In this document: one piece after another, positions 1 to 10,589 of the stretch
Layout of the letters: each line of letters opens with the position of its first letter
Numbering within the stretch: the first letter of the stretch is position 1
Virus record (IMG/VR): IMGVR_UViG_2541047790_000003
Length of the DNA stretch: 10,589 bases
Direction: 5' to 3' (one strand)
Source of the DNA: a virus
Lineage: Duplodnaviria; Heunggongvirae; Uroviricota; Caudoviricetes
Notes under the pieces: model-generated
Database searches by the model: none
Seen by the model: only the letters and a program-made list of their open reading frames with translations
What the model was told of the DNA's origin: nothing
Translations under genes and position numbers: made by a program

Positions 1-189
1 TGGATGTTCGCGGGTTCCGACAGCGGTGGTGAACATGCGGCGGTGTTGTACTCGCTGATCGGCACATGCCGTCTGAACAATGTGGAGCCAGAAAAGTGGC
101 TGCGTTACGTCATTGAACATATCCAGGACTGGCCGGCAAACCGGGTACGCGATCTGTTGCCCTGGAAAGTTGATCTGAGCTCTCAGTAA
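1..189 (+). CDS. IS66-family transposase, C-terminal fragment (5' end lies outside the window)
   Basis: Frame is open from base 1 to TAA at 187-189. Translation ...FAGSDSGGEHAAVLYSLIGTCRLNNVEPEKWLRYVIEHIQDWPANRVRDLLPW resembles the conserved C-terminal region of IS66-family transposases (from memory). Confidence 0.7.
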   Translation, partial: WMFAGSDSGGEHAAVLYSLIGTCRLNNVEPEKWLRYVIEHIQDWPANRVRDLLPWKVDLSSQ

Positions 190-219
190 ATATCAATACG
201 GTTCTGACGAGTCGCTTAC
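1..219 (+). mobile_element. Right end of an IS66-family insertion sequence (partial; boundary approximate)
   Basis: About 30 bp after the transposase stop the sequence reads ...GAGTCGCTTAC (ending at 219); its reverse complement GTAAGCG... is the usual start of IS66-family terminal inverted repeats. Lambda-like sequence follows immediately. Confidence 0.5.
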
Positions 220-423
220 CTTTTCCAGAAATGCGTTTGGAATGAACGTATATCCATCCTCTTTTGGTAGAGACGGGAGCAACGCCCTCGCCTCAGCCTT
301 CAGAAGCTCAGTTCTGGCAACTTTCACAAAAGAGATTTGAGTTCTTTCATCAATGGAACGAAGGAAGCGCAAACGCTTAGCTTCTTTGTGTGTATCAGGT
401 GGATTAAAGCCTTTGTTTCGCAT
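193..423 (-). pseudogene. Truncated phage gene in the replication-module position downstream of cII, fused to IS-derived codons
   Basis: ATG at 423-421 with GAGGT 8 nt upstream, 22 nt after the cII stop. 76 codons (MRNKGFNPPDTHKEAKRLRFLRSIDERTQISF...); the last ~8 codons lie inside the putative IS terminus before TGA at 195-193. Not recognisable as lambda O. Confidence 0.4.
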
Positions 424-499
424 ATAATTACCTCGTTGGATGTTGTTAAAATTCCATTTGTATTTGATCAGAACGCTCGGTTGCCGCCGGGCGTTTTTT
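423..499 (+). ncRNA. oop: oop-like antisense RNA (3' end defined by terminator; 5' end approximate)
   Basis: Intrinsic terminator on the plus strand inside the cII 3' end (stem 474-493 with G-U wobbles, T-run 494-499), as for lambda OOP RNA, which is antisense to the cII 3' end. A perfect TATAAT sits at 423-428 upstream. Length and start are not determinable from sequence alone. Confidence 0.4.
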
Positions 500-739
500 A
501 TTGGTGAGAATCGAAGCAACTTGTCGTGCCAATCGAGCCATGTCGTCGTCGACGACACCCCATTCAAGAACAGCAAGCAGCATTGAGAACTTTGGAATCC
601 AGTCCCTCTTCCACCTGCTGATCTGCGACTTATCAACTCCCACAGCTTCCGCTGTCTTCTCAGTTCCAAGCATTGCGATTTTGTTAAGCAACGCACTCTC
701 GATTCGTAGAGCCTCGTTGCGTTTGTTTGCACGAACCAT
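446..739 (-). CDS. cII: Transcriptional activator CII
   Basis: 97-aa translation MVRANKRNEALRIESALLNKIAMLGTEKTAEAVGVDKSQISRWKRDWIPKFSMLLAVLEWGVVDDDMARLARQVASILTNKKRPAATERSDQIQMEF is near-identical to lambda CII as I recall it. True start is ATG at 739-737 with an AGGAAA RBS; the ORF-track start at 799 is an upstream in-frame extension. Confidence 0.95.
   Translation of the reverse strand: MVRANKRNEALRIESALLNKIAMLGTEKTAEAVGVDKSQISRWKRDWIPKFSMLLAVLEWGVVDDDMARLARQVASILTNKKRPAATERSDQIQMEF
474..499 (+). terminator. Rho-independent terminator (oop terminator equivalent)
   Basis: CGCTCGGTTGCCGCCGGGCG forms an ~8-bp stem with a 4-nt loop, followed by TTTTTT at 494-499. Confidence 0.6.
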
Positions 740-760
740 ATGTAAGTATTTCCTTAGATA
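717..760 (+). promoter_or_regulatory. pRE-like CII-activated promoter (TTGC-N6-TTGC CII binding site)
   Basis: TTGC at 717-720 and 727-730 with 6-bp spacing, antisense within the cII 5' end, exactly as at lambda pRE; weak -10 (AAGTAT-like) around 743-748, directed toward cI. Confidence 0.6.
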
Positions 761-818
761 ACAATTGATTGAATGTATGCAAATAAATGCATACACCATA
801 GGTGTGGTTTAATTTGAT

Positions 819-850
819 GCCCTTTTTCAGGGCTGGGATGTGTAAGAGCG
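819..850 (-). promoter_or_regulatory. nutR N-utilisation site (boxA and boxB)
   Basis: On the minus strand, boxA CGCTCTTACACA (850-839) and boxB hairpin GCCCTGAAAAAGGGC (833-819), matching lambda nutR. The region between nutR and the cII start (about 760-815) corresponds to lambda tR1. Confidence 0.75.
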
Positions 851-857
851 GGGTTAT

Positions 858-1067
<210 letters not shown>

Positions 1068-1075
1068 TTAGTACA

Positions 1076-1153
1076 TGCAACTATTATCACCGCTAGAGGT
1101 AAAATAGTCAACACGCACGGTGTTAGATATTTATCCCTTGCGGTGATAGATTT
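1076..1153. promoter_or_regulatory. Right operator OR1-OR2-OR3 with divergent promoters pR (minus) and pRM (plus)
   Basis: 17-bp operators on the plus strand: OR1 TATCACCGCTAGAGGTA (1085-1101), OR2 CAACACGCACGGTGTTA (1109-1125), OR3 TATCCCTTGCGGTGATA (1132-1148). pR -35 TTGACT and -10 GATAAT lie on the minus strand (1111-1106 and 1088-1083). pRM -35 TAGATA (1125-1130) and -10 TAGATT (1148-1153) precede the cI ATG at 1159. Confidence 0.9.
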
Positions 1154-1155
1154 AA

Positions 1156-1872
<717 letters not shown>

Positions 1873-1901
1873 CCACAATACAACCTTGTTGTCGCAAAAA
1901 G

Positions 1902-1949
1902 ATCGCATATGCGATTGTTTATTAGAAATAGAAATCGCCATATAGGCGA
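1902..1949. repeat. Two related palindromes in the cI-to-cargo-gene intergenic region
   Basis: Perfect 14-bp palindrome ATCGCATATGCGAT (1902-1915) and TCGCC-ATATA-GGCGA (1935-1949); both have a TCGC...GCGA core with an AT-rich centre, about 33 bp apart centre to centre. Confidence 0.5.
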
Positions 1950-1990
1950 ATAGTCGATCTCAGTGCATAACATAAGGAAATCAATAACAT

Positions 1991-2896
1991 ATGCCAAATT
2001 TACCGATGGGCGGATCGCAGGGTGAATTACCCTTAGTACCTACAGTAGAAGTTGTTGCTGATGGCATTCCTATGGGGGTGCTTAATGATGGAACCCCTTA
2101 TCTAACTCTTTACGGTTTAGCCAAATTATGTGGCATAGATGAAGCACCTCTTCGAATGTTTACATCTAACTGGGAGACTGAAAAAAATAAGCCAAGAGGA
2201 CAAAAAGTAGCTGCATACTTAGCTGAGAAAGGATTTAACAACGTTGACCGACTGTATACCCGCGTCATAAATAGCTCAAACGTTGAAACACATGCTTATC
2301 CTGACTATGTTTGTATGGCTATCCTCCGTTACTACGCTCTAGATGCCACCAATTTTGATAGGTCAGTCGCAATAGGTAATTTTGTTCGCTTGGCTGAGTA
2401 CACGCTTAAGCGAATGATTTATGAAAAGTCAAATTACAACCCAAATGCTTCAATAGATATCTCATTCGAGAACTATAGAGCAAGGATTAAGCTAAACGAT
2501 CAGATACCGACAACTCATTTTGCAGTATTCAGAGAGATAGCTGACATTGCCATGAACCTGATCGGAGGAGGATTCCCAATGGATGACACCACATCTTTGG
2601 ATGGAAGTGTTGGAATTCACTGGGGAAAGTATTGGACAGCTAATGGGCTATCTGAGAAATTCGGGGAAAGGGTGCAGTACCCACATCTATTCCCCGAAAA
2701 TTACAGGCAGTCAGCTGCAAATAAGCATATAAAAGCTTGGATTTATCCTATTGAGGCACTTGGCGTGTTCAGAAAATGGCTACACGATAATTACGCAATG
2801 GAAAAACTGCCAAATTACCTTGGGAACAAAAAGATTAGTAATGCCTCCGAGCTATTAGAGTTGATAAAAAAACCAGCACTCCCAAATAAGCATTGA
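1991..2896 (+). CDS. Hypothetical 301-aa protein in the rexAB slot; candidate exclusion/defence gene with a possible KilA-N/Bro-N-like N-terminal domain
   Basis: ATG at 1991 with AAGGA 12 nt upstream; 301 codons ending TGA at 2894-2896; protein-like composition; coding sequence is AT-richer by eye than cI and N. No similarity to RexA noticed. The N-terminal segment ...VPTVEVVADGIPMGVLNDGTPYLTLYGLAKLCGIDE... is reminiscent of KilA-N/Bro-N domains; this is unverified. Confidence 0.8.
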   Translation: MPNLPMGGSQGELPLVPTVEVVADGIPMGVLNDGTPYLTLYGLAKLCGIDEAPLRMFTSNWETEKNKPRGQKVAAYLAEKGFNNVDRLYTRVINSSNVETHAYPDYVCMAILRYYALDATNFDRSVAIGNFVRLAEYTLKRMIYEKSNYNPNASIDISFENYRARIKLNDQIPTTHFAVFREIADIAMNLIGGGFPMDDTTSLDGSVGIHWGKYWTANGLSEKFGERVQYPHLFPENYRQSAANKHIKAWIYPIEALGVFRKWLHDNYAMEKLPNYLGNKKISNASELLELIKKPALPNKH

Positions 2897-2907
2897 TCTC
2901 CACCACA

Positions 2908-2934
2908 ACCCGGCATCTGCGCCGGGTTTTCTTT
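2908..2934 (+). terminator. Rho-independent terminator downstream of the 301-aa gene (tImm equivalent)
   Basis: Stem ACCCGGC (2908-2914) pairs with GCCGGGT (2921-2927) around loop ATCTGC, followed by a T-rich run TTTTCTTT. Confidence 0.75.
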
Positions 2935-3084
2935 GCCTAACGCCCCCAAAAAACACATAACCAATTGTATTTATTTTAAAATTAATAGATACAACTCGCT
3001 AAACATCGCAATTCATATCTCTCGATCACCTTCCCAATCCACACAACCCTGCAAAAAATAAATCTATATAAAAAACATACAGAT

Positions 3085-3155
3085 AACCATCTGCGGTGAT
3101 AAATTATCTCTGGCGGTGTTGACATGAATACCACTGGCGGTGATACTAAGCACAT
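3085..3155 (+). promoter_or_regulatory. Left operator OL3-OL2-OL1 with promoter pL
   Basis: OL3 AACCATCTGCGGTGATA (3085-3101), OL2 TATCTCTGGCGGTGTTG (3105-3121), OL1 TACCACTGGCGGTGATA (3129-3145); -35 TTGACA (3119-3124) and -10 GATACT (3142-3147). Matches lambda pL/OL with a few substitutions. Confidence 0.9.
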
Positions 3156-3187
3156 CAGCAGGACGCACTGACCACCATGAAGGTGAT

Positions 3188-3217
3188 GCTCTTAAAAATT
3201 AAGCCCTGAAGAAGGGC
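3188..3217 (+). promoter_or_regulatory. nutL N-utilisation site (boxA and boxB)
   Basis: boxA GCTCTTAAAAATT (3188-3200) and boxB hairpin GCCCTGAAGAAGGGC (3203-3217) in the pL leader. Confidence 0.8.
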
Positions 3218-3374
3218 AGCATTCAAAGCAGAAAGCTTTGGTGTGTGTGATACGAAACGAAGCATTGGCCGGAAGTGCGAATCCGGATTAGCTGCCAATG
3301 TGCCATTGCGGGGTGTTTTCGTTCAGGAATACGACTCCCACACACAACCAAAGCTAACTGACAGGAGAATCCTG

Positions 3375-3701
3375 ATGGATGCACAAACACGCCGCCGCGA
3401 ACGTCGCGCAGAGAAACAGGCTCAATGGAAAACAGCAAACCCCCTGTTGGTTGGGGTAAGCGCAAAACCAGTTAACCGCCCTATTCTCTCGCTGAATCGC
3501 AAACCGAAATCACGAGTAGAAAGCGTACTGAATCCGATAGACCTTACAGTGCTGGCTGAATACCACGAACAGATTGAAAGCAACCTGCAGCGTATTGAGC
3601 GCAAGAATCAGCGCACATGGTACAGCAAGCCACGCAGTGAAATGGGTGTGACTTGTGTTGGTCGCCAGAAAATGAAATTAGGCAGCAAACCACTTATTTG
3701 A
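3375..3701 (+). CDS. N: Antitermination protein N
   Basis: ATG at 3375 with AGGAGA RBS. Translation MDAQTRRRERRAEKQAQWKTANPLLVGVSAKPVNRPILSLNRKPKSRVESVLNPIDLTVLAEYHEQIESNLQRIERKNQRTWYSKP... includes the arginine-rich boxB-binding N-terminus; about 90% like lambda N from memory, with a divergent C-terminus. The ORF-track start at 3243 is an upstream extension. Confidence 0.95.
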   Translation: MDAQTRRRERRAEKQAQWKTANPLLVGVSAKPVNRPILSLNRKPKSRVESVLNPIDLTVLAEYHEQIESNLQRIERKNQRTWYSKPRSEMGVTCVGRQKMKLGSKPLI

Positions 3702-3712
3702 GAGGAATTAAT

Positions 3713-4336
3713 ATGTCATCAATCCGCTTAACTACGAGAATGAAAGAGGAAATCGCTCGTAACGCTTTAATTAAGTCTGGGGTTTTCACTGAACTTGAAG
3801 AAGTAACAAAGTTAAAGAACCAGCTTGCACTTGACGCCAGAGTTATTGCGTTTGGCGGGAAAAAGAAAACTGAGGAAGTTGATCAGTTATCATCCAAGTT
3901 GGTAGCTATAAGTGAAGAACTTGAAAAGATGGGATGTTCATTTTACTCATACGATGTTCGTTCTACTTCAATTTATCTGACTGCATCTGGCAGAAGGATT
4001 GGATGGCATTCATATGGGAAAGACGGCAACGGCGAAGATATATTGCTCCCTACTCCGAACAAAGATAAATGCATGTTTAGCGCAGAACACGAAATAACAA
4101 AAAGGTTTGATGAAATCTGCGCATTGCAACAAAAACTTGAAGCCAAGAAAAAGGATATCGAATCAAATGTATGGGCTGCTTTGAACTCAGTCACAACAGT
4201 TAAGCGACTTATTGAGGTTTGGCCTGAAAGCAAAGAATTGCTACCAAAAGAAGCAGATAAAGCAAGTACAGCACTTCCTGCTTTACGGGTAGAAGATTTG
4301 AATAAGATGATTGGACTTCCTTCCGAGGCCGCATAG
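3713..4336 (+). CDS. Hypothetical 207-aa protein (cargo gene immediately after N)
   Basis: ATG at 3713 with GAGGAA 6 nt upstream, 11 nt after the N stop; 207 codons of protein-like composition (MSSIRLTTRMKEEIARNALIKSGVFTELEEV...); low GC by eye. No family recognised. Confidence 0.8.
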   Translation: MSSIRLTTRMKEEIARNALIKSGVFTELEEVTKLKNQLALDARVIAFGGKKKTEEVDQLSSKLVAISEELEKMGCSFYSYDVRSTSIYLTASGRRIGWHSYGKDGNGEDILLPTPNKDKCMFSAEHEITKRFDEICALQQKLEAKKKDIESNVWAALNSVTTVKRLIEVWPESKELLPKEADKASTALPALRVEDLNKMIGLPSEAA

Positions 4337-4351
4337 TCGGCCTTTATTTTT
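4326..4351 (+). terminator. Rho-independent terminator overlapping the stop of the 207-aa gene
   Basis: AGGCCG (4326-4331) pairs with CGGCCT (4338-4343) around loop CATAGT, followed by TTTATTTTT. Confidence 0.7.
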
Positions 4352-4399
4352 GGCATAAACAACAGAATAAACACTGCACTGAATTATTTGAGGTGAGAT

Positions 4400-4870
4400 A
4401 TGACAAAATCACGGAGCGTACCTTTTCCTGAATCAGAAACTGAACATAATGGAATGCCTGTTTTCTGGAGATTCCAAGCGACAGTTGAAGAAGATGGAAT
4501 CAAAATATTCGCACTTCAATATATAGCTTTTCATCAGACAGAGCATTATGCATGGTTGGTTCCTGCGCATTGGATTGTTGATTTTAAACCAGCACCAAAT
4601 CAGTGGTTACAGGAATGGAAACAAAGGAGAAATAGATATGCAATTAAGAAAGTAGCAAAAAATGCAGAAAGATCTTTTGCATTCCCAACGAAGAAACTTG
4701 CTATTGAAAGTTTATTGCGTCGGAAGAAATACCATTTAATGAGAATAAAACAAGATTTGGCTGTTGTATCAACTCTTGTTGATGGGATGAAAAATATTGA
4801 TACATCAATACCAGATATTGAATATAACTTTGGACACAACCAAGAAACAGAAAATTGGGTATTTTATTAG
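4400..4870 (+). CDS. Hypothetical 156-aa protein (second cargo gene)
   Basis: ATG at 4400 with GAGGTGA RBS 4390-4396; 156 codons (MTKSRSVPFPESETEHNGMPVFWRFQATVEEDGIKIF...), basic C-terminal half; low GC by eye. No family recognised. Confidence 0.8.
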   Translation: MTKSRSVPFPESETEHNGMPVFWRFQATVEEDGIKIFALQYIAFHQTEHYAWLVPAHWIVDFKPAPNQWLQEWKQRRNRYAIKKVAKNAERSFAFPTKKLAIESLLRRKKYHLMRIKQDLAVVSTLVDGMKNIDTSIPDIEYNFGHNQETENWVFY

Positions 4871-4882
4871 TACGAATAAGCA

Positions 4883-4914
4883 CTGTGTATTCATTCCAAC
4901 GAGTGAATACACGG
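4883..4914 (+). other. Strong hairpin / inverted repeat without a T-tract
   Basis: GTGTATTCA (4885-4893) pairs perfectly with TGAATACAC (4904-4912) around a 10-nt loop, extendable by two flanking pairs; not followed by a U-run. Confidence 0.45.
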
Positions 4915-4974
4915 AGCAATGTCGCTCGTAACTAAACAGGAGCCGACTTGTTCTGATTATTGGAAATCTTCTTT

Positions 4975-5000
4975 GCCCTCCAGTGTGAGGGCGATTTTTT
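4975..5000 (+). terminator. Rho-independent terminator
   Basis: GCCCTC (4975-4980) pairs with GAGGGC (4987-4992) around loop CAGTGT, followed by GATTTTTT. Confidence 0.75.
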
Positions 5001-5020
5001 ATCTATGAGGATATGAATAG

Positions 5021-5389
5021 ATGTCAAACATCAAAAAATACATCATTGATTACGACTGGAAAGCATCAATAGAAATTGAAATCGACCATGACGTAATGAC
5101 AGAGGAAAAACTTCACCAGATTAATAATTTCTGGTCAGACTCTGAATACCGACTCAATAAACACGGCTCTGTATTAAATGCTGTATTAATCATGCTGGCG
5201 CAACATGCTCTGCTTATAGCAATTTCAAGCGACTTAAATGCATATGGTGTTGTGTGTGAGTTCGACTGGAATGATGGAAATGGTCAGGAAGGATGGCCTC
5301 CAATGGATGGTAGCGAAGGAATAAGAATTACCGATATCGATACATCAGGAATATTTGATTCAGATGATATGACTATCAAAGCCGCCTGA
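5021..5389 (+). CDS. Ea10-like early protein (122 aa); identity tentative
   Basis: ATG at 5021 with GAGGA upstream; 122 codons, the same length as lambda Ea10, in the same relative position of the pL operon; acidic C-terminus. Assignment is from position and weak recollection. Confidence 0.6.
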   Translation: MSNIKKYIIDYDWKASIEIEIDHDVMTEEKLHQINNFWSDSEYRLNKHGSVLNAVLIMLAQHALLIAISSDLNAYGVVCEFDWNDGNGQEGWPPMDGSEGIRITDIDTSGIFDSDDMTIKAA

Positions 5390-5423
5390 GAGCGTTTTTA
5401 AAGAATACAACGAAGGAGGATAT

Positions 5424-6392
5424 ATGAGTGAAGTAACAGATTTAGTTGTTATTGAAAAATCAAATGCAATGACTGTATTTCAGTCTGCCGACCAGATTGA
5501 AGAAATCCTTCAAAAGGTTGAACGTGAAGTTATGTCCTTTGTTCCTGATATCACAACGGCAAAGGGCAGGAAGGAGATCGCTTCTCTGGCGTATAAAGTT
5601 GCGCAGACGAAAACATATCTCGATGGTCTTGGCAAAGACCTTGTTGCTGAACTGAAGGAAATTCCAAAGCTAATTGATGCCAACCGCAAGACAGTGCGTG
5701 ATCGCCTTGATGAGCTGAAAGCCAAGGCACGCCAGCCTCTTACTGATTATGAGGAAGAACAGGCGCGGATTAAAGCCGAAGAAGAAGCTAAGGCAGCAGC
5801 TGAAGCTCTCGCAAAGCAAATTGAGTCTGACCATGAAATAGCTATTTTGATGGATCGCGAATTTGACCGCCAAAGAGAAGAGGCAAGACTCAAAGCGGAG
5901 CAGGAAAAGCGAGAGCATGAAGAACGCTTAAAAAGAGAAGCTGAAGAGAAAGCCAGAGCAGAAGCCGAAGCAAAGGCAAAAGCCGAAATTGAAGCAGCAG
6001 CAAGGCGAGAAGCAGAAGCTAAGGCCGCTGCGGAACGAGCAGAGCGTGAACGCATTGAAGCCGAGCAACGAGCACAGCGCGAAGCAAAAGAGGCAGCAGA
6101 ACGAGCTGAAAGAGAAAAGCAGGCAGCAATTGAAGCAGAACGCAGAAAAGCACAGGAGGAGGCTGAACAAATCCGTCGCGATGCTGAAGCAAAAGAGCAA
6201 GCCAGAATAGCAGAAGAAAAAAGAATCAAGGACGAAGAAGAGCGTAGAGCAAAGGATAAAGCTCACCGGAAAGAAGTTAATAACAAAATACTTGCTGACC
6301 TTATCAAGGTTGGCGCATCAGAAGATGTTGCTAAAAATATCATAACAGCCATCGTAAAAGGCGAAGTATTCGCAACAAAAATAACCTACTAA
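5424..6392 (+). CDS. Hypothetical 322-aa protein with a long E/A/K/R-rich central helix
   Basis: ATG at 5424 with AAGGAGGA RBS. Globular-looking N-terminus (about 110 aa), then about 180 residues made almost entirely of E, A, K, R and Q (EAEAKAKAEIEAAARREAEAKAAAERAERERIEAEQRAQREAKEAAERAEREKQ...), then a short C-terminal domain. Confidence 0.85.
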   Translation: MSEVTDLVVIEKSNAMTVFQSADQIEEILQKVEREVMSFVPDITTAKGRKEIASLAYKVAQTKTYLDGLGKDLVAELKEIPKLIDANRKTVRDRLDELKAKARQPLTDYEEEQARIKAEEEAKAAAEALAKQIESDHEIAILMDREFDRQREEARLKAEQEKREHEERLKREAEEKARAEAEAKAKAEIEAAARREAEAKAAAERAERERIEAEQRAQREAKEAAERAEREKQAAIEAERRKAQEEAEQIRRDAEAKEQARIAEEKRIKDEEERRAKDKAHRKEVNNKILADLIKVGASEDVAKNIITAIVKGEVFATKITY

Positions 6393-6416
6393 TAAAACCA
6401 ACATAAGGAACCACCC

Positions 6417-6548
6417 ATGATTTACGCAATCGCGGGAGGCGCTCGCATGGGTGCCTTCCAACTAAATGAATCTTTACTTGAACGAATCACCCGTAAATTA
6501 CGTGACGGATGGAAAAGAGTTGAGGTCTTATTATGCGCAATGAAATAG
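6417..6548 (+). CDS. cIII: CIII-like protease (FtsH/HflB) inhibitor, 43 aa
   Basis: ATG at 6417 with AAGGAA RBS 6405-6410. Translation MIYAIAGGARMGAFQLNESLLERITRKLRDGWKRVEVLLCAMK shares YAIAG and the core ESLLERITRKLRDGWKR with lambda CIII as I recall it. Below the ORF-track length cutoff. Confidence 0.8.
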   Translation: MIYAIAGGARMGAFQLNESLLERITRKLRDGWKRVEVLLCAMK

Positions 6549-6685
6549 CCATCAATCACCAGATGCTTCGTGCTGCACAGAACAAAGCAGTAATAGCCAG
6601 ATTTATTGGTGATTCCAAAATGTGGCTTGAAGCAAATAAAGCGATGAAATCAGCTATCAACCTTCCGTGGTATCGCAGGAAATGA
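6533..6685 (+). CDS. kil: Kil-like small protein (host cell-division inhibitor), 50 aa; tentative
   Basis: ATG at 6533 with GAGGT 6 nt upstream, overlapping the cIII 3' end; 50 codons MRNEIAINHQMLRAAQNKAVIARFIGDSKMWLEANKAMKSAINLPWYRRK. Sits immediately downstream of cIII, as kil does in lambda and P22. Confidence 0.5.
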   Translation: MRNEIAINHQMLRAAQNKAVIARFIGDSKMWLEANKAMKSAINLPWYRRK

Positions 6686-6760
6686 GTTTCACAGATAACT
6701 GGTCAGACGAAGAATTCATTCGTCAGATGAAAGAATTAATCGGTAACGAAGGAGATATTC

Positions 6761-6931
6761 ATGTCACTTGCAACCACAGTGAAGGAGAGCAAGTTACAGA
6801 GACGCATGTACACGCAGCAGGCGTTAATGTATCGCCAGAAGGGAGATCGTGAAGGTGTTCGCGTATTTTTAAATGCGGCAAAGACTGAAGTATTAAATCA
6901 GCGTTATTTCCTTGGGCCATGTCCATTCTGA
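6761..6931 (+). CDS. Small 56-aa protein in the arf-equivalent position before erf; tentative
   Basis: ATG at 6761 with GGAG 6 nt upstream; 56 codons MSLATTVKESKLQRRMYTQQALMYRQKGDREGVRVFLNAAKTEVLNQRYFLGPCPF; stop at 6929-6931 lies 10 nt before the erf start, suggesting coupling. An alternative overlapping frame 6682-6852 also exists. Confidence 0.4.
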   Translation: MSLATTVKESKLQRRMYTQQALMYRQKGDREGVRVFLNAAKTEVLNQRYFLGPCPF

Positions 6932-6941
6932 GAACAAACAT

Positions 6942-7547
6942 ATGAGTAAAGAATTTTACGCAAGACTGGCAGCTATTCAGGAGAATCTGAACGCGCCAAA
7001 GAATCAGTACAACTCATTCGGTAAATATAAATACAGAAGCTGCGAAGACATTCTTGAAGGCGTTAAGCCGTTACTGAATGGCCTGTTTTTATCAATCAGC
7101 GATGAAGTTGTGTTGATTGGTGATCGGTATTACGTAAAAGCCACGGCAACTATTACCGATGGCGAAAACAGTCATACGGCAACCGCTCTTGCACGAGAGG
7201 AAGAAAGCAAGAAAGGAATGGATTCTGCACAAGTTACTGGAGCTACAAGCTCTTATGCGCGCAAGTATTGCCTCAATGGTTTGTTCGGCATTGATGATGC
7301 GAAAGATGCAGATACCGACGAACATAAACATCAGCAGAACGCAGCAGCAAAGCAATCAAAACCATCACCTACACCTGAACAGGTTCTAAAAGCATTCACT
7401 GACGCAGCAATGCAAAAAAACACCGTGGAAGAGCTTAAACAGGCGTTCGCCAAAGCGTGGAAGATGCTCGAAGGAACACCGGAGCAGCACAAAGCGCAGG
7501 ACGTTTACAACATCAGACGTGACGAATTAGAAGGAGCGTCTGCTTAA
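6942..7547 (+). CDS. erf: Erf-family single-strand annealing protein (P22 Erf-like recombinase)
   Basis: ATG at 6942. N-terminus MSKEFYARLAAIQENLNAPKNQYNSFGKYKYRSCEDILEGVKPLLNGL matches the conserved ERF-family motif as I recall it. The ORF-track start at 6912 is a TTG extension. Confidence 0.85.
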   Translation: MSKEFYARLAAIQENLNAPKNQYNSFGKYKYRSCEDILEGVKPLLNGLFLSISDEVVLIGDRYYVKATATITDGENSHTATALAREEESKKGMDSAQVTGATSSYARKYCLNGLFGIDDAKDADTDEHKHQQNAAAKQSKPSPTPEQVLKAFTDAAMQKNTVEELKQAFAKAWKMLEGTPEQHKAQDVYNIRRDELEGASA

Positions 7548-7930
7548 TGGCACATTCGATTACTGTAAGACTAAACAAGCCCGCAAGAGAGTTTCAGGCC
7601 GGGGAAAATATCGGATTCAACATCCGTGCTGGCGTTCAGTATTACGATCGCCAGACAAAAAAGAAAGAATGGACAAACTACAGCGCCGTTGTATTTGCCA
7701 AGCCGGGAGCGCAAGCGGATTACTACCGTAGTGTTCTTGTTGAAGGTGGCATTGTGGAAATTACCGGAGAAAACATCAGGGTTGATGTTTATCAGGGGCA
7801 AAATGGTCAATCAATCACTCTTGAATTACTGAATGCAAAGATTGGATTTGCAGCTTCAGGAAATGGCCCGCAGCAGCAAAGTAGTAACCAGCAGAACACT
7901 CCTGTATACGACGATTCCATCCCATTCTGA
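7547..7930 (+). CDS. Compact SSB-like single-stranded DNA-binding protein (127 aa)
   Basis: ATG at 7547 overlaps the erf stop (TAATG) with AAGGAG upstream. OB-fold-like core, a Gly/Gln-rich linker, and a C-terminal ...YDDSIPF tail matching the SSB C-terminal protein-interaction motif DDDIPF. Confidence 0.75.
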   Translation: MAHSITVRLNKPAREFQAGENIGFNIRAGVQYYDRQTKKKEWTNYSAVVFAKPGAQADYYRSVLVEGGIVEITGENIRVDVYQGQNGQSITLELLNAKIGFAASGNGPQQQSSNQQNTPVYDDSIPF

Positions 7931-7953
7931 TTTAGAAAAATAAGGATTTAATT

Positions 7954-8247
7954 ATGCCAGCGCCTCTGTATGGTGCGGATGACCCACGCCGCTGTTCCGG
8001 CAATTCCGTATCGGAGGTGCTGGATAAATTCAGGAAAAACTACGACCGGATAATGTCGCTACCGCAGGAAACGAAAGAGGAAAAGGAATTTCGCCATTGT
8101 ATATGGCTTGCAGAGAAAGAAGAACTAGAGCGAATTTACCAGACATCAATCCGACCATTCCGCAAAGCCACATATACCCACTTCCCTGAAATTGACCCGC
8201 GCCTGCGTAATTACCGCTCACGCTATGGCGCTATCAGTAATGACTGA
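7954..8247 (+). CDS. Hypothetical 97-aa protein, possibly an Abc2-like RecBCD modulator (tentative)
   Basis: ATG at 7954 with AAGGA 7 nt upstream; 97 codons [36 protein letters not shown].... Size and position after erf fit P22 Abc2; sequence identity is not verified. Confidence 0.7.
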
Positions 8248-8257
8248 GGAATTTACC

Positions 8258-8422
8258 ATGAGAGGACTTGCATACAATCCCGGTATTCTTCCGGCAGAAA
8301 TGATTATTCGCCAACGCGTAAAGCCAATGCCATCGAGAGAGGAATTGCTTAAAAGAAATAGTTTCGGTTCTGTTAATGACAACAAATATCTGAATGCGAT
8401 GTTGCGGAGTGGGAAAAAATGA
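8258..8422 (+). CDS. Small hypothetical protein, 54 aa
   Basis: ATG at 8258 with GAGGA 7 nt upstream; stop overlaps the next start (ATGA at 8419-8422). An alternative in-frame start exists at 8240. Confidence 0.5.
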
Positions 8423-8892
8423 AACAAATGTCACTAATTGAGATGGATGGTTTTCTGAAAGGTAAATGCATCCCAAGTGATTTAAAGGTTAACGAAACAA
8501 ACGCTGAATATCTGGTGCGTAAGTTCGGTGAGCTTGAATCAAAACTGGAAACGGCGTTGCGGGAGTGTCGTTCTGCTGGAATCACGATTGATAACCTTGA
8601 GGCCAAGTGCGCGGCGCTGGCAGCGGAGAGTGCGGGGCTGAAAAAGTTCTGTGAAGACGCAGCGTTTGATGCTGATTATGAGTCAGAACTTCTTGGAGAA
8701 CGCGGTGGATTTGTTGATGGGCTTAGCTTGGTAAAAACCCCAGCCACCGACGCTTTCCTGGCTGAAGTACGGGCGCATGGCGTGGAGATGGCTATGGAGC
8801 ATATGCAGTCGAGCGGTTCGTTAACATTTGGAGATTGCTACATATCACTTAACGAGTTCGCCGCAGAGCTTCGCAAAGGAGGCAACCAGTGA
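8419..8892 (+). CDS. Hypothetical 157-aa phage accessory protein
   Basis: ATG at 8419 overlapping the upstream stop; 157 codons [36 protein letters not shown]...; its stop overlaps the GTG start of the next gene. Confidence 0.8.
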
Positions 8893-9557
8893 GCAAGATT
8901 GACTATCAGGCACTGCGTGAGTTAGCAAAACAGGCAACACAGGGCGAATGGGTCGCATTTATTTCGCCGGGTACTGGTACGTATGCGGTGCATACACCTG
9001 GTGATAAACGATGTGAAGACGTTATCAAATGGACCGGCTTTGATGGACAGAACAACGCAGAGAACAACGCTCGTTATATCGCAGCTTTCAACCCTGAAGT
9101 AGTGCTGGCACTACTGGATGAACGGGAAAGAAACCAGCAATACATCAAACGCCGTGACCAGGAGAACGAGGATATTGCGCTAACGGTAGGGAAGCTGTTA
9201 ATCGAAAACGGTCAGCTTGTTGCCGATACGCTACGCCACTTAGCTGATAACGAAATCGACTCTGATTATTTTGCTATCACCTCAACTAATGAGAACGGTA
9301 CTGAAATTGATCATGAGATGTCTATTACCGATTACGCACTGCAAGCTGCCGGAACTGTAGACGAATTGGTTGCGGCGCTGGAATCCGCAGAGAAGCGCAT
9401 AGCAGAACTGGAAGCGCGGGAAATACTGCTCCCGGAACGTAGCAGCATGCTTCATCGAACAGATTTTCACGATGATTACCAAACGGTAATGGCATACAAA
9501 GTTTCTGAAGTCATCGCTGCAATCCGCGCCGCTGGTATTCGCATCAAAGGAGAGTGA
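8889..9557 (+). CDS. Hypothetical 222-aa protein, possibly Ead/Ea22-like (tentative)
   Basis: GTG start at 8889 with a strong AAGGAGG RBS 6 nt upstream; N-terminus [20 protein letters not shown] resembles the N-termini of Ead/Ea22-like prophage proteins as I recall them. Confidence 0.75.
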   Translation: MSKIDYQALRELAKQATQGEWVAFISPGTGTYAVHTPGDKRCEDVIKWTGFDGQNNAENNARYIAAFNPEVVLALLDERERNQQYIKRRDQENEDIALTVGKLLIENGQLVADTLRHLADNEIDSDYFAITSTNENGTEIDHEMSITDYALQAAGTVDELVAALESAEKRIAELEAREILLPERSSMLHRTDFHDDYQTVMAYKVSEVIAAIRAAGIRIKGE

Positions 9558-9558
9558 T

Positions 9559-10134
9559 ATGACCACTATAACCGATAAGAAACAGTATCCCAGCGATCAA
9601 TATCTTAATGAGCTGGTCACCAACATGGAGTTTGCTGCAAGGGCACCAGTTGAAGTCGTGAGAGCGATGGCAGCAGAGCTACAGAAGCGGCGCGAAGCTG
9701 ATAGTGCAGAACCTGTAAGCCAAACTTACAACTTGCCAGAATTAATCGAAGGCATGGAAGTTTCCATTGATGTAAGCACTTGTGATGCTGATTTAGGTAA
9801 TCGCTATTTCGGCACCGTCACCGAGGCGTTAGAACTTGATACAGCCAAGAATGGTTACATCCTCTTGGTTCAGGACGCAGAGCCAAACTTCGATGTAAAT
9901 GGCAACTCTCCGGTAACTCCGGATGGTTGGATAAGCTGTAGTGAGCGAATGCCAGATGATGGTCAGCACGTAATTATTTTATGTGATGGCGCATTCGTTC
10001 TTTATGCGCAATATCGAGACGGAGAGTTTTTCGATATTGTCCGCAATGGTGATGAATTTTTCGAAACACAGAGTCGCAATGTAACCGACTGGATGCCTCT
10101 ACCAGAACCGCCGAAGGAGGTTAACCGTGGCTAA
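9559..10134 (+). CDS. DUF551-like prophage protein (191 aa)
   Basis: ATG at 9559 with AAGGAGAG RBS. C-terminal region ...DGWISCSERMPDDGQHVIILCDGAFVLYAQYRDGEFF... has the WIS...ER.P pattern typical of DUF551 domains in enterobacterial prophages. Confidence 0.75.
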   Translation: MTTITDKKQYPSDQYLNELVTNMEFAARAPVEVVRAMAAELQKRREADSAEPVSQTYNLPELIEGMEVSIDVSTCDADLGNRYFGTVTEALELDTAKNGYILLVQDAEPNFDVNGNSPVTPDGWISCSERMPDDGQHVIILCDGAFVLYAQYRDGEFFDIVRNGDEFFETQSRNVTDWMPLPEPPKEVNRG

Positions 10135-10411
10135 CCTGCAACTTGCCGTCAAAGGTGAATACTTCGATGCCATGATTCGCGGAGAGAAAACGGAAGAGTA
10201 TCGCCTGTGTAATGACTACTGGAATAAGCGAATTATGTTCCGGGAGTATGACCGCCTGATTATCACAAAGGGATATCCGAAGCGTGACGATTCCAGCCGC
10301 AGAATTGACGTTCCGTATGGCGGTTATGAAATAAAGACAATCACACATCCCCACTTCGGCGATAAACCGGTAAAGGTGTTCGCGATAAAGGTGAATATCG
10401 ACACTGAATAA
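10127..10411 (+). CDS. ASCH/PUA-like small protein (94 aa); tentative
   Basis: GTG start at 10127 with GAAGGAGG RBS 6 nt upstream, overlapping the upstream stop. N-terminus ANLQLAVKGEYFDAMIRGEKTEEYRL resembles the beginning of ASCH-domain proteins. Confidence 0.7.
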   Translation: MANLQLAVKGEYFDAMIRGEKTEEYRLCNDYWNKRIMFREYDRLIITKGYPKRDDSSRRIDVPYGGYEIKTITHPHFGDKPVKVFAIKVNIDTE

Positions 10412-10412
10412 C

Positions 10413-10440
10413 AATCCTCGCACTCGCGGGGATTTCTTTT
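10413..10440 (+). terminator. Rho-independent terminator (first of a tandem pair)
   Basis: AATCCTCGC (10413-10421) pairs with GCGGGGATT (10426-10434), with one G-U wobble, around loop ACTC, followed by TCTTTT. Confidence 0.6.
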
Positions 10441-10445
10441 ATCTG

Positions 10446-10470
10446 AACTCGCTACGGCGAGTTTTGTTTT
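10446..10470 (+). terminator. Rho-independent terminator (second of a tandem pair)
   Basis: AACTCGC (10446-10452) pairs with GCGAGTT (10457-10463) around loop TACG, followed by TTGTTTT. Confidence 0.75.
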
Positions 10471-10483
10471 ATGGAGATGATAA

Positions 10484-10589
10484 ATGCACTTCCGAGTCAC
10501 AGGTGAATGGAATGGAGAACCATTCAACAGAGTTATCGAAGCAGAGAACATCAACGACTGCTATGACCACTGGATGCTATGGGCGCAGA
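10484..10589 (+). CDS. Hypothetical protein, 5' fragment (continues beyond the window)
   Basis: ATG at 10484 with GGAG 7 nt upstream; open to the window end (MHFRVTGEWNGEPFNRVIEAENINDCYDHWMLWAQ...). Confidence 0.55.
   Translation, partial: MHFRVTGEWNGEPFNRVIEAENINDCYDHWMLWAQ

Follow-up and report, generated by a model that had tools for sequence, protein, structure and literature searches.

The 10,589-nt stretch of viral DNA analyzed here (IMG/VR record IMGVR_UViG_2541047790_000003; hereafter, the window) begins inside an insertion sequence (IS) and continues into prophage DNA, an arrangement that a preliminary description, made from the sequence alone, had interpreted as a prophage truncated by the IS. 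Our comparisons of assembled sequences indicate, rather, that the prophage is interrupted, not truncated, and that its apparent end is the end of a draft scaffold. The best explanation, in which we place high confidence, is a simple and recent transposition of an IS66-family element into a small gene, orf90, of a complete P22-like prophage. Specifically, a complete 2,704-bp ISCro1-group IS66 element (tnpA, tnpB, tnpC) would have transposed into TGGAAAAG at orf90 codon 68, the target open reading frame (ORF; phrog_2519) being preceded by cII and followed by the O-like initiator gene in a ~40-kb P22-like (Lederbergvirus-type) prophage with a lambda immunity region, and the transposition would have duplicated 8 bp and deleted nothing. 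Both the type of IS and the type of prophage are known, and the 8-bp duplication is the canonical one; the event is as such ordinary.

The IS66-family element and its junction with phage DNA

The window holds one end of the IS, and the remainder was read in L002, a 4.84-Mb contig of GCA_964051185.1 in which the junction is the same and all 10,423 nt compared are identical to the window. Coordinates are those of the window unless L002 is named.

1-219, + strand: right-hand 219 bp of the 2,704-bp IS66-family (ISCro1-group) IS
1-189, + strand: C-terminus of TnpC, 62 codons, stop at 187-189
194-219, - strand: IRR, the terminal inverted repeat, reading inward GTAAGCGACTCGTCAGAACCGTATTG and pairing with the other IS end
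193-423, - strand: 76-aa fusion ORF, 68 orf90 codons followed by 8 IS codons (VSDSSEPY) and a stop
220-227, - strand: 8-bp target-site duplication copy TGGAAAAG (+ strand, CTTTTCCA), the only copy in the window
L002 11826-12173: tnpB, 115 aa (NF033819, E=5e-38), beyond the window
L002 12173-12823: tnpA, 216 aa (NF038385, E=1e-85), beyond the window

Positions 1-219 were 100% identical (E=4e-110) to many copies on E. coli chromosomes and plasmids, which carry the annotation 'IS66-like element ISCro1 family transposase', and positions 4-189 on the + strand encode the final 61-62 residues of an IS66 transposase (Pfam DDE_Tnp_IS66_C, E=2e-17). The preliminary description had proposed a look upstream for the rest of the IS, and in L002 the full element was found at 10205-12908 (2,704 bp), its right end being the part inside the window. 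The genes tnpA, tnpB, and tnpC were all intact there, so that the accessory genes of the IS66 family were present; the tnpB start overlaps the tnpA stop, and a gap of ~19 bp precedes tnpC. The complete TnpC (523 aa; NCBIfam transpos_IS66, E=9e-144) comprised LZ_Tnp_IS66, zf-IS66, DDE_Tnp_IS66, and the C-terminal domain, the composition of an IS66 transposase.

The terminal repeats of the element were imperfect, reading GTAAGCGACTCGTCAGAACCG... (GTAAGCG...) at one end and GTAACCGTCTCATTTAAACCG... (GTAACCG...) at the other, and 18 of 26 positions paired between the IRR and the opposite IS end, GTAACCGTCTCATTTAAACCGTCTTT. Imperfect terminal repeats starting 5'-GTAA are reported to be the consensus of the IS66 family (ISfinder; Han et al. 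2001). The assignment of the GTAAGCG-type end to this family, which had been proposed from the letters of the window, agreed with both the repeats and the transposase domain. A literature search for a definition of the ends and duplication of the IS66 family returned no direct statement.

Full-length copies of the 2,704-bp element at 98-100% identity were common on E. coli plasmids and chromosomes. The IS66 elements of E. coli, that is, the ISCro1 group and IS679 of plasmid pB171, likewise have tnpA, tnpB, and tnpC, GTAA repeats, and an 8-bp duplication, and we found no structural difference between them and the IS here. Han et al. (2001, J Bacteriol 183:4296) reportedly gave a length of 2,704 bp for IS679, equal to that of the IS here. 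An ISCro1 copy in ST131 has been reported as 2,824 bp (PMC8764528), and the IS here, at 2,704 bp, may therefore be a sister element rather than ISCro1 proper. ISCro1-type elements are active and alter expression in ST131 (PMC8764528).

Homology with the uninterrupted prophage of ZH063 started exactly at position 220 (100% identity over 220-1100), placing the breakpoint at 219/220 and the IS terminus ...GAGTCGCTTAC at 219, in line with the IS66-type terminus ...GCTTAC that the preliminary description had located at about 219. We searched 5,426 complete E. coli genomes with positions 1-1100, and 43 records carried the phage part; in all matches listed, the phage-part match began at 220 or 221, and no record among the 5,426 genomes had a filled site or spanned the junction. 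A second copy of TGGAAAAG was present at the opposite IS end (L002 12909-12916), and the empty site in ZH063 had a single copy. The 8-bp target-site duplication, a property of the IS66 family for which a search had also been suggested at the outset, thus flanks the IS on both sides in L002. At its left end, a simple insertion would read ...AAATGAGACGGTTAC, then TGGAAAAGCTGCTCAAAGAAGAC, then rep, with the IS end joined to TGGAAAAGCTGCTCAAAG... ahead of rep.

On the other side, 204 nt from 423 down to 220 comprise the 68 native codons of the fusion ORF, with the stop at 195-193, and so the earlier reading of a gene cut after about 68 codons and fused to IS-derived codons was exact to the base. 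For E. coli HVH 154, this fusion protein has the accessions EQS66539.1 / WP_021535600.1, and a Pfam search with the 76-aa sequence gave no match. That the IS-phage junction is chimeric, an artefact of assembly with no insertion at this site, might be considered given that the window opens within a repeated element at a scaffold end. We regard this as scarcely credible, since the junction is common to two independent assemblies and the 4.84-Mb contig reads through the entire IS and includes an exact 8-bp duplication, the target of which occurs once in ZH063.

The immunity region and the interrupted gene

On the phage side of the junction, the window contains the start of orf90 and, reading toward higher coordinates, a lambda-type immunity region.

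220-423, - strand: first 68 codons of orf90 (90-codon ORF, phrog_2519, function unknown), the first gene of the replication module
424-445, - strand: 22-nt spacer between cII and orf90, read directly, with Shine-Dalgarno GAGG at 434-431
446-739, - strand: cII, 97 aa (Pfam Phage_CII, E=5e-48)
470-507, + strand: oop-type intrinsic terminator (hairpin and T-run) within the cII 3' end, from a terminator scan
818-850, - strand: nutR, with boxA CGCTCTTA and boxB GCCCTGAAAAAGGGC, upstream of the insertion
858-1058, - strand: cro
1083-1111 (L002 9313-9341), - strand: promoter pR, TTGACT-17-GATAAT, the sole promoter-like match in the region
3375-3701: N (annotated)

The presence of cI, cro, cII (Pfam), pR, nutR, and N identifies a lambdoid phage with lambda immunity. 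Positions 453-1100, which include cro, nutR, and cII, had 98.3% nucleotide identity to lambda 37999-38646. At the cII stop codon, the window departs from lambda and joins the type seen in Kapi1, CUS-3, and Stx2a phages. When lambda, Kapi1, an Stx2a phage, and the window were aligned, the cII 3' end and the terminator proved to form a conserved linker joining the immunity and replication modules, on both sides of which lambda, Kapi1, and the Stx2a phage diverge. An Rfam scan of positions 1-1200 (E<=1) had no match and thus lent the oop RNA no independent support. The cII gene, the oop terminator, and a gene start with a ribosome-binding site 22 nt after cII, all of which the preliminary description had recognized, were confirmed by sequence, and its designation of the region as lambda-like held up to cII; the interrupted gene, in contrast, proved to be CUS-3/Kapi1-like.

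The orf90 ATG is at 423-421 on the minus strand, 22 nt past the cII stop, and the gene matched phrog_2519 across 90 of 90 positions (E=3e-57). In ZH063, the intact orf90 (L001 11932-12204, - strand) encodes a 90-aa hypothetical protein located after cII and followed by a replication protein and then a replicative helicase. The temperate phage Kapi1 has a 100% identical orf90 placed between cII and 'replication protein O'. The gene was also found in CUS-3 and 48 Stx2a phages with unrelated immunity regions, where it always precedes the same 315-aa O-like gene, the ATG of which is 2 nt past the orf90 stop. A Salmonella homologue, 74% identical, retains an open frame with 20 synonymous and 21 non-synonymous codon changes, and orf90 is therefore a real gene. 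Kapi1, CUS-3 (Lederbergvirus), and the ZH063 prophage thus share the orf90-rep-helicase module found here, with 99.3% identity over positions 220-756 in CUS-3 and essential identity to the IS-carrying prophage over 17.5 kb in ZH063. Unlike the prophage here, all three are without the IS, and Kapi1 and CUS-3 have other immunity regions.

The C-terminal third of the orf90 product (residues 55-88) weakly resembled the N-terminus of O-type initiators, with matches to Phage_rep_O at E=0.01, below the cutoff, and to phrog_678 at E=0.006; orf90 could be a small regulator or the fossil 5' end of a displaced initiator. Among PDB sequences, the one match to orf90 was at chance level (E=0.95). Three other identities were set aside. 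A tandem duplicate of rep was ruled out because BLASTP detected no real similarity between orf90 and the downstream rep protein (E=0.15), lambda O was rejected because lambda identity ends at the cII stop codon, beyond which the sequence is CUS-3/Kapi1-like, and the initiator itself was rejected, the O-like gene being intact and starting 79 nt past the IS. The earlier statement that the insertion lies at the start of the replication module was therefore fair, in that orf90 is the first gene of the module and the initiator is untouched.

Several further observations concern this region. The annotation of rep starts at an internal ATG and gives 295 aa (L001 10982-11869, - strand), and an upstream ATG, 2 nt past the orf90 stop, gives a 315-aa form (L002 12988-13935, + strand) that starts MSNTAKIYDF..., like lambda O, and is so annotated in Kapi1; the RefSeq start is probably miscalled. 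A perfect TATAAT at 423-428 (+ strand) shares bases with the orf90 start codon, which is read from the other strand, and lies ~45 nt upstream of the stem of the oop-type terminator (470-497). No good -35 was found for this TATAAT, which could be a pO-like promoter for a short antisense RNA. Directly after N is an Nmad5-family 'putative nucleotide modification' gene (3713-4336, + strand), followed by ORFs without family assignment, including those at 4400-4870 and 5424-6392.

The prophage beyond the insertion

An exact-sequence look-up of the 76-aa fusion protein led to three contigs, among them L002 and L003. The latter is scaffold KE700341.1 of GCA_000458295.1 (E. coli HVH 154), which is contained exactly in the window, and the first base of the window is the first base of the scaffold. 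The IS was therefore cut by assembly and not by biology, and the window holds just the right 219 bp of the element because the HVH 154 draft scaffold breaks inside a repeated element. Repeated IS copies are the usual break point of short-read assemblies, and for this reason a truncated prophage should not be read into phage sequence that breaks off at an IS where a window or scaffold begins.

In L002, the DNA directly past the IS holds the remaining 22 codons of orf90, then the O-like gene (Phage_rep_O) and a DnaB-type helicase, after which came NinB/E/X/F, RusA, NinH, Q, holin, endolysin, and Rz. The genes for rep, helicase, nin functions, Q, holin, endolysin, and Rz were intact, so that the gene loss of a cryptic prophage was not seen, and neither was decay, as comparison of the flanks with ZH063 showed no mismatch in 7,323 positions on one side and one in 10,204 on the other (1 of 17,527 in total). 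Replication, late, and lysis genes beyond the IS had been named in the preliminary description as what would speak against a defective prophage, and the proposed truncation does not stand.

The far side of the IS was read in GCA_964051185.1 and not in the draft from which the window comes (GCA_000458295.1), and a later IS-mediated deletion in HVH 154 itself would be conceivable, though improbable. Likewise, L002 ends in the lysis cassette, and the structural genes of the IS-carrying prophage were inferred from the near-identical prophage of ZH063. That prophage is complete, P22-like, and situated between dacD and sbcB, and has the P22-type structural set, namely tailspike, ejection proteins, needle, gp10, gp4, coat, scaffold, portal, and terminase. 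It is flanked by a 13-bp direct repeat, TTTGGTACACATC (NZ_CP014522.1 2217876 and 2257651), which is the probable att core and would delimit a prophage of ~39.8 kb.

The contrary interpretation is that a deletion has its edge at the IS, so that the replication, late, and lysis genes would be gone and a defective remnant kept as an immunity and defence island. The phage sequence in the window does stop at the IS, and the rex slot does hold a BstA-type defence gene. We nevertheless consider this very improbable. The stop coincides with the scaffold end, and for L002 the interpretation is refuted by the whole IS, its 8-bp duplication, and the early, Q, and lysis genes downstream of an identical junction; moreover, an intact 40-kb prophage has essentially the same sequence in the flanks. 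As to the defence gene, the presence of BstA is uninformative on domestication, since its placement downstream of the prophage repressor is a conserved arrangement that is normal in functional temperate phages and was characterized in the functional prophage BTP1 (PMC8585504). The domesticated defence island put forward in the preliminary description is thus not supported by the structure of the prophage. The gene itself, at 1991-2896 (+ strand) downstream of cI, encodes a full-length homologue of the BstA abortive-infection protein (phrog_6287, E=5e-135; Pfam BstA_C).

Returning to a simple insertion into a complete prophage, several observations bear on its age. The fusion protein is recorded on 2 contigs only, compared to ~1,000 for the intact allele. 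Together with undiverged flanks and the lack of a filled site among the 5,426 complete genomes, these counts indicate a very recent transposition that is private to one lineage.

We also observed the IS elsewhere in the same type of prophage. S22EC, a member of ST131 clade B (PMC8764528), has a 100% identical 2,704-bp IS in the same prophage and in the same orientation, located just after the helicase (L004 7001-9704; NZ_CP076687.1 2226069-2228772). This copy has its own independent duplication, TGTGAGCA, on both sides, and the adjacent helicase is annotated as frameshifted. The S22EC and orf90 sites thus represent two independent insertions of one IS in one operon. A 100% identical copy of the IS is also borne by the S22EC plasmid NZ_CP076688.1.

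Likely effects on prophage induction

The direct effect of the insertion is loss of the last 22 codons of orf90. In addition, pR drives cro, cII, orf90, rep, and the genes beyond, and 2.7 kb of antisense-oriented IS, with genes that point against pR transcription, now separates pR and nutR from the replication, nin, Q, and late genes. As nutR lies upstream of the insertion, antitermination by N would be expected for transcription that runs from pR into the IS. Adhya, Gottesman and de Crombrugghe reportedly described, in 1974, that N-modified polymerase in lambda reads through terminators over many kilobases. When the IS and its junctions were scanned for promoters and terminators, no outward promoter toward rep and no terminator excess were detected, and rep retains its own start region 79 nt past the IS. 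Given intact nutR and N and the retained rep start region, N-modified transcription would be expected to read through the IS, and the prophage is probably still inducible. A handicap is likely, through polarity that is partial, the loss of orf90, collisions with transcription of the IS, and a size of ~42.5 kb that, for a headful packager, leaves scant terminal redundancy. On balance, we lean toward a prophage that is inducible yet handicapped, and we consider it unlikely that the insertion has no measurable effect.

With regard to genome size, the IS-carrying estimate is 39.8 kb plus 2.7 kb, and the P22 headful is 43,400 ± 750 bp (PMC8402733). If capsid capacity equals that of P22, terminal redundancy would fall from ~3.6 kb to ~0.9 kb.

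A close parallel is the Shigella phage Sf6, which remains viable although an intact IS911 sits in its nin region in the opposite orientation, and which lyses faster and is fitter after deletion of the IS (PMC5630979). Both cases involve an intact host IS that lies antisense within a pR operon, in a temperate phage of P22-like type, and that breaks up a small accessory gene. In contrast, IS911 belongs to the IS3 family and is downstream of the replication genes, whereas the IS66 element is upstream of them.

Other precedents point to stronger effects. An ISCro1 insertion reduced transcription of the downstream gene afaA in ST131 (PMC8764528), and polarity could therefore exceed what we have assumed. 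A spontaneous IS2 insertion in lambda P was found among survivors of replicative killing and abolished replication functions (PMC4926192). This insertion, and the classical polar r mutants, resemble the present case in that an IS lies in or just before O/P-type genes and could block replication after derepression. They differ in that an essential gene was hit or loss of function was selected, whereas here a non-initiator ORF was hit and rep and helicase are intact.

Such precedents bring into consideration a prophage that is structurally complete and functionally locked, whether through polarity of the IS on rep, helicase, and Q or through loss of orf90 or an oversize genome, so that immunity and BstA would be kept with no risk of lysis. 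This we hold to be possible, though doubtful. With the IS in place, pR is separated from all genes required for replication and late expression, the lambda P and afa insertions show what an IS can do to such genes and to downstream transcription, the identical IS of S22EC lies elsewhere in the operon beside a frameshifted helicase, and ~42.5 kb is near the P22 headful of 43.4 kb. Against this, N and nutR are intact, and N-modified polymerase, as established for lambda, ignores terminators; rep keeps its own translation start and the IS has no excess of terminators; Sf6 grows with an antisense IS in its pR operon; 42.5 kb remains below the P22 headful; and the insertion was seen in just one lineage and showed no evidence of having spread or been selected.

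A more far-reaching proposal is that the insertion, in parting pR/nutR from the replication and Q genes and abolishing orf90, locks the prophage in a non-lytic state in which cI and BstA are still expressed, and that the early-right operon is a recurrent, selected target of IS insertion. The second site of the identical IS in the S22EC operon is a hint in this direction, and we judge the proposal as a whole to be decidedly improbable. If it were true, the first step of prophage domestication would have been caught in the act. The insertion in itself offers, at most, a natural test of the cost of an IS between pR and the replication genes of a P22-like phage.

Finally, small features were present at both IS ends. 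A weak terminator-like hairpin, CGGTTCTGACGAGTCG, occurs in the terminal repeat at positions 199-228 (+ strand) and is followed by a T-rich run, CTTACCTTTTCC, created across the junction; the number of terminator-like sites in the region was not above shuffled expectation. In the left end, an ATG within the IS (...TTTAAATGAGACGGTTAC|TGGAAAAG...) shares its frame with the final 22 codons of orf90 (L002 12886-12975, + strand). The resulting 29-codon ORF, MRRLLEKLLKEDISVSQFNDVLKVFRQGR, stops 2 nt ahead of the rep ATG, and may be due to chance or could preserve translational coupling into rep.

What the first reader, a model, noticed from the sequence alone, without database searches (positions are those of the whole stretch)
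1873..2934. Single 301-aa cargo gene occupies the rexAB slot between cI and OL: candidate prophage defence gene
In lambda the interval between cI and OL carries rexA-rexB, an abortive-infection system co-transcribed with cI in the lysogen. Here that interval holds one ORF (1991-2896) on the cI strand, with its own RBS and a strong terminator (2908-2934) directly before OL3. It looks AT-richer than cI and N and shows no resemblance to RexA that I can see. This is the classic position of lysogen-expressed exclusion genes. Its N-terminal ~100 residues look to me like a KilA-N/Bro-N-type domain, the architecture reported for BstA-family abortive-infection proteins found downstream of repressor genes, but that is unverified. 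The C-terminal two thirds match nothing I recognise, so it could be a diverged or undescribed family.
Basis: partly seen in the sequence, partly recalled or inferred. Interest (0 to 1): 0.8.

Follow-up and report, generated by a model that had tools for sequence, protein, structure and literature searches.

The report
BstA phage-defence gene replacing rexAB

Summary
One 301-aa ORF (1991-2896) lies on the cI strand, exactly replacing lambda's rexA-rexB cassette. Lambda homology stops at the cI stop codon (1868) and resumes at the Timm terminator (2907).

The protein is BstA over its full length: PADLOC BstA E=2.9e-106, PHROG 6287 E=4.9e-135, and 43% identity to experimentally characterised BstA of Salmonella phage BTP1. 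The C-terminal two thirds are the family's own domain (PF26567), not something undescribed. BstA, its position after the repressor and the rexAB parallel were published by Owen et al. 2021.

This allele is a natural chimera. The spacer plus codons 1-108 match an O111-type allele. Codons 111-301 match the CL707/NCTC10963-type allele, which was shown experimentally to defend against phages.

BstA loci carry a cognate self-immunity DNA element (aba). Here the candidate is 1955-2022: GATCTCAG and GATCGCAG, 57 bp apart, bracketing the RBS and ATG, in register with BTP1's CCCGCC repeats.

Across 120 non-redundant bstA loci, direct repeats spaced 56-57 bp at this position are strongly enriched. The searchable literature does not report this.

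Verdict: a new member of a known kind, of modest interest.

The parts
1085..1148 (.). OR1-OR2-OR3 operators with the pRM/pR region of a lambda-immunity prophage, the presumed promoter source for cI-bstA transcription
   Evidence: Lambda operator sequences found at 1085-1101 (1 mismatch), 1109-1125 and 1132-1148. A sigma-70-like pR hit is at 1111-1083.
1159..1872 (+). cI repressor (lambda cI with T3A)
   Evidence: Pfam HTH_3 plus Peptidase_S24. 99.4% nucleotide identity to lambda. One amino-acid difference.
1873..1990 (+). 118-bp cI-bstA spacer. It is not homologous to lambda or to the CL707-type spacer and is identical to the O111-type spacer apart from 4 bases. It contains palindromes at 1901-1916 and 1935-1949.
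   Evidence: identity to CL707 0.23, to O111 1.00 upstream of copy 1. Palindromes. No sigma-70-like promoter on the + strand in the spacer.
1955..2022 (.). Candidate aba (anti-BstA) self-immunity DNA element. Direct-repeat copy 1 is GATCTCAGTG (1956-1965) and copy 2 is GATCGCAGGG (2013-2022), 57 bp apart, bracketing the RBS and start codon.
   Evidence: 8/10 match at spacing 57 at offset -131 from the D33 codon; only 1 of 66 control spacings reaches 8/10. In register with BTP1 CCCGCCA, CL707 (G/A)ATCCCT and O111 GATCGC. The architecture is enriched family-wide. Function is inferred from the BTP1 experiments.
1901..1907 (+). Third, exact copy of GATCGCA, 55 bp upstream of copy 1 and inside the 1901-1916 palindrome. 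Its relevance is unknown.
   Evidence: D3: 1901 and 2013. There is no family-wide peak at spacing 111-115, so it may be chance or allele-specific.
1974..1979 (+). Shine-Dalgarno AAGGAA of bstA
   Evidence: Sequence. TAAGGAAATCA is conserved in CL707 and O111, and AAGGAAAATCA in BTP1.
1991..2896 (+). bstA coding sequence (301 aa, stop included)
   Evidence: PADLOC BstA 2.9e-106 with profile 4-272 of 292. PHROG 6287 'BstA abortive infection system, replication inhibitor' 4.9e-135 with profile 3-304 of 304. 43% identity to BstA-BTP1. All 34 family-invariant residues are present.
1991..2314 (+). 5' module (codons 1-108: disordered tail plus most of the N-terminal DNA-binding-like domain), O111-type
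   Evidence: 100% identical to L004 from 1973 to 2320 and 72-84% to CL707. In the model residues 1-9 have pLDDT below 50, and the folded alpha/beta domain runs from about residue 17 to 146.
2315..2320 (+). Recombination crossover interval between the two parental allele types
   Evidence: The last difference to the CL707 type is at 2314 and the first difference to the O111 type is at 2321.
2321..2896 (+). 3' module (codons 111-301: end of the N-domain plus the whole BstA C-terminal domain), CL707/NCTC10963 (BstA-Ec) type
   Evidence: 99-100% nucleotide identity to L001/L005 and 74-79% to the O111 type. Only K248T and L291S differ from CL707.
2907..2934 (+). Rho-independent terminator, homologue of lambda Timm, ending the cI-bstA transcription unit
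   Evidence: 8-bp stem, 6 G-C pairs, T-rich tail. Lambda homology resumes at 2907. Annotated as Timm in CL707.
3085..3145 (.). OL3-OL2-OL1 operators and pL
   Evidence: Exact lambda operator sequences. pL-like TTGACA-17-GATACT at 3119-3147.

Best explanation
Window 1869-2906 is a BstA-aba cassette occupying the rexAB slot of a lambda-immunity prophage in E. coli.

Shown here: the 301-aa protein is a full-length BstA family member. It sits directly after cI and ends at the Timm terminator. It is a recombinant: its spacer, candidate aba and first 108 codons come from one natural allele (O111-type), and its remaining 191 codons come from the experimentally validated BstA-Ec type.

Inferred from the published work on BstA-BTP1, BstA-Ec and BstA-Kp: the gene is transcribed in the lysogen together with cI. 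The protein is harmless until a sensitive phage enters lytic replication. It then gathers at the replicating phage DNA and blocks phage DNA replication, so the infected cell dies without releasing progeny (abortive infection).

Also inferred: when the resident prophage itself is induced, its own multiplying copies of the aba DNA neutralise BstA, so the prophage is spared. The candidate aba here is 1955-2022, two GATC[T/G]CAG repeats 57 bp apart around the start codon. The most economical reading of the conserved repeat pair is that it forms two binding sites for the N-terminal DNA-binding-like domain. Direct binding has not been shown for any BstA.
For: Family membership: PADLOC BstA E=2.9e-106; PHROG 6287 E=4.9e-135 full length; 43% identity over 299 aligned residues to BstA-BTP1; PF26567 on 112 of 113 homologues and all invariant residues kept; RefSeq name.

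Synteny: the order cI, bstA, terminator, OL, N is the same as in BTP1 and CL707. The lambda breakpoints are exactly at the cI stop and Timm.

Link to experiment: the bstA-Ec cloning primer NW_761 matches CL707/O178-type loci exactly and does not match the window. The window's codons 111-301 differ from CL707 at 2 residues. Owen et al. showed that BstA-Ec confers phage resistance and that each bstA locus carries a cognate aba.

aba: the repeats are in register with BTP1's functionally required CCCGCC repeats. In 120 non-redundant loci, exact repeats of at least 6 nt number 26 and 39 at spacings 56 and 57, against about 5 (maximum 12) at every other spacing from 20 to 110. At least 8/10 matches occur in 60 of 120 loci against a control mean of 4.3, and at least 9/10 in 34 against 0.4. 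There are 53 distinct repeat words.

Selection: the allele is 100% conserved in at least 16 complete E. coli genomes, and amino-acid identity exceeds nucleotide identity between alleles.
Against: No experiment exists for this allele, so function rests on homology. The two repeat copies here match only 8/10, with an exact run of 4 (GATC) then 3 (CAG). In BTP1 a single G-to-T change in either repeat abolished aba, and the window's copy 1 differs from the O111 allele by just such a G-to-T (1960). aba could therefore be weakened, although imperfect pairs are common in close relatives. No promoter-like site was found in the spacer, and two hairpins lie between cI and bstA, so co-transcription with cI is presumed rather than shown. 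Repeats with the same spacing also occur in bstA loci that follow IS1595 transposases rather than repressors. This shows that the repeats are not exclusively a prophage self-immunity device. The source strain has an IS insertion next to cII, so this particular prophage may be unable to replicate.
Confidence: 0.85

Rival explanations
1. The protein is a KilA-N/Bro-N-type antirepressor or transcription regulator of the prophage rather than a defence protein. It would bind DNA or a repressor to modulate the lysis-lysogeny switch.
For: Weak fold matches are dominated by antirepressor, 'repressor domain', KilA and Bro-N proteins and by small DNA-binding domains. Sub-threshold Pfam hits to CII/Cro-type HTH families appear in some members. 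The gene lies in the immunity region.
Confidence: 0.04
2. The main selected role is in host virulence or fitness (the 'st313-td' reading of the Salmonella homologue) rather than phage defence.
For: The BTP1 homologue is still annotated st313-td in one record. Owen et al. cite phenotypic reports linking it to virulence and anti-virulence. The allele is common in O25:H4 clinical isolates.
Against: No mechanism was ever proposed. The family is spread through prophages of many non-pathogens and environmental bacteria. The defence phenotype was shown directly for three homologues.
Confidence: 0.03
3. The gene is an intact-looking but functionally decaying cargo. The chimeric N/C junction or the mismatched aba repeats make the system inactive or self-toxic, in a prophage already crippled by an IS insertion.
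For: The crossover lies inside the N-domain (codon about 109). Copy 1 carries a G-to-T relative to the O111 allele. There is an IS junction at 219/220. An IS1 lies in or near bstA in one other strain (H43).
Against: The two parents differ at only two residues between codons 109 and 150, so the junction is nearly silent. The ORF is intact and identical in many genomes whose prophage lacks the IS. All invariant residues are kept. Imperfect repeat pairs are usual in this clade.
Confidence: 0.06
4. This rival concerns the repeats only. The 56-57-bp-spaced repeats are primarily an autoregulatory operator or translation-control site of bstA, and self-immunity by multicopy titration is a by-product.
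For: The repeats bracket the RBS and ATG. They are just as clear in IS1595-linked, apparently non-prophage loci, with at least 8 of the 9 verified loci positive. The aba effect needs high copy number in trans.
Against: In BTP1 the element is sufficient for immunity when moved to P22 or pUC18 and acts as DNA rather than transcript. No expression data bear on autoregulation. The two roles are not mutually exclusive.
Confidence: 0.3

Closest known systems
BstA-Ec (E. coli NCTC10963, the allele type also in phage CL707 and E. coli O178:H19 2012C-4431; Owen et al. 2021, PMC8585504)
   Same: Same host species, same lambda cI upstream (WP_001274755.1), same Timm/OL/N downstream, and same length (301 aa). 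Codons 111-301 are 99-100% identical with 2 amino-acid changes. The Shine-Dalgarno region is the same, and repeats sit at the same offsets.
   Different: The spacer is not homologous (23% ungapped identity). The candidate aba segment is only 57% identical. Codons 1-108 are 72-84% identical, with 24 amino-acid changes of which 16 fall in the first 25 residues. The repeat word is GATC[T/G]CAG instead of [G/A]ATCCCT. Whether the two aba elements cross-protect is unknown.
BstA-BTP1 with its 63-bp aba (Salmonella phage BTP1)
   Same: Same two-domain protein family, 43% identical over 97% of the length. Same position after cI. Direct repeats lie in the same register relative to the conserved LNDGTPYL motif, 56 against 57 bp apart.
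   Different: Different repeat word (CCCGCC). BTP1 has an extra small gene between bstA and OL. The repressor and immunity type differ. Only BTP1's aba has been mapped experimentally.
Lambda RexA-RexB
   Same: Same genomic slot between cI and Timm, presumed co-transcription with cI in the lysogen, and abortive-infection outcome.
   Different: No sequence similarity. Two proteins with a membrane-depolarisation mechanism, against one soluble DNA-associated protein plus a DNA immunity element.
KilA-N / Bro-N / APSES DNA-binding domains (phage antirepressors, Mbp1)
   Same: Similar small alpha/beta DNA-binding-like fold suggested for residues about 17-146. Owen et al. found a KilA-N(-like) match by HHpred. 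Weak fold matches were found here.
   Different: No Pfam KilA-N or Bro-N match in 50 members. Structural scores are marginal. The BstA C-terminal domain has no counterpart in those proteins.

Membership tests
BstA abortive-infection family | Full-length similarity to the BstA profile or proteins | tested here: met
   PADLOC BstA 2.9e-106, residues 8-283 on profile 4-272 of 292. PHROG 6287 4.9e-135, residues 5-301 on 3-304 of 304. 43% identity to BstA-BTP1.
BstA abortive-infection family | [quoted passage not shown] | tested here: met
   The AlphaFold model (pLDDT 84, pTM 0.51) shows an alpha/beta N-domain at about 17-146, a low-confidence linker at 147-156, and a mostly helical C-domain at 157-292. 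PF26567 is recorded for the cluster representative identical to this protein (P0001).
BstA abortive-infection family | Location immediately downstream of, and on the same strand as, the prophage repressor | tested here: met
   cI 1159-1872 then bstA 1991-2896. BTP1 and CL707 are arranged the same way. 32 of 106 upstream genes family-wide carry Peptidase_S24.
BstA abortive-infection family | Cognate aba DNA element spanning the start codon and bounded by direct repeats | tested here: inconclusive
   A repeat pair lies at the expected register (1956 and 2013, 57 bp) but matches only 8/10. The architecture is strongly enriched family-wide. Function of this sequence cannot be tested in silico.
BstA abortive-infection family | Confers population-level phage resistance by abortive infection and blocks phage DNA replication | not testable with these tools
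   Shown for BstA-BTP1, BstA-Ec and BstA-Kp by Owen et al.. This allele has not been tested.
BstA abortive-infection family | Expression in the lysogen | not testable with these tools
   No internal promoter or strong terminator lies between cI and bstA, and Timm follows at the end. This is consistent with a cI-bstA operon, but no transcript data are available.
KilA-N (PF04383) / Bro-N (PF02498) domain families | Match to the family HMM | tested here: not met
   No hit at E<=1 for this protein or for any of the 50 family members.
KilA-N (PF04383) / Bro-N (PF02498) domain families | Shared fold with solved or predicted KilA-N/APSES/Bro-N domains | tested here: inconclusive
RexAB exclusion system | Homology to RexA or RexB | tested here: not met
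   BLASTP best E 0.071 and 3.2 in single-pair comparisons. Lambda DNA homology is absent across 1869-2906.

The most novel reading that the evidence does not exclude
The pair of short direct repeats 56-57 bp apart that bounds BTP1's aba would be a family-wide, rapidly diversifying feature of bstA loci. It has at least 53 different repeat words and also occurs in loci that follow IS1595 transposases rather than repressors. On this reading it is the recognition site of BstA's own N-terminal domain. The window's allele joins an O111-type aba and N-module to a BstA-Ec-type C-domain. It would then be a ready-made natural domain swap showing that aba specificity travels with the first 108 codons and is independent of the effector domain. 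This would also explain why the disordered N-terminal tail of BstA proteins is hypervariable: its codons double as the right half of aba.
Probability: 0.45. Interest if true: 0.55.

Novelty: new member of a known kind. Interest (0 to 1): 0.3.

Why it matters
For annotation, the ORF should simply be called bstA, a prophage abortive-infection gene, with a candidate aba at 1955-2022. It is not a new defence family. The allele is carried by a prophage common in the O25:H4 clinical isolates among the matching genomes, so it may affect how those strains respond to therapeutic or environmental phages.

The wider points are modest but testable. The mechanism of BstA and of aba is still open (Owen et al. 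discussion). The family-wide repeat spacing, together with this natural N-module/C-module chimera, gives a concrete way to ask which part of the protein reads aba.

Tried and rejected
- The local Pfam and NCBIfam scans of the protein gave nothing. The local Pfam copy evidently lacks PF26567, which is recorded in the precomputed annotations.
- A profile search of PDB sequences gave only a chance hit, and Foldseek against the PDB gave nothing significant. The C-terminal domain therefore has no recognisable solved relative, and I could not propose a catalytic activity for it.
- I looked for a promoter in the spacer and found none at the scan's threshold.
- RNA folding of 1869-2030 was not better than shuffles (z -1.5), and Rfam found no family in the window. 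An RNA-element reading of the spacer was dropped.
- A third repeat copy at 1901 suggested a three-copy array, but there is no family-wide peak at spacing 111-115.
- A within-locus versus between-locus test of repeat words without a spacing constraint was only weakly discriminating: P(>=9/10) 0.38 against 0.12.
- I tried to identify the tested BstA-Kp locus from primers. Only the reverse primer matched (L132) and the forward primer matched nothing, so the Kp comparison is indicative only.
- NCTC10963 itself is a draft assembly outside the collections. Its allele type was inferred from the cloning primer, not from its sequence.
- My automated start-codon calls for distant loci were unreliable. 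The repeat analysis was therefore anchored on the conserved LNDGTPYL motif instead.
- Splitting loci into repeat-positive and repeat-negative at 8/10 misclassifies BTP1 itself, so I did not compare upstream genes between the two classes.

Full report
**What is in the window**

The window is the immunity and early-left region of a lambda-type prophage, read with cI on the + strand:
- cII 446-799 (-) and cro 858-1058 (-)
- OR1-3 at 1085-1148
- cI 1159-1872 (+)
- the ORF in question, 1991-2896 (+)
- a terminator at 2907-2934
- OL3-OL1 at 3085-3145 and nutL boxB near 3202
- N at 3375-3701, followed by early-left genes

cI differs from lambda cI at one residue, and all three OL operators are lambda-identical. 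From position 220 onward the window is 99.99% identical to a prophage in E. coli SK0189 that runs from the lysis genes to an integrase.

**Check of the observation**

BLAST against lambda shows homology for 901-1868 and 2907-3676 and nothing in between. So 1869-2906 replaces the 1.4-kb rexA-rexB cassette exactly, from the cI stop codon to the first base of the Timm hairpin.
- The ORF, its AAGGAA ribosome-binding site and the terminator are all as described.
- The gene is mildly AT-richer (41.3% GC) than cI (45.5%) and N (49.5%).
- It has no similarity to RexA or RexB.
- The only factual slip is that OL3 begins 150 bp after the terminator, not directly after it.

**What the gene is**

The protein is a full-length member of the BstA family.
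- PADLOC's BstA model scores 2.9e-106 across residues 8-283.
- PHROG 6287, 'BstA abortive infection system, replication inhibitor', scores 4.9e-135 across residues 5-301.
- It aligns with BstA of Salmonella phage BTP1 at 43% identity over 299 aligned residues.
- 112 of the 113 homologues found carry PF26567.
- Recent RefSeq records name the identical protein WP_001576830.1 'BstA C-terminal domain-containing protein'.
- All 34 family-invariant residues are present.

The C-terminal two thirds are therefore the family's own domain, not something undescribed. BTP1 and phage CL707 have the same gene order of repressor, bstA, terminator, OL and N.

BstA was characterised by Owen et al. 2021 (PMC8585504). 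Their findings:
- It is expressed in the lysogen.
- It co-localises with replicating DNA of an infecting phage and blocks phage DNA replication.
- It gives population-level protection by abortive infection.
- Their discussion already draws the parallel with rexAB in the cI-N mosaic hotspot.

**Relation to the tested E. coli protein**

Owen et al. tested BstA-Ec from E. coli NCTC10963. That assembly is not in the collections available here. Its cloning primer NW_761 matches the CL707/O178:H19-type loci exactly and has no match in this window even with 3 mismatches.

A column-by-column comparison of three E. coli allele classes shows that the window's gene is a recombinant.
- From 1869 to 2314 (spacer plus codons 1-108) it is identical to an O111-type allele except at 1960, 1962, 1964 and 1972. 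That allele sits behind a different repressor.
- From 2321 to the terminator it is 99-100% identical to the CL707/BstA-Ec type, with two amino-acid differences (K248T, L291S).
- The crossover lies in 2315-2320.
- Against the CL707-type allele the protein differs at 26 positions. 24 of these are in the first 93 residues and 16 in the first 25.
- The chimeric allele is found at >=99% identity in 23 of 5,426 complete E. coli genomes, several labelled O25:H4. The other two classes are in 10 genomes each.

**The self-immunity element**

A BstA system has a second part, the aba element. In BTP1 it is a 63-bp DNA segment from -29 to +34 of the start codon. It is bounded by CCCGCC direct repeats that are each essential, it acts as DNA and it is specific to its own BstA. 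Only BTP1's aba has been mapped.

I registered the alleles on the conserved LNDGTPYL motif, using the D33 codon as anchor (window 2087). The repeats then fall at the same offsets in all of them:

| Allele | Copy 1 | Copy 2 | Offsets from anchor |
|---|---|---|---|
| BTP1 | CCCGCCA | CCCGCCA | -130 and -74 |
| CL707 | GATCCCTA | AATCCCTG | -131 and -74 |
| O111-type | GATCGC | GATCGC | same positions |
| This window | GATCTCAGTG (1956) | GATCGCAGGG (2013) | -131 and -74 |

The window's pair is 57 bp apart and matches at 8 of 10 positions. Only 1 of 66 control spacings in this window reaches 8/10. The four differences from the O111 allele in the whole 5' module all lie on or next to copy 1. Between this allele and CL707, the segment from copy 1 to copy 2 is the most diverged part of the homologous region: 57% identical, against 72-84% in the following codons.

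**Family-wide test**

I collected 160 further bstA loci from genomes and viral contigs and reduced them to 120 non-redundant 5' regions.
- Exact direct repeats of at least 6 nt number 26 at spacing 56 and 39 at spacing 57. Every other spacing from 20 to 110 gives about 5, with a maximum of 12.
- The first copies cluster at -152 to -126 from the anchor.
- At least 8/10 matches at spacing 56 or 57 occur in 60 of 120 loci, against a control mean of 4.3 (maximum 13).
- At least 9/10 matches occur in 34 loci against 0.4, and 10/10 in 8 against 0.
- The 8/10 criterion is conservative, since BTP1 itself fails it.
- There are 53 distinct repeat words, with loose shared themes such as GGTCACCA, GAGCACCA, GGAAATCACC and GATC[C/G]C.
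- In the enterobacterial loci copy 1 lies about 35 bp before the ATG and copy 2 about 22 bp after it. Copy 2 therefore falls in codons for the N-terminal tail, which is disordered in the model.

I found no report of this generalisation in the searchable literature. I derived the hypothesis from three alleles and then tested it on the rest.

**Structure**

An AlphaFold model built on 50 homologues has mean pLDDT 84 and pTM 0.51.
- The tail (residues 1-9) is disordered.
- An alpha/beta N-domain spans about 17-146.
- A weak linker follows, then a mostly helical C-domain at 157-292.

This agrees with the two-domain picture of Owen et al.. The KilA-N assignment rests on their HHpred result, and here the support is weak.
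- There is no Pfam KilA-N or Bro-N hit in any of 50 members. A few sub-threshold Cro/CII-type HTH hits appear.
- Foldseek against the PDB found nothing.
- Weak BFVD hits are enriched for antirepressor, KilA, KilA-N and Bro-N proteins.

The C-domain has no recognisable relative, so its biochemical activity remains unknown.

**How it most likely works**

Shown here: family membership, synteny, mosaic origin, and a repeat pair in the expected register.

Inferred from the BTP1, Ec and Kp experiments:
- The gene is expressed in the lysogen, probably as a cI-bstA transcript from pRM ending at Timm. No promoter-like site and no strong terminator lies between the genes.
- It mediates abortive infection by blocking replication of incoming phage DNA.
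- It is neutralised by the prophage's own aba DNA once that DNA multiplies after induction.

My own inference is that the two repeats are binding sites for the N-terminal domain, and that specificity therefore travels with the 5' module.

Two caveats:
- The repeats are just as clear in loci where bstA follows an IS1595-family transposase instead of a repressor. They may therefore primarily be BstA's own operator.
- The imperfect copy 1 in this window could weaken aba, although imperfect pairs are common in close relatives.

**Verdict**

However, the family, its location and the rexAB analogy are published, and standard defence-annotation tools would name the gene. It is a new, untested member of a known kind, a natural hybrid of two alleles.

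Interest is modest at 0.3. The most novel reading still open is the family-wide aba architecture together with the natural domain swap. I give it a probability of about 0.45 and an interest of about 0.55 if true.

Noticed in passing
window 1-219 (ORF 4-189 +): The first 219 bases are absent from the otherwise 99.99% identical reference prophage, and no complete E. coli genome has this junction. The 61-aa ORF looks like the C-terminal end of an IS66-family transposase (my recollection, not tested). An IS element has apparently inserted into the small gene just downstream of cII, which may cripple rightward early transcription of this prophage copy.
   Followed up: partly
L048, L055, L056, L057, L060, L062, L064, L081, L047 (about 1900-2900 in each locus): In about 10% of non-redundant bstA loci, mostly alphaproteobacterial, the gene immediately upstream on the same strand is an IS1595-family transposase (DDE_Tnp_IS1595 plus zinc ribbon) rather than a repressor. 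[quoted passage not shown] These loci carry the most perfect 57-bp-spaced repeats. bstA may be a passenger gene of such elements. The text of Owen et al. does not mention this.
   Followed up: partly
window 1901-1916 and 1935-1949: Two related palindromes lie in the cI-bstA spacer: GATCGCATATGCGATT, and TCGCCATATAGGCGA on the + strand. They are 100% conserved in the O111-type allele and absent from the CL707-type spacer. The first contains a third exact copy of GATCGCA, 55 bp upstream of repeat copy 1. Both score as weak terminator-like hairpins. Their role is unknown.
   Followed up: partly
window 1901, 1956, 2013: GATC (the Dam methylation site, from my own knowledge) is under-represented in the window, with 26 sites against about 41 expected. 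Yet three sites fall within 116 bp, one in each GATC[G/T]CA copy. In the close enterobacterial clade, most repeat copies contain GATC or a one-base variant. BTP1's repeats do not, so any link to methylation state would be clade-specific.
   Followed up: no
window 1845-1872; L004 2473-2500: Homology to the O111-type cassette begins inside the last ~28 bases of the repressor gene, although that prophage has a different repressor. The ...QWPEETFG* end is shared by lambda, CL707 and O111-type repressors and resembles the BTP1 repressor end. It looks like a conserved junction for module exchange.
   Followed up: partly
NZ_CP046259.1 (hit H43): In E. coli strain ECO2947 the same bstA region is split into two pieces by an IS1A element, a possible natural knockout of this allele.
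   Followed up: no
window 3713-4336: The gene directly after N encodes an Nmad5 (nucleotide modification associated domain 5) protein (Pfam 9.4e-72). The same gene follows N in the O178:H19 prophage. No PADLOC hit.
   Followed up: no
window 1085-1101: OR1 differs from lambda OR1 at one base (TATCACCGCTAGAGGTA against ...GCCAGAGGTA). OR2, OR3 and all OL operators are identical to lambda. cI carries T3A.
   Followed up: no
window 5424-6392: A 322-aa ORF with a long, extremely E/A/K/R-rich coiled-coil segment. It produces the strong AT-skew peak at about 5850-6300 and is annotated only as a 'coiled-coil domain-containing protein' in RefSeq.
   Followed up: no

What the first reader, a model, noticed from the sequence alone, without database searches (positions are those of the whole stretch)
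1895..1955. Pair of related palindromes upstream of the 301-aa gene
A perfect 14-bp palindrome ATCGCATATGCGAT (1902-1915) and TCGCC-ATATA-GGCGA (1935-1949) share a TCGC...GCGA core with an AT-rich centre. They lie in the only intergenic gap between cI and the cargo gene. Two spaced dyad sites look like operators for a dimeric DNA-binding protein (possibly the cargo protein itself if its N-terminus binds DNA), or like attenuator hairpins controlling read-through from pRM. BstA-type loci are reported to carry a cis-acting self-immunity DNA element; I cannot tell whether these repeats are analogous.
Basis: seen in the sequence. Interest (0 to 1): 0.45.

Follow-up and report, generated by a model that had tools for sequence, protein, structure and literature searches.

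The report
Two small palindromes upstream of bstA
Two short palindromes do sit between a lambda-type repressor gene and a BstA anti-phage gene, but they occur only in one young version of this gene cassette and lie just outside the conserved repeat pair that matches BstA's known self-immunity DNA element, so they are at most an accessory feature.

Summary
ATCGCATATGCGAT (1902-1915) is the only perfect 14-bp palindrome in the window, and TCGCC-ATATA-GGCGA (1935-1949) follows it in the 118-bp cI-cargo gap. The cargo is BstA (PADLOC E 2.9e-106), a prophage abortive-infection protein with a DNA self-immunity element, aba.

The palindromes are not the aba equivalent. In 38 of 52 non-redundant BstA loci, a 9-mer direct repeat spaced 56-57 bp brackets the start codon, as in BTP1 aba. 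Here the pair is CGATCTCAG (1955) and GGATCGCAG (2012).

Homology to other BstA leaders starts at about 1953. The dyad-bearing 80 bp occurs only in one almost clonal leader type: 33 E. coli genomes and a few viral or metagenome contigs, with no variation in the dyads. It is absent from all other BstA loci, including the tested BstA-Ec type.

Function is unresolved. My ranking:
- Accessory copies of the aba core (about 0.35). GATCGCA occurs only at 1901 and 2013, and GATC[G/T]C sits at 1901, 1956 and 2013.
- Weak hairpins in the cI-bstA mRNA (about 0.3).
- Functionless duplicated filler (about 0.25).

A dimeric-operator pair or an efficient terminator is unlikely. The locus is an ordinary new member of a known system.

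The parts
1159..1872 (+). cI repressor gene (lambda immunity type; HTH_3 + Peptidase_S24)
   Evidence: Pfam hits. The 3' end is 95-98% identical to cI of HK97, mEp234 and Stx phages, and that homology stops exactly at the stop codon.
1873..1954 (+). Variable leader segment of the bstA cassette; it carries the two dyads and has no counterpart in other BstA loci
   Evidence: 100% identical in class B E. coli prophages. Only 33% alignable identity to the class C / CL707 / BstA-Ec type. Unrelated to the leaders of the nearest relatives L119, L025, L062, L121 and L068.
1875..1892 (+). Weak predicted hairpin (ACAAUA...UGUUGU)
   Evidence: RNA fold of the leader. No other evidence.
1902..1915 (.). 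Palindrome 1, ATCGCATATGCGAT (perfect 14 bp). Its left half GATCGCA (1901-1907) is the same 7-mer as in the downstream aba-like repeat
   Evidence: GATCGCA occurs only at 1901 and 2013 in the whole window, counting both strands.
1917..1934 (+). A/U-rich spacer GTTTATTAGAAATAGAAA between the two dyads
   Evidence: Direct reading. The possible RNase E-type single-stranded segment is inference only.
1935..1949 (.). Dyad 2, TCGCC-ATATA-GGCGA (5-bp arms, 5-nt centre)
   Evidence: Relative to palindrome 1, the innermost arm pair changes from A-T to C-G (alignment).
1955..2022 (.). Predicted aba-equivalent (self-immunity DNA element), spanning the RBS and start codon
   Evidence: Same position and spacing as the 63-bp BTP1 aba, which runs from -29 to +34. 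The family-wide peak at 56-57 bp spacing supports it. Homology with other GSQG-type BstA leaders begins at about 1953.
1955..1965 (+). Upstream aba-like repeat, CGATCTCAGTG
   Evidence: Matches the downstream copy at 8 of 10 positions at 57 bp. All polymorphisms in this leader type fall here or 7 bp further on: 1960, 1962, 1964 and 1972.
1974..1980 (+). Ribosome-binding site AAGGAAA
   Evidence: Conserved as AAGGAAATCA in most BstA loci.
1991..2896 (+). bstA (301 aa). It is mosaic: the N-terminal domain is shared with class B and the C-terminal half with class C / BstA-Ec
   Evidence: PADLOC BstA E 2.9e-106. Segment identities and the breakpoint at 2314-2321.
2012..2022 (+). Downstream aba-like repeat GGATCGCAGGG (codons Gly8-Ser9-Gln10-Gly11)
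   Evidence: CGGATCGCAGGGT (2011-2023) is invariant, synonymous sites included, in seven loci whose proteins are 55-100% identical. It encodes part of a tail predicted to be disordered (residues 1-12).
2907..2928 (+). Timm-type intrinsic terminator that closes the cI-bstA unit
   Evidence: -15 kcal/mol. The equivalent site is annotated Timm in phage CL707.

Best explanation
The window holds the immunity region of a lambda-immunity prophage in which rexAB is replaced by a bstA cassette. By analogy with BTP1, the cassette is transcribed from the cI promoter.

The cassette's self-immunity (aba) equivalent is the roughly 68-bp stretch 1955-2022. It consists of two imperfect direct repeats, CGATCTCAG and GGATCGCAG, 57 bp apart and bracketing the RBS and ATG. 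I rate this placement at about 0.85.

The two palindromes sit 6 and 40 bp upstream of that element. They lie in an 80-bp leader segment that exists only in this near-clonal cassette type.

The mechanism I commit to is inferred, not shown. The palindromes are extra copies of the aba core motif (G/A)ATCGC(A/C): two inverted copies in palindrome 1 and two degenerate ones in dyad 2. They would give the DNA-binding N-terminal domain of this BstA allele additional sites next to the core aba. That would strengthen cis or multicopy titration of BstA when the prophage replicates, and possibly allow autoregulation. They would be an accessory, not a required, part of self-immunity.
For: Placement of aba:
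- The BTP1 aba was mapped to -29..+34 with terminal CCCGCC repeats 56 bp apart.
- In 52 non-redundant BstA loci, a direct 9-mer pair matching at 7 or more of 9 positions occurs at spacing 56-57 in 38 loci. Any other spacing from 30 to 94 gives 0-4 loci.
- The repeat sequence differs between families (CCCGCC, TGGTCACCA, GAACAGC, GCAGCACCC, GATCCCTAC, GATCGCAG). The two copies within a locus match each other better than copies from different loci (7.23 against 6.52, permutation p < 5e-5).
- The conserved block shared with GSQG-type relatives starts at about 1953. It includes 13 invariant bases, CGGATCGCAGGGT, with invariant synonymous sites.

Link of the palindromes to aba:
- GATCGCA occurs only twice in 10.6 kb, at 1901 (palindrome 1) and 2013 (downstream repeat).
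- GATC[G/T]C sits at 1901, 1956 and 2013, i.e. 55 and 57 bp apart. In class B prophages all three are exact GATCGC.
- Dyad 2's right arm plus the upstream repeat (ATAGGCG..GATCTCAG) resembles the sequence around the downstream repeat (ATGGGCG-GATCGCAG).
- In at least 10 other BstA families the upstream repeat is embedded in a short inverted repeat.
- aba acts as DNA.
- The N-domain resembles DNA-binding folds.
- The dyads travel with bstA, not with cI, when the cassette sits behind a different repressor.
Against: - The BTP1 minimal aba needs nothing upstream of -29.
- BstA-Ec, whose locus is the class C type (primer NW_761 matches that leader), gives cognate self-immunity with an 89-bp upstream region that lacks these dyads.
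- Relatives with the identical downstream repeat (L119, L025, L062, L068) have no such dyads.
- A third repeat copy about 56 bp upstream is not a general feature of BstA loci.
- The motif-sharing statistics are post hoc, at roughly P 0.005-0.03.
- There is no sequence variation in the dyads, so conservation and covariation are uninformative.
- No binding data exist for any BstA.
Confidence: 0.35

Rival explanations
1. RNA-level role. The dyads form two small hairpins in the cI-bstA polycistronic mRNA, separated by an A/U-rich single-stranded stretch. They would tune the cI:BstA ratio through weak attenuation after hairpin 1, RNase E-type processing in the spacer, or 3'-end protection of the cI segment.
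For: - In BTP1, cI and bstA are one operon with reads across the gap.
- Each dyad folds better than shuffles (z -2.8 and -3.5).
- Hairpin 1 is followed by UGUUUAUU and was flagged terminator-like.
- About 20 other BstA leaders carry a conserved hairpin module with compensatory stem changes, so leader structure is selected elsewhere in the family.
- The A-T to C-G difference between the two dyads keeps pairing.
Against: - The stems are only 5-6 bp (-6.9 and -7.6 kcal/mol, against -15 for Timm).
- Dyad 2 has no U tract on the + strand.
- The whole 5' region folds no better than shuffles (z -1.5).
- A perfectly palindromic centre is not needed for an RNA hairpin.
- No Rfam family matches.
- No variation is available to test covariation.
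Confidence: 0.3
2. No function. The dyad segment is filler in the variable leader of a recently spread cassette. A palindrome was tandemly duplicated and has slightly diverged, and it is kept only because the lineage is young.
For: - The leader type is nearly clonal: 33 of 5426 E. coli genomes and a few viral or metagenome contigs, with 100% identity over the dyads.
- This segment is the least conserved part of BstA loci, in both length and sequence.
- 53% of shuffled windows contain a perfect 14-bp palindrome.
- The two dyads align as a diverged duplicate.
Against: - The pair with a shared core is seen in at most 4% of shuffles.
- The exact 7-mer is shared with the aba repeat at near-canonical spacing.
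- The segment stayed identical while four substitutions accumulated 6-23 bp away. With so few events, this is weak evidence.
Confidence: 0.25
3. Operators for a dimeric regulator (CI, BstA as a classical repressor, or a host factor) that control a dedicated bstA promoter in the gap.
For: Palindrome 1 has perfect dyad symmetry with an AT-rich centre. TTGTTT (1916-1921) and TATAGG (1941-1946) lie between and within the dyads (direct reading).
Against: - No promoter-like site is called on the + strand of the gap. The only eyeballed pair has a 19-bp spacer and lacks the final T.
- Half-site spacing differs between the two dyads (4 bp against 7 bp).
- By direct reading, there is no resemblance to the lambda-type OR/OL operators at about 1080-1150 and 3080-3147 of the same window.
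- BTP1 bstA has no start site of its own.
Confidence: 0.05
4. Minus-strand elements. The dyads act as tandem intrinsic terminators, or as the body of a short antisense RNA starting near 1960.
For: - On the - strand both hairpins are followed by T-rich tails (TTTCTATTTC and CTTTTTGCGA).
- The - strand RNA of 1873-1965 folds at -25.2 kcal/mol, z -3.5.
- A 9/12 promoter-like site lies on the - strand at 1997-1969.
Against: - No known lambdoid transcript crosses this region on that strand.
- Promoter-like matches in the scanned region are at the chance level (6 found against 6.1 expected).
- Nothing comparable is reported for BTP1.
- The structure cannot be tested for covariation.
Confidence: 0.05

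Closest known systems
BstA-aba abortive-infection / self-immunity locus of Salmonella prophage BTP1 (Owen et al. 2021, PMC8585504)
   Same: - The protein is a homologue (43.5% identity by tblastn; PADLOC BstA hit).
- The gene sits directly downstream of cI on the same strand and ends at an intrinsic terminator.
- A direct-repeat pair 56-57 bp apart brackets the start codon, where aba was mapped.
   Different: - The repeat sequence is GATC[T/G]CAG rather than CCCGCC, and the two copies are imperfect (8 of 10).
- BTP1 has no palindromes in its 88-bp cI-bstA gap.
- The window's leader carries two dyads that re-use the repeat core.
BstA-Ec locus of E. coli NCTC10963, with phage CL707 and the class C prophages
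   Same: - The C-terminal half of the gene is 99% identical.
- The position between lambda-type cI and Timm is the same.
- The locus was shown experimentally to carry a cognate aba somewhere within the gene plus 89 bp upstream.
   Different: - The leader is 33% identical, the aba region 57% and the N-domain 78%.
- Its repeats are GATCCCTACA and AATCCCTGCA.
- The window's dyads are absent. Class C has only an unrelated 10-bp palindrome, CATCTAGATG, which is lost in L020.
Conserved hairpin leader module of many other bstA cassettes (HP1 CGGCAtttGCCG, HP2 with a variable stem, and HP3, which presents the upstream repeat); not in Rfam
   Same: It occupies the same place between the repressor stop and aba, and it contains small hairpins or dyads. 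HP3 shows that an inverted repeat next to or over the upstream aba repeat is common.
   Different: - There is no sequence similarity to the window's leader.
- HP2 and HP3 have compensatory changes across loci, whereas the window's dyads have no variation to test.
- The window's upstream repeat is not itself inside a hairpin.
rexAB of phage lambda (accessory defence genes between cI and Timm, transcribed from pRM)
   Same: The slot in the immunity region is the same, co-transcription with the repressor is the same (inferred), and the terminator is the same.
   Different: The proteins are unrelated. From my own knowledge of lambda, there is no self-immunity DNA element and no dyads in the cI-rexA junction.

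Membership tests
BstA-aba prophage defence locus | Protein homologous to BstA | tested here: met
   PADLOC BstA HMM E 2.9e-106, covering residues 8-283. Homologues carry precomputed PF26567 BstA_C. RefSeq names identical copies 'BstA C-terminal domain-containing protein'.
BstA-aba prophage defence locus | Gene immediately downstream of the prophage repressor on the same strand, closed by an intrinsic terminator | tested here: met
   cI 1159-1872, bstA 1991-2896, terminator 2907-2928. CL707 and BTP1 have the same layout.
BstA-aba prophage defence locus | N-terminal KilA-N-like DNA-binding domain | tested here: inconclusive
BstA-aba prophage defence locus | aba: a short DNA element spanning the start codon, with terminal direct repeats about 56 bp apart | tested here: met
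   CGATCTCAG at 1955 and GGATCGCAG at 2012, 57 bp apart. The spacing peak covers 38 of 52 loci. The two copies co-vary.
BstA-aba prophage defence locus | The two palindromes of the finding belong to the aba element | tested here: not met
   They end 6 and 40 bp upstream of the repeat-defined element, whereas the BTP1 minimal aba starts at the upstream repeat. They are absent from all other BstA loci, including the functional BstA-Ec type.
BstA-aba prophage defence locus | aba DNA suppresses the cognate BstA during prophage replication | not testable with these tools
   This needs the phage or plasmid assays of Owen et al..
Intrinsic terminator / attenuator | Stable G+C-rich stem followed by a U tract on the transcribed strand | tested here: inconclusive
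   Dyad 1 on the + strand has a 6-bp stem with 3 G-C pairs, -6.9 kcal/mol and the tail GUUUAUUA; the scan flagged it. Dyad 2 on the + strand has no U tract. The bona fide Timm is -15 kcal/mol. In BTP1 reads run through the gap.
Paired operators of a dimeric repressor | Equal half-site spacing in both sites, and overlap with a promoter | tested here: not met
   TCGC and GCGA are separated by 4 bp in one dyad and 7 bp in the other. There is no promoter-like site on the + strand in 1873-1990.
Known RNA families (Rfam 15) | Match at gathering score | tested here: not met
   No match in the window or in three related loci.

The most novel reading that the evidence does not exclude
The BstA self-immunity element of this cassette is not a two-repeat 63-bp unit. 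It is a roughly 120-bp array of three phased GATC[G/T]C sites (1901, 1956, 2013; spacings 55 and 57 bp), with the outermost site duplicated in inverted orientation as a perfect palindrome. BstA would recognise dyad or hairpin-presented copies of its core motif. This would fit the hairpin that presents the upstream repeat in many other families, and it hints that aba may be read in an extruded or single-stranded form on replicating DNA.
Probability: 0.15. Interest if true: 0.55.

Novelty: new member of a known kind. Interest (0 to 1): 0.3.

Why it matters
The palindromes themselves matter little unless they prove to bind BstA.

What is useful is the context they led to. The aba self-immunity element was mapped experimentally only in BTP1. 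It can now be predicted in essentially any bstA locus as a co-varying direct repeat, 56-57 bp apart, across the start codon. In this cassette the only polymorphisms in 466 bp fall in the upstream repeat.

That gives concrete fragments for testing how BstA recognises its own prophage: 1955-2022, with or without 1895-1954. It also shows that the leader, aba and N-terminal domain are exchanged as one unit, separately from the C-terminal domain. This is what one expects if the N-domain reads aba.

Tried and rejected
- Conservation test of the dyads. All copies found are identical over the dyads, so neither conservation nor covariation can be scored. Sources were 33 E. coli genomes, viral contigs L012-L016 and L024, and two metagenome contigs.
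- Search for the 14-mer palindrome in viral contigs. It returned more than 120 unrelated chance hits and was uninformative.
- Third repeat copy about 56 bp upstream as a family-wide rule. It is not seen; hits at 7 or more of 9 positions are at background level.
- General excess of RNA structure in BstA leaders. Mean z is only -0.5 (+ strand) and +0.4 (- strand), and my automatic detection of the upstream stop codon was unreliable.
- RNAalifold on a MAFFT alignment of the conserved leader module. It recovered only the outer 4 pairs because of loop indels. Per-sequence folding shows the hairpin, but strand assignment by wobble pairs is not decisive (-7.6 against -7.3 kcal/mol).
- Rfam: no hit.
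- PDB sequence search with a BstA profile: no solved relative.
- Pfam on the split domains: nothing.
- CI-operator reading: rejected by eye, with no similarity to the OR/OL sites of the window.
- Dam/GATC idea. GATC sits at 1901, 1956 and 2013, but the aba repeats of BTP1 and many other families contain no GATC, so it cannot be the general principle.

Full report
**What is in the window.**
The window is the immunity region of a lambdoid prophage, read in the opposite orientation to the usual lambda map.
- It contains an IS66-family transposase 3' end (1-186), cII (449-739, - strand), cro (861-1058, - strand) and cI (1159-1872, + strand).
- By direct reading, lambda-type OR operators lie at about 1080-1150, and OL/PL at about 3080-3147 is followed by N.
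- Between cI and an intrinsic terminator at 2907-2928 lies one 301-aa gene (1991-2896). This is the slot that holds rexAB in lambda.
- The gene matches the PADLOC BstA model at E 2.9e-106.
- BstA is the prophage abortive-infection protein of Owen et al. 2021. Its own prophage escapes it through aba, a 63-bp DNA element that spans -29 to +34 of the BTP1 bstA start and ends in two CCCGCC direct repeats.

**The observation.**
- ATCGCATATGCGAT (1902-1915) is the only perfect 14-bp palindrome in the window. However, 53% of dinucleotide-preserving shuffles contain one.
- A palindrome plus a neighbouring dyad that re-uses the TCGC/GCGA core is seen in at most about 4% of shuffles.
- The two dyads align as a slightly diverged duplicate, with p of about 0.045.
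- As RNA they would be weak hairpins (-6.9 and -7.6 kcal/mol), against -15 for the terminator after bstA.

**Where the aba equivalent is.**
I collected 118 related loci from phage records, E. coli genomes, GTDB genomes and IMG/VR contigs, and reduced them to 52 non-redundant 5' regions.
- For every spacing from 30 to 94 bp, I scored the best 9-mer match between the upstream region and the start of the coding sequence. At 56-57 bp, 38 of 52 loci have a match at 7 or more of 9 positions. No other spacing exceeds 4 loci.
- The repeat differs between families: CCCGCC in BTP1, TGGTCAYCA in Klebsiella phages, TTGGTCACC in an Erythrobacter, GCAGCACCC, GAACAGC, GATCCCTAC and GATCGCAG.
- An upstream copy matches its own downstream copy better than those of other loci (7.23 against 6.52, permutation p < 5e-5).
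- The BTP1 architecture is therefore family-wide. In the window it corresponds to CGATCTCAG (1955-1963) and GGATCGCAG (2012-2020), 57 bp apart.
- In seven GSQG-type loci whose proteins are only 55-100% identical, CGGATCGCAGGGT (2011-2023) is invariant, synonymous positions included. It encodes part of an N-terminal tail (residues 1-12) that AlphaFold2 predicts to be disordered. This indicates constraint at the DNA level.

**The palindromes are outside that element and are not conserved.**
- Alignment with the nearest relatives that share the same downstream repeat (L119, L025, L062, L068, Yersinia L121) shows that homology begins at about 1953. Everything upstream is unrelated.
- The 80-bp dyad segment occurs only in one leader type. 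That type comprises 23 'class A' and 10 'class B' E. coli genomes out of 5426, six IMG/VR contigs and two gut metagenome contigs. It is 100% identical over the dyads in all of them.
- Conservation is therefore uninformative within the type, and absent outside it.
- The experimentally studied BstA-Ec of E. coli NCTC10963 has the class C leader: primer NW_761 (GTCCGCAGCAAGAGACTTTATACG) matches that leader. The P22 derivative that acquired cognate immunity carried only 89 bp upstream. That leader lacks these dyads.
- Self-immunity in a close relative therefore does not need them.

**Mosaic structure.**
- The window is 100% identical to class B from 1855 to 2320, except at 1960, 1962, 1964 and 1972. 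It then drops to 76%.
- Against class C it is 33% identical in the leader, 57% in the aba region, 78% in the rest of the N-domain and 99% from 2316 onwards.
- The leader, aba and N-terminal domain thus travel as one unit, separately from the C-terminal domain.
- In class B the unit sits behind a different repressor gene and brings a 30-bp remnant of the lambda-type cI 3' end with it. The dyads belong to the bstA cassette, not to cI.
- All four substitutions that separate classes A and B lie in or just after the upstream aba repeat. The only polymorphism within class A (T1964C) lies there too.

**What the palindromes might do.**
Three readings survive.

(i) Accessory copies of the aba core.
- GATCGCA occurs only at 1901 and 2013 in the whole window.
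- GATC[G/T]C sits at 1901, 1956 and 2013, i.e. 55 and 57 bp apart, and is exact GATCGC at all three sites in class B.
- Palindrome 1 is two inverted copies of this core, and dyad 2 is a degenerate version.
- Dyad 2's right arm plus the upstream repeat resembles the sequence around the downstream repeat.
- In many other families the upstream repeat lies in a short inverted repeat.
- Against this reading: nothing upstream of -29 is needed in BTP1, a third copy is not general, and the statistics are post hoc.

(ii) Small hairpins in the cI-bstA mRNA.
- BTP1 transcribes cI and bstA as one unit, with reads through the gap.
- About 20 other leaders carry a conserved hairpin module with compensatory changes.
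- Against this reading: the window's stems are weak, only dyad 1 has a poor U-rich tail, and the whole 5' region is not unusually structured (z -1.5).

(iii) No function, in a young, nearly clonal leader.

I rank these at 0.35, 0.30 and 0.25. Two further readings get about 0.05 each:
- A classical operator pair is unlikely, because the half-site spacing is unequal (4 bp against 7 bp) and no + strand promoter is called.
- A minus-strand terminator or antisense RNA has only pattern-level support.

**Comparison and verdict.**

Noticed in passing
window 1955-2022; loci L001-L118: A direct 9-10-mer repeat spaced 56-57 bp across the bstA start codon is present in 38 of 52 non-redundant BstA loci, from alpha- to gammaproteobacteria. 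Its sequence is family-specific and the two copies co-vary. This generalises the BTP1 aba architecture, which the 2021 paper describes only for BTP1.
   Followed up: yes
window 1960, 1962, 1964, 1972 (against L002/L003): The only four differences between class A and class B over 466 bp (1855-2320) cluster in a 13-bp patch, in and just after the upstream aba-like repeat (GATCTCAGTG against GATCGCGGCG). The sole polymorphism within class A (T1964C) lies there too. This could be a gene-conversion patch or selection on aba specificity.
   Followed up: partly
window 2314-2321: There is a recombination breakpoint inside bstA. The leader, aba and N-terminal domain are identical to class B (O111-type prophages). 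The C-terminal half is 99% identical to class C / CL707 / BstA-Ec and only 76% identical to class B.
   Followed up: yes
L026, L027, L034, L068, L070, L072, L073, L066, L069, L076, L081, L082, L091, L099, L103, L105, L106, L037, L121 (about -125 to -30 from the bstA ATG): A conserved non-coding leader module lies between the repressor stop and aba. It has HP1 (CGGCAtttGCCG), ACACAGCGCG, and HP2, whose stem varies with compensatory changes (e.g. AGTCGA/TCGACT against AGTTGA/TCAACT) around a GCnnAGA(C/T) loop. It also has HP3, whose loop or 3' arm carries the upstream aba repeat. There is no Rfam match. The strand, and whether it acts as RNA or DNA, is unresolved.
   Followed up: partly
window 1991-2026 (codons 1-12) and 2011-2023: The first 12 residues of BstA are predicted to be disordered, and they differ completely between leader types (MPNLPMGGSQGE against MSINSNSESLHQ). 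Yet 13 nt (CGGATCGCAGGGT), including synonymous sites, are invariant across distant GSQG-type loci. The downstream repeat always encodes a small x-G-x-Q-like motif just before L-x-L-[FY]-P.
   Followed up: partly
L015 (IMGVR_UViG_2713896897_000006), codon 9 of bstA: This class A copy has TCG changed to TAG inside the downstream repeat (GGATAGCAGGG). A single base change both truncates BstA at codon 9 and alters the aba core.
   Followed up: no
window 1-186 and 196-429: An IS66-family transposase C-terminus (Pfam E 2e-17) abuts the region just beyond cII. The 78-aa ORF at 196-429 (- strand), where a replication gene would be expected, has no Pfam hit. The prophage may be replication-defective, which would relax selection on self-immunity.
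   Followed up: partly
L002 about 1483-1513, and the leaders of L026, L073, L099, L103, L030, L093 and others: Many bstA cassettes carry a remnant of a repressor 3' end (CAGTGGCCNGAAGAGACGTTTGGGTAA) directly upstream, even behind unrelated repressors. The conserved cI C-terminal coding sequence therefore seems to be the left recombination joint of the cassette.
   Followed up: partly
window 1873-1965 (- strand) and 1997-1969 (- strand): The minus-strand RNA of the leader folds unusually well (-25.2 kcal/mol, z -3.5). Both dyads have T-rich tails on that strand. A 9/12 promoter-like site points into them. No transcript is known there.
   Followed up: no
L029, about -108 to -95 from the bstA ATG: An unrelated BstA leader (80% protein identity, GSLH type) has GATCGC-TGA-GCGAC just after the upstream gene's stop. 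This is the same TCGC/GCGA dyad core as in the window. It may be coincidence.
   Followed up: no

Follow-up and report, generated by a model that had tools for sequence, protein, structure and literature searches.

In bacteriophage lambda, Ral is an N-proximal, early, and non-essential product that acts on a host system by restriction alleviation, and in T7, Ocr is the first gene product from the entering genome. The Nmad5 domain was reportedly named in Iyer et al. 2013. The name derives from a computationally noted association with modification genes (ref. 29 of PMC11846954); Nmad is not mentioned in the 2017 polyvalent-protein paper, and the searched literature using the name holds no biochemistry on the family. 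Likewise, the published work searched for the Pfam family PF18757, for the laboratory coliphages mEp235 and HK542, and for lambdoid accessory-gene screens contains nothing on the gene.

The only genetic handle on the Nmad5 family is a lysine whose substitution allows escape from Tmn. In Dhillonvirus phages, escape results from a single substitution in nmad5, K216E in SM_A8 or K296E in SM_S22, and reversion of the substitution brings Tmn sensitivity back; deletion of nmad5 in SM_S22 leaves the phage viable but does not confer escape, and the gene was uncloneable, with apparent toxicity (Yamashita et al. 2025; PMC11846954). These genetics are ambiguous, in that missense changes escape whereas deletion does not. 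Tmn is activated by direct binding of RIIB of T2, an early phage protein described as replisome-associated (2026 preprint, PMC13001434). A second line of information comes from thymidine hypermodification in M6, the steps of which were assigned in vitro to gp51-54 using gp51-55 lysates (PMC8989533); by the gene order of SN1 and YuA, Nmad5 is the next gene along, so it lies outside the M6 gp51-55 mix.

The present analysis concerns a gene directly behind the antiterminator gene N in a lambda-like prophage, within a window of 10,589 nucleotides (IMG/VR record IMGVR_UViG_2541047790_000003). The gene belongs to the Nmad5 family and forms, together with its terminator, a conserved and self-contained module in the pL operon; its most likely role is that of an early lytic-cycle accessory protein, rather than a prophage defence gene.

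Organization of the Locus and Mosaic Boundaries

The window is taken up by an immunity and early-left region of the lambda type, with pL pointing to the right. The cII and cro genes lie on the minus strand, cI (1159-1872) is 99% identical to lambda cI, and rexAB is replaced by a gene for a BstA homolog of 301 aa (PADLOC match 2.9e-106). Positions 2907-3676 are 91% identical to lambda 35826-35062 and include pL, nutL, and most of N. In this block, where lambda has oL1-3 and pL, the promoter TTGACA-17 nt-GATACT is found at 3119..3147 on the + strand, with a 10/12 consensus match, driving both N and the gene behind it. It is followed by the nutL boxB hairpin GCCCTGAAGAAGGGC (3203..3217, + strand), which was read from the sequence in the part of the lambda-homologous block where lambda annotates Nutl, and which was also detected as a small hairpin by the terminator/hairpin scan. 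The lambda-type antiterminator gene N (3375..3701, + strand) encodes 108 aa, matches Pfam N36 (E 7.3e-26), and carries the PGAP name 'antitermination protein N'.

The stop codon of N, TGA, occupies 3699-3701, and after a gap of 11 nt the Nmad5-family gene extends over 3713..4336 on the + strand, with its ATG at 3713-3715 and its stop ending at 4336, encoding 207 aa. A Shine-Dalgarno sequence, GAGAGGA (3700..3706, + strand), recognized by inspection, overlaps the N stop codon, the last base of its AGGA being 6 nt 5′ of the ATG, and translational coupling of the gene with N is possible. The original prediction of a 207-aa ORF starting 11 nt after the N stop with a good ribosome binding site is thus borne out by the coordinates and by GAGAGGA, while the low GC content that it had noted is real but modest (40.2% in the ORF, against 44.1% in the window and 49.7% in N). 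Promoters and terminators were assigned by simple consensus scans, and such a scan revealed no promoter-like site on the + strand between pL and the ORF; no RNA family was found by Rfam in 2800-5500. An opposite-strand ORF at 3973-4374 was discarded, since the profile match lies on the + strand.

The homology to lambda ends at 3676 (lambda 35062), within the 3′ end of N, and restarts at 4333, which corresponds to lambda 34087, the first base after the ral stop. Across the intervening segment there is no homology to lambda, including SieB, and the Pfam Ral family (PF11058) gave no match to the ORF product. Judging from this alignment, the module is a replacement of the 3′ tip of N together with sieB, orf28, and ral, and not a pure insertion. 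The original prediction had described a gene inserted after N at a variable N-proximal site of the pL operon, where lambda carries sieB and ral; the site and the position directly behind N agree with the lambda alignment, whereas the simple insertion gives way to replacement. Ral (Pfam E 2.2e-48) lies directly upstream of Nmad5 in 8 of the 78 parsed relatives, and because of this co-occurrence the two genes are not interchangeable. Downstream of the module, orf156 (4400-4870) has been cleanly inserted at lambda 34040/34045, and it is followed by Ea10 (5021-5389), which is identical to lambda Ea10, and by a highly charged ORF of 322 aa between ea10 and cIII. Erf and Abc2 are also encoded in the pL operon of the window.

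The 3′ border of the module is marked by an intrinsic-terminator-like hairpin with a T-tract (4325..4351, + strand), in whose loop the lambda junction at 4333 is located. The hairpin has a 7-bp G+C-rich stem (4325-4344), followed by TATTTTT, and is the first terminator-like site 3′ of pL on the + strand according to the consensus scan; its folding energy of −11 kcal/mol (z = −1.64 against shuffles) is by itself unremarkable. The right arm and the T-tract are lambda sequence found after ral, and the left arm alone lies within the 3′ coding end of Nmad5, so that the prediction of a terminator belonging to the gene holds for the structure but not for the origin of its distal half. The composite stem is stronger here than the lambda stem at the same site. 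Among relatives, the hairpin travels together with the Nmad5 gene, the full −11 kcal/mol stem being retained in about 50 of 76, with stem mismatches in about one third.

Family Assignment, Conservation, and Distribution

The ORF product matches the Pfam family PF18757 (Nmad5) with E 9.4e-72 and 241.8 bits (cutoff 27), residues 4-203 aligning to positions 1-206 of the 206 of the profile, that is, over the full length, and it also matches phrog_1965 (E 1.7e-83), the function of which is annotated as unknown. The identical protein occurs in E. coli ST131-type genomes as RefSeq WP_001576832.1, a member of the Nmad5 family with the PGAP name 'Nmad5 family putative nucleotide modification protein', and copies with 97% identity are present in mEp235 and HK542. 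The gene is therefore already known, as a member of a catalogued family with an identical protein annotated in public genomes, and the earlier statement that no family could be recognized has to be abandoned. A profile search over 1.84 billion representatives of a library clustered at 50% identity returned 2297 Nmad5 clusters at E <= 1e-3, and among the best 150 of these nearly all members are standalone proteins of 185-230 aa. The family-invariant residues tested (R5, R43, G48-G49, G93, T162, L166, W170-P171-E172, E175, L176, P178, N197, and G201-L-P), each conserved in 89-99% of 196 members, are all present in the ORF product. No modification enzyme is encoded near the gene, either in the window or in the remaining early region of the prophage; nevertheless, family membership stands, this being a contextual feature and not a sequence criterion. 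NCBIfam yielded no match to the ORF product, nor did any family of PADLOC-DB at E up to 1, in a search where the neighboring gene, as internal control, matched BstA at 2.9e-106. A match to Pfam YfjL_C (E 0.004, below threshold) was rejected as coiled-coil similarity.

The gene is intact in all 80 close IMG/VR relatives, with 207 aa in 78 of them and 204 aa in the other two. Over 61 distinct alleles, the median pairwise dN/dS of 0.31 points to purifying selection, and the variable residues fall mostly within 45-150, both termini being conserved. Of 5426 complete E. coli genomes, 211 carry it, and in 209 of these the alignment, at 95-99% identity, spans 80% or more of its length; an identical copy of the N-Nmad5-orf156 segment is present in 16 complete E. 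coli genomes. Disruption in close relatives, which would have counted against the original prediction, was encountered in part: the copy of one Stx2a-converting phage, the one examined, is interrupted by an IS3-family insertion after about residue 33, and the other listed Stx2a records have the same alignment pattern, with residues 34-207 only, while the gene is intact elsewhere, as in the 80 relatives. Plasmids gave only six matches, all of them non-mobilizable and phage-sized, and a plasmid leading-region location of the anti-defence type is unsupported by these matches. A scan of genome contigs with narrow degenerate patterns recovered four loci only.

The neighborhood of the gene was compared in the 78 parsed relatives, the upstream class being taken from ORFs of at least 50 aa ending 5′ of Nmad5. 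A lambda-type N with the 11-nt gap is found upstream in 32; an ORF of 127 aa with a sub-threshold match to Pfam N_peptide (E 5e-4) takes this place in 14, and a putatively N-like, arginine-rich ORF of 112 aa in five. Apart from the eight with Ral, the remaining relatives have other small ORFs upstream, or none. Downstream, the neighbors fall into more than 10 unrelated classes.

Conserved Motifs and Predicted Structure

Among 196 diverse members of the family, the conserved positions are R5, L6, I14, N17, A18, K21, G23, R43, G48, G49, and G93 in the N-terminal part, T162, K164, L166, W170, P171, E172, E175, L176, and P178 in the C-terminal part, and L188, P189, L196, N197, G201, L202, and P203 in the tail, the lowest sequence entropy being reached in residues 151-180 and 193-204. 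The family-wide invariant residue types are R, K, G, W, P, E, N, and L, and no conserved His/Cys/Asp/Ser constellation occurs among the 196 members. Basic residues are conserved at R5, K21, R43, K164, and R165; the protein as a whole is balanced in charge, with a pI of 6.77 (family median 7.6) and with D+E and K+R both at 32.

The best-conserved motif of the family is encoded by the codons of residues 163-178, VKRLIEVWPESKELLP (4201..4248, + strand), and includes R165. The Tmn-escape lysine of the Dhillonvirus proteins is the second K of N-T-D-K-K-L-I-K-A-W-P-E and aligns with R165 of T-T-V-K-R-L-I-E-V-W-P-E in the protein of the window; this applies to both K216 of SM_A8 and K296 of SM_S22, and the position is occupied by K or R in 80% of the family.

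An AF2 model built from an alignment of 26 sequences has a mean pLDDT of 84.7. In this model the N-terminal part has three helices, with an antiparallel hairpin whose tip is the conserved A-x-G-G (46-49). Next come a small beta region (86-121) and a long helix (127-158), and after some short helices the chain ends in a linker of low confidence (183-191) and one short C-terminal helix. Because low pLDDT is combined there with the lowest sequence entropy, the tail (183-207) may be a docking peptide. The C-terminal L-x-x-L-x-V-x-D-L...G-L resembles the first half of a SAP/HeH motif, which was rejected, the second helix being missing. Predicted viral structures of other Nmad5 proteins in BFVD match the model with TM up to 0.76. 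The remote homology and structure searches envisaged in the original prediction thus led to Nmad5 by homology, while no solved structure resembles the model, the best matches being generic helical hairpins below the meaningful threshold; a sequence search of the PDB with the 26-sequence profile returned coiled-coil noise only (E >= 0.33).

Genomic Setting of Distant Homologs

Homologs with 40-59% identity are encoded in Klebsiella, Providencia, Serratia, Pantoea, and metagenomic prophages. In these distant prophages, Nmad5 opens the divergent early-left operon directly after the S24-type repressor, or comes second there, preceded by a homing HNH gene or a small ORF. In Klebsiella, the rest of the operon is Kil-xis-int; in Providencia, Nmad5 is followed by DUF2800, a ssDNA-binding protein, and PolA, a nuclease also adjoining, and no N-like ORF lies between repressor and Nmad5; in other prophages, the operon contains ParB-like or methylase genes. 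The searched literature makes no mention of this promoter-proximal early-left position across enterobacterial genera.

Members of the family are frequent in strictly virulent phages as well (Dhillonvirus, N4-like, and YuA-like), and their placement is diverse in virulent and in more distant temperate phages. Nmad5 is an opposite-strand gene within the head module in Dhillonvirus, lies between terminase and portal in ZRG1, and is inside the tail module in a Vibrio myovirus. The N4-like KpCHEMY26 has it between thymidylate synthase and a PD-(D/E)XK exonuclease/primase, and in YuA, the gene (gp15) is located between the 5-hmdU kinase/aGPT-Pplase genes and the dUMP hydroxymethylase, SN1 having the same thymidine-hypermodification cassette with Nmad5. 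In the temperate SPN3UB, it belongs to the nin region, two genes 3′ of a DpdA-like (queuine tRNA-ribosyltransferase-like) gene.

Proposed Role and Alternative Explanations

Since the gene has no promoter-like site of its own, lies 11 nt behind N, and precedes the first terminator-like hairpin, it would be silent in the lysogen, where cI represses pL, and upon infection or induction the protein would be made from the first pL transcript, together with N. The early timing, the dispensability, and the moron-like placement in virulent phages point to an accessory gene and not to a core subunit of replication or modification. Tentatively, and with a confidence that falls somewhat short of probable, the product can be regarded as a non-enzymatic protein of the immediate-early class that serves host takeover or counter-defence by binding. 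Binding of a cellular or immune component is preferred over catalysis because a homolog is toxic, escape occurs by charge reversal at a conserved basic site, and the family lacks catalytic-type residues. According to this proposal, the helical protein would use its conserved basic residues, the motif T-x-K-R-L-x-x-x-W-P-E-x-x-E-L-x-P, and a flexible but invariant C-terminal tail, L-P...L-N-x-x-I-G-L-P, to attach to a conserved target, either cellular or immune, and the effect, host takeover or counter-defence, would follow within the first minutes of the lytic cycle. DNA binding would be an equally good explanation of the conserved basic residues.

The 'nucleotide modification' label is probably the result of guilt by association in other phages rather than of an activity in this prophage. 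A bolder version, that the whole family (at least 2297 clusters) is misnamed and consists of non-enzymatic immediate-early proteins that engage a Tmn-type sensor, or a structure that such sensors watch, via the basic C-terminal motif and the docking tail, is doubtful. If it were true, Nmad5 would represent a new counter-defence or host-takeover family at the front of the early-left operon of many enterobacterial temperate phages.

An action on phage DNA, in which the protein would assist DNA modification, replication, recombination, or repair, either as a DNA-binding or recruiting subunit or as a protector of replication intermediates, is unlikely but forms the main alternative. It would give a direct meaning to the association with modification genes on which the family name rests, and to the settings in the YuA/SN1 cassette, KpCHEMY26, SPN3UB, and Providencia; the presence of Erf and Abc2 in the same pL operon, the replisome association described for the Tmn trigger RIIB (PMC13001434), and the conserved basic R5, K21, R43, K164, and R165 are all consistent with it. 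Nevertheless, this prophage has no modification enzyme in the window or elsewhere in its early region, the M6 chemistry was assigned without the Nmad5 protein (PMC8989533), and the family has no conserved catalytic-type residues. Furthermore, the foremost promoter-proximal slot and the moron-like placements among head and tail genes are uncommon places for a subunit of a replisome or a modification system, and the gene is dispensable, as indicated by the SM_S22 deletion and by the IS-split copy in the Stx2a phage.

In all temperate lineages sampled, Nmad5 adjoins the immunity region, and in several it occupies the place of N; this may suggest instead that it regulates early transcription or the choice between lysis and lysogeny, for instance through binding of the GG-tipped helical hairpin to RNA polymerase or to another regulator. 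Such a function is improbable, given that N is present alongside Nmad5 here, that the family is common in virulent phages with no lysogeny decision to make, and that SM_S22 dispenses with the gene; the structural matches to which the hairpin could appeal are generic and below threshold.

Regarding a protective function in the lysogen, the original prediction had considered a defence and an anti-defence role equally open. Anti-defence is still plausible, and is contained in the early lytic role preferred here, whereas defence is opposed by the PADLOC search, by the promoter scan, and by the occurrence in virulent phages. A superinfection-exclusion gene like lambda sieB would be in keeping with the occupied sieB/ral interval, with the BstA abortive-infection gene nearby in the same prophage, and with the toxicity of the cloned homolog; it is, however, very improbable for a gene that has no similarity to lambda SieB, no PADLOC match, and no promoter-like site of its own, that follows N by 11 nt in a cI-repressed transcript, and whose family is widespread in obligately lytic phages. 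Finally, a chance ORF or a decaying remnant, for which the IS-split copy and a dN/dS of 0.31, not very low, could be invoked, is effectively refuted by conservation, considering the Pfam match (E 9e-72), the 2297 clusters, the confident AF2 model, the 80 intact copies in 80 relatives, and the coverage of at least 80% in 209 of 211 E. coli carriers.

Comparison with Known Systems

The contribution of the present analysis, for a gene already catalogued, lies in the exact mosaic boundaries relative to lambda, in the promoter-proximal position conserved across enterobacterial genera, in placing the Tmn-escape residue within the core, most conserved motif of the family, and in the argument that the 'nucleotide modification' label misdescribes the copy of this prophage and should not be read literally. 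With copies of 97% identity in HK542 and mEp235, a large phage-specific family becomes testable in a lambda-like system.

Among the early proteins of other phages, T7 Ocr (gene 0.3) and ArdA are analogous in timing. They are strongly acidic DNA mimics, whereas the Nmad5 product is near neutral and has no fold similarity to them, so a mimic of the Ocr/ArdA type is ruled out by the pI of 6.8 and the lack of a fold match. Lambda Ral and SieB share with Nmad5 the genomic interval between N and ea10; Ral differs in its size of 66 aa and has no sequence homology to the Nmad5 protein, and SieB differs in acting in the lysogen.

RIIB of T2/T4 resembles Dhillonvirus Nmad5 in being early and non-essential and in having point mutations that escape Tmn (PMC13001434). 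The two differ in that nonsense mutations of RIIB also escape and RIIB alone activates Tmn, whereas deletion of Nmad5 gives no escape.

Within the family, no structural difference from the protein of the window is apparent. YuA gp15 and the Nmad5 of M6 and SN1 are approximately 44% identical to it over residues 121-207 and are likewise products of an early/middle gene, but they sit among modification genes, neighbors that the copy in this prophage lacks. The Nmad5 of Dhillonvirus (CDS6 of SM_S22 and CDS7 of SM_A8), the only homolog for which toxicity and interaction with Tmn have been shown, is a larger protein of 254 aa with a larger central insert, encoded in the head module of a virulent phage; in the C-terminal half, however, the identity amounts to 33-37%, and both proteins have the T-x-K-[KR]-L-I-x-x-W-P-E motif and the C-terminal L-N-x-x-x-G-x-P tail.

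Nmad5 copies in other phages

In the Stx2a-converting phage Stx2_13518 (L008 2238-3451 and 3567-4025), Nmad5 is interrupted in its 5′ part by an IS3-family element that encodes orfA, of 108 aa, and orfB, of 296 aa; in the other listed Stx2a phage records, the Nmad5 alignment is likewise confined to residues 34-207. In L025, an IMG/VR relative of the window, and in seven other IMG/VR loci, ral (Pfam Ral, E 2e-48) lies directly upstream of Nmad5, with 36 nt between the end of the former and the start of the latter; therefore, Ral and Nmad5 coexist, rather than replace each other, in some lambdoid phages.

For nmad5 of the Dhillonvirus phage SM_S22 (CDS6, L106 361-1365), the deposited annotation gives a 334-aa protein; its start lies 80 codons ahead of the conserved M-R-L-T-K that serves as the start in SM_A8 and BF9 (254 aa). 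The additional 80 codons overlap a head-scaffold gene on the opposite strand, and the deposited start call may be over-long; this upstream start accounts for the different numbering of the Tmn-escape lysine, K296 in SM_S22 and K216 in SM_A8.

Genes surrounding Nmad5 in the window

Downstream of Nmad5, a 156-aa ORF (4400-4870; GC about 35%), assigned to phrog_1636, of unknown function, represents a clean insertion in the lambda ral-ea10 intergenic region, at lambda 34040/34045; only 41 E. coli genomes, and only 9 of the 78 relatives, carry both this ORF and Nmad5. It is followed by Ea10 (DUF2528; 5021-5389), identical in protein sequence to that of lambda, the surrounding 529 nt showing 98.5% identity to lambda. 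In the ea10-cIII interval, where lambda has nothing, the window carries a 322-aa ORF (5424-6392; phrog_1376, unknown function), the central part of which forms an E/A/K/R repeat helix of extreme charge that gives rise to an AT-skew peak of 0.72.

At the left edge, positions 1-219 hold the 3′-terminal portion of a transposase gene of the IS66 family (ORF 4-189; Pfam DDE_Tnp_IS66_C, E 2e-17), and the ZH063 prophage matches the window, at 99.99% identity, from position 220; thus, the region just past cII adjoins an IS66 element in the source genome, and the prophage replication region may be disrupted.

The slot between cI and pL, which in lambda holds rexA/rexB, is occupied by a 301-aa homolog of the abortive-infection protein BstA (1991-2896; phrog_6287, E 5e-135; PADLOC BstA, E 3e-106), with a terminator-like hairpin at 2907-2928; PGAP labels this protein only as 'hypothetical protein'. 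The recombination module (6912-8247), which comprises Erf (Pfam, E 2e-44), a 127-aa ORF without family match and the anti-RecBCD protein Abc2 (Pfam, E 8e-63), is P22-like and not lambda-like.

Follow-up and report, generated by a model that had tools for sequence, protein, structure and literature searches.

A moron, in the sense of Juhala and Hendrix, is said to be an extra gene that has its own promoter and terminator, often deviates in GC content and is expressed from the prophage; HK97 gp15 and lambda bor and lom are examples. Boundary sequences between lambdoid gene modules were reportedly described in HK620 by Clark and colleagues in 2001. CUS-3 carries annotated "bsq" boundary-sequence features.

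Accessory genes of the early-left operon have been studied around lambda ral. In a systematic screen of phage accessory genes, the "Ral" accessory region is a top-scoring hotspot that holds counter-defence genes, and it contains ral and orf184, a trigger of the gop-beta-cII abortive system (Silas et al.). The lambda ral-ea10 spacer encodes PreS, or LPR1, an Hfq-dependent sRNA (bioRxiv 10.1101/2024.10.31.621285; review PMC12197685). PreS runs as two bands, at about 88 and 68 nt, and its 3' end is formed by a GC-rich stem and poly-U "corresponding to tL2a" (bioRxiv 10.1101/2024.10.31.621285). It is expressed in the lytic and not the lysogenic cycle, and it increases dnaN translation and aids lambda DNA replication (bioRxiv 10.1101/2024.10.31.621285).

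The locus studied here lies in the record IMGVR_UViG_2541047790_000003, a 10,589-nt stretch of tailed-phage DNA that was analysed whole and is called the window below. An initial annotation, made from the sequence, had singled out a low-GC gene of 156 codons with its own hairpin and terminator, and had read it as one of two independently acquired morons, possibly for defence. The observation was sound, and its interpretation was only partly right.

Results

The window contains the immunity and early-left (pL) region of an imm-lambda-like lambdoid prophage, with pL transcription on the + strand. E. coli ST131/O25:H4 chromosomes, for example ZH063, SaT040 and CU568-3, match positions 3360-5400 at 100% identity. 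The gene order is cI, BstA, pL/nutL, N, Nmad5, the 156-aa gene, PreS/tL2a and ea10. The cI repressor (237 aa, S24-peptidase/HTH) is encoded at 1159-1872 and a homologue of the abortive-infection protein BstA at 1991-2896 (PHROG 6287, E = 5e-135; PADLOC BstA, E = 3e-106). The pL promoter, TTGACA-17-GATACT, was placed by promoter scan and from the sequence at 3119-3147 (+), inside lambda-type oL operators. The hairpin GCCCTGAAGAAGGGC at 3203-3217 (+), read from the sequence, is one that we take to be lambda nutL boxB, the loading site for N antitermination; the terminator scan scored this palindrome as terminator-like on the minus strand. A lambda-type antiterminator N of 108 aa follows at 3375-3701 (+; Pfam N36, E = 7e-26), and then the upstream cassette, an Nmad5-family gene of 207 aa at 3713-4336 (+; PF18757, E = 9e-72; RefSeq annotation). 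Downstream of the gene of interest is the conserved backbone gene ea10 (DUF2528) at 5021-5389 (+; PF10800, E = 2e-47; lambda and 933W annotation). Beyond ea10 come further Erf- and Abc2-type genes of the early-left region.

As annotated, an ORF of 156 codons with an ATG start is present on the + strand at 4400-4870. It is preceded by a strong ribosome-binding site, GAGGTGA at 4390-4396, at a good spacing from the ATG. Its low GC content was also borne out (34.8% vs 44.1% for the window), and its GC3 is 23.7%. Alignment with lambda placed the gene on a cassette at 4382-4879 (+) that is absent from lambda at exactly that point. By a full-length profile match the protein belongs to PHROG 1636 (E = 8.1e-110; residues 1-156 on profile positions 1-156), a family annotated as "unknown function". 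The claim that it had no recognisable family therefore held for Pfam, NCBIfam and PADLOC, none of which had a family matching the protein or any of 55 relatives, and failed for the PHROGs.

The same gene is HK97 gp45 (NP_037731) and 933W L0079 (NP_049479). Both encode 156 aa, are 97% identical to the window's copy (97.6% nucleotide identity), lie on the same strand in the same operon and have the same PreS hairpin downstream. In HK97 and 933W the gene abuts N directly, whereas in the window the Nmad5 cassette and a linker terminator come in between. The window allele has R5, N21 and I137 where the HK97 and 933W alleles have W5, D21 and T137. In an alignment of 23 sequences W5 is near-invariant in the family, and the R5 allele might be impaired. 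The gene is also carried by many Stx1- and Stx2-converting phages, including phi24B, BP-4795, Min27 and P27. The literature searched held nothing relevant on L0079, HK97 gp45, their accessions or phrog_1636. The 156-aa gene is an already known, yet unstudied, accessory gene.

Among 5426 complete E. coli genomes, 598 (~11%) carry this gene, at 834 places in all. A dN/dS of about 0.12 against the 933W and HK97 copies indicates purifying selection. Homologues formed 33 clusters, and the 23-sequence alignment has 40 invariant columns. Prophages of Pectobacterium, Brenneria, Rosenbergiella, Cronobacter and other Enterobacterales carry full-length homologues with 53-83% identity. [quoted passage not shown] A 42%-identical homologue sits between N and kil in two lambdoid contigs. 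Neither PreS nor the linker was found near the distant homologues outside E. coli-type phages. Judging by the homologues at 53-63% identity in other Enterobacterales and by the dN/dS, the ORF is a genuine gene.

The C-terminal half of the protein had been called basic. Residues 79-156 do have a pI of 9.65, but the last 36 residues are acidic; the basic charge clusters at residues 76-120 (15 K/R in 45 residues, pI 11.4), and the whole protein (18.6 kDa, pI 9.3) has two acidic ends. A search of PADLOC-DB 2.0 returned only a Cas1_II fragment at E = 0.018 for the protein and nothing consistent among the 55 relatives. An exhaustive profile search collected 87 cluster representatives at E < 1e-3, mostly of 135-155 aa, and the wide family spans PHROGs 1636, 13631, 25384 and 28215, each annotated as "unknown function".

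A first AlphaFold model built from 23 sequences had a pLDDT of 68, and its structure matches were to long helices only. The AlphaFold2 model from a 92-sequence alignment (pLDDT 95, pTM 0.82) predicts a compact alpha/beta fold. Residues 19-46 make a long beta-hairpin and residues 50-55 a third strand; then come two short helices, a strand at 83-86, a 33-residue helix (98-130) and a conserved C-terminal tail. No solved structural relative of this model was found, and PDB sequence searches with the single sequence and with the family profile gave nothing below E = 0.04. The structural relatives in BFVD are uncharacterised proteins from taxonomically diverse phages of Proteobacteria and Bacteroidota, several of which we take to be virulent. 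The only invariant or near-invariant columns of the wide-family alignment are G33, T47, K87 and A101, and conservation is highest in the basic strand-loop-helix at 84-119. Because no conserved catalytic-type residues were seen across the wide family and the best-conserved stretch is basic, we favour a binding rather than an enzymatic role. The basic segment might just as well serve as an interface for protein-protein or coiled-coil contacts.

Both structures described downstream of the gene are present. The hairpin at 4883-4914 (+) folded in RNAfold as a 12-bp core at 4885-4912 with a CAAC loop, extendable to 14 bp. The intrinsic terminator at 4973-5000 (+) consists of a stem at 4973-4994 and a T-run at 4995-5000. 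Between the gene and ea10 lie 135 nt whose predicted folding energy is -45.8 kcal/mol (z = -4.95); 0/200 shuffles were equally stable. Positions 3000-6600 held 5 terminator-like sites against 3.3 +/- 1.8 expected, which is no enrichment; the terminators upstream and downstream of the gene are taken as real because they are conserved and not by site count.

These structures are not the gene's own, contrary to the initial annotation. In an alignment with lambda and 933W, positions 4880-5000 do not differ from the lambda ral-ea10 spacer at a single base, the seed region included; this spacer is the published PreS/LPR1 locus ending at tL2a. The PreS sRNA is placed at approximately 4913-5000 (+; 100% identity to lambda) by measuring about 88 nt upstream from the U-tract of tL2a; the processed form of about 68 nt would start near 4933, and the terminator tL2a is also the 3' end of PreS. 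In lambda PreS/tL2a has the same place, directly upstream of ea10, and the same GC-rich stem and U-tract; the gene upstream of it is ral in lambda and the 156-aa gene in the window. Expression, Hfq binding and dnaN regulation of PreS were demonstrated in lambda only, and we infer them for the window. The estimated 5' end of PreS, at about 4913, coincides with the 3' foot of the 4883-4914 hairpin, and therefore we read this hairpin as a conserved element just upstream of PreS; it belongs to the lambda ral-ea10 spacer and not to the cassette. It may be a processing or stabilising structure for PreS. The hairpin was too conserved over 80 loci to give a covariation signal.

The genome survey agreed with this assignment. 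The PreS region was found at 3199 places in 2237 of the 5426 complete E. coli genomes, which makes it about four times commoner than the 156-aa gene, and about three-quarters of the PreS copies have no such gene upstream. Therefore, the hairpin and terminator belong to the backbone and not to the cargo. Conversely, of 78 informative E. coli-type loci, about 76 have a PreS hairpin no more than 160 nt downstream of the gene, most of them directly after it. No terminator was found between the 156-aa stop codon and PreS. A scan of the whole window against Rfam 15 at gathering thresholds matched no family; PreS is absent from Rfam 15. Two other sRNA identities were considered and set aside: AgvB/AsxR, which are anti-sRNAs of Stx phages, since AgvB and the convergent EcOnc sRNAs are placed at the PR' moron site and not in the pL operon, and their paper makes no mention of ral or ea10; and Pas, whose paper does not mention the ral-ea10 region. 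The downstream hairpin and terminator can thus be identified, by their match to lambda, as the already published PreS/tL2a element.

Upstream of the gene, the reported terminator is likewise present. Terminator scan and conservation place it at 4325-4352 (+), with the stem GAGGCCG/CGGCCTT at 4325-4344 and then TTTATTTTT, and the Nmad5 stop codon falls within its loop. Its right arm and T-run are common to the sequence after lambda ral. In lambda the ral stop codon is followed by GGCCTTTATTTTTGGCATAAATAACAGAATAAACACTGCACTG, which runs directly into the hairpin. This string recurs in the window at 4329-4381 after Nmad5, the 3' end of which makes a better left stem arm. In other prophages the linker comes after the 156-aa gene and is followed by another small gene or by the hairpin. 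As the same string follows ral, Nmad5 and the 156-aa gene, GGCCTTTATTTTTGGCATAAACAACAGAATAAACACTGCACTG at 4329-4381 (+) is thus a recurring inter-cassette linker. The initial annotation had argued that the genes are bracketed by terminators and are hence morons, and this does not hold: the upstream terminator is half of a linker that also follows ral and the 156-aa gene itself.

Short repeats mark the cassette edges. Two copies of the linker tail were read from the sequence, GAATAAACACTGCACTG on the left at 4365-4381 and GAATAAGCACTG on the right at 4874-4885 (+; cf. the type-B loci), and together they form an imperfect direct repeat around the 156-aa cassette. The left edge of the cassette is AATTATTTGAGGTGAGATATG, in which TTATTTGAG is common to the last codons, or 3' end, of N. 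The break between the Nmad5 and 156-aa modules falls at 4381/4384.

The surroundings of the 156-aa gene were compared over 80 IMG/VR loci. Downstream of the gene there was almost always the PreS hairpin, while the upstream neighbour varied (the 3' end of N, Nmad5, ral and others). Both anchors, the N end and the hairpin, were present at 68 loci. The gene stood alone between them at 48 of these; Nmad5, the linker and the gene occurred in that order at 4, and ral, the linker and the gene at 3. Another 3 loci had the gene and then the linker, and in the remaining 10 the gene was followed by other cassettes, usually after the linker. Recombination at short shared strings would explain this mosaic.

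The 156-aa gene and Nmad5 are independent cassettes. The co-occurrence check proposed with the initial annotation was run, and close homologues of the two genes do not travel together. Nmad5 is present at 229 places in 211 of the 5426 complete E. coli genomes, and the two genes are adjacent in only 48 genomes. The proposal that the 207-aa and 156-aa genes were acquired separately, and not as one operon unit, was therefore upheld (48 adjacent pairs vs 834 and 229 places). The consistent adjacency of a two-gene system was not seen, either in these 48 genomes or in IMG/VR (4/68 arrangements).

Expression was considered from the layout of the operon. In a promoter search consisting of a sigma-70 consensus scan only, the one + strand sigma-70-like site in 3000-6600 was pL at 3119-3147, and no promoter of the gene's own was found. 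In most phages the gene lies directly behind N; in 933W and HK97 it begins 9 nt past the N stop codon, and in 933W-type phages this stop codon lies inside the junction TTATTTGAGGTGAGATATG. Since the gene has no detected promoter of its own, it would be transcribed from pL. N-antiterminated read-through of both cassettes, as the initial annotation proposed, is to be expected with a lambda-type pL, nutL boxB and N all in the window. The gene would then be delayed-early in the window, after N antitermination of the linker terminator, and immediate-early in HK97 and 933W, where it abuts N. The protein should thus be made from pL in lytic growth, on infection or induction, and not in the repressed lysogen; PreS would in effect be the 3' UTR of the gene's transcript.

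Discussion

The feature is mostly ordinary, consisting of a known, unstudied gene, a published sRNA and terminator, and a recurrent linker. The cassette at 4382-4879 occupies the variable accessory slot of the pL operon between N and PreS. On our reading, the protein would be made in lytic growth and would bind nucleic acid or a host protein early in it, which is the weakest step of the scheme. It would serve as a host-takeover or counter-defence accessory factor, a positional analogue of lambda Ral, and not as a prophage defence. We give this reading as a whole (a single-gene cassette in the pL slot, next to PreS/tL2a, expressed lytically and encoding a takeover or counter-defence binding protein) a probability of roughly 0.6. 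Its functional part was favoured because of the early pL expression, the ral-equivalent position, the occurrence of the fold in diverse phages and the absence from defence databases; the class is assigned from position, timing and composition only. A bolder version, in which the protein founds a widespread phage-specific family of early takeover or counter-defence binders with a new fold, swapped in the ral slot, is tentative and rather doubtful.

Known counter-defence proteins did not provide an identity. The orf184 of Silas et al. is a different, acidic protein of 107 aa, and the 156-aa gene is not among the 200 genes that they tested. Anti-Tmn, which is restricted to Dhillonvirus and differs in topology, does not belong to this family. 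The anti-Tmn paper also implicates Nmad5.

A defence or exclusion role is less likely. In lambda the same slot also holds sieB, an exclusion gene, and because of this, position by itself does not separate counter-defence from defence. The initial annotation had in mind an independently acquired moron with its own terminator or terminators, expressed from the prophage and excluding other phages, alone or with the 207-aa gene. Low GC, terminator-like sites on either side, the bona fide defence gene BstA nearby in the same prophage and the sieB precedent are what such a gene would lead one to expect. However, both terminators turned out to belong to conserved backbone or linker, and PADLOC gave no match to the protein or its 55 relatives that would mark it as defence cargo. 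Prophage defence would also make no sense in those of the diverse phages with relatives that are believed to be virulent. Because no promoter-like site precedes the gene, and because most phages carry it directly behind the N stop codon, joined to N within the repressed pL transcript, we consider a lysogen-expressed defence moron unlikely. Still less credit is due to a partnership with Nmad5 or, more generally, with enzymes of DNA modification, in which the protein might for instance be the subunit that gives a base-modification pathway its DNA binding or specificity. The gene adjoins Nmad5 in the window, and in Vibrio phage PvVp04_M the homologue (29% identity) is 1 kb away from an Nmad5 gene. 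A phrog_887 ("queuine tRNA-ribosyltransferase"/DpdA-like) gene comes directly after another homologue, of 51% identity, and in Salmonella phage NX263 a ParB-like gene comes after the homologue. This amounts to a weak hint of an association between the family and DNA-modification genes, but early regions are generally rich in such genes, and HK97 and 933W have no neighbouring Nmad5 in the 6.5-10.6 kb stretches examined. Only 48 of the 834 gene copies are adjacent to Nmad5, and only 48 of the 229 Nmad5 copies are followed by the gene; an obligate link is disfavoured by these E. coli counts.

The closeness of PreS raises another alternative, in which the gene is functionally coupled to the sRNA, either because the protein binds RNA and acts on PreS or on PreS targets, or because PreS biogenesis needs the cassette. 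Some 76 of the 78 informative loci have the PreS hairpin close behind the gene, RNA binding would be in keeping with the basic segment, and the gene's mRNA would yield PreS by processing of its 3' UTR. But PreS is made and functional in lambda, which lacks the gene, about three-quarters of the PreS copies stand without it, and homologues outside E. coli-type phages have neither PreS nor the linker nearby, which leaves such coupling highly improbable. Finally, an ORF in AT-rich spacer DNA may be a spurious or decaying frame, and the lack of a Pfam family and the W5R change at a near-invariant position of the window allele would suit this. Conservation at full length across genera, the dN/dS of 0.12, the confident single-domain AlphaFold model and the 87 distant relatives at E < 1e-3 refute it, and we regard its chance as close to nil.

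The pL-slot reading has consequences for annotation. Where a lambdoid accessory gene is followed by a conserved hairpin and terminator, these should be annotated as the PreS sRNA/tL2a locus and not as the gene's own terminator, and the terminator before the 156-aa gene as a shared inter-cassette linker. The gene itself, which HK97, 933W and many Stx1- and Stx2-converting phages carry, moves from a lysogen-expressed defence moron to a pL-driven early lytic accessory gene, and it lies in the very first transcript on infection or induction. What novelty remains is an uncharacterised, widespread phage protein family with a confidently predicted fold that lacks a solved relative. Such a fold in an unstudied protein makes the gene worth including in a function screen, if not urgently.

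Compared with morons, the 156-aa gene is likewise an extra low-GC single gene that is present or absent between conserved neighbours: its GC content is 34.8% in a window of 44.1%, and lambda lacks it at that very point. Unlike morons, it has no detected promoter of its own, its flanking terminators are shared, and its expression is expected to be lytic. No terminator travels with it, as tL2a/PreS occurs at 3199 places and the gene at 834. Lambda ral is closer in setting. It occupies the same slot between N and PreS, is transcribed early from pL and is followed by the same linker, and in phage phi367 ral and the 156-aa gene stand side by side. Ral is a protein of 66 aa with no similarity in sequence or size to the 156-aa protein, for which the Pfam scan gave no family, and the resemblance is one of position and timing only. 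The linker at 4329-4381, for its part, is like the boundary sequences of HK620 and the bsq features of CUS-3: short, conserved, and located between interchangeable genes at recombination joints.

Results and discussion

The accessory slot between N and PreS, the lambda small RNA that ends at terminator tL2a, contains a conserved terminator-plus-spacer linker (4329-4381; beginning GGCCGCATAGTCGGCCTTTATTTTTGGCATAAACAACAGA). Other copies of this linker lie 3' of lambda ral (L002) and 3' of the 156-aa gene (HK97 gp45/933W L0079 homologue) in six of the compared phage and prophage loci (L021, L030, L066, L072, L083, and L084). Within the slot, copies of the linker stand between small genes that can replace one another, so that one to four cassettes form an array, and the linker looks like the recombination joint of this N-to-PreS hotspot. 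The cassette 5' of the 156-aa gene encodes an Nmad5-family protein (3713-4336, plus strand; PF18757), whose stop codon falls within the loop of the linker terminator. Dhillonvirus phages with a single missense mutation in nmad5 can escape the Tmn defence system, and toxicity was reported upon cloning of nmad5 (PMC11846954).

The 156-aa gene of the window carries Arg (CGG) at codon 5 (4412-4414), whereas Trp occupies this position in at least 90% of the family and is encoded by TGG in both 933W and HK97. This allele also has N21 and I137 in place of D21 and T137. The same allele is carried by the ST131 prophages with 100% identity across this region. Distant homologues of the 156-aa protein adjoin a phrog_887 ("queuine tRNA-ribosyltransferase"/DpdA-like) gene in L004 (839-1591), Rha-YopX-Nmad5 genes in Vibrio phage PvVp04_M (L007 6460-8080), and a ParB-like gene in Salmonella phage NX263 (L097 3989-4798). 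A DNA-modification or regulation theme among the neighbours at these three loci is possible. In Rosenbergiella, a homologue of the 156-aa gene is followed by a relative (L006 978-1949) of the 322-aa protein gene found downstream in the window (5424-6392, plus strand; PHROG 1376, unknown function) and, therefore, the neighbourhood is partly syntenic across genera. The central ~200 residues of the 322-aa protein are almost all E/A/K/R and coiled-coil-like, which accounts for the extreme AT skew at 5700-6300 (up to 0.72).

Two features were found around the hairpin just 5' of PreS. A 29-codon ATG ORF (4919-5008, plus strand) lies wholly within PreS/tL2a; its equivalent in phage phi367 (L012 3580-3675) is annotated as a "hypothetical protein". 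The ORF is most likely an annotation artefact lying over the PreS sRNA. A weak promoter-like site on the minus strand (TACACA-17-TAAAAT, 9/12 matches; 4861-4889) overlaps the hairpin's left arm and is directed antisense into the 156-aa gene. This site is probably due to chance, since promoter-like sites were not enriched relative to shuffled sequence (3 found, 6.4 expected).

On the other side of pL, a 301-aa homologue of the abortive-infection protein BstA (1991-2896, plus strand; PHROG 6287, E = 5e-135; PADLOC BstA, E = 3e-106) is encoded between cI and pL and followed by a terminator (about 2909-2931), in a prophage with lambda-type pL, nutL, and N. The same BstA-then-N layout was seen in a second lambdoid contig (L106). 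In lambda, the cI-to-pL position is occupied by rexAB.

Follow-up and report, generated by a model that had tools for sequence, protein, structure and literature searches.

A phage gene of the D3 gp53-like family, an accessory of single-strand-annealing recombination modules, encodes a predicted ER/K helix between two conserved terminal domains

Introduction

Orf53 of Pseudomonas phage D3, a full-length homologue of the gene studied here, was recently linked to the antiphage system Gabija. Hong et al. (bioRxiv 2025; PMC12407980) found that orf53 of D3 is sufficient by itself to make escape phages a target of Gabija again; the gene also cross-complements a JBD30 escaper and renders a transduced plasmid sensitive to Gabija. 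The end-binding factors Exo-Erf and Mu Gam license Gabija as D3 orf53 does, and the authors' model is that such licensing factors keep RecBCD off linear DNA (PMC12407980). The preprint counts three of six licensing factors as end-binding, with gp53 outside those three, and gives D3 orf53 neither family context nor mechanism (PMC12407980). Among the members of the family described below, the licensing phenotype has been reported for D3 orf53 only (PMC12407980). We found no paper describing this family in the TolA, Erf or lambdoid literature, nor is the family gene listed in the accessible part of a survey published in 2025 that covers 325 lambdoid recombination modules (PMC12315714).

Here we describe a gene from a 10,589-nt stretch of caudoviricete DNA (IMG/VR record IMGVR_UViG_2541047790_000003; the window). 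A first-pass annotation, made from the letters alone, had noted a 322-aa protein with a long charged central segment, comparable to an ER/K single alpha-helix or to the helical domain of TolA, and had left its function as unknown. Our analysis shows that the protein belongs to a widespread phage family, has the statistics of an ER/K helix and is associated with DNA recombination.

Results

The open reading frame at 5424..6392 (+ strand) is a genuine gene. Its 322-aa product matches phrog_1376 with an E-value of 6.7e-110 and is 97–99% identical to the products of genes in 35 phage records, and the sequence AAGGAGG at 5413..5419 (+), 4 nt 5' of the ATG, provides a strong Shine-Dalgarno ribosome-binding site. 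Among complete E. coli-type genes, 64 of 72 encode the 322-aa form. The richness in GAA, GCA and GAG codons pointed out in the first-pass annotation is evident in residues 110–290, where these account for 36, 23 and 13, respectively, of the 181 codons and where 72% of the sense-strand bases are purines. The long antisense frames remarked on there are also present, as minus-strand ORFs of 160 aa (5747–6229), 112 aa (5928–6266) and 82 aa (5670–5918) that lie between 5670 and 6266; they are spurious, and arise because the codon bias is purine-rich and stop-free. Repeat copies are only 64–76% identical at the DNA level and no true tandem array was found within the gene, so that the repetition in the DNA is purely compositional.

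Judged by its sequence, the gene is a member of the D3 gp53-like / PHROG 1376 family, whose named members are D3 orf53, JBD44 gp65 and gene 33 of Shigella phage Sf6; the query aligns over its full length with D3 orf53 and JBD44 gp65. The initial homology search used the N-terminal domain alone and returned short fragments only, and full-length relatives came from later searches. A profile of this domain matched 5,753 clusters formed at 50% identity, 5,200 of them at E<=1e-10. With thousands of members, and with occurrences in 190 phage records and in prophages of Enterobacteria, Pseudomonas, Vibrio, Acinetobacter and further Proteobacteria, the protein can no longer be called unusual for the early operon of a phage, as had been thought at first. 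There is no Pfam model for the family. Its architecture consists of the N-terminal domain, commonly a middle module with a W-x-E-F aromatic motif, an ER/K helix within a linker of about 200 aa, and a C-terminal domain.

The small domains proposed to flank the charged segment are real and conserved across the family. The N-terminal domain (residues 1–115; 5424..5768, +) is helical, with a conserved charged-residue face, and is 52% identical to that of D3 orf53 (BLASTP, E 6e-38). A short beta/alpha start is followed by the pattern VPDxTTxKGRxxIASxAxKV..K..LD..GK.L...ID..R...R..LD...R.PL..(W/Y)E, and all eight columns that are invariant among 91 full-length members are matched by the query (R49, K63, G70, K71, R88, L95, P105 and E110). 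The C-terminal mini-domain (residues 278–322; 6255..6389, +) spans about 45 aa with the family motif D.AHR..(V/I)NN......L...G..E..AK..(I/V)TAI.KG.(V/I).....I.Y; in the query, the ER/K linker is followed by HR..(I/V)N...G..E..AK..(V/I).AI..G.(I/V)....I.Y. Between the two domains, a conserved hydrophobic island, IESDHEIAILMDREFDR (residues 133–149; 5820..5870, +), interrupts the charged segment. About half of the family members carry the W-x-E-F motif, making it common without being universal; the query shows no W-x-E-F module and has a gap of about 75 columns in the family alignment. The island reads as a 17-residue remnant of this module of about 75 aa, and it is deleted in a 245-aa variant and in a 287-aa record.

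Searches for a described relative outside the family gave little. Scans of the whole protein against Pfam, NCBIfam and PADLOC returned no significant match, and Pfam scans of the separate N- and C-terminal domains, a fusion of the two, 90 relatives and the consensus returned nothing beyond a sub-threshold resemblance of the C-terminal consensus to RuvA_C (E 7.9e-4; 20.3 bits, under the cut-off of 24). A Foldseek match of this domain to RuvA was likewise non-significant. Sequence searches of the PDB with the single sequence and with the N-terminal profile found nothing below E 0.05, Foldseek against the PDB found nothing below E 4, and a BFVD fold search recovered family members only.

A distant relationship may nevertheless exist with DUF1351 (PF07083), of which the family would be a Gram-negative branch within one superfamily of shared function. 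DUF1351, Sipho_Gp157 and DUF2483 of Firmicutes phages are positional analogues, encoded beside Erf, RecT or Sak4 (PMC8093625); DUF1351 genes in particular adjoin Sak4, Erf, RecT or Bet in Oenococcus phage phi9805 and in IME197, phiARI0004, 50101, AB1 and M102AD (PMC8093625). DUF1351 proteins are comparable in size (278–354 aa) and have a co-linear helical layout, and hhalign yields a local match of 48–50 columns with P about 0.001–0.0026. However, the hhalign probability is only 12–21%, PF07083 misses the query, 90 family members and the consensus even at E<=10, and our family HMMs give DUF1351 proteins scores no better than noise. DUF1351 proteins also differ in having only a short E/K-rich stretch and another C-terminal domain. 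We looked for DUF1351 in the lactococcal prophages bIL309, bIL285 and bIL286 and did not find it. Taken together, we consider this kinship possible but somewhat doubtful.

The charged central segment is as striking as first described, if slightly less pure. In the originally proposed range, residues 110–290 (5751–6293, +), E, A, K, R and Q make up 82.9% of residues, compared with 38% in both flanking domains combined (binomial tail 8e-35); the charged stretch is thus real, whereas the wording "almost solely" overstated it slightly, with 31 of 181 residues being of other types. The core of the segment covers residues 150–284 (5871..6275, +), a predicted single-alpha-helix-like spacer supported by composition, salt bridges, AlphaFold2 and periodicity. 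Over residues 150–280 the five residue types reach 90.8%, and the hydrophobic residues there are I and L, at about 6%. Opposite-charge pairs at i/i+4 are enriched in residues 150–284, where the net salt-bridge score is 47 against 14.3 +/- 5.4 in shuffled sequences (z = 6.1) and the hydrophobic content is about 5%. Across 206 family members, charge varies with a period of 8 residues, accompanied by a 2.7 harmonic, as in E4K4 motifs, and spectral power at period 3.5, where a heptad signal would fall, lies under the shuffle mean. The segment is a trait of the family, in that 112 of 116 genes contain an 80-aa window with at least 80% E/A/K/R/Q, and the length of the linker is conserved (median 201 aa; 5–95% range 163–232). 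Natural variants of the protein with 245, 275, 300 and 333 aa occur.

These properties bear out the ER/K reading of the first-pass annotation. A canonical heptad coiled coil was considered and rejected, there being no hydrophobic periodicity of 3.5 residues. The outcome that the annotation had set against its own reading, a conventional dimeric coiled coil from a known family such as a recombination accessory protein, was not found in structural terms, although the family does turn out to be associated with recombination. By its statistics the segment resembles an ER/K single alpha-helix, and an extended monomer is so far a prediction. AlphaFold2 models a helix over residues 165–295 with a low pTM of 0.38, and this model would fit a monomeric single alpha-helix, a helical hairpin or an oligomer alike, and cannot distinguish among them. 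Periodicity analysis across the family revealed an alanine-rich stripe with a period of 3.65–3.7 in the ER/K segment, through which helix-helix pairing is possible.

It is this composition that has misled database annotation. In NCBI, JGI and phage records the gene is named "cell envelope biogenesis protein TolA" or "colicin import membrane protein", and a TolA-like spacer was also one of the two resemblances first suggested. What the two proteins share is a long helical stretch in which Ala, Glu and Lys abound, as in TolA domain II. On the other hand, TIGR02794 gives the protein 10.2 bits (E 0.31), where its cut-off is 59.45, Pfam detects no TolA or TonB C-terminal domain, and the N-terminus, MSEVTDLVVIEKSNAMTVFQSADQ, contains no hydrophobic span, so that the sequence holds no membrane anchor. 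The protein thus differs from TolA in having neither the anchor nor domain III, and by its context, that of DNA recombination, it would be cytoplasmic. The TolA identity is effectively refuted, a role in the envelope is scarcely credible, and the TolA name stands in thousands of records because of composition only.

The surroundings of the gene point to recombination. As expected from the first-pass annotation, it lies just 5' of cIII (PF02061; 6417–6548, +), which starts 24 nt 3' of the gene, and kil (6533–6685, +) and an arf-like ORF (6667–6852, +) follow. The ORF of erf, which runs from 6912, with a likely ATG at 6942, to 7547 (+), begins 520 nt downstream of the gene and opens a recombination module (6912..8247) that continues with an ssb-like gene (7547–7930, +) and the anti-RecBCD gene abc2 (7954–8247, +). 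Among 104 evaluable diverse loci of the family, 68 have an annealing protein within three genes: Erf in 35, RecT/Redβ in 27 and Sak4-like AAA_24 in 6. The family gene mostly lies directly upstream of the annealing gene, which starts 7–11 nt past its stop and is accompanied by YqaJ or DUF3799 exonucleases and SSB; annotated examples of this context are JBD44, TCUAN1 and D3. Our results show the family gene to be an accessory of phage recombination modules of the single-strand-annealing type. Near-identical E. coli alleles are paired with Erf (66 loci), RecT (4) and a Sak4-like protein (1), and this speaks against a partner found in one family of annealing proteins only.

This context invites comparison with lambda Gam and Mu Gam, and with it a model in which the protein is a dedicated inhibitor of host nucleases that blocks RecBCD or caps ends, the helix serving as an inhibitory surface. 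Like those proteins, it is encoded upstream of annealing-protein and exonuclease genes, directly in the "Gam position", and D3 gp53 phenocopies Mu Gam in Gabija licensing (PMC12407980). In addition, mEp234 carries the gene and has a "-" in the first functional column of Table 1, presumed to be anti-RecBCD, in the accessible part of PMC12315714. Several features do not fit. The protein is much longer than the Gam proteins; neither Pfam nor NCBIfam relates it to Gam or Mu Gam, and the PDB holds no fold match. A DNA mimic should be strongly acidic, and the protein is not; the ER/K segment is almost charge-neutral (net -8) and is therefore no DNA mimic. Finally, abc2 co-occurs in the window, and since an anti-RecBCD gene is already there, a simple Gam substitute is not needed. 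For these reasons we think a Gam-like inhibitor improbable.

The same operons could also be read in terms of a scaffold or tether, one end of which binds the annealing protein, the exonuclease or SSB while the other binds the replisome or DNA, or which bridges two DNA ends for circularisation. Tight operon coupling to the annealing-protein gene, with gaps of 7–11 nt, would suit such a role, as would a spacer of conserved length between two conserved terminal domains and the weak resemblance of the C-terminal domain to the protein-binding domain III of RuvA. However, near-identical alleles pair with unrelated annealing-protein families, and since the family as a whole occurs beside Erf, RecT/Redβ or Sak4-like proteins, it is unlikely to contact the annealing protein specifically. 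Moreover, D3 orf53 needs no Exo-Erf to exert its effect in the Gabija assay (PMC12407980). We regard a scaffold as quite unlikely.

Discussion

We prefer to read the protein as an accessory to the recombination module, one that would act at the ends of linear DNA and use the ER/K helix as a spacer. We give this about an even chance of being right; the mechanism is inferred. The annealing and exonuclease neighbours and the D3 orf53 phenotype (PMC12407980) narrow a function first recorded simply as unknown. In this model, the protein would act on linear DNA ends or on host end-processing machinery such as RecBCD, and its target would not be one particular annealing protein. It may thereby help to keep ends available for the Erf pathway of the phage itself, and the ER/K helix, as a semi-rigid spacer about 20 nm long, would set the distance between N- and C-terminal binding modules.

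Several observations run against this reading. D3 withstands deletions spanning orf51-66 under laboratory conditions, and in the query phage cIII, kil and the arf-like ORF separate the gene from erf. The presence of abc2 in the window, the near-neutral charge of the ER/K segment, the low pTM of the AlphaFold2 model and the place of gp53 outside the end-binding licensing factors (PMC12407980) count against it as well.

A broader proposal is that the gp53-like family constitutes a class of phage DNA-end factor that had gone unrecognised, in which an ER/K single alpha-helix of conserved length works as a molecular ruler and keeps two conserved binding modules about 20–30 nm apart; the family would also serve as a Gabija-type trigger and is perhaps the Gram-negative counterpart of DUF1351. 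We put this forward tentatively and consider it rather unlikely as a whole. If it were true, the ruler would keep RecBCD out or divert it, or bridge DNA ends, on behalf of whichever annealing protein the phage carries, and defences such as Gabija would sense it as a trigger of a general kind.

Our results also have implications for annotation, in that thousands of prophage genes mislabelled "TolA" constitute one family that has no Pfam model and whose signature is a conserved architecture encoded directly upstream of annealing proteins from three families. The combined observations yield a testable hypothesis for a component of phage recombination and end protection, for which HK544, mEp043, Sf6 and CUS-3 offer an E. 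coli model, and the family is a natural bacterial system in which to study why the length of an ER/K linker is conserved.

Compared with the ER/K helices of the myosin VI and X lever extensions and of caldesmon, the phage segment is similarly rich in E, K and R, with dense i/i+4 opposite-charge pairs, an 8-residue charge period, few hydrophobic residues, no heptad and an uninterrupted helix, the last of these being predicted here. It differs from them in being unusually rich in alanine (24–27%), arranged in a stripe with a period of about 3.67, in having more Arg than Lys and in its bacterial and phage setting. The counterpart in D3 likewise combines an ER/K helix with a position upstream of erf in the early operon, and it has the same C-terminal motif, DKAH.K.(I/V)NN...G...AK..IT.I....V....I.Y. 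However, D3 gp53 keeps the W-x-E-F module of about 75 aa that the E. coli protein has lost, and the D3 gene abuts erf-exo, whereas in the window three genes intervene and the module contains abc2 and no exonuclease gene.

A large phage family with a charged linker

The window protein, the product of a 322-aa ORF at 5424-6392 (+), is a member of a large uncharacterised family (D3 gp53-like, PHROG 1376) tied to phage recombination modules, and we have little doubt about either the family or the module assignment. The first-pass annotation took such a spacer to be unusual for an early-operon phage protein; the window protein proves to be a common, mis-annotated one. An N-domain profile (alignment A1) searched against 1.84 billion cluster representatives matched 5,753 clusters at E<=1e-3, of which 5,200 remained at E<=1e-10, with a median length of 339 aa among 145 new top matches. 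The protein matches PHROG 1376 at E 6.7e-110 (annotated "unknown function"), and its gene is 97-99% identical to genes of 35 sequenced phages, including HK544, CUS-3, Sf101, IME10, mEp043, mEp213 and HF4s. None of 91 full-length family members has a meaningful Pfam match.

Four parts are common to members: an N-domain, usually a middle module, an ER/K helix and a C-terminal motif. The small flanking domains described earlier are conserved, the first as VPDxTTxKGRxxIASxAxKV..K..LD..GK.L...ID..R...R..LD...R.PL..WE, with R49, K63, G70, K71, R88, L95, P105 and E110 invariant, and the second as D..HR..(I/V)N......G..E..AK..V.AI.KG.IP.V.I.Y. The usual middle module, of about 75 aa with W-x-E-F at its end, is reduced to a 17-residue remnant in the window protein. 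Pfam detects a weak resemblance of the C-domain consensus to RuvA domain III (E 7.9e-4; 20.3 bits, where the cut-off is 24), a lead only, and the Foldseek match to RuvA was non-significant. Two members depart from the layout: P0283 (519 aa) carries four tandem W-x-E-F modules where the ER/K helix would be, and P0229 (427 aa) keeps the N-domain and ends in a P-loop-like (GSGKS) domain, not the usual C-domain.

An 80-aa window of at least 80% E/A/K/R/Q occurs in 112 of 116 genes, and the ER/K region has a median length of 144 aa. The N- and C-domains are joined by a linker that is conserved in length though low in complexity (median 201 aa; 5-95% range 163-232; 170 in the window protein). Among E. 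coli-type loci, 64 of 72 complete genes encode the 322-aa form; variants of 245-341 aa also occur, every indel falling inside the linker.

The central segment as a probable single alpha-helix

The target gene is real, with a canonical Shine-Dalgarno sequence (AAGGAGG, 5413-5419, +) and the ATG 4 nt further on. The charged segment is likewise a real feature. Residues 110-290, first described as almost solely E, A, K, R and Q, are 82.9% so composed, compared with 38% in both flanking domains combined (binomial tail 8e-35), and the core at 150-280 reaches 90.8%; the description is a slight overstatement, since a hydrophobic island at residues 133-149 (IESDHEIAILMDREFDR), kept in relatives, breaks the uniformity of the stretch. 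Repeat copies in the gene's DNA are only 64-76% identical, and no true tandem array was found there. Sense-strand purine content is 72%, and the commonest codons are GAA, GCA and GAG; this usage accounts for the stop-free ORFs opposite the gene (5747-6229, 5928-6266 and 5670-5918, all -), which had already been dismissed as spurious.

Two readings of the segment had been offered, a single alpha-helix and a TolA-like spacer. The first is reasonable. The salt-bridge score (simple i/i+4 and i/i+3) of residues 150-284 is 47, against 14.3 +/- 5.4 in composition-preserving shuffles (z = 6.1), and the only hydrophobics in residues 150-280 are I and L, at about 6%. Periodicity spectra averaged across 206 family members, each for its ER/K region, contain no heptad signal, period-3.5 power being below the shuffle mean, and have a charge period of 7.9-8 residues with a 2.7 harmonic, the E4K4-type ER/K signature. 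These patterns favour an ER/K single-alpha-helix-like rod over a coiled coil, and we consider a true single alpha-helix somewhat more likely than not. Alanine and hydrophobic residues (mostly alanine) recur every 3.65-3.7 residues, giving a nearly straight alanine stripe; given this stripe and a monomer-only model, the helix may still pair or oligomerise. The TolA reading is excluded: the NCBIfam TolA model scores 10.2 bits where 59.45 is required, and the protein has neither an N-terminal membrane anchor nor a TolA C-domain. Artefacts of composition account for the names that appear in NCBI, JGI and phage records ("cell envelope biogenesis protein TolA", "colicin import membrane protein" and "antitoxin").

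Association with recombination modules

By tblastn, the N-domain is present in 190 phage records, with hosts including Pseudomonas, Vibrio, Escherichia/Shigella, Klebsiella, Erwinia, Yersinia and Acinetobacter. In D3, erf (orf52) and exo (orf51) come after orf53; in JBD44, gp65 precedes Erf (gp64) and an exonuclease (gp63); and the gene after the family member in Acinetobacter phage TCUAN1 carries the annotation Bet. We surveyed 160 diverse loci, drawn both from viral contigs and from the genomes of GTDB species, by crude gene calling, which misses some genes (for example, the Erf of JBD44), neighbour clustering and Pfam naming of clusters. An annealing protein lies at most three genes away in 68 of the 104 evaluable loci (ERF 35, RecT/Redβ 27, Sak4-like AAA_24 6), as the immediate neighbour in 35 and second in line in 21, often starting 7-11 nt past the family-gene stop and accompanied by YqaJ or DUF3799 exonucleases and SSB. 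Only about 16 loci lacked any recombination gene in these crude calls. Near-identical E. coli alleles pair with Erf (66 loci), RecT (4) or a Sak4-like protein (1). These data make the family a conserved accessory of annealing-type recombination modules, indifferent to the annealing family, and this indifference points to a shared target, DNA or host machinery, over one specific annealing-protein partner.

Several neighbours merit separate mention. A 93-96-aa ORF (representative MNAFLTYDRIEDRRWVEQQ...) separates the family gene from RecT/Redβ in several enterobacterial loci (at gene +1 in L098, L101, L104, L112, L159 and L164); it has no Pfam match, and its start is loosely reminiscent of lambda Gam. 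A protein of about 334 aa, also lacking a Pfam match, recurs beside the family gene (neighbour cluster 8: L160, L168, L194, L207, L208, L221, L223 and L242), with a DUF3799 exonuclease within a few genes in about half of these loci, and may be an unrecognised annealing protein. Locus L170, on a contig labelled Actinomycetes MAG, has the family gene followed by Erf and SSB. The C-terminus encoded there (VKGEVFATKITY) is an exact match to the family protein of the E. coli type, and the contig probably comes from an enterobacterial prophage and was mis-binned.

In the window, the target gene sits in a lambda-immunity early-left operon, after cII, cro and cI, the BstA gene, N, and genes for Nmad5 (3713-4336, +; PF18757, E 9e-72), a 156-aa PHROG 1636 protein without a Pfam match (4400-4870, +) and DUF2528 (5021-5389, +). 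The last three all lie between N and the target gene. As first noted, cIII comes next, starting 24 nt past the target stop, and after it kil, an ORF resembling arf, then erf, an ssb-like gene and abc2; Ead/Ea22-like (PF13935; 8889-9557, +) and DUF551 (9559-10134, +) proteins are encoded downstream of the module. The BstA abortive-infection gene (1991-2896, +; PHROG 6287, E 4.9e-135; PADLOC BstA, E 2.9e-106) lies between cI and N, the rexAB site of lambda. The window opens with an IS66-family transposase C-terminal end (4-189, +; PF13817, E 2e-17) directly adjoining a lambda-type cII (446-799, -), with no O or P replication genes on the cII side within the window; an IS element may interrupt the prophage right arm.

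A possible role at DNA ends

Among characterised relatives, D3 gp53 comes closest: its gene, orf53, encodes a full-length homologue (N-domain 52% identical, E 6e-38) that shares both the ER/K helix and the C-terminal motif. In a study of Gabija in P. aeruginosa, Hong et al. (bioRxiv 2025, PMC12407980) found that D3 escape mutants had lost orf52-66, that orf53 alone restored Gabija targeting of escape phages and cross-complemented a JBD30 escaper, and that transduction of a plasmid carrying it fell by 1-2 logs with Gabija present. Mu Gam behaved in the same way. In their model, licensing factors bar RecBCD from linear DNA, and the RecBCD-free DNA is the Gabija target; gp53 was given neither a family assignment nor a mechanism.

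By analogy with this DNA-end or RecBCD-related phenotype, the window protein might work at the ends of linear DNA, or on the access of RecBCD, to assist the phage's own recombination pathway; the ER/K helix would hold two binding modules apart as a semi-rigid spacer about 20 nm long (131 residues x 0.15 nm). We put this mechanism forward tentatively, at slightly under an even chance. Against it, the window phage already has abc2, the target gene is not adjacent to erf there, and D3 tolerates deletions including orf53 in the laboratory.

The target gene itself is already well represented in databases, and is not listed in the consulted part of a 2025 survey of 325 lambdoid recombination modules (PMC12315714). 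Apparently unstated before is the combination of the family picture (no Pfam model, conserved linker length, pairing with annealing proteins of three families), its connection with the phenotype of D3 orf53 and the resulting testable hypothesis.

Among named groups, the nearest analogues are DUF1351, Sipho_Gp157, DUF2483 and Mu-Gam-like genes. Homology to DUF1351 is not established by sequence comparison: PF07083 matched neither the query, the members nor the consensus, family HMMs scored DUF1351 proteins at noise level, and hhalign gave P ~0.001-0.0026 at a probability of only 12-21% over 48-50 columns. The likeness is one of size, helical layout and context. In Firmicutes phages all four analogues adjoin Erf, RecT or Sak4 genes (PMC8093625), and we confirmed this context for DUF1351 in phi9805, IME197, phiARI0004, 50101, AB1 and M102AD.
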